Virus record (IMG/VR): IMGVR_UViG_2799112719_000001
Length of the DNA stretch: 64,000 nt
Strand: one strand, 5' to 3'
Source: a virus
The notes under the pieces were generated by a model. The model was given only the letters and a program-made list of their open reading frames with translations, was not told where the DNA came from and did not search any database. Of the stretch, positions 1 to 64,000 are shown piece by piece. The first letter of the stretch is position 1; every line of letters starts with the position of its first letter. The position numbers were made by a program, and so were the translations under genes.

Positions 1-69
1 GCTCGCCTGGCCTTCTACGGGGAGCCGGAAATCGTGAGCGGAGCACAGTTGGTGGCCCTGACCGCGTAA
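1..69 (+). CDS. 3-prime end of the DGR target (variable) protein, truncated by the window edge
   Basis: Open frame from nt 1 to TAA at 67-69 (ARLAFYGEPEIVSGAQLVALTA*). Nt 1-9 GCTCGCCTG are identical to the 3-prime end of the template repeat (513-521). Confidence 0.6.
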   Translation, partial: ARLAFYGEPEIVSGAQLVALTA

Positions 70-78
70 GCGGGTCAT

Positions 79-116
79 GGCCAGCCAGCTTGTGCAGCCG
101 CTCCTGCTGGCTGGCC
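79..116 (+). promoter_or_regulatory. Perfect 11-bp-stem hairpin just downstream of the DGR target gene
   Basis: GGCCAGCCAGC (79-89) pairs with GCTGGCTGGCC (106-116), with a 16-nt loop and no U-tract. It lies 70 nt after the VR/TR homology ends. Confidence 0.5.
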
Positions 117-404
117 AACCCGCTTCTCTCTCCTGAGTGTTAAATATGCTGCTGTGTCACAGCAGCCGTAAAACAGAGTAATAACAATAAAAAGAATCAC
201 CAAGGGGAATCGCCCTGCAAGGGCTGTCCCGAAAGAGAAACTGAAGACGAAAAGGTAAAAGGTCATACTTCCTGAACGTACAAAACAAAAAAATCAATAA
301 CCCCTCTGCTTGCAAAGAGTTGGATTAGTTCGAGTTTTCCTTCTACAGCTTTGTGGGACCAACAGAGAGGCAGGGGATCGGAAACGACCCCGAAAAGGCG
401 ATAA

Positions 405-521
405 ATCGTGGAGCTGCTGAACGTCGGGGGTAACGCGAATAACGGTGCGCAATGCGGTCTCGCTTATGCGAACTCGAATAACGCTTTCTCGAACTCGAAC
501 ACGAACATCGGTGCTCGCCTG
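405..521 (+). repeat. DGR template repeat (TR)
   Basis: Non-coding (in-frame TAA at 402-404). In the VR frame it reads NVGGNANNGAQCGLAYANSNNAFSNSNTNIGARL. Ten of 34 codons are AAC/AAT. The ...SNSNxNIGAR ending resembles Mtd-type C-lectin VRs. The last 9 nt match window nt 1-9. Confidence 0.65.
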
Positions 522-795
522 AAATTATACACTAAAAATATCCACTGTTTATCCCTACAGATCTCGTGAAGACCACTAAGGATGAGCACACGATTGAGCC
601 TGACTCGATGGAGGGGTGAAAACCCTGACAGAGCAAACACATAAAGGCGTAGGGTATGAAATAGAGTCCCCTCGCGTAAGTAAGCAATGCAGTTGTACGC
701 ATATACCGAAAGCCCGTGAGCCGAGAAGTGTAGAAGGCATGACCAGAAACCAGTCAAGTATGTGGCTATCATAACCACCATAAGAAAAGGCATAA

Positions 796-2142
796 ATGGC
801 AGAAGAGTTGGCATATAAACGCAAAGCCCGCCTCCGTGGTAAGAACCGCAAGGTGCGCATCGCCCAGGTCTATGACTTTGGCAACCTGCGTGTGGCCGAC
901 CATGAAGCACGTCGTGGTAAGGAGGCCCATAAGGGTGTGCGTATCTTCGACCGTGACGCAGAGGGCAACCTCCAGGCTTTGCAACAGCAGTTGATGACGG
1001 GCACCTATCACACCTCGCCTGGCCATGAGTGCATACGTCATTGTCCGTGTGGCAAAGACAGACTGCTGCATAAGCTGCCGTATTTTCCTGACCATATCGA
1101 GAACCATGCGCTGATGCAGGTCATAATGCCCATAATGATGCGGGCATACTACTATGACTCTTCGGCATCCATCAAGGGCAAGGGTATGCACTTTGCGGCA
1201 CACCGTACTGAGCAGTTTATCGACGCTCATAAGTATGCCGGTCGTTTATACTATGCCAAGCTGGATTTCGTGAAGTTCTACCACAACATCAATCAGCAGA
1301 AAATCTATGATGTGCTCTGTAAGAAATTCGCTGATCCTGGCATCCGCTATCTCATCTATGAGATTGTGACGGCATGTGAGCAGGGGTTGGGCATCGGACT
1401 GTTCCCCATACAACCCATGGCCAACTACTACACCTGTCCGCTGTGTCGCCTCGTAATGGCCCTGTTTGATGTGTGGTTGGAAATCTATTGTGATGACATG
1501 GTGATTATTGGCCTTGACAAGAAAGAGGTGTGGAAGGCTGTAAACTTTATCATGGAATATGCTAACGATGTGATGGAGCAACCGCTGCATGACAATATCG
1601 GTGTGCAGATCATTGATGAGCACCATGGCCTCGATTTCGTCGGCTATCAGTTTTTCTTCAATCACACCCTTCTGCGCAAGCGCATGAAGGCAAAGTTCAA
1701 ACAGAAGATGCACCGCCTGAAAGACCCTATGCGTCGCTATCAGGCTGCAACTTCCTATAAGGGATGGCTGTTGCACTGCAATGGCTTTAACCTCTGGTGT
1801 AAGGTAATGGATATGAAATCATTTAAGGATCTGCAAGTACCTAAGTTCGAGAAAAAGGACGCTGACGGCAAACGCATGTTGGAGGGTACGAAAGTGTCTG
1901 CATCTATGCTATGCGGACGCGAAATCATCTTTACGGATGTAGAGCTGGGTGTGAAGTCGAAGTATAAGAAGAATGCGGCCATCGTACAGGTGGAAGACAA
2001 CGGACAGAAGTTCAAATTCTTCACTTGTAATCAGAAACTCATTCAGACGCTCGACTACATCAATGCTCACGATGGATTCCCATTCACGGGCACCATTGTA
2101 CGCTGTAACGCTGCCGGTCTTCCCGACTACGAGATAACATAA
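796..2142 (+). CDS. Reverse transcriptase, DGR-type
   Basis: 448-aa ORF with a YCDDMVIIG (YxDD) box, plus FPDHIENHALM and SASIKGKGMHFA motifs typical of DGR RT fingers and palm. It lies 275 nt downstream of the TR. Confidence 0.85.
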   Translation: MAEELAYKRKARLRGKNRKVRIAQVYDFGNLRVADHEARRGKEAHKGVRIFDRDAEGNLQALQQQLMTGTYHTSPGHECIRHCPCGKDRLLHKLPYFPDHIENHALMQVIMPIMMRAYYYDSSASIKGKGMHFAAHRTEQFIDAHKYAGRLYYAKLDFVKFYHNINQQKIYDVLCKKFADPGIRYLIYEIVTACEQGLGIGLFPIQPMANYYTCPLCRLVMALFDVWLEIYCDDMVIIGLDKKEVWKAVNFIMEYANDVMEQPLHDNIGVQIIDEHHGLDFVGYQFFFNHTLLRKRMKAKFKQKMHRLKDPMRRYQAATSYKGWLLHCNGFNLWCKVMDMKSFKDLQVPKFEKKDADGKRMLEGTKVSASMLCGREIIFTDVELGVKSKYKKNAAIVQVEDNGQKFKFFTCNQKLIQTLDYINAHDGFPFTGTIVRCNAAGLPDYEIT

Positions 2143-2173
2143 CCACCGTTCCCAGCCGTTATCGGCTGTGGTT
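2141..2173 (+). terminator. Hairpin after the RT gene
   Basis: AACCAC..CAGCCG TTAT CGGCTG..GTGGTT nested inverted repeat starting at the RT stop codon. Confidence 0.4.
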
Positions 2174-2219
2174 GGCATCGAGATAAGAAATATCGTATAA
2201 CCCCTTAAAATAAAAAACA

Positions 2220-2882
2220 ATGAAGAAATCAGAGTTTACCGAGAATCCGGCTCCCGTGGAGTTAGAGGGAACCGTGCTCCGCATCTGCTTCGACACTGAG
2301 GAAGTGGATCAAGTGATTAACAATGGTGAGGAAGGACAGGAGTCTGAGACCCGTAAGGTATATCTGGCTTATGTCATCCGTGTTTCTAATCCGTTTACCC
2401 TGGAGAATGTCATCAAGGCATTGCTGAAAGAGGGCTTCGATGAGTTCAAAGCTGTGGCCGTGGCTGCCGAGGCACTGCTGACGGCTAATGAGGCAGGCTT
2501 ACTGCCAGGTAACGCGCTGGAACTGGCCCGTCAGATGCAGATAGCTCGTATCAGTGAGTATGATGCTTCTGATGCTGTCAACCAGTTCTCTTATGACGGT
2601 GTTCCCATGTGGCTTGACAAAGACACCCGTAACGGACTGATTGCCCGTCTGAATGCTGAGAAGGCTGTGGGTAAGACTACATCGACGCTCTGGCTCGGTA
2701 CACAGTCGTTTACCATCACGCCCGATGCTGGTCTTCAGATGCTTTCGGCCCTCGAAGTCTATGCCAGCGAGTGCTACGATAAGACGGCTGAACACAAGGC
2801 CGCTATCGCTGCTCTCAATGATGTGGATGCCATTAAGTCCTACGACTTCACACAGGGCTATCCCGCTCACTTGGAGTTTTAA
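2220..2882 (+). CDS. Hypothetical protein (220 aa)
   Basis: Clean ATG ORF with an A-rich leader, in operon orientation. No motif recognised. Confidence 0.7.
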   Translation: MKKSEFTENPAPVELEGTVLRICFDTEEVDQVINNGEEGQESETRKVYLAYVIRVSNPFTLENVIKALLKEGFDEFKAVAVAAEALLTANEAGLLPGNALELARQMQIARISEYDASDAVNQFSYDGVPMWLDKDTRNGLIARLNAEKAVGKTTSTLWLGTQSFTITPDAGLQMLSALEVYASECYDKTAEHKAAIAALNDVDAIKSYDFTQGYPAHLEF

Positions 2883-2895
2883 TGTATAGGTGCCC

Positions 2896-3381
2896 ATGAC
2901 TGCATTACTCCTACTCTCCGTGCTGATAGCTGTCCTCTATGTGGGGACGGCTATCTACCTGCACCGCGAATTGCCTGCGTCTATATCGCACATGGTGTTT
3001 AACCTCTCCAAAGGTTATCAGTTCGTGTGGACGCTCTTCATCTGGTCGATGGCCTTTGGTATATGTCCTGCATTGCTCGACGCGCTGGATGGCTCCATCT
3101 TCCAGTTTGTAGGATTCCTGACCATCGCCGCTCTCGCTTTCGTGGGAGCAATGCCGCTCGTGCGACATGACCCGAACACAGCGCATAACATCCTGGCCAT
3201 TGCTGCCGGAATTGGCTCCCAGCTGTGTGTCATGCTCATCTGTCCCTGGTGGCTCTTGCTTTGGTTTGTCCTGGTGCCGCTTATTGCCTCTTCGACTATG
3301 CGCATCCTTGAGGGTAAAGGGATTTTCATTCTTGAAGTCCTTTGTTACATAACGCTCATCGCTGCCATTCTCACCTCGTAA
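2896..3381 (+). CDS. Integral membrane protein (about 5 hydrophobic helices)
   Basis: The ORF track starts at GTG 2890. The first ATG is at 2896. Strongly hydrophobic segments run throughout (LLLLSVLIAVLYVG, FVWTLFIWSMAFGI and others). Confidence 0.7.
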   Translation: MTALLLLSVLIAVLYVGTAIYLHRELPASISHMVFNLSKGYQFVWTLFIWSMAFGICPALLDALDGSIFQFVGFLTIAALAFVGAMPLVRHDPNTAHNILAIAAGIGSQLCVMLICPWWLLLWFVLVPLIASSTMRILEGKGIFILEVLCYITLIAAILTS

Positions 3382-3428
3382 ATGTTTCGTATGCTGTGGC
3401 ATCGCCACGGCCCTAAAAAGAAAAGAAT

Positions 3429-4529
3429 ATGCCAGCTCCAACAATTTCCAATCATTTCGCCATCACTGCCCTTCAGGAAGGTATCACTGTGCAAGGCTCA
3501 TTGCGCATCGACGGTACGCTCTCCCAGAACTGGAATAACAATACCCAAAAGGCTATTCCTAACTGGAAAGCGACGCAGGCCGATCCCAATCCCAGCCAGC
3601 CGCGTGTCTATCCCGTCATCCGTAAGGGTGTGCAGTATATGAACAACTCACAGTTGGTCAATACGCATTGGCTCTATAACGATGTGGTGATTACCTTTGA
3701 CAATAATGGTGATTCTACCAACTTCCTTGATGCTAACAATGATCCGCTCTTCCACGTCGGCACTACTACGGTGTCATTTGGTGGCTCCAGCTACCTGGTG
3801 CCCTGTCTGACTGTCATCGCTAACCTGGCTTCGCCTACCAACATTGACCTTGATACTATCGGTTATGAGGGTTCAGTGGAGATTCTGGGTAAGCAGCAGC
3901 CGTTCCAGTGTCAGGTGGATGTCAAGATTGCTCAGATGTCTGCACAGGGATTCTTGGGCCTGCTGTCGCCTGAGTCAGCCATTATCACCGCACAGGACCA
4001 GGCTGTCACCGTCACGGCCTCGCTCTATGGTGAGGATGGCCAGTCGCCTGCCACATGGTACTGTAAGTGGTACAATGCCGGTACGGGTGATGAGTATGTG
4101 GCTGCAAGAAACAACCACTCCGTCACGTTCTATGGTGCAGACTTCGTGGATAACCTCATTCTCCGCTGTGACTTCTTTACGGATGCAAGCTATAACAACC
4201 GTGTGACAACGGCCTTTGCATCTATTGATGATACGCAGGATCCTGAGTATCTGTATATCTCGCTCAATGGTTCCAACAGCGATTTCAGCGGCCAGCTGTC
4301 ACCAGGTGAGTCATGCACTGTCACGGCTTGGGTGGCCACCATGGAGGATGCAACGGCTATCAATACGCAGTACACCAACTTTACTTGTGTATTGTACGAC
4401 GGCCAGCAGAACGAGATTACCAGTGGCCCGACAATGACCACCTCTTCCAATCGTGGTACTATCGTGCTACCCTACGACTTCGTGGCTCAGTCTGGCTATA
4501 AGGTCAACGGTATCGTCACCGCTTCTTAG
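3429..4529 (+). CDS. Putative virion surface or short fibre protein (366 aa)
   Basis: Sits directly upstream of the giant fibre gene. Its N-terminus, PTISNHFAITALQEG, shares a motif with the N-termini of the 4637 and 12466 ORFs. Confidence 0.6.
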   Translation: MPAPTISNHFAITALQEGITVQGSLRIDGTLSQNWNNNTQKAIPNWKATQADPNPSQPRVYPVIRKGVQYMNNSQLVNTHWLYNDVVITFDNNGDSTNFLDANNDPLFHVGTTTVSFGGSSYLVPCLTVIANLASPTNIDLDTIGYEGSVEILGKQQPFQCQVDVKIAQMSAQGFLGLLSPESAIITAQDQAVTVTASLYGEDGQSPATWYCKWYNAGTGDEYVAARNNHSVTFYGADFVDNLILRCDFFTDASYNNRVTTAFASIDDTQDPEYLYISLNGSNSDFSGQLSPGESCTVTAWVATMEDATAINTQYTNFTCVLYDGQQNEITSGPTMTTSSNRGTIVLPYDFVAQSGYKVNGIVTAS

Positions 4530-4556
4530 TGCGCCTGTCCCCTATCCCCTCTCGTG

Positions 4557-4585
4557 CCCGCTGGTTTCCCCAGCGGGTTTATTTT
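4557..4585 (+). terminator. Intrinsic terminator (family-B hairpin)
   Basis: CCCGCTGG (4557-4564) pairs with CCAGCGGG (4570-4577), followed by TTTATTTT. Confidence 0.7.
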
Positions 4586-4625
4586 GTCCCTACCTTTCCC
4601 CCCGTTTCCCCTATCTTTGCTCAAA
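4578..4625 (+). promoter_or_regulatory. Late promoter copy 1
   Basis: TTTTGTCCCTACCTTTCC..CGTTTCCCCTATCTTTGC. The -7 box TATCTTTG lies at 4612-4619. The same roughly 45-nt block recurs at 15136 and 23031. Confidence 0.6.
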
Positions 4626-4636
4626 AATAAGATGCA

Positions 4637-7600
4637 ATGAATCCAGTCATATCACAGACATTTGCCGTTACAGCAGTGAAGCCCACCATATCGGTGGATC
4701 ACATCGACAATTACTATATCACCGAGGCTTCTGGCATAATGCCAGCAGTCAGCGATTCACGCTGGCAACTGGTCCCCGATGGTCAGCAGGTGCCCGTTCC
4801 TACGGCATCGGCTCCATATCTGTGGCATAAATATATCACTTACCTTACCGATGGCTCTGCGCTCGACCCCATCGTGGAGTTTGCCGGTTCGCTGGGGCAG
4901 AATGGTTTTGACTATGACCTGGTGCCGTCGCATTCGGCTATCATCAAGGATGCCAACGACAATCTTTCACCGGCCAACGTCTCTTGCTCGCTCATTAAAC
5001 GTAATGCCGATGGTTCTGCTGAAACGCAGTCAGTGGTGCCGTCGGGCTACAGCGTCATTGTCTATCGTGACAACACTTCATCGTCTTATACGCTGGGGTC
5101 TAACGTCTCTACTGCCGGCATTACATCGGTTATCACATTTGTACTGAAATATGGCAATATCGAGGTGGAGCGTCACGATCTCCGCGTCATTGCCGAGGGT
5201 GCTGAAGGTCTTACTGGTCGTGGTATTCAGTCACAGGACACTCGTTTCAAGGCTACAACGACCAACAGTATTCCTGCTACTCCTACCAACGATACTACAT
5301 GGAATACCTGGTCATCGCTCGCTTCCTGTGGCTACTCGCAGTCAACGCCCTACCTCTGGAAGTGTATCAAGACGGTGTATCTCAATGGTAATGGCACTAC
5401 TGAAACGGAATATCTTGTTGAAGGTCCTACGGTGTGGGGACAGGATGGTGCAGACGCTATCTTTATCGACTTGGATAATGAAATGGATGCCATACCATGT
5501 GATAGCACGGGTAAGGTTACGGTGGCTACTACGCTCGTGACCTATGCCCGCCTATATCGTGGCTCTGCTATCATCAATGATGGCCTGACGGCTCCTGTGG
5601 CTGCCAACTGCAAGTTGGGTTCTGTCACACCTACCATCACGCCCCAGCAGGACGGTGCCTATAAACTGGAATGGGTGTTTGCTGTCAATACACAGCTGTC
5701 TGCCGACCGTCTCACGGCCAGCATTGCCATCGGCTATGCCAGCAAGTCCTACCCTGCCGTCTTCACGGCCAATGTCGTGAAGTCTGGTGCGCCTGGTGTC
5801 TCTCCGGCTATCTATCAGCTCTTGCTCTCGCAGAACGATGCTTCTTTTGCGCGTAACAGCAGCAACCAGCTCACACCGGCTTCTATCTCTATCCGTTGTG
5901 GTTACACCAAGAATTACAATGGCTCTATCGTAAAGCATGACGGAGACCAGGCTTCAGACCTTCAGAATATCGACGGTACTTATAACATCCTCTATCGTGC
6001 CATTGCTGCTAATGGCTCCCCTGGTAGTTGGGCATGGATGAAAGACCTCTCATCGTCTAACTTCTACTTGGTTATCCCCAACAGCACCACGAATACAGCC
6101 TACGAGTTTATCTTGACTACCGCTAACTCTGCTTCAGCTGTGGCCGAGTCAAACATCTTTGACCGTGAAACGCTCCCCATCAACAAAGACGGTTTGAATG
6201 GTGCCCCTGGTGAGTCTGCATTGATCATCGACCTGGATAACGAACAGGATGCTTTTGGTACCAAGGCCGACGGTAAGATAGCAGCTTCTGTCTCGCGTGA
6301 GACTACTGCCTCGATGTTCTACGGTATTACACCGCTGTCTGCTACTTATTCAACGACGAAAACCTATGAGGATGGTACGACATGCGGCTCTGAGGTGTCT
6401 GTGGATGTCAACTCTGAGACGGGAAAGATAACTGTCACCATGGGTAGCACGTCGCATGTCTATAACAAGACTATTTTCATCGACATAACAGGTACGGCCA
6501 GCGGCTACACCGACAAACCCAAGACGGCCCGATTTACTATTCAGCCCCAGGCTGCCGGTACTGATGGCCTTACACCTGTCATCTACCAGCTGATGCCGTC
6601 ACCGTCTTCACTATCATTTGCGCGTAATGCGGATGGTACGCTGAACATGGCGAACAATGTTATTACGGGCTATGTGAAGAAAATCGTGGACGAAGAGACT
6701 ACTATCCTTAGTTCACTCTCTGGCTATCGCATCTACTATGGCTATGGCAATCCAGCCACACCATCCAATTTTATCAGTGTGGGTGATACGATTACCGTCT
6801 CTGCCTCTAATTCGGCCTCTTATGCCTCGTTGGTCCTGGAACTGTGGAAGATGAACGGCTCCACGAAGGAAAAGCGTCTCGACCGCGAGACCATCCCCAT
6901 CAATAAGGAGGGTCAGAAGGGACAGAAGGGCGACCCTGGCGATACGCCATTCATTATCGACATCGACAATGAAATGACCTCTATCCCCATCAGCACCGAT
7001 GGTAAGGTAGAGTCTCAGATCACGCTCGACTTTCACCTGGCGGCTTATTATGGCTCTACCAATGTCATCAACGACTGTACGGTGTCGCTTGTGGGTACTG
7101 CGCCCACTGGCTTTAATGTCGATGTAGTAACGGATAAGACTACACCCCGTATCGTCATTGCTGCCAACACACAGCCTGCCGAAATTACTGAGCTGCGCTT
7201 CCAGGTGGTACATAGTGACTATGGCACCCGTCAGACAGTATTCTCTATTGCTGCCGTGAAGTCAGGCGGTAAGGGTCAGGATGCGGTCATGTACGAGCTG
7301 CTGCCGTCTGATACGGCTGTCACCATCGGACGTGACAATAACGGCGACTTGAATCAGACTACGGCTACATTGAAGTGCGGCTATACCAAGCGCATAGGCA
7401 ATCAGACTCCATCAACAAATTCGGATGTCAGCAGCTCTTTCGATGGTTACAATATCTATTTTCGTCGTAAGAATCGTAGTAATGGTACATGGTCTTCATT
7501 CTATCTCTACTCTTACTATAAGTCGTACTACCTCACTGATTTCTCGGTAACAACCTATTCCGACATTCAGTTTATCATTTGTACGAATACCTCTTATACG

Positions 7601-10600
7601 GTAACTGAGGGGAATGTCACGGGCCTTATCGACCGTGAGACGGTGCCTATTGTGCTCGATGGTCAGAAGGGTAAGCAGGGAGATAATGCCTTTGTGCTCG
7701 ACATTGACAACGAAATGGCTGCTATCCCTGTCAATGAACAGGGAAAGACTACTGGAGCTTTGGCTCTTGATTTCGGACTCAATGCTTTCTATGGTACTAC
7801 ATCTGTACTTAATGATTGTACGGTAACTGTTGATGGATCTGCGCCCAATGGCTTTACCGTGGATCTGACCGATAAGTTCAATCCGTCTATCAGCATCGCT
7901 GCCAATATCCAACCTGCCGAAGTAACTGACATTGTACTGAAGGCCGTACATGCCACCTATGGCACCCGCTACGCCACCTTTACCGTCTGTGCTGTGAAGT
8001 CCGGCGGTCGTGGTGAGGATGCTGAAATCTATCAGCTTAAACCCAGCCACACCGCTCTCCAGTTTGCCCGTAACAGTAGTGGCGACCTCACAGGTTCCTA
8101 TACTTTGACCTGTCAGATTCAGAAGACGGTTGGCTCTACAACCTCTAACCATGATTCACTTTCTGGTTACTATATCTACTATGGTTGGGATGGTGCAGCA
8201 AGCCCTTCCACGTCTTTGCCTACATCTGGCCGTTCTGTTGGCACCTCCGAGGCTGCCAGCCATACCAGCGTAGTGCTCGAACTGTGGCGTGGCCAGCGTA
8301 GTGCTTCCGGCTCCGTCCGTCTCGACCGCGAGACCATCCCCATCCTGAAGGATGGTACAAAGGGCGGTCCTGGCGATCCTGGTAATGGTATCGCCAATAT
8401 CTATTTCTATCGTATGTTTACGCAGTCATTCGAGGCTCCTGCTGAGAATGATAGCGGATGGATTGCATCTACCAGTAGCTCTTATCCAACCGAGGCCGGA
8501 CTGACAAAGGAAAACCGTTACCTTTGGCAAAAGAAACTGACCTCTTACACTCGCTCTGATAATCCTACCATCGAGATTTCTCTACTCGCACAGTTTGATT
8601 CTGGAGTACAGGAAAATCTGCTCGAAGACACTGCATTTCTCTCTGAGGGACAGATGGAAGCATGGGATGTAAAAAATGGTAATATCTCTCCTAACATGGT
8701 AGGAGCACATAATGCCTTTTACCTGACACCTGATTTTGGCCTAAGTGTAACTGAAATGCTGAAACAGAAGGTATATCGCTCTGGCGAACTGCAAAAACTG
8801 AAAGGTAATACCTGGTACACGCTTTCTTTCTGGGCTGCTATGACAAACTATGTCGATTTGTTGAGTTCGACAGTTTCTAACAATGTTAGCGATTATTGGA
8901 TTGTAAATGGGTCAAGAAAGGGATTTACTCTTGCTCCTGGAAGATCTGCTGTTGTCACTGTCACAGGTCGTTGTGCTTCATCCAACGCTTATCTTCGTGT
9001 TTATTGTTTTACTACAGATGATAATGGAAATTGGCTTCAAAGTACGAATGTAGAAATCAAAACGACATATAGCAGAACACTCTCGTTTAAGATTACGAAT
9101 AACCAATCAGCGGATAAGGTGTTCTATGTAGAGGGTTATGTTTATAAGTCTGATGGATCGAAAAACCATGAGAGTGGTACGAACTATCGTTGTTTCATGT
9201 CACTTATTCGTGTTGATCGTGGAGCACAATTATTGACTTATCTGCATAGAGAGGATAATGGTGGTGCTATTCTTCGATCTGCTGGTAATCCTTGGTATGT
9301 CAATGGCAAGAAAATAACGGCTGCTACACAATGGGATGATAAAGGATATGAATGGACGCTACATGATGGAACTAAGGCTTGCGTACAGGATGGTACTTAT
9401 ATCCAATTCTCACAAGATGGAGCTGTGCGCTGGCAATTAAATCCTGGCCACCATAGATATTCTGTTACTTTCAAAACAGATGCTTTGGCTGATAATGTGA
9501 ACTATTTTGTTCTTTTCAGATTCTGGGAAACATCGAATGGCGGCTGGATCTCCATGCCAAAACTCGAAGAGAATACCATCGCCTCTGAATGGATAGAACA
9601 TACAAACGACCGCATGGCTGATGACATTCAGCATGTCTATGATGGTCCCTGGGAGTCAGGAAAGACATACTTCTATGGTGGTGGTACAGGTGTTCGCCAT
9701 GTAGTCCGTGCCAAGGAAAGCGTCAGTGGTGCCATGACCTATTGGCGCATGAAACAGCGTACTACTTCCAGTGGCTACACTTCCACCATACAGCCCTACA
9801 ATGACACATCGCATTGGGAAAAGGCTTCATACTTGAAGTTCCTCGCCTCTGACTTTGCGCTCATCGAAAACGCCATTATCAATTTCCAGCAGACTAACCG
9901 CATCCTGGTATATAATTCTGTCGGCAATGTTGCTGCTGGTATGGGTGGTGCAGAAGGAGGCTCTAATGATTATCCTCTCTGGGTGGGTGCCGACTATGCT
10001 AACCGTGCTACTGCTCCATTCCGTGTAACTTTGCTCGGAAAGATGTATGCTTCTGGTTGTGTAATCTCTGGTGATAGTATATTTGAGGGTACGCTTCGAG
10101 GTGTCACAGGATCGTTCAGACAGTTGAATGCAGTCGATAATAATGGTAATGTGAAAGCGTCCATCGGTTTTAATTCTTCTGAAGGAAAACTGTACTTTGA
10201 AGGTGACATGCAGCACCAAGGCTATGACAGCGTGAATAGTCGTAGTTATAGATTCTTAACTTCCGATGTATGGGGACGTGGATCTTTCGCAACTCGACAA
10301 AGATTGACTGTGATAGTATGTGGATCATACGCCTATTATTTCCATAAAGGATTGCCTTCATCATGGGATGTATCTACTTCTGTATATGTTAATCTTCCTT
10401 CTGTTACTTCTGGAGGTCGTACTTATTATCGCATTCCTTGCTATAGTCCTGATAATTATAGTGCGCTTGCTGGTATGCCGGTAGATACGGTGCTTTTCCG
10501 TATTACATCGAATACCACTTATTACTACTATCTCGGACTGGCCGCTTCACAGCGTGTCGTTGTGGCAAATATCAATGACGATCAGAACAATGTGAAAATC

Positions 10601-10747
10601 TGTTGTAACGGTACGGATATCCAATGGAATGGTGGTGAAATAAACTTCGTACAAAACATGGGTTACGGAAATATCTATCCTTCCAAAGCAAGTAACGTAC
10701 TTGGTGGTGGCCACCTGGTAGGATCTTTCCGTGATAATGACTGGTAA
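4637..10747 (+). CDS. Tail fibre / receptor-binding protein, 2036 aa, modular
   Basis: Four tandem modules of about 250 aa, each starting DRET(I/L/V)PI..G.KG....IDxDNEM and containing VKSGG.G....Y(Q/E)L.PS. Short G-X-Y runs are present (GQKGQKGDPGD, GTKGGPGDPGNG). The C-terminal third has lower GC. Confidence 0.8.
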   Translation: MNPVISQTFAVTAVKPTISVDHIDNYYITEASGIMPAVSDSRWQLVPDGQQVPVPTASAPYLWHKYITYLTDGSALDPIVEFAGSLGQNGFDYDLVPSHSAIIKDANDNLSPANVSCSLIKRNADGSAETQSVVPSGYSVIVYRDNTSSSYTLGSNVSTAGITSVITFVLKYGNIEVERHDLRVIAEGAEGLTGRGIQSQDTRFKATTTNSIPATPTNDTTWNTWSSLASCGYSQSTPYLWKCIKTVYLNGNGTTETEYLVEGPTVWGQDGADAIFIDLDNEMDAIPCDSTGKVTVATTLVTYARLYRGSAIINDGLTAPVAANCKLGSVTPTITPQQDGAYKLEWVFAVNTQLSADRLTASIAIGYASKSYPAVFTANVVKSGAPGVSPAIYQLLLSQNDASFARNSSNQLTPASISIRCGYTKNYNGSIVKHDGDQASDLQNIDGTYNILYRAIAANGSPGSWAWMKDLSSSNFYLVIPNSTTNTAYEFILTTANSASAVAESNIFDRETLPINKDGLNGAPGESALIIDLDNEQDAFGTKADGKIAASVSRETTASMFYGITPLSATYSTTKTYEDGTTCGSEVSVDVNSETGKITVTMGSTSHVYNKTIFIDITGTASGYTDKPKTARFTIQPQAAGTDGLTPVIYQLMPSPSSLSFARNADGTLNMANNVITGYVKKIVDEETTILSSLSGYRIYYGYGNPATPSNFISVGDTITVSASNSASYASLVLELWKMNGSTKEKRLDRETIPINKEGQKGQKGDPGDTPFIIDIDNEMTSIPISTDGKVESQITLDFHLAAYYGSTNVINDCTVSLVGTAPTGFNVDVVTDKTTPRIVIAANTQPAEITELRFQVVHSDYGTRQTVFSIAAVKSGGKGQDAVMYELLPSDTAVTIGRDNNGDLNQTTATLKCGYTKRIGNQTPSTNSDVSSSFDGYNIYFRRKNRSNGTWSSFYLYSYYKSYYLTDFSVTTYSDIQFIICTNTSYTVTEGNVTGLIDRETVPIVLDGQKGKQGDNAFVLDIDNEMAAIPVNEQGKTTGALALDFGLNAFYGTTSVLNDCTVTVDGSAPNGFTVDLTDKFNPSISIAANIQPAEVTDIVLKAVHATYGTRYATFTVCAVKSGGRGEDAEIYQLKPSHTALQFARNSSGDLTGSYTLTCQIQKTVGSTTSNHDSLSGYYIYYGWDGAASPSTSLPTSGRSVGTSEAASHTSVVLELWRGQRSASGSVRLDRETIPILKDGTKGGPGDPGNGIANIYFYRMFTQSFEAPAENDSGWIASTSSSYPTEAGLTKENRYLWQKKLTSYTRSDNPTIEISLLAQFDSGVQENLLEDTAFLSEGQMEAWDVKNGNISPNMVGAHNAFYLTPDFGLSVTEMLKQKVYRSGELQKLKGNTWYTLSFWAAMTNYVDLLSSTVSNNVSDYWIVNGSRKGFTLAPGRSAVVTVTGRCASSNAYLRVYCFTTDDNGNWLQSTNVEIKTTYSRTLSFKITNNQSADKVFYVEGYVYKSDGSKNHESGTNYRCFMSLIRVDRGAQLLTYLHREDNGGAILRSAGNPWYVNGKKITAATQWDDKGYEWTLHDGTKACVQDGTYIQFSQDGAVRWQLNPGHHRYSVTFKTDALADNVNYFVLFRFWETSNGGWISMPKLEENTIASEWIEHTNDRMADDIQHVYDGPWESGKTYFYGGGTGVRHVVRAKESVSGAMTYWRMKQRTTSSGYTSTIQPYNDTSHWEKASYLKFLASDFALIENAIINFQQTNRILVYNSVGNVAAGMGGAEGGSNDYPLWVGADYANRATAPFRVTLLGKMYASGCVISGDSIFEGTLRGVTGSFRQLNAVDNNGNVKASIGFNSSEGKLYFEGDMQHQGYDSVNSRSYRFLTSDVWGRGSFATRQRLTVIVCGSYAYYFHKGLPSSWDVSTSVYVNLPSVTSGGRTYYRIPCYSPDNYSALAGMPVDTVLFRITSNTTYYYYLGLAASQRVVVANINDDQNNVKICCNGTDIQWNGGEINFVQNMGYGNIYPSKASNVLGGGHLVGSFRDNDW

Positions 10748-10775
10748 AAACAATTTAATTCAAAATTATATAACA

Positions 10776-11036
10776 ATGAAAATCAATTTCGATTCCGTAA
10801 AGGTCTATACTGACCTCGACAAAAAACAGAGCGTTACGCAGAACATGCGTAAGGAGTTCGCCAATTTTATCTACACACAGGGAAACGGTATCGCCGCTCA
10901 TGCCCTTGCATTAAAGATATACAACGGCAACCCAGATACAGAATATGACGATATGGAGGTTGGCATCATTCGTACCTTCGTGGATAACTGTACTCCCTGC
11001 GTCATTGACGCTTTCCATGAAATGCTCAATTCATAA
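10776..11036 (+). CDS. Hypothetical small protein (86 aa)
   Basis: ATG at 10776 (MKINFDS). The track ORF start at 10731 overlaps the fibre gene. Confidence 0.55.
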   Translation: MKINFDSVKVYTDLDKKQSVTQNMRKEFANFIYTQGNGIAAHALALKIYNGNPDTEYDDMEVGIIRTFVDNCTPCVIDAFHEMLNS

Positions 11037-11048
11037 ATTCATAAATCA

Positions 11049-11777
11049 ATGAAGAAAGAATTTCTAATCATCTTTGGTACTCCACACCTCCTGACTACTC
11101 CAGGCAAGGGTGCTCCTGATGGTTCCATCCGCGAACCAGTCTATTGCCGTGAACGCATCAAGTCTATGTGCGAAAAGCTCCGTGCCTACGGCTACAATGT
11201 GGCTATTGACTACGAAGATCTGAATCTTCCTGAAGGTATGCGCACAAAGGACTGGAAGCTGGAACAGAACCGTGAGCTGTCTATGCGTGTGCGACTGGTC
11301 AACGACCTCTGTAAAACCTACGATTGCATCTACGTTAGCGTCCACCTCAATGCTGCTGGTGCCGATGGCAAGTGGCATGGTGCCGGTGGATGGTGTGCCT
11401 ACACCTCGCCTGGTAAGACAAAGGCTGACAATCTCGCTGAATGTCTCTACGATGCTGCCATTCCTAACCTCCGTGAGTATGTGGATATTATCAGCACAGG
11501 CAAACTGCGTGGTGAATACACCGACAAACAAACACCTATCCGCATGGATAAGTCAGATGGCGACCGTGACTTGGAAGCAGCCTTCTATGTGCTGAAACAC
11601 ACATCCTGCCCTGCCGTCCTCACTGAAAATCTTTTCCAGGACAATAAGCGCGATGTGCAATATCTGCTCTCTGATGCCGGCCAACACGCTATTGAGCGTC
11701 TGCATATCGAAGGCATCCTGAACTACATCAAAAAGTATGTCCCGTATGCTGTTGTACCACAACAGCCCACCCATTAG
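11049..11777 (+). CDS. N-acetylmuramoyl-L-alanine amidase (Amidase_3-type endolysin)
   Basis: IIFGTPHL..PGKG, YVSVHLNAAG and CPAVLTENLFQDN match the Amidase_3 zinc-amidase motif pattern. Confidence 0.8.
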   Translation: MKKEFLIIFGTPHLLTTPGKGAPDGSIREPVYCRERIKSMCEKLRAYGYNVAIDYEDLNLPEGMRTKDWKLEQNRELSMRVRLVNDLCKTYDCIYVSVHLNAAGADGKWHGAGGWCAYTSPGKTKADNLAECLYDAAIPNLREYVDIISTGKLRGEYTDKQTPIRMDKSDGDRDLEAAFYVLKHTSCPAVLTENLFQDNKRDVQYLLSDAGQHAIERLHIEGILNYIKKYVPYAVVPQQPTH

Positions 11778-11789
11778 CCCCATAAAGCA

Positions 11790-12473
11790 ATGAAACAAGA
11801 CCAATACTTCCGCGATTTCCAGAAGCTCTGCATCGACATCCTGGCTCAGTCTGATAACTGCCAGGAGTCGCAAGATCTTTTCCGTGCATCTCGCTCTGTT
11901 CCAGAACTGGTGACGGCATGGCAACGCTTCTGGGCCGGTGTGCTGCATGAGGTGCCCGAACAGGTCATTAAGGCTTTCGGTGCCCTCTATCCCGTCTATC
12001 GGGATGATATTCTTCGTGCCGGCTTCTATTACAACGAGGCACCGCCTATCGACGCGCCCGCCTCAATGGTTCTCATCGGCAATGCCCCTGTGCCCGAAGC
12101 ATCGGCTTCGGGTTCTGAAGCCCCCGTCCCCCTCACCATTGCTGGCCGTCATCGTGTCTATGTCCTGGGCGACCACACCATCACCTGCACCGACAACGCC
12201 AACGTCCACATCGTTGCCGACTCTGCCAACGTGACCCTAACAGGTAGTGCCCGTTGTAACATTGAACGTGGCACCGTTACAGCTCGTGACCGTTCCACCG
12301 TCTCAGGACGTGGCACCATCCATTGCTATGACTCCACCACCATCCTTGCATACGGTGGCATAGTGCATGACCATGGCCACCTCGATATTCGGGCCTACAA
12401 CGATGCCACCATCTACTCGTTTACCAACCGTCGCATTGAGTTTCACGATAATGCTAAACTGATTTATGAATAG
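11790..12473 (+). CDS. Hypothetical protein (227 aa) carrying an in-frame palindromic element
   Basis: ORF with a repetitive beta-strand-like C-terminal half. It contains PVPEASASGSEAPVP, encoded by the hairpin at 12090-12113. Confidence 0.65.
   Translation: MKQDQYFRDFQKLCIDILAQSDNCQESQDLFRASRSVPELVTAWQRFWAGVLHEVPEQVIKAFGALYPVYRDDILRAGFYYNEAPPIDAPASMVLIGNAPVPEASASGSEAPVPLTIAGRHRVYVLGDHTITCTDNANVHIVADSANVTLTGSARCNIERGTVTARDRSTVSGRGTIHCYDSTTILAYGGIVHDHGHLDIRAYNDATIYSFTNRRIEFHDNAKLIYE
12090..12113 (+). repeat. In-frame palindromic element, family A (VPEASASG)
   Basis: GTG CCCGAAGC ATCG GCTTCGGG T. Perfect 8-bp stem and 4-nt loop, inside ORF 11790..12473. Confidence 0.8.
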
Positions 12474-15105
12474 TCATATCGCCATTACAGCCCTCAAAAA
12501 CGGTCGCCAGCAGCCGCTGAATCTCGGCGACGATTTCAGCATCGACATCGACGATCAGAATCCGTTGTTTAACGACAACGAAATGTTTTCGTACCCATGT
12601 CGAATGCCTATGGAGGGCAACCGTTTCCTGCTGGGTAATATCGACGATCCTGCCAACATCGACCGTCCCGTTGGTTTGGAGCATACGAAGATGCGTATCG
12701 TAGTCGATAACCAGCCTTTCCGCTCCGGCACCCTCGTAACTGCCGAAGATGAAGAAATCGACACCGCTCTCACCATGAATATCACGGCCTCTGAGCACTC
12801 TATTGATGACCTCATAGGCGAACTGCAATGCCGTGATATTCCTCTGAAGGATCGTATTCTCATTGGTGAGAAAATCGGAGCTGTGAAGGCGCATATTGAC
12901 TATGATTTCCAAATCAAGATAACATATAGTGGTAAGAAACCTGATGAAATCCATTCCATCACTTCACAGCGTAGTAGTGATGCGGAGTTTTCGCCCCAGG
13001 CTCTCGGTTTCTCTTATCCTGGCCGTTGTGTCACTCAGTCAGGCACCAAGGAGAAAGCGGTAAAGAGTAAGGAAGAGAGTTATGGCGATGATAAGAAGGT
13101 AATCATTCCCCAGGTACAGACATCGTTTATCAATGTGAGCGATGCCTATCCGACGGCGAAATACTGTAATGCCCGTGTCTGCTATACACACTATGATATC
13201 GACGAAGACGGTAAGACAACCTCTAAGGCCAGTCCGAAGACAAAGCACACAGGACCTAACGACCACTGGCCGTATTGGGTGCTGGAGGCCGACCGTCCTC
13301 AGTCTGGCATCTGCTTCTATGTGCTTTACTTCCTCGACTGCCTTTTCTCGTTCCTGGGTGTCAGCTTTGACAACACCGAACTGCTGAAGGTGGAAGACAT
13401 GCGCCGCCTGTGCTTCTTTACGACACACTGCAAGTACGACGAGGAAAAGAAGTACCCTAACGTGGATGGTTATTTCCAAACGGTTAATGAGGTCAACGAA
13501 TGGCTGGAGAGTCGTGGCTGTGGTGGTAAGTTTGTAATCTCTGACGTAAAGGGCAAGCAGCTCGACGATTGCGAATACCATTATTACAATCCGTTCAACG
13601 GTCAAACGTATAATGGCCATGCTACTGTAGGTGTGGACGGTGTGCAGTCTATCACTGTTGAACCGACAAAGACGGGTGAGAGTCTGAAGGCTGATATCAT
13701 GCTGATGTATGCCAACAGCGATAACTTCCCTGACGAAGCTGTGAAGACGGTGCTGGATTCGCTCTGGGCATCGTTTGGCATCAAGTTTGAGTATAACTAC
13801 GAGAAGAAACATGTCCGTGCTTACTTTGCCCGTGATGTGTTCCGTGACCAGCAGGATCCTATCGACTTCCCAGGCCGCGTAATCTCCATGAAAAAGATTG
13901 CTGAGAAGATTACGGGTGTTAGCATGAAGTACAGCAGCGAGAGTGATGCAAAGGAACAGCGTAGTAACGTGAAACAGGGTAAGAAGGATTATGATACGTC
14001 CTATGACTATATCGACTATCCTCAGAAATCGACTGTCACTAACAAACACTACGAAGAGATTTTCCGTGCGCCCAAGCAGTCTGGTGGTGAACGCGATAAG
14101 ACGTGCTATATTGACCGTGCAACTGGAAACAAATACCGTATCAAGGTCAATGGCGAGGCAACCAGCTCATCCGACTGGAAACCGGCTCTCTTTGAGGTGG
14201 GTCAGTTCAAGGGTGTAGAGCTGGGCGATTGCTCTGAGTTAAATAAGGACTTCGTGGAGGAAATCGTCAGCGATTTTCAACCGATGGAGTTTAACGATGT
14301 CAACTATCAGACTGAGATCGCACAGGCCAGTGGTACGCATAATGATGGTAGCGGAAACACGGTATCATTGAATACCGACCGCATGGAGCCTATTCTGGCT
14401 GCATACATCGACGAAGACATGGAACATGAGTTCATCAAACAGATCATCAAGGAAAGCATCGGTTCTGACTTCGTGGAGTGCTATGCTGAAGAGCAGATGG
14501 AGTTGATAGAAAACTACGACCCCAGCGACACAGACGATGGCAACAGCCCGTTACAGTCTATTGATTGGGGCCTTGCTATCGCTATCATGCGTGGTGGTGG
14601 CACCAATGCGACCATTCAGACCTACGATTTCAATTACGATGGCTTTGGTAACTCAAAGTGGCGTACTGTCGCCGGCCTCTATGCCCTCACGTCTGACTCT
14701 ATCGACATGTGGGGTAATGAGTACGACTACAACGGTGTGCAGCCTGGTATCGGTGGTGGTGAACGCTTCTCACTCAAAATACGCTCATGGGTGCAGCCTG
14801 AATGGGCTGATGGCCCGCTCGTGGATCCTGATGTCATCAACGCACAGACGGGAGTCGTCGAGAAGAAAATTAAGTCGCGTGGACTCTTCGACACCTTTAT
14901 GTCGGAATACTGCAACTTCATCCTGAAACGTCGCAAGTACCGCATCCAGATAGAGTGCTCTGCCGCACAGGTGGCCGATGTGCCAAACCACTGGACGCGC
15001 CGCTTCCGTATCAATGGCCTGGTAGGATTCATCAATAAACTGTCCTACAACGTCTCAGCAAAAGACGGCTTGAACAGTCTTGAAGTAGAGTTTTACGTCT
15101 ATTAG
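12466..15105 (+). CDS. Large virion structural protein (879 aa), function unassigned
   Basis: Overlaps the previous stop by 8 nt. Its N-terminus, NSHIAITALKNG, shares the AITAL motif with the two fibre ORFs. Confidence 0.75.
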   Translation: MNSHIAITALKNGRQQPLNLGDDFSIDIDDQNPLFNDNEMFSYPCRMPMEGNRFLLGNIDDPANIDRPVGLEHTKMRIVVDNQPFRSGTLVTAEDEEIDTALTMNITASEHSIDDLIGELQCRDIPLKDRILIGEKIGAVKAHIDYDFQIKITYSGKKPDEIHSITSQRSSDAEFSPQALGFSYPGRCVTQSGTKEKAVKSKEESYGDDKKVIIPQVQTSFINVSDAYPTAKYCNARVCYTHYDIDEDGKTTSKASPKTKHTGPNDHWPYWVLEADRPQSGICFYVLYFLDCLFSFLGVSFDNTELLKVEDMRRLCFFTTHCKYDEEKKYPNVDGYFQTVNEVNEWLESRGCGGKFVISDVKGKQLDDCEYHYYNPFNGQTYNGHATVGVDGVQSITVEPTKTGESLKADIMLMYANSDNFPDEAVKTVLDSLWASFGIKFEYNYEKKHVRAYFARDVFRDQQDPIDFPGRVISMKKIAEKITGVSMKYSSESDAKEQRSNVKQGKKDYDTSYDYIDYPQKSTVTNKHYEEIFRAPKQSGGERDKTCYIDRATGNKYRIKVNGEATSSSDWKPALFEVGQFKGVELGDCSELNKDFVEEIVSDFQPMEFNDVNYQTEIAQASGTHNDGSGNTVSLNTDRMEPILAAYIDEDMEHEFIKQIIKESIGSDFVECYAEEQMELIENYDPSDTDDGNSPLQSIDWGLAIAIMRGGGTNATIQTYDFNYDGFGNSKWRTVAGLYALTSDSIDMWGNEYDYNGVQPGIGGGERFSLKIRSWVQPEWADGPLVDPDVINAQTGVVEKKIKSRGLFDTFMSEYCNFILKRRKYRIQIECSAAQVADVPNHWTRRFRINGLVGFINKLSYNVSAKDGLNSLEVEFYVY

Positions 15106-15113
15106 TCTTCGTG

Positions 15114-15140
15114 CCCGCTGGTTCGCCAGCGGGTTTTTCT
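15114..15140 (+). terminator. Intrinsic terminator (family-B hairpin)
   Basis: CCCGCTGG (15114-15121), loop TTCG, CCAGCGGG (15126-15133), then TTTTTCTTTT. Confidence 0.7.
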
Positions 15141-15182
15141 TTTGTCCCTACCTTTTTCCGTTCTATCGCTATCTTTGCCAAA
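15136..15182 (+). promoter_or_regulatory. Late promoter copy 2
   Basis: TTTTGTCCCTACCTTTTTCCGTTCTATCGCTATCTTTGC. The -7 box TATCTTTG lies at 15170-15177. Confidence 0.6.
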
Positions 15183-15199
15183 AATAAACGCTTATTATT

Positions 15200-17044
15200 A
15201 TGGCAAAGAAAAAAGACGCTTTCATCCAGACGGTCAAAGGACCAGAACAGTTGCGACACCGTGCAGAGCAGCTGCGCAAGATGGGTTATTCCATCCTTTT
15301 GCCCAGCGAAAACAACTATCTTAACATGGATGGTCCGCGTGAGTCGTGGAGTGACTTTATCGGCGCACAACTGCGCTCTGGTGCCTCTGAGAATGGACGC
15401 GCACAGCGTAAGTCCATCCCTACCCTCTACTTCAGTAGTGGTAATGAGGTGAAAACGGGCGTTTCCGACAAAGGTACAAAGGACTTGGGCTATATTGAGT
15501 GGGGATTGGGCAACACACTGCCTAACCTCGTGGCCTTGCTCACAAACATGTTGCCCTACACAGCTGCTGGTGTTGAGTTCAATCAGATGCTCGTGACGGG
15601 TCTCGGTCCCCAGCCGAAATTTGACGTGGCTCAATATGTGGGTGGTAACATCACCACCACGAAGATACGCTATAAGGATGCTGGCAAATGGCTCCGTGGC
15701 CGTATCATCGACCTCCAGCGTGAGCTGCTGAAACTCCACTCAGAGCATAATGCTACTACTCCCGCTGGCTCTTCGGCTGGTAATGAAGGTGTTAGTGTGC
15801 TCGGTGGTTCTGCCACCGAGGGTGGTGCTCCATCGGCTTCCGCTAACCAGGTGTTTGATAGCCTTTGTGAATCTATCAGTGAACAGATTGAGGATCTGCA
15901 AAAGGCCCTGAAGAAATGGAATGAGACATGGCCAAAGGTAAAGGATTTCCTGGAGCGTAACAACCTCGCTCAGACATGGCTTGCTGTGTCGCTCGATCAG
16001 GTGATGTTTAATATTTCATTCCCAGAATTGCAGTTGAACCAGCGACAACTCGATAAAAATAATAAGGATGTAGAGACGAAAGATTGGACTCCAGCCATTA
16101 CGGGATTGTCCTACCGTAGTTGCCATACAACCAGATTGGAGCGAATGGATCAATACGGGCGTATCAATTATGTGTACTGCTCGAATCGTTGGCTGGATAA
16201 GCCATGGCTCGATCAGGGAGGCGACCAGAACGCGCCCATCAATGCCATTCATGCCCTTAATCCGGCTTCACCGCTGACTTCGCTGCAAGAGGTGGTTTGG
16301 GAGGCAAAGGAAAAGAACGTATCGGTAAACAAACGTCCTACGCGCTTCGTGCTGCCTACGTTCAATCCTACTGCTGGCCGTCCGTATTATCCGACTCCTG
16401 CCTGGCATTCCATCTTTGGTGGCGATATCTACGAGTATCTTTCTACGATTATCAGTGACCGCTACAATCGTAAGAAGAATAGCAATATCATTGGCCGTAT
16501 CATCTACCTGCACAACGATTATATGCAGCAACTCTTCATTCAGAAGAAAGCACAGTCTGATAGAAAGAAGCAGGCAGAGATACGCGATAAACTCTATACG
16601 CAAATCAATCAGTGGCTATCCAACCGTGACAATGCCGGTCAGTCGCTCTTAGCCTTTACCTTCATGGGGACTGATGGCGAGGAACACAAGAGCTTCGAGA
16701 TAGTGGAGATTGAGAGTGCCAGCAAGTCTGTGGCTGATGCCAACGAGAAAGAGACGGCTGAGATCTCATCTATCGTCTTCATGGCTCTTGGACTGGATGC
16801 CCGCCTGCTTGGTTCGTCACCAATGGCTTTGGTTGGTAGCAGTGGCGGTACGGACATCCGTGAGCGTTATCTGTTGCGTCTCATCCTGAAGTCGCCCATC
16901 CAGAACGTCATGCTGAAGACGCTCGATGTGGTGTCGCATTTCAACGAATGGGACGAAAACCTCTGTTGGGAGATCGACCGCGAGGTGATGACTACGCTCG
17001 ACCGTTCTAAATCAGGTGTAACAACTCAGGACAAACCCGAATAA
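15200..17044 (+). CDS. Large structural protein (614 aa); a portal role is possible but unsupported by any motif
   Basis: First gene after late promoter copy 2. Only size and position are portal-like. It contains a PAGSSAG low-complexity loop. Confidence 0.7.
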   Translation: MAKKKDAFIQTVKGPEQLRHRAEQLRKMGYSILLPSENNYLNMDGPRESWSDFIGAQLRSGASENGRAQRKSIPTLYFSSGNEVKTGVSDKGTKDLGYIEWGLGNTLPNLVALLTNMLPYTAAGVEFNQMLVTGLGPQPKFDVAQYVGGNITTTKIRYKDAGKWLRGRIIDLQRELLKLHSEHNATTPAGSSAGNEGVSVLGGSATEGGAPSASANQVFDSLCESISEQIEDLQKALKKWNETWPKVKDFLERNNLAQTWLAVSLDQVMFNISFPELQLNQRQLDKNNKDVETKDWTPAITGLSYRSCHTTRLERMDQYGRINYVYCSNRWLDKPWLDQGGDQNAPINAIHALNPASPLTSLQEVVWEAKEKNVSVNKRPTRFVLPTFNPTAGRPYYPTPAWHSIFGGDIYEYLSTIISDRYNRKKNSNIIGRIIYLHNDYMQQLFIQKKAQSDRKKQAEIRDKLYTQINQWLSNRDNAGQSLLAFTFMGTDGEEHKSFEIVEIESASKSVADANEKETAEISSIVFMALGLDARLLGSSPMALVGSSGGTDIRERYLLRLILKSPIQNVMLKTLDVVSHFNEWDENLCWEIDREVMTTLDRSKSGVTTQDKPE

Positions 17045-17046
17045 CC

Positions 17047-18075
17047 ATGGCACAAGGATTACTCATACAAGGCGCATCACCGTTGGTTGGCTCTCCAATC
17101 ACGTTCAAGGTGCAGGCTGCCGTCATCAGTGGCGAGTGTGCTTTCCATCGTGTAAAGCTCACCGTACATGCCGGCATCTATGGTGGCAACTATACCGACC
17201 TGACGCTATCCTCACCTGCTGAGAGTGGCGAAAACCTGTACTTCGATGTTTCGTCTGCTCTCCGTGCCGTGGCTGATAGCTATGAGTACACTGCTACGCC
17301 TCCTGCTGCCTATCCCTATATCGTCTATGACCTGTCGGCCTGTGATGAGTATATGCAGAATGGTGAAGTGCATGATAATGTGGGTGTCGTGACCAGCAAC
17401 GGCCACAAAGCCATTTTTGGGGCCTACTCTGACCTGGAGCGCATCCTCAGTGGTGGCAGTAAACTGGCACAGCACTTTACCCGTAAGCCCAACACCACAC
17501 CCGAAGTGGTGGCCGTAGGCGAGACAATGGTATGCCCTCAGTCGTTTGCAACGGCTATCAGTGAGGGTAGTATCACTACGGGGCCTACGTCATCGGTGGT
17601 CAGTATTACAACGCCTGGCCTGCAAACCATCAATGGCCGTCAGGTGTATGCTGTGGCCGCCGGACAGACCGACCGCTACCAGTTCCGCTTTGTCAATGGT
17701 TTGGGCTGTCTCGAATCAATCAGTGTGCGCTCATTCAAGACCACTGAGACGAATGTAACGCAAGAGTCATACATTCGTGCCATACAAGAAACCTTTGGCT
17801 CGTTCTCGCGTGGCCTGGTGACAAAGAAAAACGACTATGAGACATGGAAGATGTCTTCTGGTCCTCTCGATGAAGCATGGCATTCGTGGTTTATCCATGA
17901 GTTCCTGATGGCTAAGTTCGCTTGGATTAAGATAGGAAACAACTGGCTCGGTTGCCATATCGTGCCGGAAGAGACCGTAGAGGGCATCGACCGTACTAAT
18001 GGATCTTTCTACGAAGTACAGTTCTCTGTCCGTCTCGACCTCAATGGCTCTCCCCTGGCTGCCCTCGCAATATAA
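17047..18075 (+). CDS. Hypothetical virion protein (342 aa)
   Basis: 2-nt gap to the upstream gene. No motif recognised. Confidence 0.7.
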   Translation: MAQGLLIQGASPLVGSPITFKVQAAVISGECAFHRVKLTVHAGIYGGNYTDLTLSSPAESGENLYFDVSSALRAVADSYEYTATPPAAYPYIVYDLSACDEYMQNGEVHDNVGVVTSNGHKAIFGAYSDLERILSGGSKLAQHFTRKPNTTPEVVAVGETMVCPQSFATAISEGSITTGPTSSVVSITTPGLQTINGRQVYAVAAGQTDRYQFRFVNGLGCLESISVRSFKTTETNVTQESYIRAIQETFGSFSRGLVTKKNDYETWKMSSGPLDEAWHSWFIHEFLMAKFAWIKIGNNWLGCHIVPEETVEGIDRTNGSFYEVQFSVRLDLNGSPLAALAI

Positions 18076-18103
18076 AACAATAATCAAACAAAATAATAAC
18101 GAT

Positions 18104-18640
18104 ATGAACCAGATTATCTCATTCTTTCAGAGCTTTTTCTGCTCTATCCCACGTCTCGTTGCAGTCGCCTTGGGAATTGTATGGGCATGGTTGGAACCAA
18201 CGCTCCCCTATGCCCTGTTGTGTGTGTTTGCTGTGTTAATAGACTGTCTGACTGCCTGGCGACTAAACCGACGCATCAAAGCCACATTCCCGAAAAGTAA
18301 AGCCGATGGTAAACTGAAATCGGCTCACATGTTCAAGATGGTTAGTGACCTGGCGATTGTCTGGTTCTGCATTCTGCTTGCTGAAGGTGTGGATAAGCAT
18401 TTGCTCGCCCACCTCGGAGGCTTACACCTCGGTCAGTATGTGGCTGCCATCTTCATCCTCTGTACCATGGTTAGCATCCTCGAAAACGAATCATCCTGTA
18501 ATGGTTCTGCATGGGCAAGAGCCGTCCAAAAGATTGTCACCTCTAAGGTTGCACGTCACATTGACATCGACGAAGAGGAACTGGAGGCTGCTATCAAACC
18601 TAACAAGGCTAAAAAGCACAAGAAAGCTGTCAAAGAATAA
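18104..18640 (+). CDS. Holin (phage_holin_4_1-like)
   Basis: ATG at 18104 (MNQIISFF). Three to four TM helices, the LIDCLTAW and VSILENESS motif pair characteristic of this holin family, and a charged Lys-rich C-terminus. Confidence 0.65.
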   Translation: MNQIISFFQSFFCSIPRLVAVALGIVWAWLEPTLPYALLCVFAVLIDCLTAWRLNRRIKATFPKSKADGKLKSAHMFKMVSDLAIVWFCILLAEGVDKHLLAHLGGLHLGQYVAAIFILCTMVSILENESSCNGSAWARAVQKIVTSKVARHIDIDEEELEAAIKPNKAKKHKKAVKE

Positions 18641-18650
18641 TGTCACCTAT

Positions 18651-18669
18651 GCCGTGATATCATCACGGC
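18651..18669 (+). terminator. Hairpin after the holin gene
   Basis: GCCGTGAT (18651-18658) pairs with ATCACGGC (18662-18669). The T-run after it is weak. Confidence 0.4.
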
Positions 18670-18686
18670 CTTAAAATTTGTTCGCT

Positions 18687-19754
18687 ATGCTTATCTCATC
18701 CCCCGAAGAACTGAGGCTTTATTCGCCCTCTAACGCCATCGACAACATCGAGACGATGGCAGGTTTTTTTGATTCGTCTGAGCAGGACTTCCTAAAGGAT
18801 AAACTCGGCGCACAGCTCCATCAGTCGTTGGTGGAATATTATCAGTCATTGCGCGATGGCGAGGGTGCTATTGCGGAGTATATCGGACAGATTGTAGCCG
18901 GTACTCCCCTACCCCCTTACGCCCGTCTGCTGACACTGGCACAGCGTATCATCACCTTTGATGCGCTCGGTCGTGCTATCGACCAGCAGGCTATCAGCGT
19001 CAATGGTGCAGGCATCAATATTGGTGTGGCCGATGACTACCAGAAAGTTGACCCCGCCACCATTGCGGCCTATAAGCAGAGCTGCATCAAGGAGTCTCAC
19101 GCTGCTATCAATGCCTTGCTCGTGACACTCGAAGAGTGGACGCAGGAGGTGAATGCGATCGACCCTGCCACCATTGAGCCAGAAAGCTCTAACGCTGAGA
19201 AAAAGGAGATTACCGATTATTGGCGTACCTCACGCTATTTCTTCCTCGCTGCAAGTCTGGCTATCCCGTCGGCTACCATCCTTCAGGAATATCTCGACAT
19301 CTACGGCTCGCGTGAGAAGTTTATCCTCATGCTGCCTGACCTGCGTTTTATCCAGGAGGATATTCTGACTCCTATCATCGGCGAGGATCTGATGGACTAT
19401 CTCGTTGAAACAGCAACCAAGGGCACTGATGACCGCCTTTTGAAGCGTATCATTCACCGTTTGCGTAAGGCTATGGCCCGTCACCTGGAATCGCGTACCA
19501 TGCAGATAAAAGTGGGAGACCCAAGACGTGAGACGGCACATAACGAGGCCGTGCAGTTGACTTCCGACCTCTCCAGCTACCTGCAAACGCATCAGCCCGA
19601 CATGGAAGGCGACCTGCTGGAAGCCTTTAAGACCTCTCCCCTCTATGTGGCTCCCGCCACTGAGCCTGAAGCATCGGCTTCTGGTGAATACACGCCGGAG
19701 TTTGAAAACAATGCCTCTGGCTCTGTCATGTTTGTAACCCCTGCCCTCGATTAG
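18687..19754 (+). CDS. Hypothetical virion protein (355 aa) with an in-frame palindromic element near the C-terminus
   Basis: First ATG at 18687 (the track start at 18678 is TTG). It contains EPEASASGE, encoded by 19665-19684. Confidence 0.7.
   Translation: MLISSPEELRLYSPSNAIDNIETMAGFFDSSEQDFLKDKLGAQLHQSLVEYYQSLRDGEGAIAEYIGQIVAGTPLPPYARLLTLAQRIITFDALGRAIDQQAISVNGAGINIGVADDYQKVDPATIAAYKQSCIKESHAAINALLVTLEEWTQEVNAIDPATIEPESSNAEKKEITDYWRTSRYFFLAASLAIPSATILQEYLDIYGSREKFILMLPDLRFIQEDILTPIIGEDLMDYLVETATKGTDDRLLKRIIHRLRKAMARHLESRTMQIKVGDPRRETAHNEAVQLTSDLSSYLQTHQPDMEGDLLEAFKTSPLYVAPATEPEASASGEYTPEFENNASGSVMFVTPALD
19665..19684 (+). repeat. In-frame palindromic element, family A (PEASASG)
   Basis: CCTGAAGC ATCG GCTTCTGG. 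8-bp stem with one T:T mismatch. Confidence 0.7.
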
Positions 19755-19756
19755 TT

Positions 19757-20410
19757 ATGACCAGCAATCTCTCTACTATCCTCGAAAAGTGGGCACAGTT
19801 ATACAAGCCCATATCGCATGACCCGAAACGTGGCTCTAAGGATAAGGCATACTACGAAATCAAGACCATCAATCAGGATTCGGAGTTTGTGCGTAATCAG
19901 AACACGGCAAAGTCGCCATGTATGGCCTATTCGGTCCTGGTAGATGCGGAAATGAACTCTACCAAGGTGGTGAACTATCGACACACCGTCTATTTTATGT
20001 CCCGTGCCAAAACGCGCTCGCTGGCTAAGAATGCCAAGCAGGATGATGAGCTGGGCACTGACCAGCAGCTGCTGATGGATGACATGGTGCAGGATCTCAT
20101 TCAGTATCTCCGTGATCTGAAACACTATGGCCGCTGTCCTATCACTGGCGAGACCTACGACACGCCTACGATGCTGTCGCTTCGTGGCCTCTCGCTCGAT
20201 AAATGCGAGTGGGGCAGTCTGCCTGTCAAGTATGCTGAATGGCATTTGATGGAGCTATCCATTGACCAGGACCAGCCACTCCCTGCCATCGGCTGTATCA
20301 ATAAGGAAAAGTATCACCTCCCTGTCTCTGAAGAAACCACTGTGCCCGATGGCTCTCCGTCGGGTGAAACTACCGTTCCTGAAGCACCTGCTTCGGGTGA
20401 TAACCCCTAA
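19757..20410 (+). CDS. Hypothetical protein (217 aa) with two palindromic elements in its C-terminal tail
   Basis: The tail reads TTVPDGSPSGETTVPEAPASGDNP*. Confidence 0.7.
   Translation: MTSNLSTILEKWAQLYKPISHDPKRGSKDKAYYEIKTINQDSEFVRNQNTAKSPCMAYSVLVDAEMNSTKVVNYRHTVYFMSRAKTRSLAKNAKQDDELGTDQQLLMDDMVQDLIQYLRDLKHYGRCPITGETYDTPTMLSLRGLSLDKCEWGSLPVKYAEWHLMELSIDQDQPLPAIGCINKEKYHLPVSEETTVPDGSPSGETTVPEAPASGDNP
20342..20365 (+). repeat. In-frame palindromic element, degenerate (VPDGSPSG)
   Basis: GTG CCCGA TGGCTCTCCG TCGGG T. 5-bp stem with the same GTGCCCG...CGGGT frame as the others. Confidence 0.55.
20375..20398 (+). repeat. In-frame palindromic element, family A (VPEAPASG)
   Basis: GTT CCTGAAGC ACCT GCTTCGGG T. 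8-bp stem with one G:T pair. Confidence 0.7.
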
Positions 20411-20426
20411 CTCATAAATATACAAT

Positions 20427-22967
20427 ATGACAGTCGCCCGTCCATCCGATTATTGGTTTTCATCCAGTGCTCTGTTTGTTCAACTCAATGCCGCTGGTGA
20501 TCGTAACTACATCCATGCTAACTGTTCGTCAGGTAGCATGGTGATGTGCTACATGCGTGGCATCGACGGGCTGGGATTTGATAATGGCCATAACTATCGC
20601 AGATGGACGCTGATAGCGTCGCCTACCGTCTTCCATGATGATGATCCCCGCTATGTCTATATCGCCATCCCAAAGAGCAATGCCGCCGACATTCCCGCAC
20701 AGGTGGTATGGCCGTCTGAAGAGTTGGATATCTACGGATGTAATGAGGGAGGTACACAGGTAGGTTCCACCGATTACTACTACATCTGGACGCGAGGCAT
20801 TATCTCAGCCTCTCGTGTGAATGGTGTGGCACAGGATCGTGTCTGGAGTCAGGTAGTAGATACTGGTACGCTGGCTTCTGATGAAGCGATTGCCAGTGGT
20901 GGTGAAGGCACCTGGTGGGAGTATATCGCTACTACCGACATGGTGAAGTTCCTGAAGACTATCAGTGAGGCTGTATTTGAGAAACTGACGGCATCCTGGG
21001 CCTCTATCACTCAGCTGGTACTTCACGGCCATACCATCAATGGCGTGGCTAATCCTGAGACGGTGGCCGATGCCAATGCCAACGACAAACTGGTGACTCC
21101 TGCTTACGCTAAGACGCAATATCTCTCGCGTACTCACGATGACACCGCAAATGGCGACATCACCTTCAATAACTCCATACTTGTTAAGGGTGAAACGGTG
21201 TTGAAACGCTCTGTCACCATTGGCGATTATGAGAAGGATATTCAGGTAGGCATCGGCTCGCGCACCGGCATGAAGATGCTGCCAGACGGCACCATTATTG
21301 CCCGCTCGTTGGAACTGTCGGAATCGCTGTCGGTACCAACCATCAAATACAACCAGATTGAGGTGCTTTCAGGCACCCGCTGGGACTCTGCCGGTAAGGG
21401 ACGTATCAAGGAGATTATCAGCACCGATGACACTAACCATACATGCCAGTTCGTGCTCGACCTGAACGATGGTGAACCAGGAGAGTTTATAGTGAATGAT
21501 ATCCTGCGTGGCTTCTGGCACAACATGGATGGTACTAAGAATGCCACTACCAACAGCGATGACCGTAAGGGTAATATCCAACGTGCAGGATTCCAGTCTA
21601 TCTACTGCCGCGTAACAGCCGTGGCCAACGTCGTTGAGCGTGTCACCAATGATGTTGTTGAGTATATCGCACAGGATGCGCAATATGTGGCACAGGAAGG
21701 TGATAAGATTCGTGAAAATGGCCTCGTAACGGTGGCCATGCGTCAGTTCAATACGAATCCTGTCACTTGGTCGCCCGCTCCTGAACAGTGGAGTGTGCTG
21801 TCTGTCTCTGGCTTCTTTGGTGTGGATCATCCAGAGCGTCAGAAGTTCTTTATCTATACTACGTCCTATATGGCCCGCTTCGAGGGTGTAAACACATGGG
21901 AATGGGAAGAGCATTGCTTCATGGGTGGCTGGGGTGACTTGACCGGCTTTGCCATGCTGCAACTGGACGAAAACCAACAGGTAGTATATCGTAAGGAGTT
22001 CAACGGCGAGGGCTTCGTCACCAAGGATGCGCATATCTATGGTGTGCTCGACCAGTTTACGCGATTCTCTGACCGTATCGACATCAAACTGTCACGTCCT
22101 GATGGCACCATTGCCGACGGCGAACAGCAACGCGCCGACTTCATCCTGAAGGATGTAGAGGGTAACGTCATTAGCAGTGGCTATACGATGAGCATTACCC
22201 GACAAAGCGGCAATGCGGCTGCTGATACGGCATGGAATCAGGCCATGGCTACACAATACCCCAGCGGCATCCCGTCGGCTCTCTATTTCCAGTTTGCTGA
22301 TGTGCCTGAAGGTGGTGCTGTCTATGTGGTGGCCGCCACACGTCAGGTAAGCGATGGGCAGGGTGGCTATGACACCTATACAACCAGCGCGTCGTTTGTC
22401 CTCTCCCGTGCCTATGCCCAGGAGATTTTCTTAGGAGCGTGGGATGCTGCAACGCTCTATGAGCGCACTCCCCGACTCTACCCCACCGTCACACATAACG
22501 GCTGCAAGTGGTATCTCTATGCTGCCAGTAGTCAGAATAACGAGCCACACCCCACATCGACCTACTGGAAGATGGTGTATGGTGTCAACGACCTTCAGAT
22601 ATGCTTCTACGACCGTGCAGGGCACCGCATCACATCAGCAGCGCAATATCCTGGTGCCGTTAATCTCTATCTCGACCCGCATTTGCTGTGTGGCAACTAT
22701 GACATCACCGACCAGCTGACAGATAGCGATTGGTCGTGGGAGCGTTACACCGGCAATTATGGTGAAGAGACCGACACCCGTAGTGCAGCCGATAAGCAGT
22801 CTGATCAGGGGTGGCCTAATGCCCACTGGCCTGCCATTCCTAAGACTCGTATCATCACGATTACCAACGATGACATGCCCCCGACATGGGGTAGCGGTTC
22901 CATCGTGAACTTTATCGTCACTGCCAGCTATGGATCCCTGACGATTGATAACGCGGTACAAATGTAA
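20427..22967 (+). CDS. Large virion structural protein (846 aa), function unassigned
   Basis: Long uninterrupted ORF in the late operon. No motif recognised. Confidence 0.75.
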   Translation: MTVARPSDYWFSSSALFVQLNAAGDRNYIHANCSSGSMVMCYMRGIDGLGFDNGHNYRRWTLIASPTVFHDDDPRYVYIAIPKSNAADIPAQVVWPSEELDIYGCNEGGTQVGSTDYYYIWTRGIISASRVNGVAQDRVWSQVVDTGTLASDEAIASGGEGTWWEYIATTDMVKFLKTISEAVFEKLTASWASITQLVLHGHTINGVANPETVADANANDKLVTPAYAKTQYLSRTHDDTANGDITFNNSILVKGETVLKRSVTIGDYEKDIQVGIGSRTGMKMLPDGTIIARSLELSESLSVPTIKYNQIEVLSGTRWDSAGKGRIKEIISTDDTNHTCQFVLDLNDGEPGEFIVNDILRGFWHNMDGTKNATTNSDDRKGNIQRAGFQSIYCRVTAVANVVERVTNDVVEYIAQDAQYVAQEGDKIRENGLVTVAMRQFNTNPVTWSPAPEQWSVLSVSGFFGVDHPERQKFFIYTTSYMARFEGVNTWEWEEHCFMGGWGDLTGFAMLQLDENQQVVYRKEFNGEGFVTKDAHIYGVLDQFTRFSDRIDIKLSRPDGTIADGEQQRADFILKDVEGNVISSGYTMSITRQSGNAAADTAWNQAMATQYPSGIPSALYFQFADVPEGGAVYVVAATRQVSDGQGGYDTYTTSASFVLSRAYAQEIFLGAWDAATLYERTPRLYPTVTHNGCKWYLYAASSQNNEPHPTSTYWKMVYGVNDLQICFYDRAGHRITSAAQYPGAVNLYLDPHLLCGNYDITDQLTDSDWSWERYTGNYGEETDTRSAADKQSDQGWPNAHWPAIPKTRIITITNDDMPPTWGSGSIVNFIVTASYGSLTIDNAVQM

Positions 22968-23005
22968 ATTTCGTGTTCATTACCCCCGCTGCAATTCAGC
23001 AGCAA

Positions 23006-23038
23006 AGCCGTGCTACGAGTTGGCATGGCTTTTTTTTG
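23006..23038 (+). terminator. Intrinsic terminator
   Basis: AGCCGTGC...GGCATGGCT imperfect stem followed by T8. Confidence 0.55.
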
Positions 23039-23076
23039 TCCCTACCTTTTCCCCCGTTTCCCCTATATTTGCAGTG
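23031..23076 (+). promoter_or_regulatory. Late promoter copy 3
   Basis: TTTTTTGTCCCTACCTTTTCCCCCGTTTCCCCTATATTTGC. The -7 box TATATTTG lies at 23064-23071. Confidence 0.6.
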
Positions 23077-23130
23077 ATAAAATTTGTTGTTTCATGCTGC
23101 TGTCACAGCGGCCCCTAAAAAATTAAGATT

Positions 23131-23748
23131 ATGACAAGCTCTATTCAAGAACCGTGCTGCATCGAGAACACCCTGCCTCGACTGCTTCGTGAACATGCTC
23201 TCGCCACCTGGCAGACCAATGGCGATGTAACCTTTGACAAGCTGATGAAGGCTGTCGGCTGTCTCGCTGGTGATGCTATCACCGTCATAGTCATCACACC
23301 CTCTATCGACATTGCACATCTGCGTTACCTCCGTTGGTTGCATCAGCGTGGATGGCTGAAGGAACTGAAAGTGCTGACGGCTACCGACCAGGCAGAGTTG
23401 GTAAAGAACGAGCTGCCTGCCGAATTGCCGATGACCATCAGTAACCACACCTCAGTAGTGGAGCCGTTGCTGATTATCACTGGAGAGAAGAAAACGGTGG
23501 TGGTACAGGGTGCCTTGCTCCCCATTGTCACACCTGGCCATTATCAGTATGTCACCTATTGCGGCAATGACCAGGAGCAAATCGACATGCTTACTGCCAG
23601 TGCCCTCTCTCTCCTGCGCACTGCTTCCCGTAAAAAGGATAAGAAGGGCAAGAAAGCCGAAGAAACACCATCTGCTGAAGCCCCCGTGCCCGAAGCATCC
23701 GCTTCGGGTGAAGCTACCGTTTCTGAAGGTGAAAAAACCGCTGAATAA
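23131..23748 (+). CDS. Hypothetical protein (205 aa) with an in-frame palindromic element in its C-terminal tail
   Basis: The tail reads SAEAPVPEASASGEATVSEGEKTAE*. Confidence 0.7.
   Translation: MTSSIQEPCCIENTLPRLLREHALATWQTNGDVTFDKLMKAVGCLAGDAITVIVITPSIDIAHLRYLRWLHQRGWLKELKVLTATDQAELVKNELPAELPMTISNHTSVVEPLLIITGEKKTVVVQGALLPIVTPGHYQYVTYCGNDQEQIDMLTASALSLLRTASRKKDKKGKKAEETPSAEAPVPEASASGEATVSEGEKTAE
23686..23709 (+). repeat. In-frame palindromic element, family A (VPEASASG)
   Basis: GTG CCCGAAGC ATCC GCTTCGGG T. Perfect 8-bp stem. The flanking GAAGCCCCCGT is also shared with the 12090 copy. Confidence 0.8.
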
Positions 23749-24293
23749 TGGCCGTCCAGATAGAAAAGCCCCGTCGCCCCATAAATGTGGTGCTCCGTTC
23801 CTTTGCCCGCCAGTCTGTGCAGGCAATGGAACAGGGCTTTCGTACTCAGCACGTCTGGCCTTATGAGATTTATCCTGGCTTTGCCAAGATAAACGCTATC
23901 CGTAAGGCTCGTGCCATGAGAGGTGGTAAGGATTGGTTTGCTACTGGTGAGGGTTTGAAGTCGTTTCAGTATGAAGTGATGTCTGCCGCACAGGGCAACG
24001 AGACCATCCGTATTGAGTTCAACCACTACCTGCGCTTCGTTGACATGGGTACTGCCGGCGGTAAGCCTATCGAGACGGTGGACCGTGCGCGTAAAGCTCA
24101 TTACAGCCGTCGCTATGTCACGATATGGAGCGCAAGGGATGGTGACACACATCGACCATTCTCTATAATGATGGAAGCCCGCCACCTTGAAGGGCGTATG
24201 CAACGCTATCTCGAAGACTATTACGGACGTGAGGTGAATGCTCAGATCTATCGTACATTTAGCGGCCTCGGTGCCATTGACTTGACCCTGTAG
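23748..24293 (+). CDS. Hypothetical protein (181 aa)
   Basis: TAATG stop/start overlap with the upstream gene. Confidence 0.7.
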   Translation: MAVQIEKPRRPINVVLRSFARQSVQAMEQGFRTQHVWPYEIYPGFAKINAIRKARAMRGGKDWFATGEGLKSFQYEVMSAAQGNETIRIEFNHYLRFVDMGTAGGKPIETVDRARKAHYSRRYVTIWSARDGDTHRPFSIMMEARHLEGRMQRYLEDYYGREVNAQIYRTFSGLGAIDLTL

Positions 24294-24297
24294 TGTG

Positions 24298-24318
24298 CCT
24301 GCTGGTTCTGCCAGCAGG
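24298..24318 (+). terminator. Family-B hairpin without a U-tract (attenuator or processing site?)
   Basis: CCTGCTGG (24298-24305) pairs with CCAGCAGG (24311-24318), immediately after the stop codon. Confidence 0.45.
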
Positions 24319-24348
24319 TACTCATAATAACCAAAAACAATAAGAGTA

Positions 24349-24918
24349 ATGAACATTTTTAAGAAATGGCGTGAATATCGCGCCGCCAAGAGAAAGAAAA
24401 AGGAACTGCGTCAAACCAGCCGAGTATTTGGTCACATTGAACAGTTGACAAAGAGCCACATGCTCATTTGGGAACTGAAAGACCGTCGCCTTTTTATTGC
24501 ACAGCCATTGGCCATGGTCATGCTGTCGCGTGGTGCTGAAGCATGGCGAAACTTCCTGAACAATGTCTATCTGTATCATGTCTTCTGCCTGCAACAGCAG
24601 CAGTGGGATCAGTATGTGCTCGACTTGCAGCGTAAGGCTGTGGCAGAGCGCGTGGCCAGTGGTATCAAGGTGAAGCCAGGCGAACTGGACCGTATTCGTC
24701 GTGCTGTGCGTGACGGCATCAATAAGGATGGTGTGGCACTGCCTCCCATCGAGGCGTTTGATTTCTATATCATTGCCGACAATGCCAGTGGCGACGCACA
24801 GGCTGAGATTACCTTCGTTGGTGAGTATAACCCCGAAACCCGATTGTTTGATATGGCATCCTGGGAGGAAGTGAAAGCTGCCGTTCAAGAGGCCAAAAAG
24901 AATACCGAAAAAGAGTAG
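24349..24918 (+). CDS. Hypothetical protein (189 aa)
   Basis: ORF directly upstream of the ACP gene. Confidence 0.7.
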   Translation: MNIFKKWREYRAAKRKKKELRQTSRVFGHIEQLTKSHMLIWELKDRRLFIAQPLAMVMLSRGAEAWRNFLNNVYLYHVFCLQQQQWDQYVLDLQRKAVAERVASGIKVKPGELDRIRRAVRDGINKDGVALPPIEAFDFYIIADNASGDAQAEITFVGEYNPETRLFDMASWEEVKAAVQEAKKNTEKE

Positions 24919-24923
24919 TGTCT

Positions 24924-25187
24924 ATGACTGAAAATGAATTATTCAATAGAATACTTGACGTGATGGAGGCTCGTTTCGACAACATGCCACCGCGTCATTC
25001 CGTCACTATCGACGATAACTTTGCCGAAGACCTGGACTTGGAATCGCTCGACCTCGTAGATCTGATTATGGGCGTAGAGACCGCCTTTGACATCAAACTC
25101 GACATGGCCGATGCAAAGAACACCAAGACCATTCGTGACCTGATAAACTTTATTCGTGAAGTAAAGCCGGAGTTATGCGCACAGTAA
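24924..25187 (+). CDS. acpP: Acyl carrier protein
   Basis: 87 aa from ATG 24924. DLDLESLDLVDLIMGVETAFDIKL matches the ACP DSL phosphopantetheine-serine helix-II motif. Confidence 0.8.
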   Translation: MTENELFNRILDVMEARFDNMPPRHSVTIDDNFAEDLDLESLDLVDLIMGVETAFDIKLDMADAKNTKTIRDLINFIREVKPELCAQ

Positions 25188-26410
25188 TCACAGGCATGGG
25201 CATCTGGTCGTGCATCGGCGAAGACGTGCATACGGTGGAACAGTCGTTGCGCACTCGTTGTGCCGGCATTGGCACCGACTACCGACGTACAGAATACGGC
25301 TACCAGTCGCCACTCACGGGTATTGTGCTCCGTCCTGACCTGAAGGCAGAGCATTTGAAACGTGCCCAGCGTACCTGCATGGGAGAGCCTGCCGAATATG
25401 CTTACATGGCGGTAAAGCAGACCCTCGCTCAGAGTGGCATCACCGACCTGCATCACTGTGGCCTGATAGTCAGCAATGACAGTACGGCTAATGCCCTGGC
25501 AGAGACAGAGGAAATCATGCAACTGCACCATGACAGCCGTCATTTGGGTGCAGGCATGGTGTTCCGTACATTGAACAGTACCGTGTCAATGTCGCTGGCT
25601 TCCATCTTTGGCATCGGTGGACTGACGCTGACCGTCTCTGCTGCCTGTGCCGGTGGTGGCCATGCCATCGGACTGGCTCACTCGCTCATCAAGAGTGGCA
25701 TCCTTGACTGCTGTATCGTTGTGGGTGCCCAGGAGGTAGGACTACATGCCTACACGTCCTTTGACGCACTCGGTGTATTCAGTCGCCGCACCGATGACCC
25801 AGCAGCGGCCTCACGCCCCTTTGACGTGTCACGCGATGGACTGGTGCCGTCGGGTGGTGCAGCAGCTGTCATCCTTGAAAGTGAAGCCCATTCCGCACAG
25901 GGCTGTCGCCGTCCGATGGCCAGCATCGACGGTTATGGCTTCAGTACGTCACCGAATATCATCAGTCCGTCGGCTGACAGCATTTTCCGCTCAATGACCA
26001 ACGCCCTGAAGGATGCGAATCTCACACCTGCCGACATCGACATGATAGCAGCTCATGCTACCGGCACCCGCGATGGTGACAATGCCGAAGCAGAAGCCAT
26101 CACCTCCCTCTCGCTCTTTGCGCCTGTGCCCGCTGGCACTCCTGCGGGTCCCTACGTCGTAAGTACCAAGTGCTACACAGGCCATGAGTGCTGGATGTCG
26201 GGTGTGTCACAGGTGGTTTATACGCTGATTCAGATGCAGGAGCGTTTCATTGCGCCTCACATCAATCTTACTCAGCCCGATAAGGCTGCTGAACAGTTAC
26301 GCATCCCCACTACCCTTGTAGATAACGTCACCATCCGTCATGCGCTCTGCAATGCCTTTGGCTTTGGTGGCACTAACGCATCACTAATATTGTCACTATG
26401 GAAAGAATAA
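25175..26410 (+). CDS. fabF: Beta-ketoacyl-ACP synthase, KAS I/II (FabF/FabB-like)
   Basis: VSAACAGGGHAIG (active-site Cys), AAHATGT (His), STKCYTGHECWMSG (Lys/His) and NAFGFGGTNASLIL. It overlaps the ACP gene by 13 nt. Confidence 0.85.
   Translation: MRTVITGMGIWSCIGEDVHTVEQSLRTRCAGIGTDYRRTEYGYQSPLTGIVLRPDLKAEHLKRAQRTCMGEPAEYAYMAVKQTLAQSGITDLHHCGLIVSNDSTANALAETEEIMQLHHDSRHLGAGMVFRTLNSTVSMSLASIFGIGGLTLTVSAACAGGGHAIGLAHSLIKSGILDCCIVVGAQEVGLHAYTSFDALGVFSRRTDDPAAASRPFDVSRDGLVPSGGAAAVILESEAHSAQGCRRPMASIDGYGFSTSPNIISPSADSIFRSMTNALKDANLTPADIDMIAAHATGTRDGDNAEAEAITSLSLFAPVPAGTPAGPYVVSTKCYTGHECWMSGVSQVVYTLIQMQERFIAPHINLTQPDKAAEQLRIPTTLVDNVTIRHALCNAFGFGGTNASLILSLWKE
26126..26149 (+). repeat. In-frame palindromic element, family B (VPAGTPAG), inside the KAS gene
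   Basis: GTG CCCGCTGG CACT CCTGCGGG T. 8-bp stem with one mismatch and the same arms as the terminators at 4557 and 15114. Confidence 0.7.
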
Positions 26411-27525
26411 ACCTGCAACTCCCCACCTCTTATAACCGCTGTACGCCGGCACAGCTCCGTGCTATTGCTGCAATCATGGCCGACCGTGGACTGCACACCT
26501 CCCGTCTGCATCCTTACGATCATTTTGAGGTGAAGGTGGCGGTATTCTTCCGACTTACGGGCATAGAGGTGGTGGAGCCTGTCAATCCGCGTGTCAACGT
26601 AGAAGACCAATACTACACATGCCGACAAACGCCCTGGACGCTCGAAGAGGAAAACAGTCGTTGGTTCCGTATGCTACGCTGGTATCGTAGCTTTAAGGCA
26701 TGGTTCCGTCGCTCAGTCCTCGGACATGATGACACCTTTTCGCTCTATCTCTGGCAAATCAACTACTGGCTGACTCCGCATAAGAATCTCATCAATGGAA
26801 AAGACATACCTGGTATGCTCGATTGGCTCGATGCTGACAGCCGTGACCACCTCCTGCGCTTCCCGTTCCCGACGGTGTACCGTCGCCGTCGCTCCAGTTG
26901 GTTCTCTATCGGCAAAAAGGTGGAGTTTCATGGACCGTCACCATTCATGGACGGCTTCATTTGGCGACGCTACCGTTTTGCCCAGGACTACATGCAGGTG
27001 TATGTGGATTGTCACAACGCTTTGCTTCAGATGCAGCAGCAGGGAAATAAGGTATCTGCCGATGACATGCTGAAAGCAGTAAAGAACTACGACCTTGCAA
27101 AAGCAATGTTTCTGGCCGTGCTCTACAACAGTCGTATTACCTATGTCGATGAAGAGACGGGCTGCAAGAAAACGGATTTCCATTATCAGAGCAACCAGCA
27201 TAGCGATAACAGTCCCTATTTCCGTAATTTCCCTGAGTCTGACTTCCAACTCATCCTCCTATGGTGGCAGGGCATGATGCACTTCTTACAGAAAACCTAT
27301 CCCAAGGTGTTCAAGAAAACATCGGTAAAGAGTCCTAAGAAGCCCGTCAATCCGCTGGAACTCTACACCCGCACTACGGCAACAATGGAGAAATACCTGC
27401 ATATCACCGCCTCCGACGTGGACCGCGAACCATACACCACCATTCTCCAGCAGCTCGAAGATATTACCCGTCGTAATGAAGAGATAGAGAAGATGAACGC
27501 AAAAATGAAATCAAGACGCAAATAA
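26398..27525 (+). CDS. Hypothetical protein (375 aa)
   Basis: Overlaps the KAS stop by 13 nt. No motif recognised. Confidence 0.7.
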   Translation: MERINLQLPTSYNRCTPAQLRAIAAIMADRGLHTSRLHPYDHFEVKVAVFFRLTGIEVVEPVNPRVNVEDQYYTCRQTPWTLEEENSRWFRMLRWYRSFKAWFRRSVLGHDDTFSLYLWQINYWLTPHKNLINGKDIPGMLDWLDADSRDHLLRFPFPTVYRRRRSSWFSIGKKVEFHGPSPFMDGFIWRRYRFAQDYMQVYVDCHNALLQMQQQGNKVSADDMLKAVKNYDLAKAMFLAVLYNSRITYVDEETGCKKTDFHYQSNQHSDNSPYFRNFPESDFQLILLWWQGMMHFLQKTYPKVFKKTSVKSPKKPVNPLELYTRTTATMEKYLHITASDVDREPYTTILQQLEDITRRNEEIEKMNAKMKSRRK

Positions 27526-27528
27526 CCT

Positions 27529-27846
27529 ATGCCGACCAGACAACCATCTATCAGTTTTCAATTCCTCCGTAACTACATGGAGAAATTCACCTGGCGCGAT
27601 AAGCGCACAGGGCTGATGACTACTGGCTACAACCCGCCAGCAGGTGCCCAAGACCTCGCTCGTGTTCCCTTTCATGTCCGCTTTGTCACCGGCAAAGGCC
27701 GACGGGAAGAGGGTAATGCCATTTGTCTGAAGGTAGATCGTCGTAAGCACCTTCGTATGATTCAATTTGTAGAGTCAGGAGCCATCCGTTACCTCTACGA
27801 TTTCCTGGTCATCGAAGTGGACGGCACCCGTGTCCTGTCTCATTAA
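27529..27846 (+). CDS. Hypothetical protein (105 aa)
   Basis: Last ORF before a strong terminator. Confidence 0.65.
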   Translation: MPTRQPSISFQFLRNYMEKFTWRDKRTGLMTTGYNPPAGAQDLARVPFHVRFVTGKGRREEGNAICLKVDRRKHLRMIQFVESGAIRYLYDFLVIEVDGTRVLSH

Positions 27847-27858
27847 GGTTTTCTTATA

Positions 27859-27886
27859 GGCCGAGGGTTTGACCTCGGCTTTTTTA
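27859..27886 (+). terminator. Intrinsic terminator ending the late operon
   Basis: GGCCGAGG (27859-27866) pairs with CCTCGGC (27873-27879), then TTTTTT. Confidence 0.8.
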
Positions 27887-27911
27887 CGTTCTTTTTCGTC
27901 TATTTCTAAAA

Positions 27912-27960
27912 TAATTTTGTTTTTTCTTGCATATTTCCCATAAAATTTTTACCTTTGCAC
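27912..27960 (+). promoter_or_regulatory. Bacteroidota-type promoter
   Basis: TTTTG upstream element and a -7 box TACCTTTG at 27950-27957. Confidence 0.55.
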
Positions 27961-27986
27961 CATAATTGAATAAAAAAGTATCTCCT

Positions 27987-28367
27987 ATGTCAGTAAAGAA
28001 ACAAGAATCAAAGGGTAAACTTATTACGAAAGACAAAGAACTGACTCCCGCCTGGTATGTTGCCAAGCGTGTGCTCAACGTCCACAACGTGACCTATAAT
28101 GATATGGCTGAAAAGCTGGGTGTGAGCGTCACCACCGTTCACGATCTCTGTAACTATGCCCCCAATATTGTGCGTGTGAAGCAGATGGCCGATGCTCTCG
28201 GTGTCTCATTCTTCGATTTCTTCGACTTCACGCAGGAGGGCAAAGAGGCCGCTGTGCCTGATGCTAACCTCAATGGTCCCACCGTCCCCTGCTCAAAGGC
28301 TATCATCACCTGTCCTCATTGTGGTGAAACGCTCATCACCTCCCTCTCCCTCTTCCCGAAGTCATAA
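27987..28367 (+). CDS. XRE-family HTH regulator with a C-terminal CxxC zinc-ribbon-like tail
   Basis: MAEKLGVSVTTVHDLCN helix-turn-helix and C-terminal CPHCGE. The N-terminal half resembles the repressor at 61963..62721. Confidence 0.65.
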   Translation: MSVKKQESKGKLITKDKELTPAWYVAKRVLNVHNVTYNDMAEKLGVSVTTVHDLCNYAPNIVRVKQMADALGVSFFDFFDFTQEGKEAAVPDANLNGPTVPCSKAIITCPHCGETLITSLSLFPKS

Positions 28368-28411
28368 TTTCATTGCTTCATTATTTCATTAACTCATAAA
28401 TTCATAAATAT

Positions 28412-28915
28412 ATGAAGAAACTAATTATCTCCTTTCTCCTGATGGCTATTTGCTGTCTCTCTGCATCCGCACAGGTGGAGTTCTCGAAGTTCAAACTGAG
28501 TAAGGATGAGCCATTCGGTGCTTTCCCTGGGCGTAAGATGCTGAACACGAAATTCAAAGTCACTGCTGACCGTGACCTGAAGTATTTGCTCGTTGACTAT
28601 TATATCGTGAATGCTGTTGGTGATGTGATCTCAGGCGCAACAGAGGGTTTCAAGAATGATACACTGGAGTACATCAAACCCAAACGCATGGAGTGTACTG
28701 GTCCTTTCAAGGCTGGTAAGTCGTTTTCTCCTTGGGTTAGTGGTGTTGTCACCTACCCCAACAAAGAAATCACGGCATTCCCGTTCCAGATACAGGTCAT
28801 GTATATGGGCACCGAAGAGTGGATAACGATTCCCATCACAAAAGAAAACCTTGCTACCTATTTCCCATGCCTGCAATGGATGGAGTATAGCCGTAAGAAC
28901 AAAAAGATACTATAA
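28412..28915 (+). CDS. Secreted protein (167 aa)
   Basis: Signal peptide MKKLIISFLLMAICCLSASA|Q (AxA cleavage site). Confidence 0.7.
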   Translation: MKKLIISFLLMAICCLSASAQVEFSKFKLSKDEPFGAFPGRKMLNTKFKVTADRDLKYLLVDYYIVNAVGDVISGATEGFKNDTLEYIKPKRMECTGPFKAGKSFSPWVSGVVTYPNKEITAFPFQIQVMYMGTEEWITIPITKENLATYFPCLQWMEYSRKNKKIL

Positions 28916-28980
28916 CCACATAATTTCTCACCGCATACTATGTGTATGCACATGAATCTTCTTTTCTTCCATGTAGCCAG

Positions 28981-29010
28981 CCCAGCAGCCACGAACTGCT
29001 GGGTTTTCTT
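28981..29010 (+). terminator. Intrinsic terminator
   Basis: CCCAGCAG (28981-28988) pairs with CTGCTGGG (28996-29003), then TTTTCTTT. Confidence 0.7.
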
Positions 29011-29011
29011 T

Positions 29012-29044
29012 GGGGTAAAACTTCGTAACCATTACCCCTAAACC
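29012..29044. repeat. Inverted pair of Rep-iteron copies
   Basis: GGGGTAAAACTTCGTAACC is identical to the core of iteron 3 at 44275-44293. It is followed by the inverted half ATTACCCCTAAACC. Confidence 0.7.
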
Positions 29045-29052
29045 ATCAAGTT

Positions 29053-29098
29053 TTATACCTCTCTATACTTTTCTATACCTGAGTCCTATACCTTTCTA
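29053..29098. repeat. Array of four (C)TATAC(C/T)T direct repeats with 10-13 bp period
   Basis: TTATACCT, CTATACTT, CTATACCT, CTATACCT. A fifth copy lies near 29350. Confidence 0.6.
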
Positions 29099-29556
29099 TT
29101 TTCATTGGGGTTTTGGGAAGATCCCAAATGTTTCCCCAATTCATAGGTCAATCCCAAATGACCTAAACCAAAATACCAACCTTTGTACCAAAATACTAAC
29201 CCTCATAATCAAAAATACCAAGGTTTGTACCAACCTTTGTATCAACTATTGCTTTGTTTCATCAGTTCATATCCTCATTATTTCATCTTTTCATCAGTCC
29301 ATTATTTAATGAATTGATGAAATAATGAATTTTTATTTTTCTCCGCTTTTCTATACTTAATGTTTTGAAAATTAGCAGGTTGCAAAACGGGCACTCCGAA
29401 AGTAGGGTTCCCAAAAATATTCGCAATTTACTGATTTTCAGAGGTACGGCCCAAGAAAAACACCCCTAAACTCACGCGAGACTCGCCGCCACAGTGGAGC
29501 GCAACCTCCACCCCCTACCCCCTGGAGCCGGTGAAATATGCCGGCGGGGTGTGAAG

Positions 29557-29890
29557 CGGTGCCCAGGGTGCCCGCGCTGGTGCGAAGCGGTGACAGTTCC
29601 AGCCAGATCGAGAGCCAGAGACCAGGCGCGAGGGGTCGGCCTGTTATCAGCTGTGTCCGGTGGGCTGCTGGTGTGCTGTCGCTCATCGGTGCGAGATCAT
29701 GCGCCCGCGCTGCTGGTGCTCTTCATGCCTGAAGGGTGCCCAGGGTGCCCGCGCTGGTGCTCACTGTTGCCAGCGGTGGCCGGTGTGCTGGTGCTCATCG
29801 GTGCGAGATCATGCGCCCGCGCTGCTGGTGCTTTTCATGCCTGAAGGGTGCCAGGGGTGCCCGCGCTGGTGCTCCCTGAGTGCCGCCGGC
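29557..29890. repeat. GC-rich tandem repeat: two full 112-bp units plus one partial unit
   Basis: GCTCATCGGTGCGAGATCATGCGCCCGCGCTGCTGGTGCT starts at 29681 and again at 29793. GGGTGCC(C)AGGGTGCCCGCGCTGGTGC occurs at 29557, 29734 and 29846. Confidence 0.8.
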
Positions 29891-29940
29891 TATATTATAT
29901 ATAATGTGTAAACGGCAAAAAATAAGCGAAAACAAAAAAT

Positions 29941-30059
29941 TTTCAAGAAAAAACGAAATTTTTTCGCTTTTTGTTTGGTGGTTTCAAATATTCTTTGTAC
30001 CTTTGCACCAGATAATTAAATAATAACCGCCTCCAGAGAGGCACAAAACATTTAAAGAT
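29941..30059 (+). promoter_or_regulatory. Early promoter/leader copy 1
   Basis: TTTTTTCGCTTTTT block, TTTGGTGGTTTCAAATATTCTTTG, a -7 box TACCTTTG at 29998-30005, leader hairpin GCCTC-CAGA-GAGGC at 30029-30042, then ACAAAACA. Confidence 0.65.
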
Positions 30060-30410
30060 ATGATTAAAACATCGCTTTTCTTTTCGCTCATGGAGATTGC
30101 AGCAGCAAACCCAGCAGGCTTTACAGTTGACGCAAACACCTTGCAACCAATTAACAAAGGTTACGCCGTCGCAGTCGCAGAGACTCAAAACAGCTTTGGC
30201 GATTATGGTCTTTTAAAGGTCATCGAGCACCAGAGCACACACCCCGCAACCGTCCAGGCGTTTGGCGGTTGGCTTGACAGCAAAAGCAACCAATTTTATT
30301 TTGATTGTACCATCATTTGCAGCGATTTAGAGACAGCCAAGGAGCTTGGCCGCCGTAATAATCAGCTCGCGATCTTCGACCTCGAAAACTTGGAAGAAAT
30401 CAGGCTTTAA
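30060..30410 (+). CDS. Hypothetical early protein (116 aa)
   Basis: First ORF after early promoter copy 1. Confidence 0.65.
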   Translation: MIKTSLFFSLMEIAAANPAGFTVDANTLQPINKGYAVAVAETQNSFGDYGLLKVIEHQSTHPATVQAFGGWLDSKSNQFYFDCTIICSDLETAKELGRRNNQLAIFDLENLEEIRL

Positions 30411-30467
30411 AGCCTGGTTTCTCTCCCGCTTAGATAATAGAGTAATAACCCGCTAAAATATCCCGCT

Positions 30468-30677
30468 ATGATTATAGAAATAGATTATAAACGCGCAAAT
30501 CTGGACTTTAGAAAAGCCCTGGCCGCTTCTCTCGGTGTTGCCGCTTCTCGTATTGAGGTCTTAGTGACTCCCGCAAAGTCTTTGATACCTTTTTGTGCTG
30601 ACTGGCGCACCGTTGCCAGCTGTGCGGATGCTGTCGCAAAGGTTGACGGCGAATTATTACAGTTAAATATCATCTAA
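30468..30677 (+). CDS. Hypothetical small protein (69 aa)
   Basis: ORF in operon orientation. An antisense ORF of similar length makes this less certain. Confidence 0.45.
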   Translation: MIIEIDYKRANLDFRKALAASLGVAASRIEVLVTPAKSLIPFCADWRTVASCADAVAKVDGELLQLNII

Positions 30678-30690
30678 TAAATGCAAAGTT

Positions 30691-30864
30691 ATGAATAAGA
30701 CAGAAAACACCCCCGCGAACATTTACGCCCAATTTGGCCCCCTCGGTCTTTTCTTCCGACTGGTTGACAGATACCCCCGTATTTCTTCCGCTATCCTCTG
30801 GGCTTTCTCCCTCTGGGCTGTCGCTTACATCTTTTTAAATTATCGCTTTACAACTTATTTATAA
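30691..30864 (+). CDS. Small membrane protein (57 aa), below the ORF-track cutoff
   Basis: MNKTENTPANIY...ILWAFSLWAVAYIFL has one hydrophobic helix. Its N-terminus resembles that of the next ORF (MNTSVNTPANV). Confidence 0.4.
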   Translation: MNKTENTPANIYAQFGPLGLFFRLVDRYPRISSAILWAFSLWAVAYIFLNYRFTTYL

Positions 30865-30916
30865 ATCGCTCTTTATAGCATCCCCAAATTATCACCAACT
30901 TTTAAAATTTTGAATT

Positions 30917-33900
30917 ATGAATACTTCAGTAAATACCCCCGCAAACGTGAACACAAACCGAGTAAATAACACCGCCGCCAAGATCGAGGACTTTGGCCAG
31001 AAGATAGGAGGCGCAAGAAAAGACTATTATGCCGAGTGGCGCGAGTTTTCCGAGCGTCTGGCCGGTGTCTCTGTCGATGCCCTGAAAAAATCCGCGCTTT
31101 CTAAGCTGGTGAACCTTCCCGACCTCGCCCGCCTGTTTGCGTCTGGTGCCATCACTGCCGACGCTGCCCGCGCTATTTGGACGCTCTGGCGGTCTGTCGA
31201 TCATCGCCCTGGCCTGGGCTATCGTTTGAACCGATGGGCAGAAGAGACAGCCGCAAAGGTGGCCCAGATCGCCGCAATCATGGCCGGCGAAGAGGTGCCC
31301 GCCAAGCTGCGCGAAAAAACCGATTACCAGGTAATGACCGCCGCAAACTGGCCCGCACAGCCGTTCAGCTTTGGCCGCTTCTCTGTCGAGCGTCCCGACT
31401 GGTTCAGTAGTGAGTGGCGAGTGGTAGCCGGTAGCCGCTATTATAGCCGCTGTGCGAAATTAGAGGAAGTGCCCGCCGCCATCGCTGAAGCCATCGCCAA
31501 AGACTCAGAAGAGCGAGCAAAAGGCCCCGCCCTGGCTGTTTATGTGACACGCGCCGGACAGTATTTTGTGGCCGTTAAAGGTAAGCCGGAAATCTGTTTG
31601 AAAAAGTTTGATGACAGAGCCGCCGCGTACACTGCCGCCCGTGAGGATCGCGCCGCCCTCATTGAGAGATACAACAACCTGCGCACCGTTCCCGCGCTAC
31701 GTCGTGACTGGAACCGCCCCCGCTTGGGTGAGGACTGGCGCAAAGGTGAGAATATGACCCCCGAAGCATTCGCCGCCGCTCTTCCCTTCCGTGGTGTCGA
31801 GTTTGGCAACTGGGTGAACCAGACAGAACGCGCCGCCCTTCTTAACTCAGCTTTTGACGGTTTCCACGATCTCGCCGCCGTCTGGGGCATGAAGCCCGAA
31901 GAAATGACCCTTTGCGGCTCTCTGGCTTTTGCTTTTGCCTCTCGTGGTATTCCTGGAGCAATGGCCCATTATGAGAGCGGCCACGAGGTTATAAATTTAA
32001 CCAAGAAAAGCGGGGCCGGCTGCATGGCTCACGAGTGGTTCCACGCTGCCGACTGGTTCGCAGGCAATGGCCACGCCCAGACAGAGCACCCAACAGACAG
32101 CGACGCAGGCCGCGCCGCTTCTGCCCTGGTTGCTGCCATCAAGAAAACCGACTTTTATAGACGGTCGCAGGAATTAGTGACCTATAGCCCGAAGGGTTCC
32201 TATTGGGTGGAAAATTGCGAGCTTGCCGCCCGTGGTTTTGAAGGTGTTATGCTGGTTTTGTTGGATGCTGCCGGCATCTGTTCCGACTTCCTGGTAAATG
32301 TGAATAGCTGGGACGCTTTCACGGCTGCCGATGTCGAGCACCGCTCCAGCATTTACCCCTATCCGTCAGCCGCTGAAGCTGCCGAGCTGCTGCCCTATTA
32401 TCTGGACTTTTTCCGCGCTGTCTTCGGTGCTCATGTTCAGGTATGCGCCGCCGCTCTGATGGCCGCAGAGCAGGCCACAGAGAAAGCCAACCAGGAGCGA
32501 GCAATAACAGCCGCTAAACGTGAGCGCGAGGCCGCAGAGAAGAAAGCAGCCGAGGAAGCCGAGAGACAGGCCCGCGAGCAGGAGCAACAGAGACAGGAGG
32601 CCGAGCGCGAGGCCAAGGCCGCAGAGATCGCCGCCGTGCTGTCCGATATTCCAGGAGTAACCGCCGCCCGTCGTATGGCTTGCAATGGTGGTGCCCTTGC
32701 TGTGTGTGCTTTATGGGATGCCCAAATTATCACCGTTTTTGCAACTGCCGCAGAAGCTAAGACGATGACCGCCCAGGAGATCGCCGCCCGCGTCTCTGTC
32801 CTGCAATATAAGCGCAAGCCAGCCCGCACAAAAAACCCGATGATCCACGCCCGCGCCCACTCTGTCGAGTTCTGCAAATGGGATGCCGCCGAGTTCCTGG
32901 AGTGGATTGCCAACGGTGCCGGCCTGTCGCGCTTTGCTTGGGAGTTCGCAGAATTGGCCGCCAAGTATGGCCGCCAGCCTGCCGACTTCAGAGCAGAAGC
33001 CGAGAAGATGGCCGCCGACCTTGAAAGCCTGAAGGCTGCACAGGCCCAGAAATGGGCACAGGAGAGCGAGCAGGCCACCGAGCAGACCAACACCAAGGCC
33101 GAGCCGAGAAAAGCCAGCAGAAGCGACGAAAACGCCGCGCCCGCTGAGTGCTTGCAACTGGTCGAGATTGCCAACGGTGTGGCCGTCATTCCTGCCGATG
33201 GTTACGACTACCGCGCTACCCTGTTTAATCGCCGCCAGATTAAGGCGCACGGCTGCCGCTGGAATAAAGACAGCCAGCAATGGGAAGCCACCGCCGTCGC
33301 TGATGTTGCCAACGTCCGCGCATGGTTCGCACAGTCTGCCCCCGCTGCCGATGAGCAGCAGGAGCAGACCCAGGAGCCAGCAGCCGCCGCACCCGTTGCA
33401 GAGACCACCGAGGCCGCGCCTGTTATAGAGTCTGCGAAAAATCAGGCTCCCACCCTCCCCGACTGGCTCCACGTTGGCGCAATGGTCGAGACGATGCCCC
33501 GCACGATGTTAGACTCTCGCTGCCGTCCTGTCGAGGTGCCTGCCGAGGTGCTGAAGGTGACAGCCATCACCGATGAATGGGTAGAAATGCAGAACGAGAA
33601 GAGCTGCGAGAGCGTCAGAATAGAAAATGCGGTTATGTCCCTGCGTCCCTATTATAGTGAGAGTGAGAAATTAGAGCTTTTAGAGTCTGCACTTGCTGCC
33701 GATGAGCAGCAGGAGCAACTCCAGGAGCAGCAGCCGGAACCGTCTCAGGAAAAGCCCGCCCGCGTCTGTCTCTATGACATTGCAACCAATCAGCGCACCC
33801 CAGAATGGCGCACGAGTTTTGCAGACATGCAGATCGCCCAGGAGTGGCTACAACGCGCCATGAATGGCACAGGAGCACTGGCCGCCGATGCTGTTGACGT

Positions 33901-34375
33901 TATAGACGTTAATCCCTATTGGGGTGTATATTATAGCCATAGAAATAAAGAATATATATGTCTGTTTCTTGTGGCTGAGAATGAGAAGCCGGAATATCGC
34001 GCCGAGGAATTGCGCCACAGGCTTACAGAAGGCCGTGAGCGTCATATCTGTGCCCGACTGGAGAAAGCTATCACAGAGGCAACAGAAAGCGGCCACGCCT
34101 ATATTATAGAGGTCGATGGAGATTGCAGTCGCTTAGTGATTGAGCCAGACCCACGCCACCCCAACGCCCTGCGCTGGACGTGGTACGAGGGTGCCGAAGT
34201 CGATGAGCGACACACCGAGCAGACAGCCGCGCAATGTGCCTCTATTGCCTACACATTCCGCGAGGGTCACGCCTTAGAGTTAGGACTCCAGACCACCACG
34301 CCCAAGGCCGTGAACTTTGCCGACTACTCAGATCTGCCGGTCGTGCCACTTCAAAAAGTGGCCGCCGCTGGCTGA
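30917..34375 (+). CDS. Large polyvalent-type protein with a zincin-like HExxH metallopeptidase module (1152 aa)
   Basis: RGVEFGNWVNQTERAALL...AMAHYESGHEVINLTKKSGAGCMAHEWFHAADW (HExxH), then an Ala/Glu-rich coiled coil. About two-thirds GC in sampled lines. Confidence 0.6.
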   Translation: MNTSVNTPANVNTNRVNNTAAKIEDFGQKIGGARKDYYAEWREFSERLAGVSVDALKKSALSKLVNLPDLARLFASGAITADAARAIWTLWRSVDHRPGLGYRLNRWAEETAAKVAQIAAIMAGEEVPAKLREKTDYQVMTAANWPAQPFSFGRFSVERPDWFSSEWRVVAGSRYYSRCAKLEEVPAAIAEAIAKDSEERAKGPALAVYVTRAGQYFVAVKGKPEICLKKFDDRAAAYTAAREDRAALIERYNNLRTVPALRRDWNRPRLGEDWRKGENMTPEAFAAALPFRGVEFGNWVNQTERAALLNSAFDGFHDLAAVWGMKPEEMTLCGSLAFAFASRGIPGAMAHYESGHEVINLTKKSGAGCMAHEWFHAADWFAGNGHAQTEHPTDSDAGRAASALVAAIKKTDFYRRSQELVTYSPKGSYWVENCELAARGFEGVMLVLLDAAGICSDFLVNVNSWDAFTAADVEHRSSIYPYPSAAEAAELLPYYLDFFRAVFGAHVQVCAAALMAAEQATEKANQERAITAAKREREAAEKKAAEEAERQAREQEQQRQEAEREAKAAEIAAVLSDIPGVTAARRMACNGGALAVCALWDAQIITVFATAAEAKTMTAQEIAARVSVLQYKRKPARTKNPMIHARAHSVEFCKWDAAEFLEWIANGAGLSRFAWEFAELAAKYGRQPADFRAEAEKMAADLESLKAAQAQKWAQESEQATEQTNTKAEPRKASRSDENAAPAECLQLVEIANGVAVIPADGYDYRATLFNRRQIKAHGCRWNKDSQQWEATAVADVANVRAWFAQSAPAADEQQEQTQEPAAAAPVAETTEAAPVIESAKNQAPTLPDWLHVGAMVETMPRTMLDSRCRPVEVPAEVLKVTAITDEWVEMQNEKSCESVRIENAVMSLRPYYSESEKLELLESALAADEQQEQLQEQQPEPSQEKPARVCLYDIATNQRTPEWRTSFADMQIAQEWLQRAMNGTGALAADAVDVIDVNPYWGVYYSHRNKEYICLFLVAENEKPEYRAEELRHRLTEGRERHICARLEKAITEATESGHAYIIEVDGDCSRLVIEPDPRHPNALRWTWYEGAEVDERHTEQTAAQCASIAYTFREGHALELGLQTTTPKAVNFADYSDLPVVPLQKVAAAG

Positions 34376-34394
34376 CTCTTTCAGGGTGGGGCCT

Positions 34395-34435
34395 GTGACC
34401 GATCAAGTGCCAACGGCCTCCTACCACAGCGGCAC
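34395..34435 (+). repeat. Conserved roughly 41-nt post-gene element, copy a
   Basis: GTGACCGATCAAGTGCCAACGGCCTCCTACCACAGCGGCAC shares a 21-nt identical core with 36913-36954. It is enclosed by AGGGTGGGGC/GCCCCACCCT arms (34383-34446). Confidence 0.65.
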
Positions 34436-34502
34436 CGCCCCACCCTCTTTATAGAACATCTGAAAATTCACAGTTTTCATAAATTCATAAATTCATTAAG
34501 TC

Positions 34503-34748
34503 ATGGTTATCATTAATGGTCATAAGCTCTATGAGGTGCCTTCATCGTGTGGAACATGCCCGTTCCTTCTGACTGGCAACACCGATTGCCCTGGTGTAGG
34601 TTCTGGATATAGCAAAGGCATTTGCCTCCAGTGGGATGAAACACACCACACCTGGGCACACATCCCCAGACGTTGTGAAAAGCTCTTCAAGCAGGCTTTT
34701 GCCCTATACGATGACAGCGGCATGGATTTAGTAATCACTAAGAAATAA
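34503..34748 (+). CDS. Cys-rich small protein (81 aa)
   Basis: SSCGTCPF...DCPG...GICLQ...RRCEK. Preceded by the TTCATAAATTCATAAATTCATTAAG element. Confidence 0.6.
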   Translation: MVIINGHKLYEVPSSCGTCPFLLTGNTDCPGVGSGYSKGICLQWDETHHTWAHIPRRCEKLFKQAFALYDDSGMDLVITKK

Positions 34749-34794
34749 TAATTTTTATTAACCGAGCTGCAAGGCTCACTAAACATTAAGTAAT

Positions 34795-35028
34795 ATGATA
34801 CTACGAATTATTAACGAATGGAAAGATGGCACTCGTCAAGAATCAGCAGATAACTATGGTGTATCTACTGGACGCTATAAGTTGGCATGTATGACTACAT
34901 CGGCTAAGACTTACCACCCTGATACCTTCAAGAATATCGAACGTGGTTTCCAGTATGTAAGTAACAATCCCTATAAATACAAGAATCCATGTACTACTAC
35001 TGTAACACTCGAAAGAGGTTGGGTATAG
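34795..35028 (+). CDS. Hypothetical small protein (77 aa)
   Basis: ORF in operon orientation. Confidence 0.55.
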   Translation: MILRIINEWKDGTRQESADNYGVSTGRYKLACMTTSAKTYHPDTFKNIERGFQYVSNNPYKYKNPCTTTVTLERGWV

Positions 35029-35059
35029 ACATTTTATAAATTCATTAATTCATTAAGTT

Positions 35060-35335
35060 ATGACAACGAGCGAAGTTTTTGGTTTGATCAAGCGACTTTA
35101 TTCAGGTTGTGGCATTGCCGAGCCAGTTGTGCGCCATGAGCATACGAATCGTTTTGGCGATACGTTGGTAGAAGTTGAGCACCCCTATCGCAGTAAGTAT
35201 CTCCAGATAGTCTATAATGGTGAGCAGATAAAAGGCCCTATCCTTGACTGTTGGATAAATCCTAACTATCTGTGTCGTTACAACTCTTCCAGTGAGATAG
35301 CAAACATTGAGCAGCTTCAGAAGTGGGCTGCATAA
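35060..35335 (+). CDS. Hypothetical small protein (91 aa)
   Basis: Preceded by the TTCATTAATTCATTAAG element. Confidence 0.6.
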   Translation: MTTSEVFGLIKRLYSGCGIAEPVVRHEHTNRFGDTLVEVEHPYRSKYLQIVYNGEQIKGPILDCWINPNYLCRYNSSSEIANIEQLQKWAA

Positions 35336-35387
35336 ACTCACCACTTCATTAATTCATCAAGTTATTAATTCATTAAAATATAAGATT

Positions 35388-36905
35388 ATGAATCTGTTTA
35401 CAAGTAACCCCGACTTTTATCCCACACCTAAAGAAGTGATTGCCCAGATGATGATGGGTGAGGATTTTATTGGTAAGACTATCCTGGAGCCGTCTGCTGG
35501 TTCTGGTAATATCGTTGACTGGCTGAAGCAGAACGGTGCCGGTCAAGTTATTGCCTGCGAGAATGACCCGCATTTGCTGAAGCTGTTACGTGGCAAATGT
35601 GACATCGTGGCCGAGGACTTTTTGACTGTCACCTCTGAGCAGGTTTCGCATGTTGACTATATCGTAATGAACCCGCCATTTAGTGAGGGTGCCAAGCACA
35701 TCCTTCATGCTTTCGACATTGCCCCCGCTGGTTGTACTATTGTGGCCCTTTGCAACAGTAGCAACTTTGAAAGTTGCTATCGTGATAAAACTAAGGCTCA
35801 ACTTAAAGAGACTGTTGAGTTGTATGGCCAGCGTGAGTTTTTGGGGAATATTTTCAAGAATGCAGAACGATGCACAGAGGTACATGTAGAACTGGTTAAG
35901 CTCTATAAAGAAGGTGAGGGTGAGAATGAGTTTGACGGTTACTTCTTTGAGCAGTTTGACAGTGACGTGGCCGGAGGTTCTGAAGAGGGATTGATGCAAT
36001 ATAACTTCGTGCGCGACATCGTGAACCGCTATACTTCTGCCGTGCGAATGTTTGACCAAGTGATGCAGCTGTCAAAGGATATAAATGAGGTTGCCGATTT
36101 CTACGACTTTAAGACCATTCAGGACCCCAAGACTGGTGAGTTGCGTCAGGAGAAAGTAACCTATGGTGGTTTACCTATAACCTTTGGTGCCCAGACTAAG
36201 AGCGAACATCCTACGGCTGTCAGTCATCAGCGTTATAAGCGTGAACTTCAGAAGCACTACTGGCATATCATTTTCCAGAAACTCAACATGGATAAGTATG
36301 CTACCAAGGATTTGCGCGAGCAGATCAATAAGTTTATAGAGTCGCAGAAGTGTGTTCCGTTTACTATGAAGAATATTTATAAGGTAGTGGATATGGTTAT
36401 CCAGACCAATGGGCAAAGGATGCTGAAAGCTCTGGAGGAAGCCTTTGATGTTATTTGCAGCCTGAGTGCAGAAAACTCTACCGCTGGCGAGAAATGGAAG
36501 ACTAATGCCAACTATATGGTGAATCGTCGTTTTATAGTTGACTATATCACTGAGGGCTATTTCTATGGTCGTACCAATTACACTGTTGACTTCCCTTGTG
36601 GTGGTCGTACTGAGATAATGGAGGATGTCTGTAAGGCTCTGTGTTATCTGACAGGTCGTAATTACGATGAGATAGGCCGTCTCTCTTCTGTTGGTCGTGG
36701 TAAGGAGTGGGGCAAATGGTTTGAGTGGGGTTTCTTCCGCTGTCGTGGGTATAAGAAGGGAACCATGCACTTTGAGTTTCTGGATGAAGATGTATGGGGA
36801 AAGTTTAATTATGAGGTGGCCGTCCTGAAGTCAAAAACTAAAGGCTGGGATTTGCCGAAAGTTACACCAAAGAAGTCAAAGATGAAGAGGGCTGCATCTG
36901 CATAA
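35388..36905 (+). CDS. N6-adenine DNA methyltransferase (gamma-like motif order) with a roughly 300-aa C-terminal extension
   Basis: ATG at 35388. Motif I ILEPSAGSGN, motif IV VMNPPFS, and FYPTP near the N-terminus. Confidence 0.75.
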   Translation: MNLFTSNPDFYPTPKEVIAQMMMGEDFIGKTILEPSAGSGNIVDWLKQNGAGQVIACENDPHLLKLLRGKCDIVAEDFLTVTSEQVSHVDYIVMNPPFSEGAKHILHAFDIAPAGCTIVALCNSSNFESCYRDKTKAQLKETVELYGQREFLGNIFKNAERCTEVHVELVKLYKEGEGENEFDGYFFEQFDSDVAGGSEEGLMQYNFVRDIVNRYTSAVRMFDQVMQLSKDINEVADFYDFKTIQDPKTGELRQEKVTYGGLPITFGAQTKSEHPTAVSHQRYKRELQKHYWHIIFQKLNMDKYATKDLREQINKFIESQKCVPFTMKNIYKVVDMVIQTNGQRMLKALEEAFDVICSLSAENSTAGEKWKTNANYMVNRRFIVDYITEGYFYGRTNYTVDFPCGGRTEIMEDVCKALCYLTGRNYDEIGRLSSVGRGKEWGKWFEWGFFRCRGYKKGTMHFEFLDEDVWGKFNYEVAVLKSKTKGWDLPKVTPKKSKMKRAASA

Positions 36906-36912
36906 ATTTAGA

Positions 36913-36954
36913 GTGACCGAAAATCGTGCCTATGGCCTCCTACCACAGCGGCAC
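36913..36954 (+). repeat. Conserved roughly 41-nt post-gene element, copy b
   Basis: GTGACCGAAAATCGTGCCTATGGCCTCCTACCACAGCGGCAC, followed by the hairpin CCCCATCAG..CTGGTGGGG plus a T-run. Confidence 0.65.
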
Positions 36955-37035
36955 TCTCCTACCCCATCAGTCTTCTGGCTGGTGGGGTGTTTTACACCTC
37001 TTTACACCTGCAAATTACACCTCTTTACACCTAAA

Positions 37036-37176
37036 AAAATGTGGCAAAAACAAACTTTTTTCGCTTTTTCTTGAAAAAAGTTCAAAAAATATTTGGTAGT
37101 TTCAAATATTCTTTGTAATTTTGCAGCAGAAATCAGTAATAACCGCGTCACCGAGACGCACAAAACAAGTTTAGAT
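37036..37176 (+). promoter_or_regulatory. Early promoter/leader copy 2
   Basis: AAAAACAAACTTTTTTCGCTTTTTCTTGAAAAAA at 37046-37079, a -7 box TAATTTTG at 37116-37123, leader hairpin GCGTC-ACCGA-GACGC at 37145-37159, then ACAAAACA. Confidence 0.65.
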
Positions 37177-37512
37177 ATGGCAAAAAGCAAAATTCAAGTC
37201 CGTTTGACTACTAAGCAGGATCAAGGCATTGACTACACTCATGTTAGTTGTGCCAAAGGTATCTTAGGTGGTATCTATTTCCTGGAAGACGATGACTACC
37301 ATTTCCGTTACTCTATCCAGATGACTAACGGCTGGTGGTATGATAAGACTTTTGAGACAGAACTGGAGGCCGTTCGCTATCTGGTTCAGAACTCTTTCCT
37401 GATGAATTGGAACTATGACGTTATCAGCATTAAGCTGGGCTTTTATAGCAACTCTGAACGTGGTGCTATCACTTTCCGCGACAATATCCAGAATATTAAC
37501 TTAGCAGCATAA
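37177..37512 (+). CDS. Hypothetical protein (111 aa)
   Basis: ATG at 37177 (MAKSKIQV). The track start at 37093 lies inside the promoter. Confidence 0.6.
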   Translation: MAKSKIQVRLTTKQDQGIDYTHVSCAKGILGGIYFLEDDDYHFRYSIQMTNGWWYDKTFETELEAVRYLVQNSFLMNWNYDVISIKLGFYSNSERGAITFRDNIQNINLAA

Positions 37513-37517
37513 CAACT

Positions 37518-37910
37518 ATGGTTACGAAGAAAATACAGAAGGAAGTCATCGAGTATATTGCCGAGACTTTTAATCAGGAGCCTTACGAGTGGCTGACAGA
37601 TAATCGCTTTGTGGATCATCATGGCTGCGATGGCTATATCTTTAAGTCAGAATTGGCCGCACGTCGTTACATCCTGAGTGACATCCACGAATATGGTAGC
37701 GAGTGCGAGGGTGCTATGGGCGATGAAGATTGGATTTGTCTGCTGGTTGGTACTGGCATGAGAGAGTGTGATGCACGTCGAATTGTGGAGTCTGGTCAGT
37801 GGGAGAAAGTTGCCCGTAAAATGCTGGATAGTTGTGGTCCGTCTCACTTCCTGAGCACATATAGTGGCCAGGTGGCTACGATGAGCGATAGCAGCTTACT
37901 TTATTATTAA
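37518..37910 (+). CDS. Hypothetical protein (130 aa)
   Basis: 5-nt gap to the upstream gene. Confidence 0.6.
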   Translation: MVTKKIQKEVIEYIAETFNQEPYEWLTDNRFVDHHGCDGYIFKSELAARRYILSDIHEYGSECEGAMGDEDWICLLVGTGMRECDARRIVESGQWEKVARKMLDSCGPSHFLSTYSGQVATMSDSSLLYY

Positions 37911-37937
37911 TTCATTAACTCATTAATTCATCAAGTT

Positions 37938-38252
37938 ATGACTAAGGTAGTTTTCCGTAAGTTCAAGGATGGCGAAGTTATTGCCGTGTTCCCAGAGGTT
38001 TCATATAACTATGTACATATCATGTCGTATCAGCATGTCGGACAGCATGGCGACTGTGTGCCCTGGATATCCTCTTTCACTAAGCCGGCCACCCCAGATG
38101 AGTATGCCGACCTGTTGGCAGAATTGAAATCTATTGGCTACGATGATTTGCAGATCTGCAAGCGTATTAATCAGAATGCCTGCCGCCGTTCTTTCTGTCA
38201 GTATGGCCAAAAGGAGGCTCCAGCTGCTATCACGTCAGCATTCCGTTCATAA
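37938..38252 (+). CDS. Hypothetical protein (104 aa)
   Basis: Preceded by the TTCATTAACTCATTAATTCATCAAG element. Confidence 0.6.
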   Translation: MTKVVFRKFKDGEVIAVFPEVSYNYVHIMSYQHVGQHGDCVPWISSFTKPATPDEYADLLAELKSIGYDDLQICKRINQNACRRSFCQYGQKEAPAAITSAFRS

Positions 38253-38281
38253 ATTCATTAATTCATAAATTCATTACGACT

Positions 38282-39091
38282 ATGGCAAAGAAAACGAATA
38301 ATAAGGAGAGTGTGGTTGACTACCTGAAGAGTGGTGAGCGCACAGTGGATGAAGCATGGAGCAAGGAGAGTGAGCCGTTTGTGAAGATTCGCACAGCGAC
38401 CGGCCTCTATACGTTCTATGAGTGGAGCGACCCAGTGAAGAATATGGACGCTTACAAAGAGATAGAAAACTATCGTAAGCGCGAAGAGCGCAGATTGGCT
38501 AACAAGATGAACTATGGCGATGAGCGTGGACGTAGTGCCGTGTTCTGTGACAACCGAACGGCTCTTGACCTGGCTCTGCTGAAAGACCGCCCAGACTATC
38601 TGCGTGTGGCCTATCGTGCCTACCTGATGACGCAGAAGGCTAAGAAGGAGGTTCGCCAGTATGTGTATCATAACCTGATAGTACGTGCCAACATGTTTCA
38701 TAAGGATGCCGAGAAGTTTCTGCTGAAGGAGATAGACCCCTATACGTTCGAGGTGCTGCCACCGGCATGGCGCAAGTGCATGAACGACCCGTGCCCAGAA
38801 CTGGAGGGTGTGACGCTGACAGACATCATGGAAGAGCTGACACCGGCATGGCGCAAAGGTCAGCGCATGGCCCGCCAGATGCGTGGTGGACGCTTCGTGC
38901 TCTGTGAGGTGGTGGGCTACGAAATCAACTATAAGTATGGCTATCGCTCGACGCTCAACGAGTGCAATCCATACGCCCTGGAGTATCGCGTGAAGACTGT
39001 TGGCGACGATGGCGAATATTCGCCAGTGTATAGCGTGAAGCGCGACAACGCCTATCCTGCTTTTCATGCTGAGAAAGACAATAAAAAGTAA
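38282..39091 (+). CDS. Hypothetical protein (269 aa)
   Basis: Preceded by the TTCAT element. Internal PAWRK duplication. The mirror ORF on the minus strand was rejected. Confidence 0.6.
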   Translation: MAKKTNNKESVVDYLKSGERTVDEAWSKESEPFVKIRTATGLYTFYEWSDPVKNMDAYKEIENYRKREERRLANKMNYGDERGRSAVFCDNRTALDLALLKDRPDYLRVAYRAYLMTQKAKKEVRQYVYHNLIVRANMFHKDAEKFLLKEIDPYTFEVLPPAWRKCMNDPCPELEGVTLTDIMEELTPAWRKGQRMARQMRGGRFVLCEVVGYEINYKYGYRSTLNECNPYALEYRVKTVGDDGEYSPVYSVKRDNAYPAFHAEKDNKK

Positions 39092-39107
39092 CGTCTAACC
39101 GTTTAAT

Positions 39108-39470
39108 ATGTATCGTATGAGCAATTTCACTTTTACCGTCAGTCAGGTGCAAGGGGAGCACGGTCACAGCTTCCCTCTGCTGACTGCTAACGAATATCCC
39201 TGGATGAACGTCCAGATAGTGCCTACCCCACCCCATCAGCGCGACATCATCATGGACGCTCTGCGCAGACGTGGCGGTAGGGTGTGCATGGCCGAGGGCC
39301 GTCAGGACTTCGTGGCTATTCAGTCCGGTGGCGGTTCCAAGGAGCACCCCACCATTGAGGTGACTGCCGAGAACTACCGCGAGGTGGCCGATGCACTGCT
39401 GGCATGTCAGCAGGCTGCTGCCGACTTCTGGGCTGAGAACTCGGAGTATTTAGGGGAAATTCTCCGCTAA
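39108..39470 (+). CDS. Hypothetical protein (120 aa)
   Basis: ORF in operon orientation, ending inside a terminator hairpin. Confidence 0.55.
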   Translation: MYRMSNFTFTVSQVQGEHGHSFPLLTANEYPWMNVQIVPTPPHQRDIIMDALRRRGGRVCMAEGRQDFVAIQSGGGSKEHPTIEVTAENYREVADALLACQQAAADFWAENSEYLGEILR

Positions 39471-39478
39471 TTTCCCCT
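39452..39478 (+). terminator. 10-bp-stem hairpin overlapping the stop codon
   Basis: AGGGGAAATT (39452-39461) pairs with AATTTCCCCT (39469-39478). Confidence 0.6.
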
Positions 39479-39483
39479 AATTT

Positions 39484-39640
39484 CCCTTGTTTTATGAACA
39501 AAAACAAACTTTTTTCGCTTTTTCTTGAAAAAATATCGAAAATTATTTGGTGGTTTCAGAAATAATGCTTACCTTTGCAGCAGATAAGTTAATTATTAGT
39601 ATTCACCGAGCCAACTGAGGCTCACAAAACAAGAAAGAAT
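39484..39640 (+). promoter_or_regulatory. Early promoter/leader copy 3
   Basis: AAAAACAAACTTTTTTCGCTTTTTCTTGAAAAAA at 39499-39533, a -7 box TACCTTTG at 39570-39577, leader hairpin GAGCC-AACTGA-GGCTC at 39608-39623, then ACAAAACA. Confidence 0.65.
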
Positions 39641-39949
39641 ATGGCAAACAAAAAATCTCTTCGCAAGCGTCAGTTACAAGATCTCAGAGGTCTGGTACAT
39701 TCTAACGACTTCAAACTTCTGGTGCCAGTAGAACTGTGCTGCCTGAAGGGTGGTGGTTTCACCATTACTGCCACACACCTCTCTCCTGATGAGGACTTTG
39801 TAGATGTGTTCGTACAGAGTGGCGACTTCGACGCTATCAATGAGAATCGTGCCGGCTGCTGCATGGCCAGTGATCTGACAGCTGAGTCGTTGGCACGTCT
39901 GCATCAAGCAGCTTGGAAGGCTGCCTTTACTGGTGGCAGACTTCACTAA
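39641..39949 (+). CDS. Hypothetical protein (102 aa)
   Basis: First ORF after early promoter copy 3. Confidence 0.6.
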   Translation: MANKKSLRKRQLQDLRGLVHSNDFKLLVPVELCCLKGGGFTITATHLSPDEDFVDVFVQSGDFDAINENRAGCCMASDLTAESLARLHQAAWKAAFTGGRLH

Positions 39950-40005
39950 TTCATTATTTCATCAATTCATCAATTCACCGTTTCATTAAAAAACAGAAAA
40001 CAATT

Positions 40006-41619
40006 ATGACACAGAAAGATTACATTGCACTGGTGAACCAGGCACAGAGAAAGAGTTATGAGTATTACGTCCTGTCGGCTCCGACTATCAGCGACACAGA
40101 GTTTGACGTGTTGGTGGCTGAGATCGAGAAGGCTGAGTCTGAACATCCTGAGTGGATAGTTCCTGACTCTCCGACACAGTGCGTAGGTTCTGACCTGTCG
40201 GCCAATGGCCGCCGTCAGATCATCCATCGTACACCGATGCTGTCGTGCCAGAAGGCTAAGAACCTGGACGAACTGGCTAAGTGGGTCAGCAAGAGTGAGC
40301 AGCGTATGAATGAGCTGACTCATAGCAACCATACCGGCGGTTACAATTATGTGCTGATGTGGAAGTATGACGGCATTTCGTGCTCTATCGTTTATCAGGA
40401 TGGCGAACTGGTGAGTGCATCGACTCGTGGCGATGGTAGGGTAGGGCAGGACATCACCGAGCATGTGAAGATGATGGGTAGTGTGCCCCAGCAGCTTTCA
40501 AAGATTTATTATGGTGAGGGCTTTTCTCTCAAAGGTCGTATCGAAGTGCGTGGCGAGATCTGTTGCAGTAAGAAGAATCTGCCGTTGCTCTCTCAGAAGT
40601 ACACCGACTGCCGTACTGCCGCCAGCAGCTTGTGCAACCAGGCCGTGCCCGATGAGTACGACATGGCTATGCTCGACTTCATTCCCTGGGATGCTATAAT
40701 TGACGAACAGATCAGCTGCCAGCGTTACCTTTGTCCTACGCCGTTGGGTTATCCTTGGCATAAGCTCTCATTCCTGGAGAACCTGGGTTTCGTGCATCGT
40801 GCAGAGACTTTCTCGCCTCATGGCTACGAAGCCTGTGCTGCCTGCATTGCAGAGCGTGAGAAGGAGCGTGACGCTTATCCATGGCCTGTTGACGGTGTGG
40901 TTATACGCATTACGCATGATGACTACTTCCAGATGTTCGGTGCCACTGAGCACCATCCTCATGGCTCTATTGCCTATAAGTTTGCACCGGCTAAGACCAT
41001 TACCCGCTGCACTCGCATTGAGGTGACTGTCGGTAAGACCGGCAAGCGTACTCCCGTCGTACACTTCGAGCCTGTCACCATTATGGGCCGTACCGTCCGT
41101 AAGGCCAGCGTGGGCAGTGAGGCCACTCTCCAGCGTCTTGGTGTGGTCATGGGTAGCACCATTGAGGTAGGACTTGCTAACGATGTCCGTCCGACTGTCT
41201 ATCGCGTTATAGAGGATGCAGAAAATCAGGCTCCCGAAGTTACGGAAAATGACCCCTTAGAGGGTATCGACTTCCCTGGTGAAGAGAGTCCTGTATGTAG
41301 CAACATTGTTGCTGCCTCTGAAGAGGAACAGCCCGAAGAGCCTTGGTTGGCTCCGTCGTTTGCAGATCTCTATCCTGAGACGCAGGTACTTCACGAGGCA
41401 CCTACGCCTCCAGTAGTGGAGCCTGCTGTCGTTCCTGTCAGTGAGGATGATGGCCAGCAGTCGCCTGGTGGCTCTGTTGCTGCTCCTAACGGTAAGCATA
41501 AGATTCTGGCTGCCGTGGCCACTCTCTGCGTGGCTCTGGCCGTTGTGTGTGGTGCTGCCGTGCTCCTGGGTGCTCTGGCCTTTGCGCTGCCTGTGCTCAA
41601 TGGAACACTTCGCGCATAA
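40006..41619 (+). CDS. ligA: NAD-dependent DNA ligase (LigA), minimal form with a C-terminal hydrophobic anchor
   Basis: Domain Ia YYVLSAPTISDTEFD, adenylation motifs WKYDGIS and STRGDGRVGQDIT, EVRGEI, and OB-fold motifs DGVVIRI, AYKFAPA and VGKTGKRTPV. No Zn-finger, HhH or BRCT region. It ends with an uncharged hydrophobic run of about 35 aa. Confidence 0.85.
   Translation: MTQKDYIALVNQAQRKSYEYYVLSAPTISDTEFDVLVAEIEKAESEHPEWIVPDSPTQCVGSDLSANGRRQIIHRTPMLSCQKAKNLDELAKWVSKSEQRMNELTHSNHTGGYNYVLMWKYDGISCSIVYQDGELVSASTRGDGRVGQDITEHVKMMGSVPQQLSKIYYGEGFSLKGRIEVRGEICCSKKNLPLLSQKYTDCRTAASSLCNQAVPDEYDMAMLDFIPWDAIIDEQISCQRYLCPTPLGYPWHKLSFLENLGFVHRAETFSPHGYEACAACIAEREKERDAYPWPVDGVVIRITHDDYFQMFGATEHHPHGSIAYKFAPAKTITRCTRIEVTVGKTGKRTPVVHFEPVTIMGRTVRKASVGSEATLQRLGVVMGSTIEVGLANDVRPTVYRVIEDAENQAPEVTENDPLEGIDFPGEESPVCSNIVAASEEEQPEEPWLAPSFADLYPETQVLHEAPTPPVVEPAVVPVSEDDGQQSPGGSVAAPNGKHKILAAVATLCVALAVVCGAAVLLGALAFALPVLNGTLRA
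41239..41260 (+). repeat. Iteron-like copy inside the ligase gene
   Basis: GTTACGGAAAATGACCCCT is identical over 19 nt to 43961-43979 in the origin region. Confidence 0.7.
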
Positions 41620-41663
41620 TCATCAATTCATAGATTCATAAATTCATAAAATCATTATAGTAT

Positions 41664-42491
41664 ATGTCAGAAATCAGAGAAAATCAAGTAAGACCACTCC
41701 CTATATGGGATGGTGAACTATCACAGTACAGTCAGCACTTTATGACTGGTATGCAGTTTCATGGCCCATTCATCGTGACGGCTTCACAAGCTCGTAATGA
41801 CCTTGGCCAGTGTATCATCAGCACTCGATCGCCACACCTGGTATGTAAGATTCATGCTTTCAAAACCAAAATGGGCGAGGGTGGAAATGAGAAAGCTCGC
41901 GCACAGGAAAAGCGTGAGGAAATGGCACGGATGGCATGGCTTCAGCAACGTGCAGACGCTTTCGACAATGAGCGTGAGGCATTGCGTCAGGGCATAACCA
42001 TCCGCGACTATATCGAGCAGAAGGGTAGGGTGTATGACGAAGAGTTTGACCAGCCGCGTATCGTGGTAAAGGTGCCTGGACTCTCGGCCTATCTGGAACT
42101 GCTTGGGTGCCTCGATTCGTTGAATGAGGGTGAAATAGATGCTATCGACTGGACGGGTGAGCATGGTATATTGGCTACGCTTGACAGCATGGCACAGTGG
42201 GCACAGAATATCTGGGATCGAAAAGACCGCCGCTACCGTGCTTCATCGACACTCGACATGCAGCCGTTACCTGAATGGCAGGCTGATGCCTACGACCCAG
42301 AACTGCGTCCCTGGATGCCTAAGAAGCGTGGCCTCGGTCATACCTATATCGACCCCAGCCGTCGCCCAGAACTGTTGCACTCGAAGGCTCCGCAAGGCTC
42401 TGCCGACTATGGCATGATACGCGACTTGAAACGTGCGACTGCCGACAATGCAGCTGTTGGCATGGCTCCTGAAAACTATGGTGATGAATAA
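41664..42491 (+). CDS. Hypothetical protein (275 aa)
   Basis: Preceded by a long TTCAT element array. No motif recognised. Confidence 0.65.
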   Translation: MSEIRENQVRPLPIWDGELSQYSQHFMTGMQFHGPFIVTASQARNDLGQCIISTRSPHLVCKIHAFKTKMGEGGNEKARAQEKREEMARMAWLQQRADAFDNEREALRQGITIRDYIEQKGRVYDEEFDQPRIVVKVPGLSAYLELLGCLDSLNEGEIDAIDWTGEHGILATLDSMAQWAQNIWDRKDRRYRASSTLDMQPLPEWQADAYDPELRPWMPKKRGLGHTYIDPSRRPELLHSKAPQGSADYGMIRDLKRATADNAAVGMAPENYGDE

Positions 42492-42579
42492 TGGTCCTGT
42501 ATGTGGTTATGTTATAACGACTCTGAAAAATCACAGTTTTCATAAATTCATTAACTCATATTTTCATAAATTCATAAAA

Positions 42580-42630
42580 TAATGACGATTTTATTTTGTC
42601 AATTCAAAGTTTTATAGTACATTTGCACCA
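42580..42630 (+). promoter_or_regulatory. Promoter of the partition operon
   Basis: -7 box TACATTTG at 42618-42625, 25 nt upstream of the parA ATG. Confidence 0.5.
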
Positions 42631-42649
42631 AATTAAAATAATATAGGTT

Positions 42650-43513
42650 ATGGAAAGACTGAAAGAAGTTTTGGCTTTTGCCAACAACAAGGGTGGGGTA
42701 GCGAAGACTACCACCGTGCAGAACGTGGCTGCCGGAATGCTGAGACGTGATCCGTCGCTGCGCATCCTCTGCATTGACCTGGACCCGCAAGGGAATCTCT
42801 CATCGCTCCTGGGATGGAGGGAAAAGATGAAACAGTATCACGAGCAGAAGCACTCGACGCTGACGGTGGCCGACGCTCTGAGGGATGGCGATAACAATCA
42901 CCTGCCAGTGTATCAGAGCCGCGAGGGGCTGTTCTATGTGCCTGCATCGCCCATGCTGGCCGAGATAGATCCTGACCTGCACCGCCAGATGCAGCCGAAG
43001 CTGGTGCTGGCCTCGCTGTTTGGTAACGACATTCACTACATGGATAACCTCTACATGGAGGCAGAGCGACTGGATGGAGACTACATAGAGGACTGCTTCG
43101 ACTATGTGCTGATAGACTGTGCTCCTGCGCTGTCAGAACTGACCTACAACGCCCTGGGTGCCGCTACGGGTGTAATCATACCCGTGCAGCTGGGTTCGCT
43201 CAGTGTGGACGGCATAGGGCGCATGATGGAGGCTTACAAGGCGGTTAAGCGGAAACTAAACAACGACCTGGATATGCGGGGCCTGCTGATAGTGATGGCC
43301 GATGAGCGCACTAACCTGGCACGAGAGACCAGCGACTTCCTGCGCGACACCTACGATGCCGACATGTTCAAGACGCGCATCCGTCAGTGTGTGAAGGTGG
43401 GTGAAAGCCAGTTCCAGCATCAGGACATCTTCGACTATGCGCCTGACTGTACCGCTGCCCGCGACTACGACGATTTTATCACGGAATTGTTGAACAATGA
43501 TAATGAGGAATAA
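42650..43513 (+). CDS. parA: ParA/Soj-family partition ATPase
   Basis: Deviant Walker A FANNKGGVAKTTT, followed by IDLDPQGN and VLIDCAP motifs. Confidence 0.85.
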   Translation: MERLKEVLAFANNKGGVAKTTTVQNVAAGMLRRDPSLRILCIDLDPQGNLSSLLGWREKMKQYHEQKHSTLTVADALRDGDNNHLPVYQSREGLFYVPASPMLAEIDPDLHRQMQPKLVLASLFGNDIHYMDNLYMEAERLDGDYIEDCFDYVLIDCAPALSELTYNALGAATGVIIPVQLGSLSVDGIGRMMEAYKAVKRKLNNDLDMRGLLIVMADERTNLARETSDFLRDTYDADMFKTRIRQCVKVGESQFQHQDIFDYAPDCTAARDYDDFITELLNNDNEE

Positions 43514-43515
43514 CT

Positions 43516-43857
43516 ATGGCTACAAAATCGTATAAGAAAAAGAGTATCGTGGCTGGATCACCTGCCATTCAGGAACACGAGGCCATGATGCAGGAGGTGA
43601 TGAATGAGCAGCCTGTCAACGACACGCCAGCCGTTCCGACGGCCAGTGTGCCAACAGGTAAGGGCGTGAAGCCTACGGGTGTGTTCTCGCAGTATGCTAC
43701 TGGCATGACGAAGAATGTGCAGACGCGCATCCCCTTTGACATGTACCAGCGTTTGCTTGCCCTGAAGATGCAGAGTGAGCAGCGGGATAAGAAACTGAAA
43801 CTCTCCATCGGCGACCTGGTGCTTCAGGCCATCGACGAATATCTGCAACGGCATTGA
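43516..43857 (+). CDS. ParG-like ribbon-helix-helix centromere-binding protein (113 aa)
   Basis: 2-nt gap after parA. The C-terminal LKLSIGDLVLQAIDEYLQRH fits an RHH fold, and the N-terminus looks disordered. Confidence 0.5.
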   Translation: MATKSYKKKSIVAGSPAIQEHEAMMQEVMNEQPVNDTPAVPTASVPTGKGVKPTGVFSQYATGMTKNVQTRIPFDMYQRLLALKMQSEQRDKKLKLSIGDLVLQAIDEYLQRH

Positions 43858-43927
43858 GGTTACGTCCTCATACCCCTTACTTAAAGGCTATGCAGGAAAT
43901 CACCGATTTTGGAGAGTTACCGAATTT

Positions 43928-44294
43928 GACCCCTAAATTTACGACCCCGCACCCCTGAAGGTTACGGAAAATGACCCCTAAATGAAGCATTTTCTTTATT
44001 TATTATATAGTATTGAGAATTTTCTTTTATGGATTTAGAAAAGATATATAATTATAACGGTATGAAAATAGCCGGAAAAGCCTTTATACAAAGGGTTTCC
44101 GCTCTTTGCAGGGTGCAAATGTCCGTAACTTTCGGTGCAAATGTTCGTAACATAAGGGTAATTATCCGTAACCGTAGGGGATATTCTCTGGAACCCTTTT
44201 GTTTAGGGGTAAAACAGCGTAACCTATCGCTGAATATGGTGGAAGATTTAGGGGTAAAATCCCGTAACCTGTTTAGGGGTAAAACTTCGTAACT
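43928..44294. repeat. Iteron-type replication origin (oriV)
   Basis: Three direct 23-nt iterons TTTAGGGGTAAAAnnnCGTAAC(C/T) at 44202, 44247 and 44272. Two 19-nt repeats GGTGCAAATGT(C/T)CGTAAC at 44111 and 44134. Inverted GACCCCTAAAT half-sites at 43928 and 43973. An AT-rich stretch lies at 43985-44030. Confidence 0.75.
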
Positions 44295-44327
44295 TTGAGT
44301 CGATACTAAGTTTCAACTTATAAAGAA

Positions 44328-45797
44328 ATGACTATGGCAAAGAAAAACAAAGACGATAAGATGCAGGCACTCATCAAGAGCGACAATGCCATTATCCGTG
44401 AGCTGCGCGATCAGAAGTGGATTTATAATCCCAAGGTGTTCGCACAGGTGGCTGGTGACTTCTCGCTGATGCACCAAAGGGTTCTGTTGGGTGTGCTCGA
44501 AAAGCTGCAAGACCGTATAGCCTATTCTGCTTCTGAGCATCAGAAGAATCAGCAGCTTTGGCTCCCGCTCTTCTCGCCGGACGAAATGAATACGTCGGTG
44601 GACTTCGAGATAGACCCAAGAGATATTGGTGTGACTCCTGGCCACTATCCTGAGTTGGCACAGGCTTTGTCAGATCTGATAGGTCTGAAGATGGGTTGGC
44701 CGAAGCGTAAGGGTAATAAGACGGTGTATCAGTTTGTGTCATTCTTCAGTCGCCTGGAAATGCCGATGACTGAAAGCGGATGGCGCACAGGAAAGATCCG
44801 CGTAAAGATGGATAAGGAGAATGTCAACGACTTCTTATCCATGGAGCGTGGCTATACTGACCACATCGCTAAGATTGCTCAGTTCTCGAAGAAACAGCGT
44901 ACTCCCAGACTGTATATCTACCTTTCGACGTTCAAATATAAGAAGCGTGACGAAGTAGAGTACCCAGAACTGTGCGAGTTCCTTGGCATTGATGATGAAA
45001 GTTATGTGGAGTCGCATAAGGCAGAGAATCCTAATGTGAAGCCTACGGATAATCCTTTTCATAAGTTCTCGAAGGTGAAGAAACTGATTCTGGACCCATC
45101 GAAGCAGGAAATGGATAAGTTCTCGGCTGAGAAGAAAATCGACTTCACGTTTACTTACGAGCCGATGTATAAGGATGGCCGTAAGAAGGGTAATCCTACG
45201 CATATTGAGTTTGTCATCGTTCCAGGACCGCTGGGAATTGAGCGTGAACAGGACCGCAAACGTCATGGGCAGGTGCAGAGTGTCATCAGTTCGCTTACGA
45301 AATGGTGTCCTGACATCAAACCTTACGAGGTGGTGGAACTGGCCAAGGAGGTGCAGGATGACTGGCTGGATGACTTCTGTAACTTTGCCTACGACGATGT
45401 GCGCCATCAGGTAGAGAAGACTCAGCCAGACCATGTGGCAGAATATGTCATTACGATGCTCTCTAACTGGATTAAGGATCGTCAGATGGCCGCAGAGCGT
45501 AAGCGTATAGAGGACCAGAGACAGTATGAGCTATTTGAGCGTCAGGAGGCAGAAAGTAAGTGGCCTGCTTGCTTTGCTGAGATCTCGGCATCTATACCTG
45601 TCACTTCCAGTCAGCTTTATTTCTGTGACTATGGGAATGCAGAGATAAAAGGGGTGGTTAGAAAGACCATCACTTTGTGGATAGTGAATGAGGCATTTAT
45701 ATCGGTGATTGAAAGCAAAGAGAATCTGCCGGCCTATGAGGGTGCTATCCGTAAATATTATGGTCAAATAGCCGTTCAATACAAATTGATAAGGTAA
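44328..45797 (+). CDS. Rep_3-like plasmid replication initiator (489 aa)
   Basis: The N-terminal LIKSDNAIIRE...FSLMHQRVLLGVLEKL fits the Rep_3 initiator pattern. The gene is flanked by iterons. Confidence 0.65.
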   Translation: MTMAKKNKDDKMQALIKSDNAIIRELRDQKWIYNPKVFAQVAGDFSLMHQRVLLGVLEKLQDRIAYSASEHQKNQQLWLPLFSPDEMNTSVDFEIDPRDIGVTPGHYPELAQALSDLIGLKMGWPKRKGNKTVYQFVSFFSRLEMPMTESGWRTGKIRVKMDKENVNDFLSMERGYTDHIAKIAQFSKKQRTPRLYIYLSTFKYKKRDEVEYPELCEFLGIDDESYVESHKAENPNVKPTDNPFHKFSKVKKLILDPSKQEMDKFSAEKKIDFTFTYEPMYKDGRKKGNPTHIEFVIVPGPLGIEREQDRKRHGQVQSVISSLTKWCPDIKPYEVVELAKEVQDDWLDDFCNFAYDDVRHQVEKTQPDHVAEYVITMLSNWIKDRQMAAERKRIEDQRQYELFERQEAESKWPACFAEISASIPVTSSQLYFCDYGNAEIKGVVRKTITLWIVNEAFISVIESKENLPAYEGAIRKYYGQIAVQYKLIR

Positions 45798-45823
45798 GGT
45801 TACGGAAAATACCCCCTAAATTT
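45798..45823 (+). repeat. Iteron-like copy immediately after the rep stop codon
   Basis: GGTTACGGAAAATACCCCCTAAATTT; compare 43960-43984. Confidence 0.65.
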
Positions 45824-45850
45824 GTCTCACATTTTTCATTTGATAGAAGT

Positions 45851-45886
45851 ACCTTTGGCGTAGTATTCACCAAAGGTATTTTTATT
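45851..45886 (+). terminator. Intrinsic terminator after rep
   Basis: ACCTTTGG (45851-45858) pairs with CCAAAGGT (45870-45877), then ATTTTTATT. Confidence 0.65.
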
Positions 45887-45888
45887 GT

Positions 45889-46491
45889 ATGAGAAAAAAA
45901 TCACTGCTTTTCTGTTTTTTGTGTTGCTATATCATAGCAGCCTTATCCTCGTGTTCTGCTACTCAGACTACCATCGACCACTCAGAGAGCCACCATATAG
46001 ATAGCAGCTTTGTGCAGATGCAGTTGCAGCAGTTGGTCAGTCAGCAGCAGGCCCGTTACGACTCTCTGATGCGTGTGGTGCAGCAGCGTGACTCGATTTC
46101 CCAGAATATCAACGAGCAGGAGCGTGAGCACATCACCGAAACGGTTACGTCGTGGATCGACTCGCTGGGGCGCAAGGTGACTCAGGAGGCCCGTACCATC
46201 GACCGCCAGCGTGACCGATCAGAGGAACTGCGTCAGCAGCGTATCATCAATGAGCAGGAGCAACGCATCCAGTCGTGCCAGGAGCGCATCGACTCGCTCT
46301 ATAATCTCTTACTCGAAAAGACGGCTCTGGAGGTAAACGACACAACCAATTACCACAAAGAGGTCATCAAACCGGCACACACGCCATCGTTCCTACAACG
46401 TGTGCATGACTTCTTTACTACCTTGGTCAATGTCATCGTCTTTGCTGCTATCTTCGCCTTTATCATTCGCTGGAAACGCCGTAAGTCGTAA
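45889..46491 (+). CDS. Lipoprotein with a coiled-coil middle and a C-terminal TM anchor (unimolecular-spanin-like architecture)
   Basis: Lipobox AALSS|C, a Gln/Arg/Glu-rich helical middle, and a C-terminal LVNVIVFAAIFAFII helix followed by RWKRRKS. Confidence 0.7.
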   Translation: MRKKSLLFCFLCCYIIAALSSCSATQTTIDHSESHHIDSSFVQMQLQQLVSQQQARYDSLMRVVQQRDSISQNINEQEREHITETVTSWIDSLGRKVTQEARTIDRQRDRSEELRQQRIINEQEQRIQSCQERIDSLYNLLLEKTALEVNDTTNYHKEVIKPAHTPSFLQRVHDFFTTLVNVIVFAAIFAFIIRWKRRKS

Positions 46492-47472
46492 GATACTCCC
46501 TACACCTGAAGCCTTTTCGTGGCTCAAACTCTTCAAAGGAATGGGCTACGAAATGGGCTTTTTTGTTGACCCATCCTGCCATGTCCTTTTGCCATTGTGG
46601 AATGATATGGTGTGGGTTGTTAGGATCACGGTAGGGCTGGGCATGTGGATAGACATAGCGGCCCTGATGTGAGGCCCGCGTCTCTTGTGTACGATGCCAC
46701 CAATAGGTGATGCGCTCGTAGCACTCCCTGAAGTCTGAGGTGAGCATGGTGTATAGGAAGTATTGCCCTGTGAAGCCGTAGCGGTTGATCATATTCATGG
46801 CCCGCTCACATTCTGCTATCTGTCCGTGTGTGTCACAGCCGAAGCGGATGCGGTTGTTATCGAGCCACTTCACTTTTGCCAGCAGCTGTGCTATCTCATC
46901 CGTTACCAGTCGTGCATCGAGGGCCTGATTGAAGTCCACTCGGTAGCCTCTTTCTATAATCTTTTGCAGCTGCTGTATGCAGTAGTCGCCAGCAGCCAGA
47001 ATATTGTTATCCATCAGCACTAACTTACGACGGCCCTCAATGGCTATTTCGTCCACATCCATATATGGCCGGATGGCTCCCTCTTTCTTGGGCACCACAC
47101 ACCAACGGCATTTGTTAGGACAGCCGCGAGTGAGGAATCCGTAGGCAGTATCTTTCGGGATGTTAGGATAGATGGAGTAGTCTGGCTGCAAACGGTCTAT
47201 TTCGTCGGGCAACTGGCTCAGAGGATCATAGCCGGTGCCTCCTTTGATGATTTTGTCTGCATCGTAGATATAAGTATCGTCTGGGGAAAAGTTAAACACT
47301 TTCGACATATACACAATGTCGTAGTGCTCCATGGGGCTTGCCCATGAGATTTGCCCCCCCCCCTATTACGCCAGTATCTCGCAATCTTAGCGAGTGCGAG
47401 ATTGGGGTAAATCGTGGCTCCCCACTTTTTTTTCTTGGCGTGTCCGTCCACGTCCACAAGTCCTATCTTCAT
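46463..47472 (-). CDS. Radical SAM enzyme, split by a frameshift in a G10 tract (phase-variable, pseudogene or sequencing error)
   Basis: The downstream part carries CPNKCRWC (CX3CX2C). The upstream 40 codons (MKIGLVDVDG...YPNLALAKIARYWR) continue into the downstream frame only if the G-run is 11 or 8 nt long. Confidence 0.7.
47354..47363 (-). repeat. Homopolymer: G10 on the coding strand
   Basis: TTGCCCCCCCCCCTATT on the plus strand. Confidence 0.95.
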
Positions 47473-47567
47473 ATATTAAGCATGTTTGAACAGTCTTATT
47501 TTGCAGAAATCTGTCACATTAAGCAGGTTTGAAACTTCTTAATTTACAGATACCCGTCAAATTCTAA

Positions 47568-47810
47568 TCAATTCTTACCTTTACTCTGTTGTGCCATGGC
47601 CATCAGTTTACGCTCTTCGTCGGTGGTGGTGTCAAGCGTGATTTGTTTGAAGTCTGGGTATTTCTCCCATATCAGATCAGAGGCTTCAAGAGCCTTTGAT
47701 ACGGTGTCTTTTATCAAGTCCTGAAATCCGTCCAGGTTCTTAATCTCGTTGGTCTCAGGTTCAATGCGGAAAGTTCTGTCATTGATGCCCTGTGCTAATA
47801 TAATTTTCAT
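47568..47810 (-). CDS. Hypothetical small protein (80 aa)
   Basis: Preceded by the TTCAT element (47811-47835). Confidence 0.6.
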   Translation of the reverse strand: MKIILAQGINDRTFRIEPETNEIKNLDGFQDLIKDTVSKALEASDLIWEKYPDFKQITLDTTTDEERKLMAMAQQSKGKN

Positions 47811-47838
47811 AATTTAATGAATTGATGAATTACTTAAA

Positions 47839-47979
47839 TCATTTATTTTTCTTGTGAAGAATGACCCTGTTATACGTTTCCTCAATAGCTTTATATTCCT
47901 GTATTGTCATTGGTATAGGTGGGGTCATAGGACGTAACATTGGACGTTTTTTAGGCAATGAGTATTTTTTGTTTGACAT
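47839..47979 (-). CDS. Possible basic small protein (46 aa), below the ORF-track cutoff
   Basis: MSNKKYSLPKKRPMLRP... It fills the gap between the methylase and the next gene. Confidence 0.3.
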   Translation of the reverse strand: MSNKKYSLPKKRPMLRPMTPPIPMTIQEYKAIEETYNRVILHKKNK

Positions 47980-47994
47980 AATCGTAATCTTTCT

Positions 47995-48808
47995 TCATAT
48001 CTCGAAATCTAATGTTAGCTGTCTGCTTGCTTCTCTGATGCGTTTTTTAGCAACCTTGAAATACTTTGGGTCTTTCTCGATGCCGATATACTGCCTTTTC
48101 TCCATGATGGCCGCTACACAGGTGGTGCCGCTTCCCATCGTATTGTCTAAAATTACCCCCCCCCATTTGGCTATAAGTCCTTATCAGGTAGCGTAGCAGA
48201 TCCACGGGCTTTTGTGTCGGATGGAACACAGTGGTCTCATGCTCTTTCTGAATATGGATGATGCTCTGAGGAAATTTCTCGTTGGGTCGGGTAGGGGCCA
48301 CCTTGCGTATTTGCTTATCGTAGTCATACGTTCTGCCGGTCTTGAACTGTCCGTAACAGTTGTTAGTCCTGGGGTGCTCCAACTTCCCCTGGGAATGGTT
48401 TGGCTCTCCGATGCCCATCTGAGGGTTATAGACAGGCAGCTGCTTATAGAACACACAAATATCCTCATGGCAACGCATGGGCATACGGTTGGCATTCAGA
48501 AAGCCGGTGCCGCGTCCTTTATCCCATATCAGATTGTATCTCCAGAGCTTCCTATTGCTTTGCATGAGGTCGCTGGTAAACATTCCCTGGGCAAAGAGTA
48601 TAATTGCACCATTGGGCTTAATAATGCGCTCATATTGCGCCCAAAGTGGCTGGAACGGAATTATTCGGTCCCATTGCGCATTAGGGTTGTCTTTGTGAAG
48701 CACCTGGTATGGCAGATCGCAGATGATGGCATCAATGCTTTCGTCTGCTATCCCTGTCATCAGGTCCAGGCAGTCGCCTAAGTATATGTTGTTTGGCTCT
48801 ACGTTCAT
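47995..48808 (-). CDS. Beta-class N6A/N4C DNA methyltransferase (N6_N4_Mtase), split by a frameshift in a G9 tract
   Basis: The in-frame part has DLPY (a DPPY variant) and HPTQKP. The SAM-binding motif I (ILDNTMGSGTTCVAA) is encoded downstream in another frame and is restored by a G-run of 8 or 11. Confidence 0.8.
48156..48164 (-). repeat. Homopolymer: G9 on the coding strand
   Basis: AATTACCCCCCCCCATTT on the plus strand. Confidence 0.95.
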
Positions 48809-49425
48809 TTCGTTTCTATTGAGTTTCCATCGTTTGTGACCTTCAGGCGAAACATCTTCAGGCGGTCATCACCATCTGAGAGGTTGGCATTGAGCCAGGC
48901 CATGATGTTCTCGCCCACGAACTCCATGATATCCTTTGTGTCGTAGGTGTCGCAGGATGGATAGGTCATTTCCACTTCGATCGTCAGCTTCTTATAGGGC
49001 TTCGGATAATTGAGCATCTGGTGTTTCCATTTCTCCATGTCCTCGAAAGATGGTTTGAATTGGGGAAAGATGATCTTATCAGGGATAGAGCCTAATGTGC
49101 TCTTTGGAGCAGGCACACTCTTTACCTCTTCCAACGCCTGAAAGAAAGCCTCGAAGGGTAGTCTGTGAAAGCCTAACTCATCCTGTGGATGCAATTCGGC
49201 ATATTGCTTATCGAAGAGAGACACGATGCTTGGTACTGGTCTGCCGCTAATGATACATATCATTCTTGCTGAGTATTTGATATGGCGGTGCTTGGTGCCT
49301 CGTGCCAGTTTTACGCCTGGTATTGGCGTATCGTCGTAGATGATAGTCGTATCGAAGTCGTACACCTGTCCTACTTCAAACTTCGCTCCTTCGATTTCCA
49401 GTCCTATAATACACTTCGCTTTCAT
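48805..49425 (-). CDS. Hypothetical protein (206 aa)
   Basis: ATGA stop/start overlap with the methylase gene. Confidence 0.65.
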   Translation of the reverse strand: MKAKCIIGLEIEGAKFEVGQVYDFDTTIIYDDTPIPGVKLARGTKHRHIKYSARMICIISGRPVPSIVSLFDKQYAELHPQDELGFHRLPFEAFFQALEEVKSVPAPKSTLGSIPDKIIFPQFKPSFEDMEKWKHQMLNYPKPYKKLTIEVEMTYPSCDTYDTKDIMEFVGENIMAWLNANLSDGDDRLKMFRLKVTNDGNSIETK

Positions 49426-49444
49426 AATTTAATGAATTTATGAA

Positions 49445-49930
49445 TCAAAACTTTTTCCATTCATCTTCGCATGGTAGCAGTTCTGGGTTGTCGATGACAT
49501 TGCCGATGACTGTCAGCGAACTGTCTTTCAGATCTTCGCTCGGTATGCTGCTGGGAGCAAGTTTCCAGGGTGCCAATGGTCCATACTTTCCACATCTACT
49601 GATGAAGAAACCATCAATGCCCCATTTTATCAGTCCATGAGTGGTGTGGCTTCCGGCACTCCAGGCATCCACAATGTCGCCCTCATAGACTCGCTTCCCT
49701 GTCTTATCCTTGGTGCCGACATATTGCCCGACGGTGTTAGGATCTACGGTGTGCCAGTAGCCACCTTTGCTACGTTCTCCTGGCTCATCGTTGAAAATGC
49801 TGGGTATCTCTTTGAAGCCAGTCACTTCGTCGTGGTTATCAGTCATAGCGATATGGAGTGGGGCATAGAATCCTTTTATCCATTCGCCGGTCTTGATGTC
49901 TTTACCTCTAAATCGAATTTCTCTTCTCAT
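49445..49930 (-). CDS. YopX-family protein
   Basis: From ATG 49930: MRREIRFRGKDIKTGEW... with the C-terminal VIGNVIDNPELL signature. Confidence 0.7.
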   Translation of the reverse strand: MRREIRFRGKDIKTGEWIKGFYAPLHIAMTDNHDEVTGFKEIPSIFNDEPGERSKGGYWHTVDPNTVGQYVGTKDKTGKRVYEGDIVDAWSAGSHTTHGLIKWGIDGFFISRCGKYGPLAPWKLAPSSIPSEDLKDSSLTVIGNVIDNPELLPCEDEWKKF

Positions 49931-49935
49931 AGTTA

Positions 49936-50103
49936 TTACTTTTTGATTAGTTCGTGCGCGTCGTAGCCGCACCATGTGCAGATGCCGAGAGCGACGTTAG
50001 GCGCATAGTTTTCTTTGCCACATTTGGGGCAGCGGATGAGCAGTAGGGTGTCTGTGTCCTCGTAGTGCTCAACACCAGGTGCTAAAATCTTTGGCTTACT
50101 CAT
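49936..50103 (-). CDS. Zinc-ribbon small protein (55 aa), below the ORF-track cutoff
   Basis: CPKC...CTWC pairs. Preceded by the TTCAT element. Confidence 0.5.
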   Translation of the reverse strand: MSKPKILAPGVEHYEDTDTLLLIRCPKCGKENYAPNVALGICTWCGYDAHELIKK

Positions 50104-50115
50104 AATTTGATGAAT

Positions 50116-50370
50116 TTATAAAAACCAGTGATGAAGTTGACTCTCCATGATAACGTCTCGCAGTCCGTCGATATATACATAGACACCAGCAGCTGTAACT
50201 TTGCGGATGGTGGCCGTCATGCCATTGTCTGAATGAATGACATCGCCAGGCTTCAGATCATCGACTGTGAGCGGTGTATGTTCCACCTCTGCAATATTTA
50301 TCATCGGTGGCTCACTGTTTGTCTTTATCGGCTCTTGGTAGAGCTGGGTGATAATCAACTTCTTTGTCAT
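50116..50370 (-). CDS. Hypothetical small protein (84 aa)
   Basis: Preceded by the TTCAT element. Confidence 0.6.
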   Translation of the reverse strand: MTKKLIITQLYQEPIKTNSEPPMINIAEVEHTPLTVDDLKPGDVIHSDNGMTATIRKVTAAGVYVYIDGLRDVIMESQLHHWFL

Positions 50371-50381
50371 AAATTGATGAA

Positions 50382-50891
50382 TTATTGAATTGATGGAATA
50401 CCTGCGCTTCTGAGTGCGCTGGCGGTCATGCGCCGGTAGTCATTTTCTAAGAGTCGTTTAACGACGCGATACGCCTTCCAGAACCATTTAGTACGAGGAT
50501 AGCCGCCGTGGGTTGTTATCTTATAGATGAAGTCTATCTGATAGTTTACCATACGTTTCTCTTTGTCCTCATCGAAATGCGTCTCAGGATCGTAGTTGAT
50601 GACCTCGATGTGCTTAAACACTTTCTTGATCTTACGAGGGTAGCGTGTCTTTGGAAACATTTTCTTGCGTATCTTTTTGAACTGTTGTTTTGTTACCTCC
50701 TGAGTAAAAGAGGCTGTCATGTGGAATCCGTTGTTAGGCTGCCACTCTCCTGGCTGTGAGTAGTCGTGTTCGTCTGCACTTACAAGATGAATGTGGTCGG
50801 GAATTTTGTCCGGCACCAAAATCATTCGTTTTGTCTCGGCAATCTTCACTACCTGCTCCCTGGGTATTATGTAAACCTTATGTTCGCTCAT
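50382..50891 (-). CDS. Hypothetical protein (169 aa)
   Basis: ATGA overlap with the upstream gene. Confidence 0.65.
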   Translation of the reverse strand: MSEHKVYIIPREQVVKIAETKRMILVPDKIPDHIHLVSADEHDYSQPGEWQPNNGFHMTASFTQEVTKQQFKKIRKKMFPKTRYPRKIKKVFKHIEVINYDPETHFDEDKEKRMVNYQIDFIYKITTHGGYPRTKWFWKAYRVVKRLLENDYRRMTASALRSAGIPSIQ

Positions 50892-51115
50892 AATTTATTT
50901 TTTTTGTATTCAATACCGGCATTGATGCCAGTGGATAAGAGCCTTTTCACGAAGGCTTTGAACTCTGTTTCTTCCATGAGGCAAACAGTATGGAAACCTT
51001 TGTGTTGGTTTCCTCTCTTGGTGCCGATGGCCTCTATCATATTCCACTCGCTGTTTGTGACATGTTCAACGTCCTCTTCCAGTTCCTTTGGTATGATGAT
51101 TTCTTCCTTTGCCAT
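50888..51115 (-). CDS. Hypothetical small protein (75 aa)
   Basis: ORF in operon orientation. Its start lies inside the 111-bp repeat. Confidence 0.5.
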   Translation of the reverse strand: MAKEEIIIPKELEEDVEHVTNSEWNMIEAIGTKRGNQHKGFHTVCLMEETEFKAFVKRLLSTGINAGIEYKKNKL

Positions 51116-51218
51116 ATCGTTTCACTTTATACTTGGTTTTACCTTTTAGATGTCGGTAGTACCTGTAATCAGCAGGTATTTCAAATTCCTTTGAGCGGAA
51201 GTAGTCTATTGCAATCAT
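51066..51218 (-). CDS. Small basic protein, paralog 1 (50 aa), below the ORF-track cutoff
   Basis: MIAIDYFRSKEFEIPADYRYYRHLKGKTKYKVKRYGK... ATGA overlap with the upstream stop. The paralog is at 53078..53209. Confidence 0.45.
   Translation of the reverse strand: MIAIDYFRSKEFEIPADYRYYRHLKGKTKYKVKRYGKGRNHHTKGTGRGR
51108..51218. repeat. 111-bp direct repeat, copy 1 (about 90% identical to 53099-53209)
   Basis: TTTGCCATATCGTTTCACTTTATACTTGGTTTTACC...AGTCTATTGCAATCAT. Confidence 0.85.
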
Positions 51219-51709
51219 GGGCAAATCATTCTTTTTAGATGGTCTAATGCTGCATTGATTTCGTGGATGTTGTCATTATTGCTTTCCCCATACATACGCA
51301 GCAGCTCTTTCACACGCTGTTTGAAGGCTCTGTTTGGATGGTGAATCACTTTCATTTCGCTTCCGTCGGTTCCTTTCTCTACGACGATGTGCAGGCCGGA
51401 AATGATCTCTGCCAGTTCCTCTTTCGACACTTCACGCACAAAGATGCCGGCAATCTCGGTATAGCGGTATGTGTTGCCGTTTTCAATGACTGTCACGTTC
51501 CACTCAGGGCAGCAGCCTGGCTTTGATGGTGGGTACTTGAAAATCTGTTTGATGGTAACAACATTGCTGAAGATGTCAACAACCTTTTGGCCTACCTCAA
51601 AGAGAAACGGTTTTACGCTTGTAATGGCGTAGTCCTCTTCTTTATTCCATTTGTCCCTGGCAATTACTGCACTGCCATCTTCTCGGACGTTTATTGAGTA
51701 TTCTAACAT
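51215..51709 (-). CDS. Hypothetical protein (164 aa)
   Basis: ORF in operon orientation. Confidence 0.65.
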   Translation of the reverse strand: MLEYSINVREDGSAVIARDKWNKEEDYAITSVKPFLFEVGQKVVDIFSNVVTIKQIFKYPPSKPGCCPEWNVTVIENGNTYRYTEIAGIFVREVSKEELAEIISGLHIVVEKGTDGSEMKVIHHPNRAFKQRVKELLRMYGESNNDNIHEINAALDHLKRMICP

Positions 51710-51720
51710 GAATTTATGAG

Positions 51721-52128
51721 TTAATGATTCTTTTTTACATCGCGGGTCTGATAACTACGGATGCCTGTGTAGATGGTTCCGAGTTGGTCTTTCCCTATTT
51801 TATTGCGGAGATATTCTTTTGATAGTTGTACGATATAGCAGCCGCAATGGTTTTCGTTGGCTTTTATTTCTGTAATGCTGAATCCCCATCGACGCAATAA
51901 GCGTAAGGCGATATTGAGATTCTTCTGACTATTGAATCGTATTCCGCAAGTTGGATCAAGTACGATTTTTCCTGCATAGTCTGGATTGAGAATGATGTTT
52001 TGTATAAACACTATTCCATGTTTGGAAAAATCCTCTACGAGCATTTGCCTAAACTCAGAGACAGGAAACAGCTCTCTTTTTTGTTGCATCCTTGCCCTGA
52101 AGCATTCATCCATTAAATAGGTGTTCAT
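51721..52128 (-). CDS. Hypothetical protein (135 aa from ATG 52128; alternative start at 52149)
   Basis: ORF in operon orientation. Confidence 0.6.
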   Translation of the reverse strand: MNTYLMDECFRARMQQKRELFPVSEFRQMLVEDFSKHGIVFIQNIILNPDYAGKIVLDPTCGIRFNSQKNLNIALRLLRRWGFSITEIKANENHCGCYIVQLSKEYLRNKIGKDQLGTIYTGIRSYQTRDVKKNH

Positions 52129-52133
52129 AATTA

Positions 52134-52490
52134 CTATTCTTTTAACCATTTACACATAGCTACACATTTGCCTTTGGTGTGTTCGCAGTTATCGTTGTAG
52201 ATGTTGAAACCGAGTCTGCGATACCAGTCAATAAGGAATGTCCCTTTGCGGGCATCGAGATAGATGCTACCCAAGTCCAACTTGCGGGCAAAGGCTTCCA
52301 CCTCTTTCATCAGAGCGGTACCAATGCCCTGTTGTCTGTCGGTCTCGAATACCATGAGCGAATTGATATATCCGGCGCGAGGGGTTTCGTCATCGAGTGA
52401 CAACTTGACCATCGCCCTGCCGTCCGATGTGATGAAGGTATAGCTCTTTCCCCACCACCAAAGATTTTCGTGTAGTATTATTTCCTTCAT
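52134..52490 (-). CDS. GNAT-family acetyltransferase (118 aa)
   Basis: Motif A VFETDRQQGIGTALMKEVEAFARK. Confidence 0.7.
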   Translation of the reverse strand: MKEIILHENLWWWGKSYTFITSDGRAMVKLSLDDETPRAGYINSLMVFETDRQQGIGTALMKEVEAFARKLDLGSIYLDARKGTFLIDWYRRLGFNIYNDNCEHTKGKCVAMCKWLKE

Positions 52491-52897
52491 TCTTCTTCCT
52501 TATTTACTTTGGACCTAAAATCTAATGGGTTTAGTTTACGAGGTTTTTTTAGAGCCAGAATGAGATCATCGGCGTATGAGACTGCATCCTGTGCTATACA
52601 CTGCCCCATGGTCTTGAATCCCTCTCGATATGCTCTTTGGTGCATTTGTTCCAGGAGTTGTGTATTGATGCAGCAGGCATTCAGGATGGCTTGCATGGCT
52701 TTTCCAGCAAATTGAGGGCGATACTGATCATAGTCTATATTGTCTATCAATTCCACTTCGTCAGGGGATAATGGCTCTCCCATGCCTTCCAGCAGCACAC
52801 GTCCATCTTCCAGAATTTTCTTCACAGGCATGGTAATGCCGGAGCTGATGATGCGCCCCTTCAGTGGTTCGTCGTAAAAGTTTAACGTATTAGTCAT
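52487..52897 (-). CDS. Hypothetical protein (136 aa)
   Basis: ATGA overlaps at both ends. Confidence 0.65.
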   Translation of the reverse strand: MTNTLNFYDEPLKGRIISSGITMPVKKILEDGRVLLEGMGEPLSPDEVELIDNIDYDQYRPQFAGKAMQAILNACCINTQLLEQMHQRAYREGFKTMGQCIAQDAVSYADDLILALKKPRKLNPLDFRSKVNKEEE

Positions 52898-53106
52898 AAT
52901 CCTATAGTTATTTGTTCATGTTTCTTTTTCAGTTCATCTTCTTTTCTTAGTCTTCGAGGCAGGTCCACGTTGTAAATGGTGGTTGCAACTTCTGATAATG
53001 GCAGCATCAGGTTTCGGGCTGTTTGTTCAATATCTCTGCATCGACGATACTCTGAGCATATCTTGCCTATCCATCTTTCAGCGGACGTTCTTTTTCGCTT
53101 TGCCAT
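52894..53106 (-). CDS. Hypothetical small protein (70 aa)
   Basis: ORF in operon orientation. Its start lies inside repeat copy 2. Confidence 0.5.
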   Translation of the reverse strand: MAKRKRTSAERWIGKICSEYRRCRDIEQTARNLMLPLSEVATTIYNVDLPRRLRKEDELKKKHEQITIGL

Positions 53107-53209
53107 ATCGTTTTACTTTATACTTGGTTTTACCATTCAGATGTTTGTAGTACCTGTAATCAGCAGGCTTTTCAAATTCCTTTGAGCGGAAATAGTCTAT
53201 TGCAATCAT
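53078..53209 (-). CDS. Small basic protein, paralog 2 (43 aa), below the ORF-track cutoff
   Basis: MIAIDYFRSKEFEKPADYRYYKHLNGKTKYKVKRYGK... Three synonymous and three conservative differences from paralog 1. Confidence 0.45.
   Translation of the reverse strand: MIAIDYFRSKEFEKPADYRYYKHLNGKTKYKVKRYGKAKKNVR
53099..53209. repeat. 111-bp direct repeat, copy 2
   Basis: See 51108-51218. Confidence 0.85.
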
Positions 53210-53619
53210 TCCTGTTCGTTTTCGCAGTTAATCTGTCTGATACGCTCTTCGCAGATATGGATGATCTTCTCGTAGTCGAGCAGACGGCTTTCACCCTGTT
53301 TGGTACGGAGCACGCGCTTTACGATGTCTGCATCCCAGGGGTTCAGGTTCCAGTCAATCCATATCGACCAGGGCTGAATGACATGCTGGCTGTAGTCGCT
53401 ATTGCCACGATTGTAGGCCCGTACACTGGTATTCAGTATGCCGACACGCGCCAGTTTCTTATATTCCTCCCAACTGATAATCTTGTGTTCGGGATGACTA
53501 TCGAGCAGTTCAGCAGCTATCTCCAGAGCAATCTTTATGTCCTGGTCGCTACATTTACTCTTTCCGTCTTCATACAGGACAGATGTCCTGATAATCTGTG
53601 CAGCTTCTTTGTTTGTCAT
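53206..53619 (-). CDS. DUF3310-like phage protein (137 aa)
   Basis: SDYSQHVIQPWSIWIDWNLNPWDADIVKRVLR...LLDYEKIIHICEERI resembles the DUF3310 pattern as I recall it. Confidence 0.5.
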   Translation of the reverse strand: MTNKEAAQIIRTSVLYEDGKSKCSDQDIKIALEIAAELLDSHPEHKIISWEEYKKLARVGILNTSVRAYNRGNSDYSQHVIQPWSIWIDWNLNPWDADIVKRVLRTKQGESRLLDYEKIIHICEERIRQINCENEQE

Positions 53620-53622
53620 AAT

Positions 53623-53961
53623 CTATTTTGCTTCAATGATGATACGTTTTACATTTCCTTTTTTGTCCTTTTCGCAATGATAGGTAAGTTCGCATTCTTC
53701 ATACAGCCATCGGCGCATGTTCTCTTTACTCTCCAGCAGGAAACGAATCATGGCATAGCCTGCCAACTTGCGATATTGCGCTTCCAAGGGGAAATAGTCG
53801 TAGTGCTCCTGGCCGTCATCAAGTGCCGGATTCTTTGGCTTGCATCCACGTTTAACGGCAGGGGTAATGGAAAAAGCCCAATCGTGTTGCAGCTTTTCCA
53901 ATACCTTCCTGGCACCGTTAATCTCGAATGATTCTATCAGTAGTTGGTTCATTCTTTCCAT
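53623..53961 (-). CDS. Hypothetical protein (112 aa)
   Basis: ORF in operon orientation. Confidence 0.6.
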   Translation of the reverse strand: MERMNQLLIESFEINGARKVLEKLQHDWAFSITPAVKRGCKPKNPALDDGQEHYDYFPLEAQYRKLAGYAMIRFLLESKENMRRWLYEECELTYHCEKDKKGNVKRIIIEAK

Positions 53962-54674
53962 TCTTTAATATGAAACCCGTCTGCTATCAGGTTACGCTCG
54001 AATATCTCAGCTCGCTCGGTATCTTTGTCATAATAGATGTTATACCGTTCACCACCTTGCTCTGAGCAGTCTGTCATCAGAATATATCCGCGACGCAGGG
54101 CATTGTAGCGGTGGGATGTCTGACTCTTAGTGTACTTACACATGACGATGTGTAGTTTGGTCTTACGGTCCAGTCCGTAGGTCACTCTCAGTATCTCCTT
54201 ACGATGAGCCTCTTTTCTGGACTGACTTTTTCGCTGCATCCATTGGCGGTATTTCTTGGGATTCTCCCGTGCCATAATCCGTGCAGGATGCTCACGCTTG
54301 CCTTCGCGTATCTCTTGCCACATTTGGGCGGTAGCTCTCTTGCAGGCATCGCTTGGCTGTTTGCCCTTCAGTGAGGCGTAGTAGCCGTTACGTTTGCATA
54401 CTTTCTTTACCTGTGCTGCCTGTCGCCTCTTGATGCCCTGGAGTCCTTTCTCGCTCTTTTGCAGTCCCATTTCACGGGCAAAGCGGTGGAGCGTCGAATG
54501 GCTTAGTCCGCTGGCCTGCATGATGCAGGAGTTTTCTATCTCAGGAAACCATTTGCGTAGCCATGCCGTTTGTGCTTCATTCAGCACAATCTTTTTGGTG
54601 ATACCGGCCATGTTGCGCCCCGATGGGACGGTCTGCATGGTGATGGTGCCTGGGAATGGTTCTATCTTTTTCAT
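53949..54674 (-). CDS. Basic protein with a probable HTH (241 aa)
   Basis: ASGLSHSTLHRFAREMGL is HTH-like. The central region is Lys/Arg-rich. Confidence 0.6.
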   Translation of the reverse strand: MKKIEPFPGTITMQTVPSGRNMAGITKKIVLNEAQTAWLRKWFPEIENSCIMQASGLSHSTLHRFAREMGLQKSEKGLQGIKRRQAAQVKKVCKRNGYYASLKGKQPSDACKRATAQMWQEIREGKREHPARIMARENPKKYRQWMQRKSQSRKEAHRKEILRVTYGLDRKTKLHIVMCKYTKSQTSHRYNALRRGYILMTDCSEQGGERYNIYYDKDTERAEIFERNLIADGFHIKEWKE

Positions 54675-54733
54675 TGTCGGTTATCAAAATGGGGTAGGTC
54701 AGCAGCGCGTGACAGAGGTACTGATGAGTTGTT

Positions 54734-55156
54734 TTAATACTCTGGCAAATTCCCAATGATAACATCCATTTCTTCTGAGATAAGGCGTTTTTCCTCTTCG
54801 TCACCTGTGCAGATGGCCTTAGTCATGTTACATTGAACTTCCGTAAGGTGCAGGATGGCTGTCTTTATCTCTTCAATAGGATCTTCTTCGTATGGATTTG
54901 GAAAGTCCCATCTGACAACAATCGTGTCTTTGATGTTTTCATTCACTTTGAATCCCTGTTTACTCAGGAAGAAAACGAGGCGCATGTAGTTCTCATCAAT
55001 GTTCTCAGCAGGGGTGCCGATGAGATTGATTTCACATTCTGTTTCACCTTTGGCAGCAGCATCTTTTATCTGCTGGATGATGTTCTTTACCCAATCCTGT
55101 TTGCTAATGGCAATGCAGGTCATTTCTTGAATCTCTTGTAAATTGAAAGTTTCCAT
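54734..55156 (-). CDS. Hypothetical protein (140 aa)
   Basis: Preceded by the TTCAT element. Confidence 0.65.
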   Translation of the reverse strand: METFNLQEIQEMTCIAISKQDWVKNIIQQIKDAAAKGETECEINLIGTPAENIDENYMRLVFFLSKQGFKVNENIKDTIVVRWDFPNPYEEDPIEEIKTAILHLTEVQCNMTKAICTGDEEEKRLISEEMDVIIGNLPEY

Positions 55157-55175
55157 AATTTTATGAATTTATGAG

Positions 55176-55412
55176 TTAATGAGTTTTCTTACAGGGGCAA
55201 TTAGCATAGTGCTCATAAGTCCAGTTGCTATATAGCCCTGGGCGTGAAGCCATATAGAGGTGCCCATTCTTTTTTGCTATGCAGTAGGTGTTGTATTCCT
55301 CTACAATCTCGAAGCCGTCATGTTCGAGGTCGTATTCTTCGCAGTGTTGTAAAACTACTGCCAGAATAACCAGGAAGGCGATAACCATAATGACTTTGAC
55401 AATCTTATCCAT
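55176..55412 (-). CDS. Small membrane protein (78 aa)
   Basis: N-terminal TM helix VKVIMVIAFLVILAVVL. Confidence 0.6.
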   Translation of the reverse strand: MDKIVKVIMVIAFLVILAVVLQHCEEYDLEHDGFEIVEEYNTYCIAKKNGHLYMASRPGLYSNWTYEHYANCPCKKTH

Positions 55413-55424
55413 GCTGATGTATAT

Positions 55425-55883
55425 TTATGGTATAACACACAAATCTATGCCCATTGGGTCATGTTCATCGCAATATGCTTTGCATTCTTCGAGAGTGCCG
55501 CTGAATGGATATTCGTGTTCGTGGTGATTCCAGACAGCGTGAGTCTTTGCCTTGGCCAGTTTATCCTTAAAATCCTGACTGTTTACGTCCATGTAAGCAC
55601 GAAGTTTTAGTGCATCGTGAGGATTAAAGTGTAATGATGGCGTTTTGTCGATGATTTCTTTCATCACGGCCCAATAGGTGTTTTGTTCCCATTTGTTAGC
55701 AGGACGTGCGCGACCATCTGCACGGGTTACAGCCTTGCGCTCTACGATGTCAATGCCATTAAAGGAAAAGATCTGCTTATTGTTTCTTGGATTCAGTCCG
55801 AGAGACATAAATACACAGTTGCTTCCCTGTATTCTCATCAGAGTGCCAGGGCGATATATTCGCTTGTAATTTCTATTCTTCAT
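55425..55883 (-). CDS. Hypothetical protein (152 aa from ATG 55883)
   Basis: The start was chosen downstream of the upstream stop (55888-55890) and the TTCAT element. Confidence 0.6.
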   Translation of the reverse strand: MKNRNYKRIYRPGTLMRIQGSNCVFMSLGLNPRNNKQIFSFNGIDIVERKAVTRADGRARPANKWEQNTYWAVMKEIIDKTPSLHFNPHDALKLRAYMDVNSQDFKDKLAKAKTHAVWNHHEHEYPFSGTLEECKAYCDEHDPMGIDLCVIP

Positions 55884-55887
55884 AAAT

Positions 55888-56451
55888 TTATGAATTGATG
55901 ATTTCCTCAATAGGTTTGTCACTCTTTACACCGACGATGATCTCAGCGGTCACGGTGTCCTGGTGAACATCCTCGAAGTCGTGGTGAATCTCTACCAGTT
56001 CGGTGTCTCTGATGCTTTCCATGAGTTCCTGTTTGGCCACCGTTTCCATGTAGTGAAGGCGACGGTTACGCTCCATTTCGTCGAATCCCGTCAGGAATGA
56101 CTTTTCTCTCTTCATCGTACTTCTGAGGATTTCCATACGGACGTGTTGACCGTTAATCTGAATCATGGGATTGTTACGGAATGGATCTTGCATTTCAGTG
56201 AGTTCCCTGGTTAGCTTCGCATTCTGCTCTACCAGCACTTTGCCACCCTCGTAAAGTGATTCATTCTCCTGCTTCAGCCGTCTGTTCCAAACTCTGAAAG
56301 CAAAGTTTGACAGGATAATCAGGAAATAGAGTAGGTCGAGAATGGTGTGATAGGTGTCGCCCTTGATATAGGCTGCCACCGATATAGCCAACAGTCCTAC
56401 GATAAGCAGGATGTTGAACGTCCAGAAGCAAATAGTCTTTACTCTCTTCAT
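55888..56451 (-). CDS. Membrane-anchored coiled-coil protein (187 aa from ATG 56451)
   Basis: Two N-terminal TM helices, then a charged helical region. Confidence 0.6.
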   Translation of the reverse strand: MKRVKTICFWTFNILLIVGLLAISVAAYIKGDTYHTILDLLYFLIILSNFAFRVWNRRLKQENESLYEGGKVLVEQNAKLTRELTEMQDPFRNNPMIQINGQHVRMEILRSTMKREKSFLTGFDEMERNRRLHYMETVAKQELMESIRDTELVEIHHDFEDVHQDTVTAEIIVGVKSDKPIEEIINS

Positions 56452-56456
56452 AATGA

Positions 56457-56933
56457 TTACTTGATGATAGGTTTCTCTACTGTGCGCCACCATACTTTTT
56501 CAAACTCCGGCTCACAGATAATTTCTTCTGCACCTTCATAGTCCCAGACATGGAAGAATGGGGCCTTGATGCCTTTGCTCTTGATATGGTCGTTACTGAC
56601 AAACTTTCCGTAACGGATGGTGTCATCCTCTTCTGTATAGACAGCAACGCGATCACCTACCGTCGGTGGTAGCTCTGATGCTTTCATCCATGGCCAGTGG
56701 TGGATAGGTCGCTTGATCTGAATGTCGGTGCCGGCTGTCGGGCCTCCGTCGGCATCACAGGTGTAACGCTGGCTCTTATCGCCCTCGCTAACTATCATGT
56801 GGACTTTTGAGCGGTGCCAGTGCTCGATGCAGCTCTTTGCCCAATCCTCTACGAAAGCCTGCTGTTGCTGTGCATCGGCGGCTTCCTCATTGTCTTCATA
56901 CCAGGTGGTAGTTCTTAATTCGTACTTTGCCAT
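56457..56933 (-). CDS. Hypothetical protein (158 aa)
   Basis: ORF in operon orientation. Confidence 0.65.
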   Translation of the reverse strand: MAKYELRTTTWYEDNEEAADAQQQQAFVEDWAKSCIEHWHRSKVHMIVSEGDKSQRYTCDADGGPTAGTDIQIKRPIHHWPWMKASELPPTVGDRVAVYTEEDDTIRYGKFVSNDHIKSKGIKAPFFHVWDYEGAEEIICEPEFEKVWWRTVEKPIIK

Positions 56934-56935
56934 AA

Positions 56936-57127
56936 TTATAGGTGTCTTTTGGTCATCTGTTTCTCCAGACGTTCTTTCATGGCTTTGGCCGTTACAACAG
57001 CCCTGTCATGTTCTTTGGGGTCACGAAGCAGCTTGCAGATGCGGTTTACCTGTTGGGGTGTCACCACCATTTCCGTAGCGGTGTTGATGGTAACACTCCC
57101 GCCAGTGATAGGATATTCTTTTTGCAT
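56936..57127 (-). CDS. Hypothetical small protein (63 aa)
   Basis: Preceded by the TTCAT element. Confidence 0.55.
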   Translation of the reverse strand: MQKEYPITGGSVTINTATEMVVTPQQVNRICKLLRDPKEHDRAVVTAKAMKERLEKQMTKRHL

Positions 57128-57154
57128 TTAATGAATTGATGAATCTATGAATGA

Positions 57155-58822
57155 TTACCCGAAGTCGAGCATGGAATTTTTCTGCTTCTGCTGATATTCC
57201 TCGTGGTACATCTGCCAGATGTCACGGTAATGGTTGATGTCATCCATCAGTTTGCCACGCATCTGCTTGGTGACATTCTTCTGCTCGTTGATGGCAGCCT
57301 GTCGGTTGTCGGCACTGAGCATCTGACGCAGGCAGTGGCCTACGATGGTACGAGTGCCCCAGCCACCGAAGCTGAGGTTACTCTCAGGACAGATAATCGT
57401 ATCTCCACAATAGGAGTACCAGATGTTATCCTCGATGGTGTAGAAGTTGACGGCATCCTCACCAATAACCATCAGTACGTCGGGCGCATCCTTATAGATG
57501 GCGGCACAGAGGGCAACACCTTTCCAGGTCTCTAACTTCACAAACAGCATGTCATCCAATAGCTGCTGGTCGCGCAACAGGTCAATGAGCTGCTCATTGC
57601 TGGAGTCAGCACATCCGCGCTCATCGAAATGGAGTTTCAACTGATCGCCGTTATTGCCACCGTAGAGCCATGTAAGGTAGGCATGGAGAATCTTATCATT
57701 CCAGGATGGGAGCATCTGGCGCACCTCTTCCTGGTCTGCTTTGTCGAATACCAGTTTGGTAAGGTCAAACTCAATGCAGTTGGCCCAATCTCTGAGGTAG
57801 GGTTCAGGTGACAGGCGCACACAGTTGCTTTCCAGTCCTAACAGCTCGTGTGTCTGTGTGCCAAACTCCTTTTGGAACTCATCGAATACCTTGTTGGTGA
57901 TGTTGGCAAAGACAGGACCTAATAGGTCAAAACGAGCCTCGAAGGTGTCGATGCGCTCTGCCAGTGTTGGCTCTTTCACTTCTGCCAGTTCCACCGTCAT
58001 GTCACCATCGGCATCCCTCTGCTCCTGAGTCTTCAGGAAGGTGTCGAGCATCTGCTGGCGACGCTTCAAATCATCTTCGGCCATCATCAAACGGATTTTG
58101 TCTGAGGTGGCTCTGTCGGGCTTCTGGCCAGGCTTCAGCTCGTTTAGTTTACTTTGGTAGAATTGTTCCAGTGTGATGGCCTTTACCTGATACTGCTTGG
58201 CCAAAGCAGAAAAGTTTTTCAGCGAATTATTCTGCTGATAAAACTCCACCACGGCACAAAGGTACTCGTGGAATTTCTTTAATCTCTGTTCGTTCATATA
58301 TAAATTGATTTTAGGGGTTATAGTGTCCTGTGCCTTTTCCGTAGGCAGTGGCTTTGCAGCTGCTTCTTTCTTCTCGGCCTTCTGGCGTTTCTTCTGCTCT
58401 GCTTCCTCTTGTAAGGCTTGCTGACGCTCTGCCTCACGTCGTTTCTGCTCGGCGATCTTCTCTTCACGAAGCTGCTGGGCGCGTTCCTTTTCCTCGGCCT
58501 CGCGCTGGCGGTTCTCTTCGTCGATCTTTTCCTGGGCCACTTTCAGCTGCTCTTTCCATGCCTCCAGTTTTTCCTCGGCGGCCTTTGCTTTGGCATCTGC
58601 TTTCTCGGCCCGTTCACTCCATCCAAAGGGAGCACCCACCAAACGATTCTCTTTCACCATTCGACGGGCTACGCAGGGATTTATACTGCTGCTCGATGCT
58701 GGGATAGTCCTGCCGTCAGGATGTTTCCAGATCTGATGCTTGGTGGTACGGTCGAGTACAAAGCCATTCTTTTTCAATAGCCGCTCCCAATCTTTCTTGC
58801 TGATGTTATGTAAACCTCCCAT
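57155..58822 (-). CDS. HicA-like N-terminal domain fused to a charged coiled coil and a roughly 350-aa C-terminal domain (555 aa)
   Basis: From ATG 58822: ISKKDWERLLKKNGFVLDRTTKHQIWKHPDGRTIPASSS fits the HicA/YcfA fold pattern. This is followed by about 110 aa of E/K/Q/R-rich helix. Confidence 0.6.
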   Translation of the reverse strand: MGGLHNISKKDWERLLKKNGFVLDRTTKHQIWKHPDGRTIPASSSSINPCVARRMVKENRLVGAPFGWSERAEKADAKAKAAEEKLEAWKEQLKVAQEKIDEENRQREAEEKERAQQLREEKIAEQKRREAERQQALQEEAEQKKRQKAEKKEAAAKPLPTEKAQDTITPKINLYMNEQRLKKFHEYLCAVVEFYQQNNSLKNFSALAKQYQVKAITLEQFYQSKLNELKPGQKPDRATSDKIRLMMAEDDLKRRQQMLDTFLKTQEQRDADGDMTVELAEVKEPTLAERIDTFEARFDLLGPVFANITNKVFDEFQKEFGTQTHELLGLESNCVRLSPEPYLRDWANCIEFDLTKLVFDKADQEEVRQMLPSWNDKILHAYLTWLYGGNNGDQLKLHFDERGCADSSNEQLIDLLRDQQLLDDMLFVKLETWKGVALCAAIYKDAPDVLMVIGEDAVNFYTIEDNIWYSYCGDTIICPESNLSFGGWGTRTIVGHCLRQMLSADNRQAAINEQKNVTKQMRGKLMDDINHYRDIWQMYHEEYQQKQKNSMLDFG

Positions 58823-58824
58823 AA

Positions 58825-58989
58825 TTATTCTGCATGAATAAAACAGTCTCTCGTTTCTTCGTCGCAATGCTCAATAGTCTGGATGTCTCTGCTGGGGCAG
58901 AAGGCACCGTATTGGTCGAATCGCTCACAGATGCTTGCTAAACCGCAGTTTACGCCGTGACATTTCATAGTTATTTGTTGTTTGCTCAT
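58825..58989 (-). CDS. Cys-rich small protein (54 aa), below the ORF-track cutoff
   Basis: MSKQQITMKCHGVNCG..ICE..FCP..HCDEETRDCF. ATGA overlap with the upstream stop. Confidence 0.4.
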   Translation of the reverse strand: MSKQQITMKCHGVNCGLASICERFDQYGAFCPSRDIQTIEHCDEETRDCFIHAE

Positions 58990-60002
58990 AGGTTAATAGT
59001 AATAGTTACAATGCCTTCTTTCACTTTGATTTCGCCCGTCCATCCTCTGCGCTGCAATTCCAGTGCAAGCTCTTTGTCGGTAAAACCGTCAAGTGTAATC
59101 TTTTGTTCCAGGGTAGGTGATGTTTTGCCCTGGGTGCTTGTGATATGGCCTCTATCCATCAGCAAAGGTAACTCCTGCTCTGCTGGTGTGGCCTCTGGTT
59201 CCTTTTCGGCCTCCGTTTTTGGAGCGTCGGCTTTGGGATTCTTTACTTTCTCCGCTTTTTCCTTTGGTTTCTCCTTCTTTCTCGCTGGCAATGGTCTTGC
59301 TGTCGCGTTTGCTTTCGCCCCGCGCCCCCGCATATCATCCGCAGGATTAAAGGTGTCAATGTCTTGCTCATCGCACCAATAGAAGCCACCGGCGGGACGG
59401 CCTTTCAGGATGGCACGGTCAATGTTCCAAATCCCAAGCTCTTTCTCAGCAGCACCTTTCTTGGGCCAAATCTTAATCACCTCCAGTGTGCTCATGTCGA
59501 TCTGAGCAACTGGTCTCGGCGCACGGTTCCGGCTGCGCCCCAGTCTGTCAACATCCTGTTTCATATCGTTATTGATTTTTGGAATTTTTTGGTCTGTTTT
59601 TGGCAATTCTTGTGTCGTTTCTGGAAATTTTTGTTCCAAAATAGGCTCTTTCCGTTCCATTTTTAACAATTTCCGTTCTGAAAAGTTCCTTTTTTGTTCC
59701 GAATGTCCCGTATGCTGTGATATCGTCACATCCTTATCTCTTGTCAGGTCGCTATACTCAAATCCTGGTTTCACGCCTGCGAACTTCAACACATGCACTA
59801 CCACACTGGCACCTTTTACCTTATCGCTGAATCCAAGCATAGCCTTGCTGATGGCCTCCCTCAGTATATCCTTGGTCAGCTTTTCGCATGGCTCATCGTA
59901 GAGCGTCTTGAAAAGGCGATCGAATATCCAGCGCGTCTTAGTGGCAAAAGCCTTGATGTTTTCCTGCTGGCTCCAACTTGTATGTGCTTCCTTCAGTGTC
60001 AT
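58986..60002 (-). CDS. DNA-binding protein with a NUMOD1-like motif (338 aa)
   Basis: PVAQIDMSTLEVIKIWPKKGAAEKELGIWNIDRAILKGRPAGGFYW resembles NUMOD1-type HTH modules. A Lys/Glu/Pro-rich linker is present. Confidence 0.55.
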   Translation of the reverse strand: MTLKEAHTSWSQQENIKAFATKTRWIFDRLFKTLYDEPCEKLTKDILREAISKAMLGFSDKVKGASVVVHVLKFAGVKPGFEYSDLTRDKDVTISQHTGHSEQKRNFSERKLLKMERKEPILEQKFPETTQELPKTDQKIPKINNDMKQDVDRLGRSRNRAPRPVAQIDMSTLEVIKIWPKKGAAEKELGIWNIDRAILKGRPAGGFYWCDEQDIDTFNPADDMRGRGAKANATARPLPARKKEKPKEKAEKVKNPKADAPKTEAEKEPEATPAEQELPLLMDRGHITSTQGKTSPTLEQKITLDGFTDKELALELQRRGWTGEIKVKEGIVTITINL

Positions 60003-60436
60003 GCCTGATTTCTCCTATATCCTAATGCCCGCATCAATGCCTGTGTCTCTTTGATGCCAGGAATGTGGGCGTACTCGGTGCTCACGTCTAAGATCTCCAC
60101 CTGTCGCAGACTGTAACGGGTGGTGCAGTATTCTGTGCGCCACATGCCGGCCACATCGTCGGCATTTGTTGGCAGTCCATCGGGTAAGTCTTTCTCAGGA
60201 TCACGATACCAGGCCCGTGTCTTCCTGAAGGCTCCATCCTGCACTTCCATCTTTACGCAAACATCCGTGTCGATGTTGCCACTGAGCCAGTGGATAGCCT
60301 GTGCCGGTTCATCGGGTGTAAAGCAGAAGCCACGGCTCTCTGTGCGAAAGCCTTTATGTTTGCTCTCGTTGATGAGCGTCTGCCCTGCTTTCAGTCGCCG
60401 CAGTTCCTCGCGGCTCATAAATCGGTAAAGTATCAT
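59999..60436 (-). CDS. Hypothetical protein (145 aa), first gene of the leftward early operon
   Basis: ATGA overlap with the downstream gene. A promoter lies just upstream. Confidence 0.65.
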   Translation of the reverse strand: MILYRFMSREELRRLKAGQTLINESKHKGFRTESRGFCFTPDEPAQAIHWLSGNIDTDVCVKMEVQDGAFRKTRAWYRDPEKDLPDGLPTNADDVAGMWRTEYCTTRYSLRQVEILDVSTEYAHIPGIKETQALMRALGYRRNQA

Positions 60437-60459
60437 TTCGTGTTCAGCAGATTAAAACC

Positions 60460-60500
60460 TTCTTATACTACAAATCTCGCTTGCAAAGATACGAATAAAA
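60460..60500 (-). promoter_or_regulatory. Leftward early promoter
   Basis: Minus-strand -7 box TATCTTTG (plus-strand CAAAGATA at 60484-60491). Confidence 0.5.
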
Positions 60501-60559
60501 CCCCGATTTGACAAATTAAAACAGAGTTAATTTAGTAAAAAGAAACAATTTTTGCATTT

Positions 60560-60612
60560 TTACCAAGATTTTTAATCAGATTTCCCCTAAAATTCATTAT
60601 CTTTGCAACCGA
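60560..60612 (+). promoter_or_regulatory. Rightward promoter, divergent from 60460-60500
   Basis: -7 box TATCTTTG at 60598-60605. GATTTTTAATC(A/T)G occurs twice (60567 and 60618). Confidence 0.5.
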
Positions 60613-60639
60613 AATCCGATTTTTAATCTGTTCCCAAAA

Positions 60640-61452
60640 ATGGCAAAGCAATATTATTACTACAAATGTGATGAGTATAGCAAGGTAGGCCGTGCCCTTG
60701 GTAAGTTCTGGCGCAAGGTCGTTCAGGCTGCCTATCGTGCCGATGCCTATGCTAAGAAGTATGGTGCCTGTAACTATGAGCAGCCCGTCCAGTTCTTTGA
60801 GGGCGGTGTTGACTATCTGATTTTTGAGACTACACCTGATGAGCGTGTTTGGCGTAAGAAACTGGTGGCAAAGGATGGTACGGCTCTCTATGAGCCTAAC
60901 TGTATGTACCGTGCAGACATCCTGGTGATTCCTGATGACCGTTTCCATCCGTCGAATACCTGGAATAAGATCTACTCAAAGAAGCACCTGACATGGGAAC
61001 AGGCAAAGCCACAGAAGACGTTAGACCAGTGGGCGGCCATCGCTAAGATGAAGCGTACCGATGACCGCGAGAAGGATGCAAAGGCTCTCGATGAGCGTAT
61101 GTCCCGTTACTCCTTTGTGTCGTATCTGGAGTTTTATGGTGATGAGTCTGTGCCTCGCAATATGAGCAAGGCCGACTGTCCGGCATGGCTTCGTCGTGCC
61201 ATCCGTGCAGAACAGGACCGCCAGGCATTGCCGGTGGTAGAAGTTTATCCGCTTTTTGCTTTGCTGGATATGAAGCCAGAAGGTGAAGGCGTAGTAAACA
61301 TGTCGGTAACACCTAATTTCTTCCTGTATGGTGACAGTTACTATATCTGTGCTGAATACCCCTGCTTTGCAGAGGGCTTGCATACCATTATGGAGGGGCT
61401 ATATACCTATAAGCAGAATATGGCTCTTCGTCAGGAGAAAGCAGAGTCTTAA
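60640..61452 (+). CDS. Hypothetical protein (270 aa)
   Basis: Clean ORF after the promoter. Confidence 0.65.
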   Translation: MAKQYYYYKCDEYSKVGRALGKFWRKVVQAAYRADAYAKKYGACNYEQPVQFFEGGVDYLIFETTPDERVWRKKLVAKDGTALYEPNCMYRADILVIPDDRFHPSNTWNKIYSKKHLTWEQAKPQKTLDQWAAIAKMKRTDDREKDAKALDERMSRYSFVSYLEFYGDESVPRNMSKADCPAWLRRAIRAEQDRQALPVVEVYPLFALLDMKPEGEGVVNMSVTPNFFLYGDSYYICAEYPCFAEGLHTIMEGLYTYKQNMALRQEKAES

Positions 61453-61474
61453 CCTCTATATATAATAATAATGT

Positions 61475-61804
61475 ATGGGTAAAAAGAAGAAAAAGGACGT
61501 TTACGAGGAAGCAGAGCGAGAGGGCACCACCATTGAGGATTATATCATTCCTCAGAAGGTGCAGGCGTTCATAGATGCCTACGAGCCTGTAGAGCAACAG
61601 AAGTTTGCTACGACCATTTTTGATGAAACCAAGCTCCGTGCTTTCTTCAAGGCGTACATTACGACGCTGGGCGATCCGCTCGTGGTCTATCTGACCCGTC
61701 TTGAAAATGCAGGCTTTAAGATGCAGGTATCTACTCAGAATGAGCCTGCTATCTTCGTTACAGAGAAAGCCGTCGGTGGCTTCTCTATGCTGGAAGAGTT
61801 GTAA
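61475..61804 (+). CDS. Hypothetical protein (109 aa)
   Basis: ORF in operon orientation. Confidence 0.6.
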   Translation: MGKKKKKDVYEEAEREGTTIEDYIIPQKVQAFIDAYEPVEQQKFATTIFDETKLRAFFKAYITTLGDPLVVYLTRLENAGFKMQVSTQNEPAIFVTEKAVGGFSMLEEL

Positions 61805-61921
61805 CTGATGAATTGTTTTTCATACGAGATTTGTTTTAGTAGATTAGTTATTAAGTAGTTTGTTTGGTACAGCGGTATCTCAGAAAATCAAAGGTAATTC
61901 ATGGTATTAGATTTAAGGTTG

Positions 61922-61960
61922 GCCACCCGTCCCGTCGTGATGACGTGACAGGTGGTTTTT
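61922..61960. terminator. Long hairpin between convergent genes
   Basis: CCACCCGTCC-CGTC GTGAT GACG-TGACAGGTGG followed by TTTTT. Confidence 0.6.
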
Positions 61961-61962
61961 GG

Positions 61963-62721
61963 TTACTTATGGTCAGGTTCATCGGCTGCTATCCACATGG
62001 CCTCTTTTTGTTCGCGTCCCTGCTGGTAGAACTTTGACAGCTCCGCATTCTGCCGCTCGATGATATCCATCAGCCGATTGCGCTCTGCGTCGAAGCTGGC
62101 CTGGCAGTCACGCCTTATCCTGTCCTCACGCTCATGGTGTTCTCGCTCCGTAGCCCGCATTTCGTTGGCGTGTTCCAACTGCATCCGAAGGATGGTCTCT
62201 ACCAAGTTCTGCTGTCCTGCCGTGTTGTCTGCTGCTTTCTCGCTGGTCTCTTCCGCTTCTGGCAGTGGCCTGCCCGCGTCTGTCCGTTGCTCCAGCTGCA
62301 TCAGTGCTTCGTCGCGCCGGTGCTGTTGCTCACTCTGCCTGGCAAGTCCCTCGGCAACGACGGTGGCCTGTGCCTGTGAACTGATCTGCCGCTCAGTAAT
62401 CCGCGTTTCCACGATGCCCCTGCCGCGTCCCTCCTTGATGCCGTAGCCGTCAACGGGTAGCGTCTGACTGTTGCTGTCGGGTAGGGTAGGGCGTATCTCT
62501 GCTGGCATACCGTCACCGTCAAAGAAGAATCCGTCTAACGGAATGTTGTAGTAGTTGCAGAAACGCAACATTGCAGTCACATGGACGGGAACCTTCCCAT
62601 CCAGCCATTTGTTTAGTGACACATAGTCACCACACCCCAGGGCTTCCAGCAAGTCCTTTTTGGCGAGTTTGTGGCTATCCATGAATTGCTGGAGATAGCC
62701 GTAGTTGTACGAGTAATCCAT
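61963..62721 (-). CDS. CI-like XRE-family repressor (252 aa)
   Basis: N-terminal HTH (LAKKDLLEALGCGDYVSLNKWLDGK) with a long C-terminal domain. It is transcribed divergently from the next operon. Confidence 0.6.
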   Translation of the reverse strand: MDYSYNYGYLQQFMDSHKLAKKDLLEALGCGDYVSLNKWLDGKVPVHVTAMLRFCNYYNIPLDGFFFDGDGMPAEIRPTLPDSNSQTLPVDGYGIKEGRGRGIVETRITERQISSQAQATVVAEGLARQSEQQHRRDEALMQLEQRTDAGRPLPEAEETSEKAADNTAGQQNLVETILRMQLEHANEMRATEREHHEREDRIRRDCQASFDAERNRLMDIIERQNAELSKFYQQGREQKEAMWIAADEPDHK

Positions 62722-62784
62722 ACTGTTTGCAATTATATTTATTTAACACTAAAATGATACTCAACTGCGATTAAAGCCTTTATA

Positions 62785-62876
62785 TTAAAACCTTTCCGAA
62801 CTTATTAAAAACATACCCTTAAAACATTAAAACTTGGTTAAAATGTTAAATCTCGAAAGAAAAACCGATTAAAACC
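62785..62876. repeat. Array of about 7 TTAAAAC direct repeats in the divergent control region
   Basis: ATTAAAACC, ATTAAAAAC, CTTAAAACA, ATTAAAACT, GTTAAAATG, GTTAAATCT, GATTAAAACC. Confidence 0.7.
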
Positions 62877-62912
62877 TTGTTTTTACAAAAATAATTCCTT
62901 ACCTTTGCGCAA
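62870..62912 (+). promoter_or_regulatory. Rightward promoter
   Basis: -7 box TACCTTTG at 62900-62907. Confidence 0.5.
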
Positions 62913-62940
62913 AAATACAAAAAATCATCCGAATATCAAC

Positions 62941-63429
62941 ATGATTATCGAGAAATTAACACAACCAGGAGCGCATTTGAACTGCGACGATTTGACTCCT
63001 AATCAGAAGAAACTCCTTTGGGAGATAATGAAACGGCATGGTGCATCACAGGGATTCGCCTACGACCGCTTCTTTAAGGAGGGCTTTGCCCTTTGGGAGC
63101 TGAAAGGTATCGACACTATAAAACGTCAGTTCCTTTCTGACCGCTTTTCTGAACTCTTCCCAGACCAGACCACCATGCCTGAAGCATTGGCTTTGGGTGC
63201 CATTCTTGATACCGTAGTGGCCACGAATGGTGAGTTTTATCGTACCCTCGGACGTACCTTTGGTATGAAAAAGGTGTTTACCGATCTTATGGGGACGCTG
63301 GGCATGGGTAGTAACTCGGTCCTCAATAAGTTTTCCACTGACGATTGGAAAGACTATGAGCGTATCGGTGTGCAGGCTGTGATGCAGGAATTTGAAACGG
63401 AAGTAGCGACACTGGATAATGGCGACTAA
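62941..63429 (+). CDS. Hypothetical protein (162 aa from ATG 62941)
   Basis: The track start at 62905 is a TTG inside the -7 box. Confidence 0.6.
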   Translation: MIIEKLTQPGAHLNCDDLTPNQKKLLWEIMKRHGASQGFAYDRFFKEGFALWELKGIDTIKRQFLSDRFSELFPDQTTMPEALALGAILDTVVATNGEFYRTLGRTFGMKKVFTDLMGTLGMGSNSVLNKFSTDDWKDYERIGVQAVMQEFETEVATLDNGD

Positions 63430-63824
63430 TGCAGCAGCGACACTTCGAGAAACGGAAACGTGGACGGCCATTGAAAGACCGTCGAAAGCACCTTCAGATA
63501 GCAGCGACTATTGACTATCGGGGTACTGACGATGACGTGCTGACCTTTGTTTTTCGTGGTGCCGGCCAGCAGCTGATTACTAAAGTTTTCCAATATCTCG
63601 TAGGCCATTCTCACGGCATTGCCCGTGAAGCTGTCGTTACTGAGGAACATGACATTATCCGTCGCAACGGAAAAGGCTACTGGCGCATAGCAGCAGAGAT
63701 ACACGATCCTAACTATCACTTTGCATCGTTAGACGATATGCAGCTGCTCATTGAAGCCACCCTGCACCGCCTCCATCCCTGCACCGTCCACTGGATGCCC
63801 ATCGAGAAGTTCTTGAATGTTTAG
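63429..63824 (+). CDS. Hypothetical basic protein (131 aa)
   Basis: TAATG overlap with the upstream gene. Confidence 0.6.
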   Translation: MQQRHFEKRKRGRPLKDRRKHLQIAATIDYRGTDDDVLTFVFRGAGQQLITKVFQYLVGHSHGIAREAVVTEEHDIIRRNGKGYWRIAAEIHDPNYHFASLDDMQLLIEATLHRLHPCTVHWMPIEKFLNV

Positions 63825-63862
63825 CATGTGGCTATGGTATAGCCACTAAAAGAAAAGAAGAT

Positions 63863-64000
63863 ATGAAGATAATTGATGTTACTATCGACCTTGAAACTTG
63901 CTCACTCGCTGCGAATGCTGCCGTGATGCAAGTGTCTGCCGTGGCGTGGAATAGACATGCCACCGCTGCCGACGAACTGTTTGTAAAGAATATCCCCGCC
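63863..64000 (+). CDS. DEDD-type 3-prime-5-prime exonuclease, N-terminal fragment (runs off the window)
   Basis: MKIIDVTIDLETCSL carries the ExoI DxE motif. Confidence 0.5.
   Translation, partial: MKIIDVTIDLETCSLAANAAVMQVSAVAWNRHATAADELFVKNIPA

Follow-up and report, generated by a model that had tools for sequence, protein, structure and literature searches.

Poly-G tracts splitting a radical-SAM gene and a DNA methyltransferase gene of a rumen Bacteroidota phage: likely contingency loci from a larger DNA-modification module

Bacterial phasevarions include the Type III mod genes of Haemophilus, Neisseria, and Helicobacter and the poly-G Type IIG gene cj0031 of Campylobacter jejuni (PMC4889913). 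Among phages, the Fletchervirus phages of Campylobacter are described as carrying hypermutable poly-G tracts (Sorensen et al. 2021, Cell Rep 35:109214), and a poly-G tract in the methylase gene of Bordetella phage BPP-1 is credited to Liu et al. 2004. In phage T2, a poly-A tract in agt serves as a toggle for the glucosylation of DNA between hosts with TgvAB and hosts with McrBC (Gomez, Barrick and Waters, bioRxiv 10.1101/2025.10.21.683753). The same preprint demonstrated the trade-off, with TgvAB attacking modified DNA and McrA/BC attacking unmodified DNA, and reported a variant frequency of approximately 7e-4 in a T2 stock, the wild type being uniformly ON. From these four systems the mechanism is known already; what is new here is that Bacteroidota phages of gut and rumen carry poly-G tracts in several genes of one module. 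A search of the literature on poly-G tracts or homopolymers in phages of Bacteroides or Prevotella or in LoVEphage found no description, although absence there is no proof.

The two tracts and the genes they interrupt

The window, a 64-kb stretch of DNA from a rumen Bacteroidota phage, contains exactly two G/C runs of at least 7 nt, which read C10 and C9 on the plus strand and G10 and G9 on the minus (coding) strand (Table 1). A first-order model predicted approximately 0.18 runs of at least 9 G/C in 64 kb and approximately 15 of at least 6; elsewhere in the window there was a single run of 6. Because GGG makes up only 5.9% of the glycine codons, the tracts persist against codon bias; GGGGGG encodes 1 of the 73 Gly-Gly pairs in the window. 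The initial annotation had singled out these two as the only long G/C homopolymers and had proposed that they split a radical-SAM gene and a beta-class methylase gene, that G8 or G11 would restore either, and that both were OFF here. The run count and the repaired translations bore out each of these points.

Table 1. Features of the tract-bearing region, with positions counted from the first letter of the window
Feature	Coordinates	Strand	Basis
Radical-SAM gene (phrog_9298 family), frameshifted	46463..47472	-	ORFs, repaired translations, phrog_9298, AlphaFold2
Poly-G tract G10 in radical-SAM gene	47354..47363	-	Run count, repaired translations, structure model
Junction at which close relatives have an extra PAPS-reductase-like gene	47567..47568		Alignment breakpoints
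Two small conserved ORFs between the tract-bearing genes	47568..47979	-	ORF list; called in relatives
Beta-class N6A/N4C DNA methyltransferase gene (PF01555), frameshifted	47995..48808	-	Pfam, PADLOC, repaired translation
Poly-G tract G9 in methyltransferase gene	48156..48164	-	Pfam split, repaired translations
206-aa ORF, no family match	48805..49425	-	ORF list, calls in relatives

When repaired to G8, the methyltransferase matched PF01555 with 103.8 bits (cutoff, 26.7) over profile positions 1 to 221. As found in the window, the upstream piece covered positions 1 to 180 and the downstream piece positions 184 to 221, a split that falls exactly at the tract. The product was 270 aa at G8 or G11 and 253 aa, lacking SAM-binding motif I, at G9. 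The tract lies between HPTQKP...YSQM and GG-VILDNTMGSGTT, in the turn before strand beta-1 of motif I. In the translation, DLPY (residues 31 to 34) came first and MGSGTT lay near the C terminus; this order, a (D/S)PPY-type motif before an FxGxG-type motif, is that expected of a beta-class N6-adenine/N4-cytosine methyltransferase. Its best PADLOC matches were Type II and orphan methyltransferase models, and the adjoining ORFs had no Pfam, PHROG, or PADLOC match. The 206-aa ORF, which at its stop shares 4 nt with the start of the methyltransferase gene, was kept upstream of the methyltransferase in relatives. It was also found in genomes without the methyltransferase and is for that reason unlikely to be a nuclease partner. 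The methyltransferase is probably an orphan that lacks such a partner.

The radical-SAM gene reads MKIGL...RNRGG up to the tract break and QISWASPMEHYD...CPNKCRWC beyond it. Its product was 335 aa at G8 or G11, whereas G9, G10, and G12 led to early stops; at the G10 of the window, the N-terminal product has 84 aa, and gene callers report a 289-aa internal ORF (46463-47332). The protein matched phrog_9298 ("radical SAM domain protein") over its full length with an E value of 2e-97, and the cysteines of its CX3CX2C motif (C117, C121, and C124) were invariant in 12 diverse and 35 closer homologues. The match to PF04055 scored 18.0 bits, under the gathering cutoff of 29.5; searches of Pfam, NCBIfam, and PDB sequences gave only subthreshold matches, and PADLOC gave none.

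An AlphaFold2 model of the protein (pLDDT, 86.9; pTM, 0.85) was compared with PDB structures using Foldseek. The top 14 matches were all radical-SAM enzymes (E values of 6.5e-10 to 5e-4), with MtaB, MiaB, RimO, and B12-type radical-SAM enzymes as the nearest folds, and the modelled protein is thus predicted to carry the radical-SAM barrel fold. In the model, the tract encodes Arg37-Gly-Gly in a loop between helix 25-36 and strand 40-43 of an N-terminal Rossmann-like domain. MiaB, MtaB, and RimO and the B12-dependent methylases MgmA and TsrM share this arrangement of a Rossmann-like domain followed by a CX3CX2C barrel (Foldseek E values of 6.5e-10 to 2e-5; TM scores of 0.53 to 0.60), at a sequence identity of 10 to 14%. 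Assignment as a methylthiotransferase of the MiaB/RimO/MtaB kind was not supported: the homologues have no conserved cysteine before residue 117 that could belong to an auxiliary cluster, Pfam detected no TRAM domain, and the likeness is one of fold only.

Both genes had been described initially as being of the DNA-modification type. This description is well grounded for the methyltransferase. The radical-SAM protein is a candidate DNA-modification enzyme, on the grounds only of its neighbouring genes, one homologue that is fused to ParB, and nearest folds that modify nucleic acids.

A larger tract-bearing module in relatives

A megablast search with the 3.5-kb region against INPHARED phages gave no match, and relatives were found only via protein-based searches. 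In 1.2 Mb of relatives, 127 of the 131 G/C runs of at least 7 nt were G on the sense strand of the module. The tract-bearing families were PF01555, PF05869, PF00145, PF01507, the phrog_799 methyltransferase, and the radical-SAM family. Close relatives had up to five or six tract-bearing genes in one early-region module, which comprised beta-class, NPPY, and Dam-type methyltransferases, a PAPS-reductase-like gene with two tracts, and the radical-SAM gene; the further tract-bearing genes of relatives were a second and a third type of methyltransferase, a C5 methylase, and the PAPS-reductase-like gene with its two tracts. Among the radical-SAM homologues, tracts occurred at five different positions, each with both ON and OFF lengths among relatives; the frames of the distant tracts were set by scoring against the family profile.

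Two more tract-bearing genes, present in the closest relatives, are missing from the window. One is a PAPS-reductase-like gene (PF01507) of approximately 1.08 kb with two poly-G tracts, which close relatives carry at the junction given in Table 1, and the other is an NPPY-type methyltransferase gene (phrog_799, one tract), which relatives have upstream, in place of a 46-aa ORF (47839-47979). This ORF and a neighbouring one of 80 aa (47568-47810) lie between the two split genes of the window, and neither had a Pfam or PHROG match; the 80-aa ORF was called in all close relatives. The two-gene module of the initial annotation was upheld as a tract-split pair, but the pair is not isolated and is a remnant of a larger poly-G-controlled module. 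A 7-deazaguanine pathway, in which the radical-SAM protein would be QueE and the PP-loop protein QueC, was considered but found no support, since the PP-loop protein matched PAPS_reduct, BrxP, and SspD, the radical-SAM protein belongs to a different family, and a transglycosylase was not seen.

Cultured LoVEphage-type phages of Bacteroides and Phocaeicola also carry poly-G tracts. In four LoVEphage-type genomes from GenBank, the Dam-type methyltransferase was split by G9, G7, G6, and G9 (ON would be G8), and the PAPS-reductase tract was G8, G8, G10, and G10. Two of the four, PV4-TP1 and BI-TP1, come from antibiotic-induced isolates, which indicates that the tracts are not an artefact of metagenome assembly. 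All four records annotate the split genes as two CDS.

Tract-length variation and selection

Tract lengths were compared across relatives, a check that had been proposed beforehand. Among 30 near-identical genomes from separate samples, the lengths ranged from G6 to G11, and nearly each genome had its own combination of ON and OFF states. One pair of genomes (L005 and L042) was identical over 11,006 bp apart from 1-nt indels in two poly-G tracts, and another (L007 and L049) was identical over 10,995 bp apart from one tract indel. At a divergence of up to 0.2%, 40% of the tracts differed, with a plateau of approximately 0.6 at approximately 0.5% divergence and essentially no other indels. In near-identical genomes, the methyltransferase tract was G7 in 4, G8 in 15, G9 in 8, and G10 in 1. 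The radical-SAM tract of relatives was G6, G7, G8, G9, or G10 or was replaced by the interrupted alleles GGGGTGAG, GGGGTGGG, and GGGGAGGG, all of which are in frame. The exact 289-aa OFF product was present in 85 index blocks and the 335-aa ON product in 81.

Such differences might arise from sequencing or assembly error if the tracts were real, stable, and in frame and their lengths had been miscalled. Homopolymers of 8 to 11 bases are the most error-prone sites on every platform, pure error, too, would leave otherwise identical contigs differing only at the tracts, and the lengths cluster tightly around G8. We nevertheless give this explanation little credence. G8 was the modal length at every site, including those at which it is OFF, namely the NPPY methyltransferase tract (ON at G9) and the second PAPS tract (ON at G7). 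At these two sites the out-of-frame G8 made up the majority class (13 of 18 NPPY methyltransferase genes and 11 of 26 second PAPS sites), so that a single "true" length would leave both genes broken. In addition, the differences reach 3 to 5 bases (G6 to G11), and high-coverage Illumina consensus seldom shifts at G8 to G9. Both states were found within single studies with one pipeline each and across MEGAHIT, SPAdes-type, and Logan assemblies and GenBank genomes, including the two isolate-derived phages.

The broken state of both genes in the window and the gain and loss of whole module genes between relatives would also fit plain pseudogenes, that is, decaying remnants in which the G runs are incidental. 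The initial annotation had named a frameshift shared by all relatives, with further decay, as the pattern expected of pseudogenes; instead, the downstream ORFs were intact in every relative, with no secondary stops or frameshifts. The downstream ORF was intact in 18 of 18 tract-bearing radical-SAM genes at any tract length, and dN/dS downstream of the tract was 0.03 to 0.08, with dS saturated between lineages. An intact allele was found in approximately half of the near-identical genomes. The radical-SAM tract was kept at the same site across lineages with saturated synonymous change, and the tracts, besides being held against codon bias, have arisen repeatedly. Decay is accordingly an extremely improbable account of these genes. 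The tracts are kept by selection, the genes are under purifying selection, and between genomes no sites change faster than the tracts.

The overall ON fraction was near the 1/3 expected if length were unrelated to frame, so selection on the ON or OFF state itself is invisible in these data. A near-random relation of this kind would be tolerable if decoding were independent of length, with transcriptional slippage or ribosomal frameshifting giving full-length protein at any DNA length and the DNA variation being a tolerated by-product. Long homopolymers are established to provoke RNA polymerase slippage in other systems, mainly at A/T runs, and the conserved 3' flank could be a recoding signal. 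However, a programmed shift needs one fixed offset, and relatives need -1, +1, +2, or none at the same site. G:C hybrids are generally less prone to slippage than A:U hybrids, and the interrupted alleles, being always in frame, show the zero-frame product to be the functional one. Recoding is thus quite unlikely to be the explanation.

The 3' flank of the tracts is strongly biased to Gn-Y-A-W-T-T, a bias that simple slippage does not predict. Two roles for it were rejected. As a TAnnTT Bacteroidetes -7 promoter box it fails because most sites do not fit TAnnTTTG, and as an immediate out-of-frame stop it fits the methyltransferase (GGG TAA at G7 and G10) but fails at the TATTT and CAAAT sites.

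We consider it likely that the two poly-G runs are simple-sequence contingency loci through which slipped-strand events switch both genes. The phase-variable reading of the initial annotation was supported across approximately 160 related loci. Because otherwise identical genomes of this phage differ in tract length, both genes are most likely switched on and off at random in the phage population, which would vary its DNA marks; that single populations are mixed and that switching is reversible is inferred from comparisons among assemblies.

Proposed switching and comparison with known systems

We propose that slipped-strand mispairing during phage DNA replication would add or remove a G and shift the frame, with each gene ON at G8 or G11 but at no other length, and each switching independently of the other. 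With the same device in up to five or six module genes, many different sets of DNA-modification enzymes would coexist in the phage population. All of the DNA packaged in an infected cell would be marked by the enzymes which that cell makes, so that a burst would carry the marks of the infecting genotype, while some progeny genomes would already encode a state different from the marks they bear. The benefit may be bet-hedging between hosts: the restriction systems of some would be blocked by the marks, and modification-dependent (Type IV) nucleases or other costs in others would penalise them. Slippage of RNA polymerase on G8 to G11 could let OFF alleles leak. Should the phage persist as a lysogen or plasmid, control of a host regulon (a phasevarion) is possible as a side effect; ParA-like and Rep3-like genes are present in the window.

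Confirmation of the switching would mean that common Bacteroidota phages of gut and rumen yield many DNA-modification states from one genome. This would help to explain how they cope with hosts bearing both classical and modification-dependent restriction and possibly bears on the broad host range reported for LoVEphage. In annotation, "broken" methyltransferase, PAPS-reductase, and radical-SAM genes in these phages should be neither taken for pseudogenes nor silently corrected. The cultured relatives PV4-TP1 and BI-TP1 make switching directly testable, and the ON and OFF alleles offer a natural genetic handle on the role of the uncharacterised radical-SAM family. A more far-reaching proposal, which we regard as doubtful, is a combinatorial "epigenetic switchboard" shared by a large set of Bacteroidota phages from gut and rumen, among them the highly prevalent LoVEphage. 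Such a switchboard would toggle methylation and an undescribed radical-SAM DNA modification by phrog_9298, possibly with the PAPS-reductase-like protein; temperate or plasmid-like carriage would also re-programme the host methylome, and the Gn-Y-A-W-T-T context may point to a process, more specific than passive slippage, that makes or adjusts the tracts.

Among the known systems, BPP-1 likewise has a poly-G run inside a phage methylase gene. That phage is described as having a diversity-generating retroelement, and a reverse transcriptase gene is present in the window. The BPP-1 tract concerns a single gene and, according to a citing preprint, was noted in passing and not studied further, whereas several genes are involved here. 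The Fletchervirus phages, as described, also have phage-borne tracts of G7 to G11 in several genes and mixed progeny. Their tracts lie in receptor-binding protein genes and alter host recognition, whereas those reported here lie in DNA-modification genes of Bacteroidota phages. T2 agt, too, is a phage DNA-modification gene containing a homopolymer that switches the modification; in contrast to T2, the runs here are longer and of G, the assembled consensus differs between samples, and there are up to six tracts per module. Bacterial phasevarions share with this locus a simple repeat, often poly-G, inside a methyltransferase ORF, where one-unit changes switch the enzyme and, in phasevarions, the genome-wide methylation pattern with it. 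Here, however, the genes are phage borne, the methyltransferases, for which no nuclease partner is recognisable, look like orphans, and several independent modification genes belong to one switched module. The presumed pay-off is the protection or exposure of phage DNA rather than the regulation of a bacterial regulon.

Reading frames at the poly-G tracts of the window

The initial annotation had described two long G/C tracts in the window, each within a minus-strand gene of DNA-modification type, and inspection of the sequence confirmed both. The G10 and G9 tracts are the sole G/C runs of at least 7 nt across the 64 kb, in which runs of at least 6 nt are depleted (3 observed versus ~15 expected) and only ~0.18 runs of at least 9 nt are expected. 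All-frame translation with rebuilt tracts showed that the methyltransferase (270 aa) and the radical-SAM protein (335 aa) are full-length at G8 or G11, while G7, G9, G10, and G12 produce early stops. Both are thus OFF (out of frame for the full-length product) here and share their ON lengths, exactly as had been proposed. The methyltransferase pieces covered positions 1 to 180 and 184 to 221 of PF01555, placing the break exactly at the tract said to split this gene, and the repaired protein covered the entire model (103.8 bits). Near the radical-SAM N terminus, an A8 run in four Lys codons is in frame in the window and is broken up in relatives (AAGAAAAAGAAG); the 3' end of the gene overlaps that of a convergent 200-aa ORF by 29 bp.

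Coordinates of features in the window and in related loci (L handles)
Feature	Position	Strand	Remark
Poly-G tract G10, radical-SAM gene	47354-47363	minus (C10 on + strand)	sequence read-out
Poly-G tract G9, beta methyltransferase	48156-48164	minus (C9 on + strand)	sequence read-out
A8 run, radical-SAM gene	47426-47433	T8 on + strand	Lys-Lys-Lys-Lys codons
Convergent ORF	45889-46491		overlap 46463-46491
Whole-gene variation	47567/47568 and 47839-47995		loci L001, L005, L036, L152; 47567/47568 is the junction lacking the PAPS-reductase-like gene
Reverse transcriptase, 448 aa	796-2142	+	phrog_1423, E 3e-68
ParA-like partition ATPase and Rep3-like initiator	42650-43513 and 44328-45797	+	phrog_164, E 2e-50 (ParA); weak match (Rep3)
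Dam-type methyltransferase tract	~8325 in L159-L162
ParB-like fusion, 711 aa	L125 6001-8136
Direct repeat, ~470 bp	L016 4338-4806 and 5962-6427		also in L067

Tract lengths among related genomes

Comparison of tract lengths across related genomes, one of the checks that had been suggested, revealed that lengths vary among near-identical genomes while little else does. Two contigs (L005 and L042) differed over 11,006 bp solely by single-G indels in two tracts, and another pair (L007 and L049) showed a single tract indel and no other difference in 10,995 bp. A census was compiled from 30 near-identical genomes of separate samples, with exact duplicates between collections identified beforehand and additional contigs retrieved by the exact OFF and ON protein sequences. 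The ON/OFF combination was distinct in almost every genome, and the modal length was G8 at every site, whichever length is ON.

Tract lengths in the census (number of genomes in parentheses)
Tract	Lengths	ON	Remark
Beta methyltransferase	G7 (4), G8 (15), G9 (8), G10 (1)	G8	unbiased
NPPY methyltransferase	G8 (13), G9 (3), G10 (1), G11 (1)	G9	unbiased
PAPS-reductase, first	G7 (6), G8 (13), G9 (6), G10 (1)	G8	unbiased
PAPS-reductase, second	G6 (1), G7 (10), G8 (11), G9 (4)	G7	unbiased
Radical-SAM	G6 to G10 and five in-frame interrupted alleles	G8	biased for L139-L158 by retrieval route

In pairwise comparisons, 40% of shared tracts differed at no more than 0.2% divergence, and this fraction leveled off near 0.6 from ~0.5% divergence with essentially no other indels. 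The rate of change per tract is therefore hundreds of times the per-base rate at ordinary sites.

The tracts are not confined to metagenome assemblies. Radical-SAM homologues with 56% identity occur in Bacteroides phage LoVEphage, Phocaeicola phage PV4-TP1, and Bacteroides phage BI-TP1, within a comparable block of methyltransferase and PAPS-reductase genes. In all four GenBank LoVEphage-type records (PQ571302.1, PQ571265.1, MW660583.1, and OY731433.1) a tract of G9, G7, G6, and G9, where G8 would be in frame, splits the Dam-type methyltransferase, which is consequently given two CDS. The PAPS-reductase tracts of the four are G8, G8, G10, and G10, and a C8 to C10 run lies upstream of the C5 methyltransferase. 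No mention of tracts was found in the LoVEphage literature examined. In the complete PV4-TP1 genome (~40% G+C), runs of at least 8 nt are confined to the early/DNA-metabolism half, with none in the structural module.

Homopolymer error is an unlikely source of the length differences, since two sites have a majority length that is out of frame and both states are found inside individual studies as well as among GenBank genomes, of which two come from induced isolates. Programmed recoding is likewise unlikely to be the main mechanism, as one and the same site would need different shifts in different relatives, although RNA polymerase slippage may allow some leak from OFF alleles.

Selection on the tracts and composition of the module

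Plain decay of both genes, marked by a shared frameshift with further degradation, had been named as one outcome that would count against switching. It is contradicted by the intact 292- to 302-codon frame downstream of the tract in 18/18 tract-bearing radical-SAM genes, whatever the tract length, and by a dN/dS of 0.03 to 0.08 for this segment, with synonymous sites saturated between lineages. The interrupted alleles (GGGGTGAG, GGGGTGGG, and GGGGAGGG) are all in frame. The tract is kept at the same site in lineages with saturated synonymous sites, although GGG accounts for just 5.9% of the Gly codons of the window, less than any other Gly codon, and GGGGGG encodes only 1 of its 73 Gly-Gly pairs. 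Homologues of other lineages (L082, L087, L089, L105, L114, and L123) carry tracts at four further positions (approximately profile positions 76, 144, 168, and 245); when repaired translations were scored against a family profile, some relatives proved to have ON lengths and others OFF lengths, which indicates convergent acquisition. In L054, too, the tract of the beta methyltransferase is at another position. Repeated acquisition of this kind, each time independently and in the same gene families, is hard to explain unless switchability itself is selected, again in conflict with decay.

Of the 131 G/C runs of at least 7 nt in 1.2 Mb of related loci, 127 were G on the strand of the module genes. 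The tract-bearing families are PF01555, Dam-type PF05869, and phrog_799 NPPY methyltransferases, the PF00145 C5 methylase, PF01507 PAPS-reductase-like proteins, and the radical-SAM family; of the 56 distinct sites, about half lie in these families and the remainder in ORFs that are small or unknown. Every mapped tract encodes Gly-Gly where a Rossmann-like domain turns from helix to strand (e.g., GGVILD, GGYFLAFSGGKDS, GGYFVTSRD, GGQIEW, and WGGRIWLNPPY), where the extra Gly of G11 should be tolerated. The 3' flank of the 56 sites (loci L001-L164 and the window) is strongly biased to Gn-Y-A-W-T-T, with A at position +2 in 41/56 and TA or CA right after the tract in 33/46, versus 20.5% for ordinary G runs (p ~1e-13). 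The bias is present in two codon phases, and the following beta-strand codons account in part for it, namely, for the T-rich portion but not the A.

Whole genes vary too. Relatives at 96 to 98% identity have a ~1.08-kb PAPS-reductase-like gene with two tracts and an NPPY methyltransferase with one, both missing from the reduced module of the window, and some other relatives are without the beta methyltransferase.

The window methyltransferase, with DLPY before MGSGTT, is assigned to the beta-class N6A/N4C enzymes, and no recognizable nuclease adjoins it. Weak matches to BrxP and SspD were obtained with the PAPS-reductase-like protein of relatives. The radical-SAM protein is a member of phrog_9298 (E 2e-97) and has an invariant CX3CX2C motif. 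Its confident AlphaFold2 model (pLDDT 86.9) resembles MtaB, MiaB, RimO, and B12-type radical-SAM enzymes (E 6.5e-10 to 2e-5, TM 0.53 to 0.60). Despite this likeness in predicted fold, the auxiliary-cluster cysteines and TRAM domain of the methylthiotransferases are absent, and membership in that family was therefore rejected. One homologue forms the N-terminal part of a protein fused to a ParB-like domain; by eye, the C-terminal part of this fusion, from an Alistipes-binned contig, resembles a ParB/Srx-type DNA-binding domain. Gene neighborhood, fusion, and fold together suggest a role in DNA modification.

The element, proposed switching, and precedents

The window is part of a ~100- to 106-kb phage or phage-plasmid from rumen metagenomes, its closest relatives being IMG/VR viral contigs and rumen assemblies. 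Some relatives are binned with Prevotellaceae or Bacteroidaceae MAGs, and the binning alone suggests the host. Also encoded are an endolysin, an NAD-dependent ligase, a reverse transcriptase, and a ParA-like protein adjoining a Rep3-like initiator. The ParA-like and Rep3-like pair looks like a maintenance module of plasmid type, which suggests that the element may persist in phage-plasmid form. The reverse transcriptase probably belongs to a diversity-generating retroelement; one is also carried by LoVEphage-type relatives and by Bordetella phage BPP-1. A more distant relative (L016) has an imperfect direct repeat (~94% identity) downstream of its radical-SAM gene; either duplication of part of a gene or a template/variable repeat pair could account for it.

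What best explains these data, with high probability, is that several DNA-modification genes undergo slipped-strand contingency switching. Its selective logic would likely be that protection from restriction is traded against exposure to modification-dependent nucleases, a trade-off that experiments on the T2 agt poly-A tract have demonstrated (Gomez, Barrick and Waters, bioRxiv 10.1101/2025.10.21.683753). In the literature searched, a poly-G module spanning several genes, the presence in it of radical-SAM and PAPS-reductase-like genes, and its spread over rumen and human-gut Bacteroidota phages appear undescribed. The kind of phenomenon is already known: T-even phages have contingency loci, a poly-G tract was noted in the BPP-1 methylase according to a preprint citing the original report (Liu et al. 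2004), and Campylobacter phages reportedly carry poly-G tracts as well, but in receptor-binding genes.
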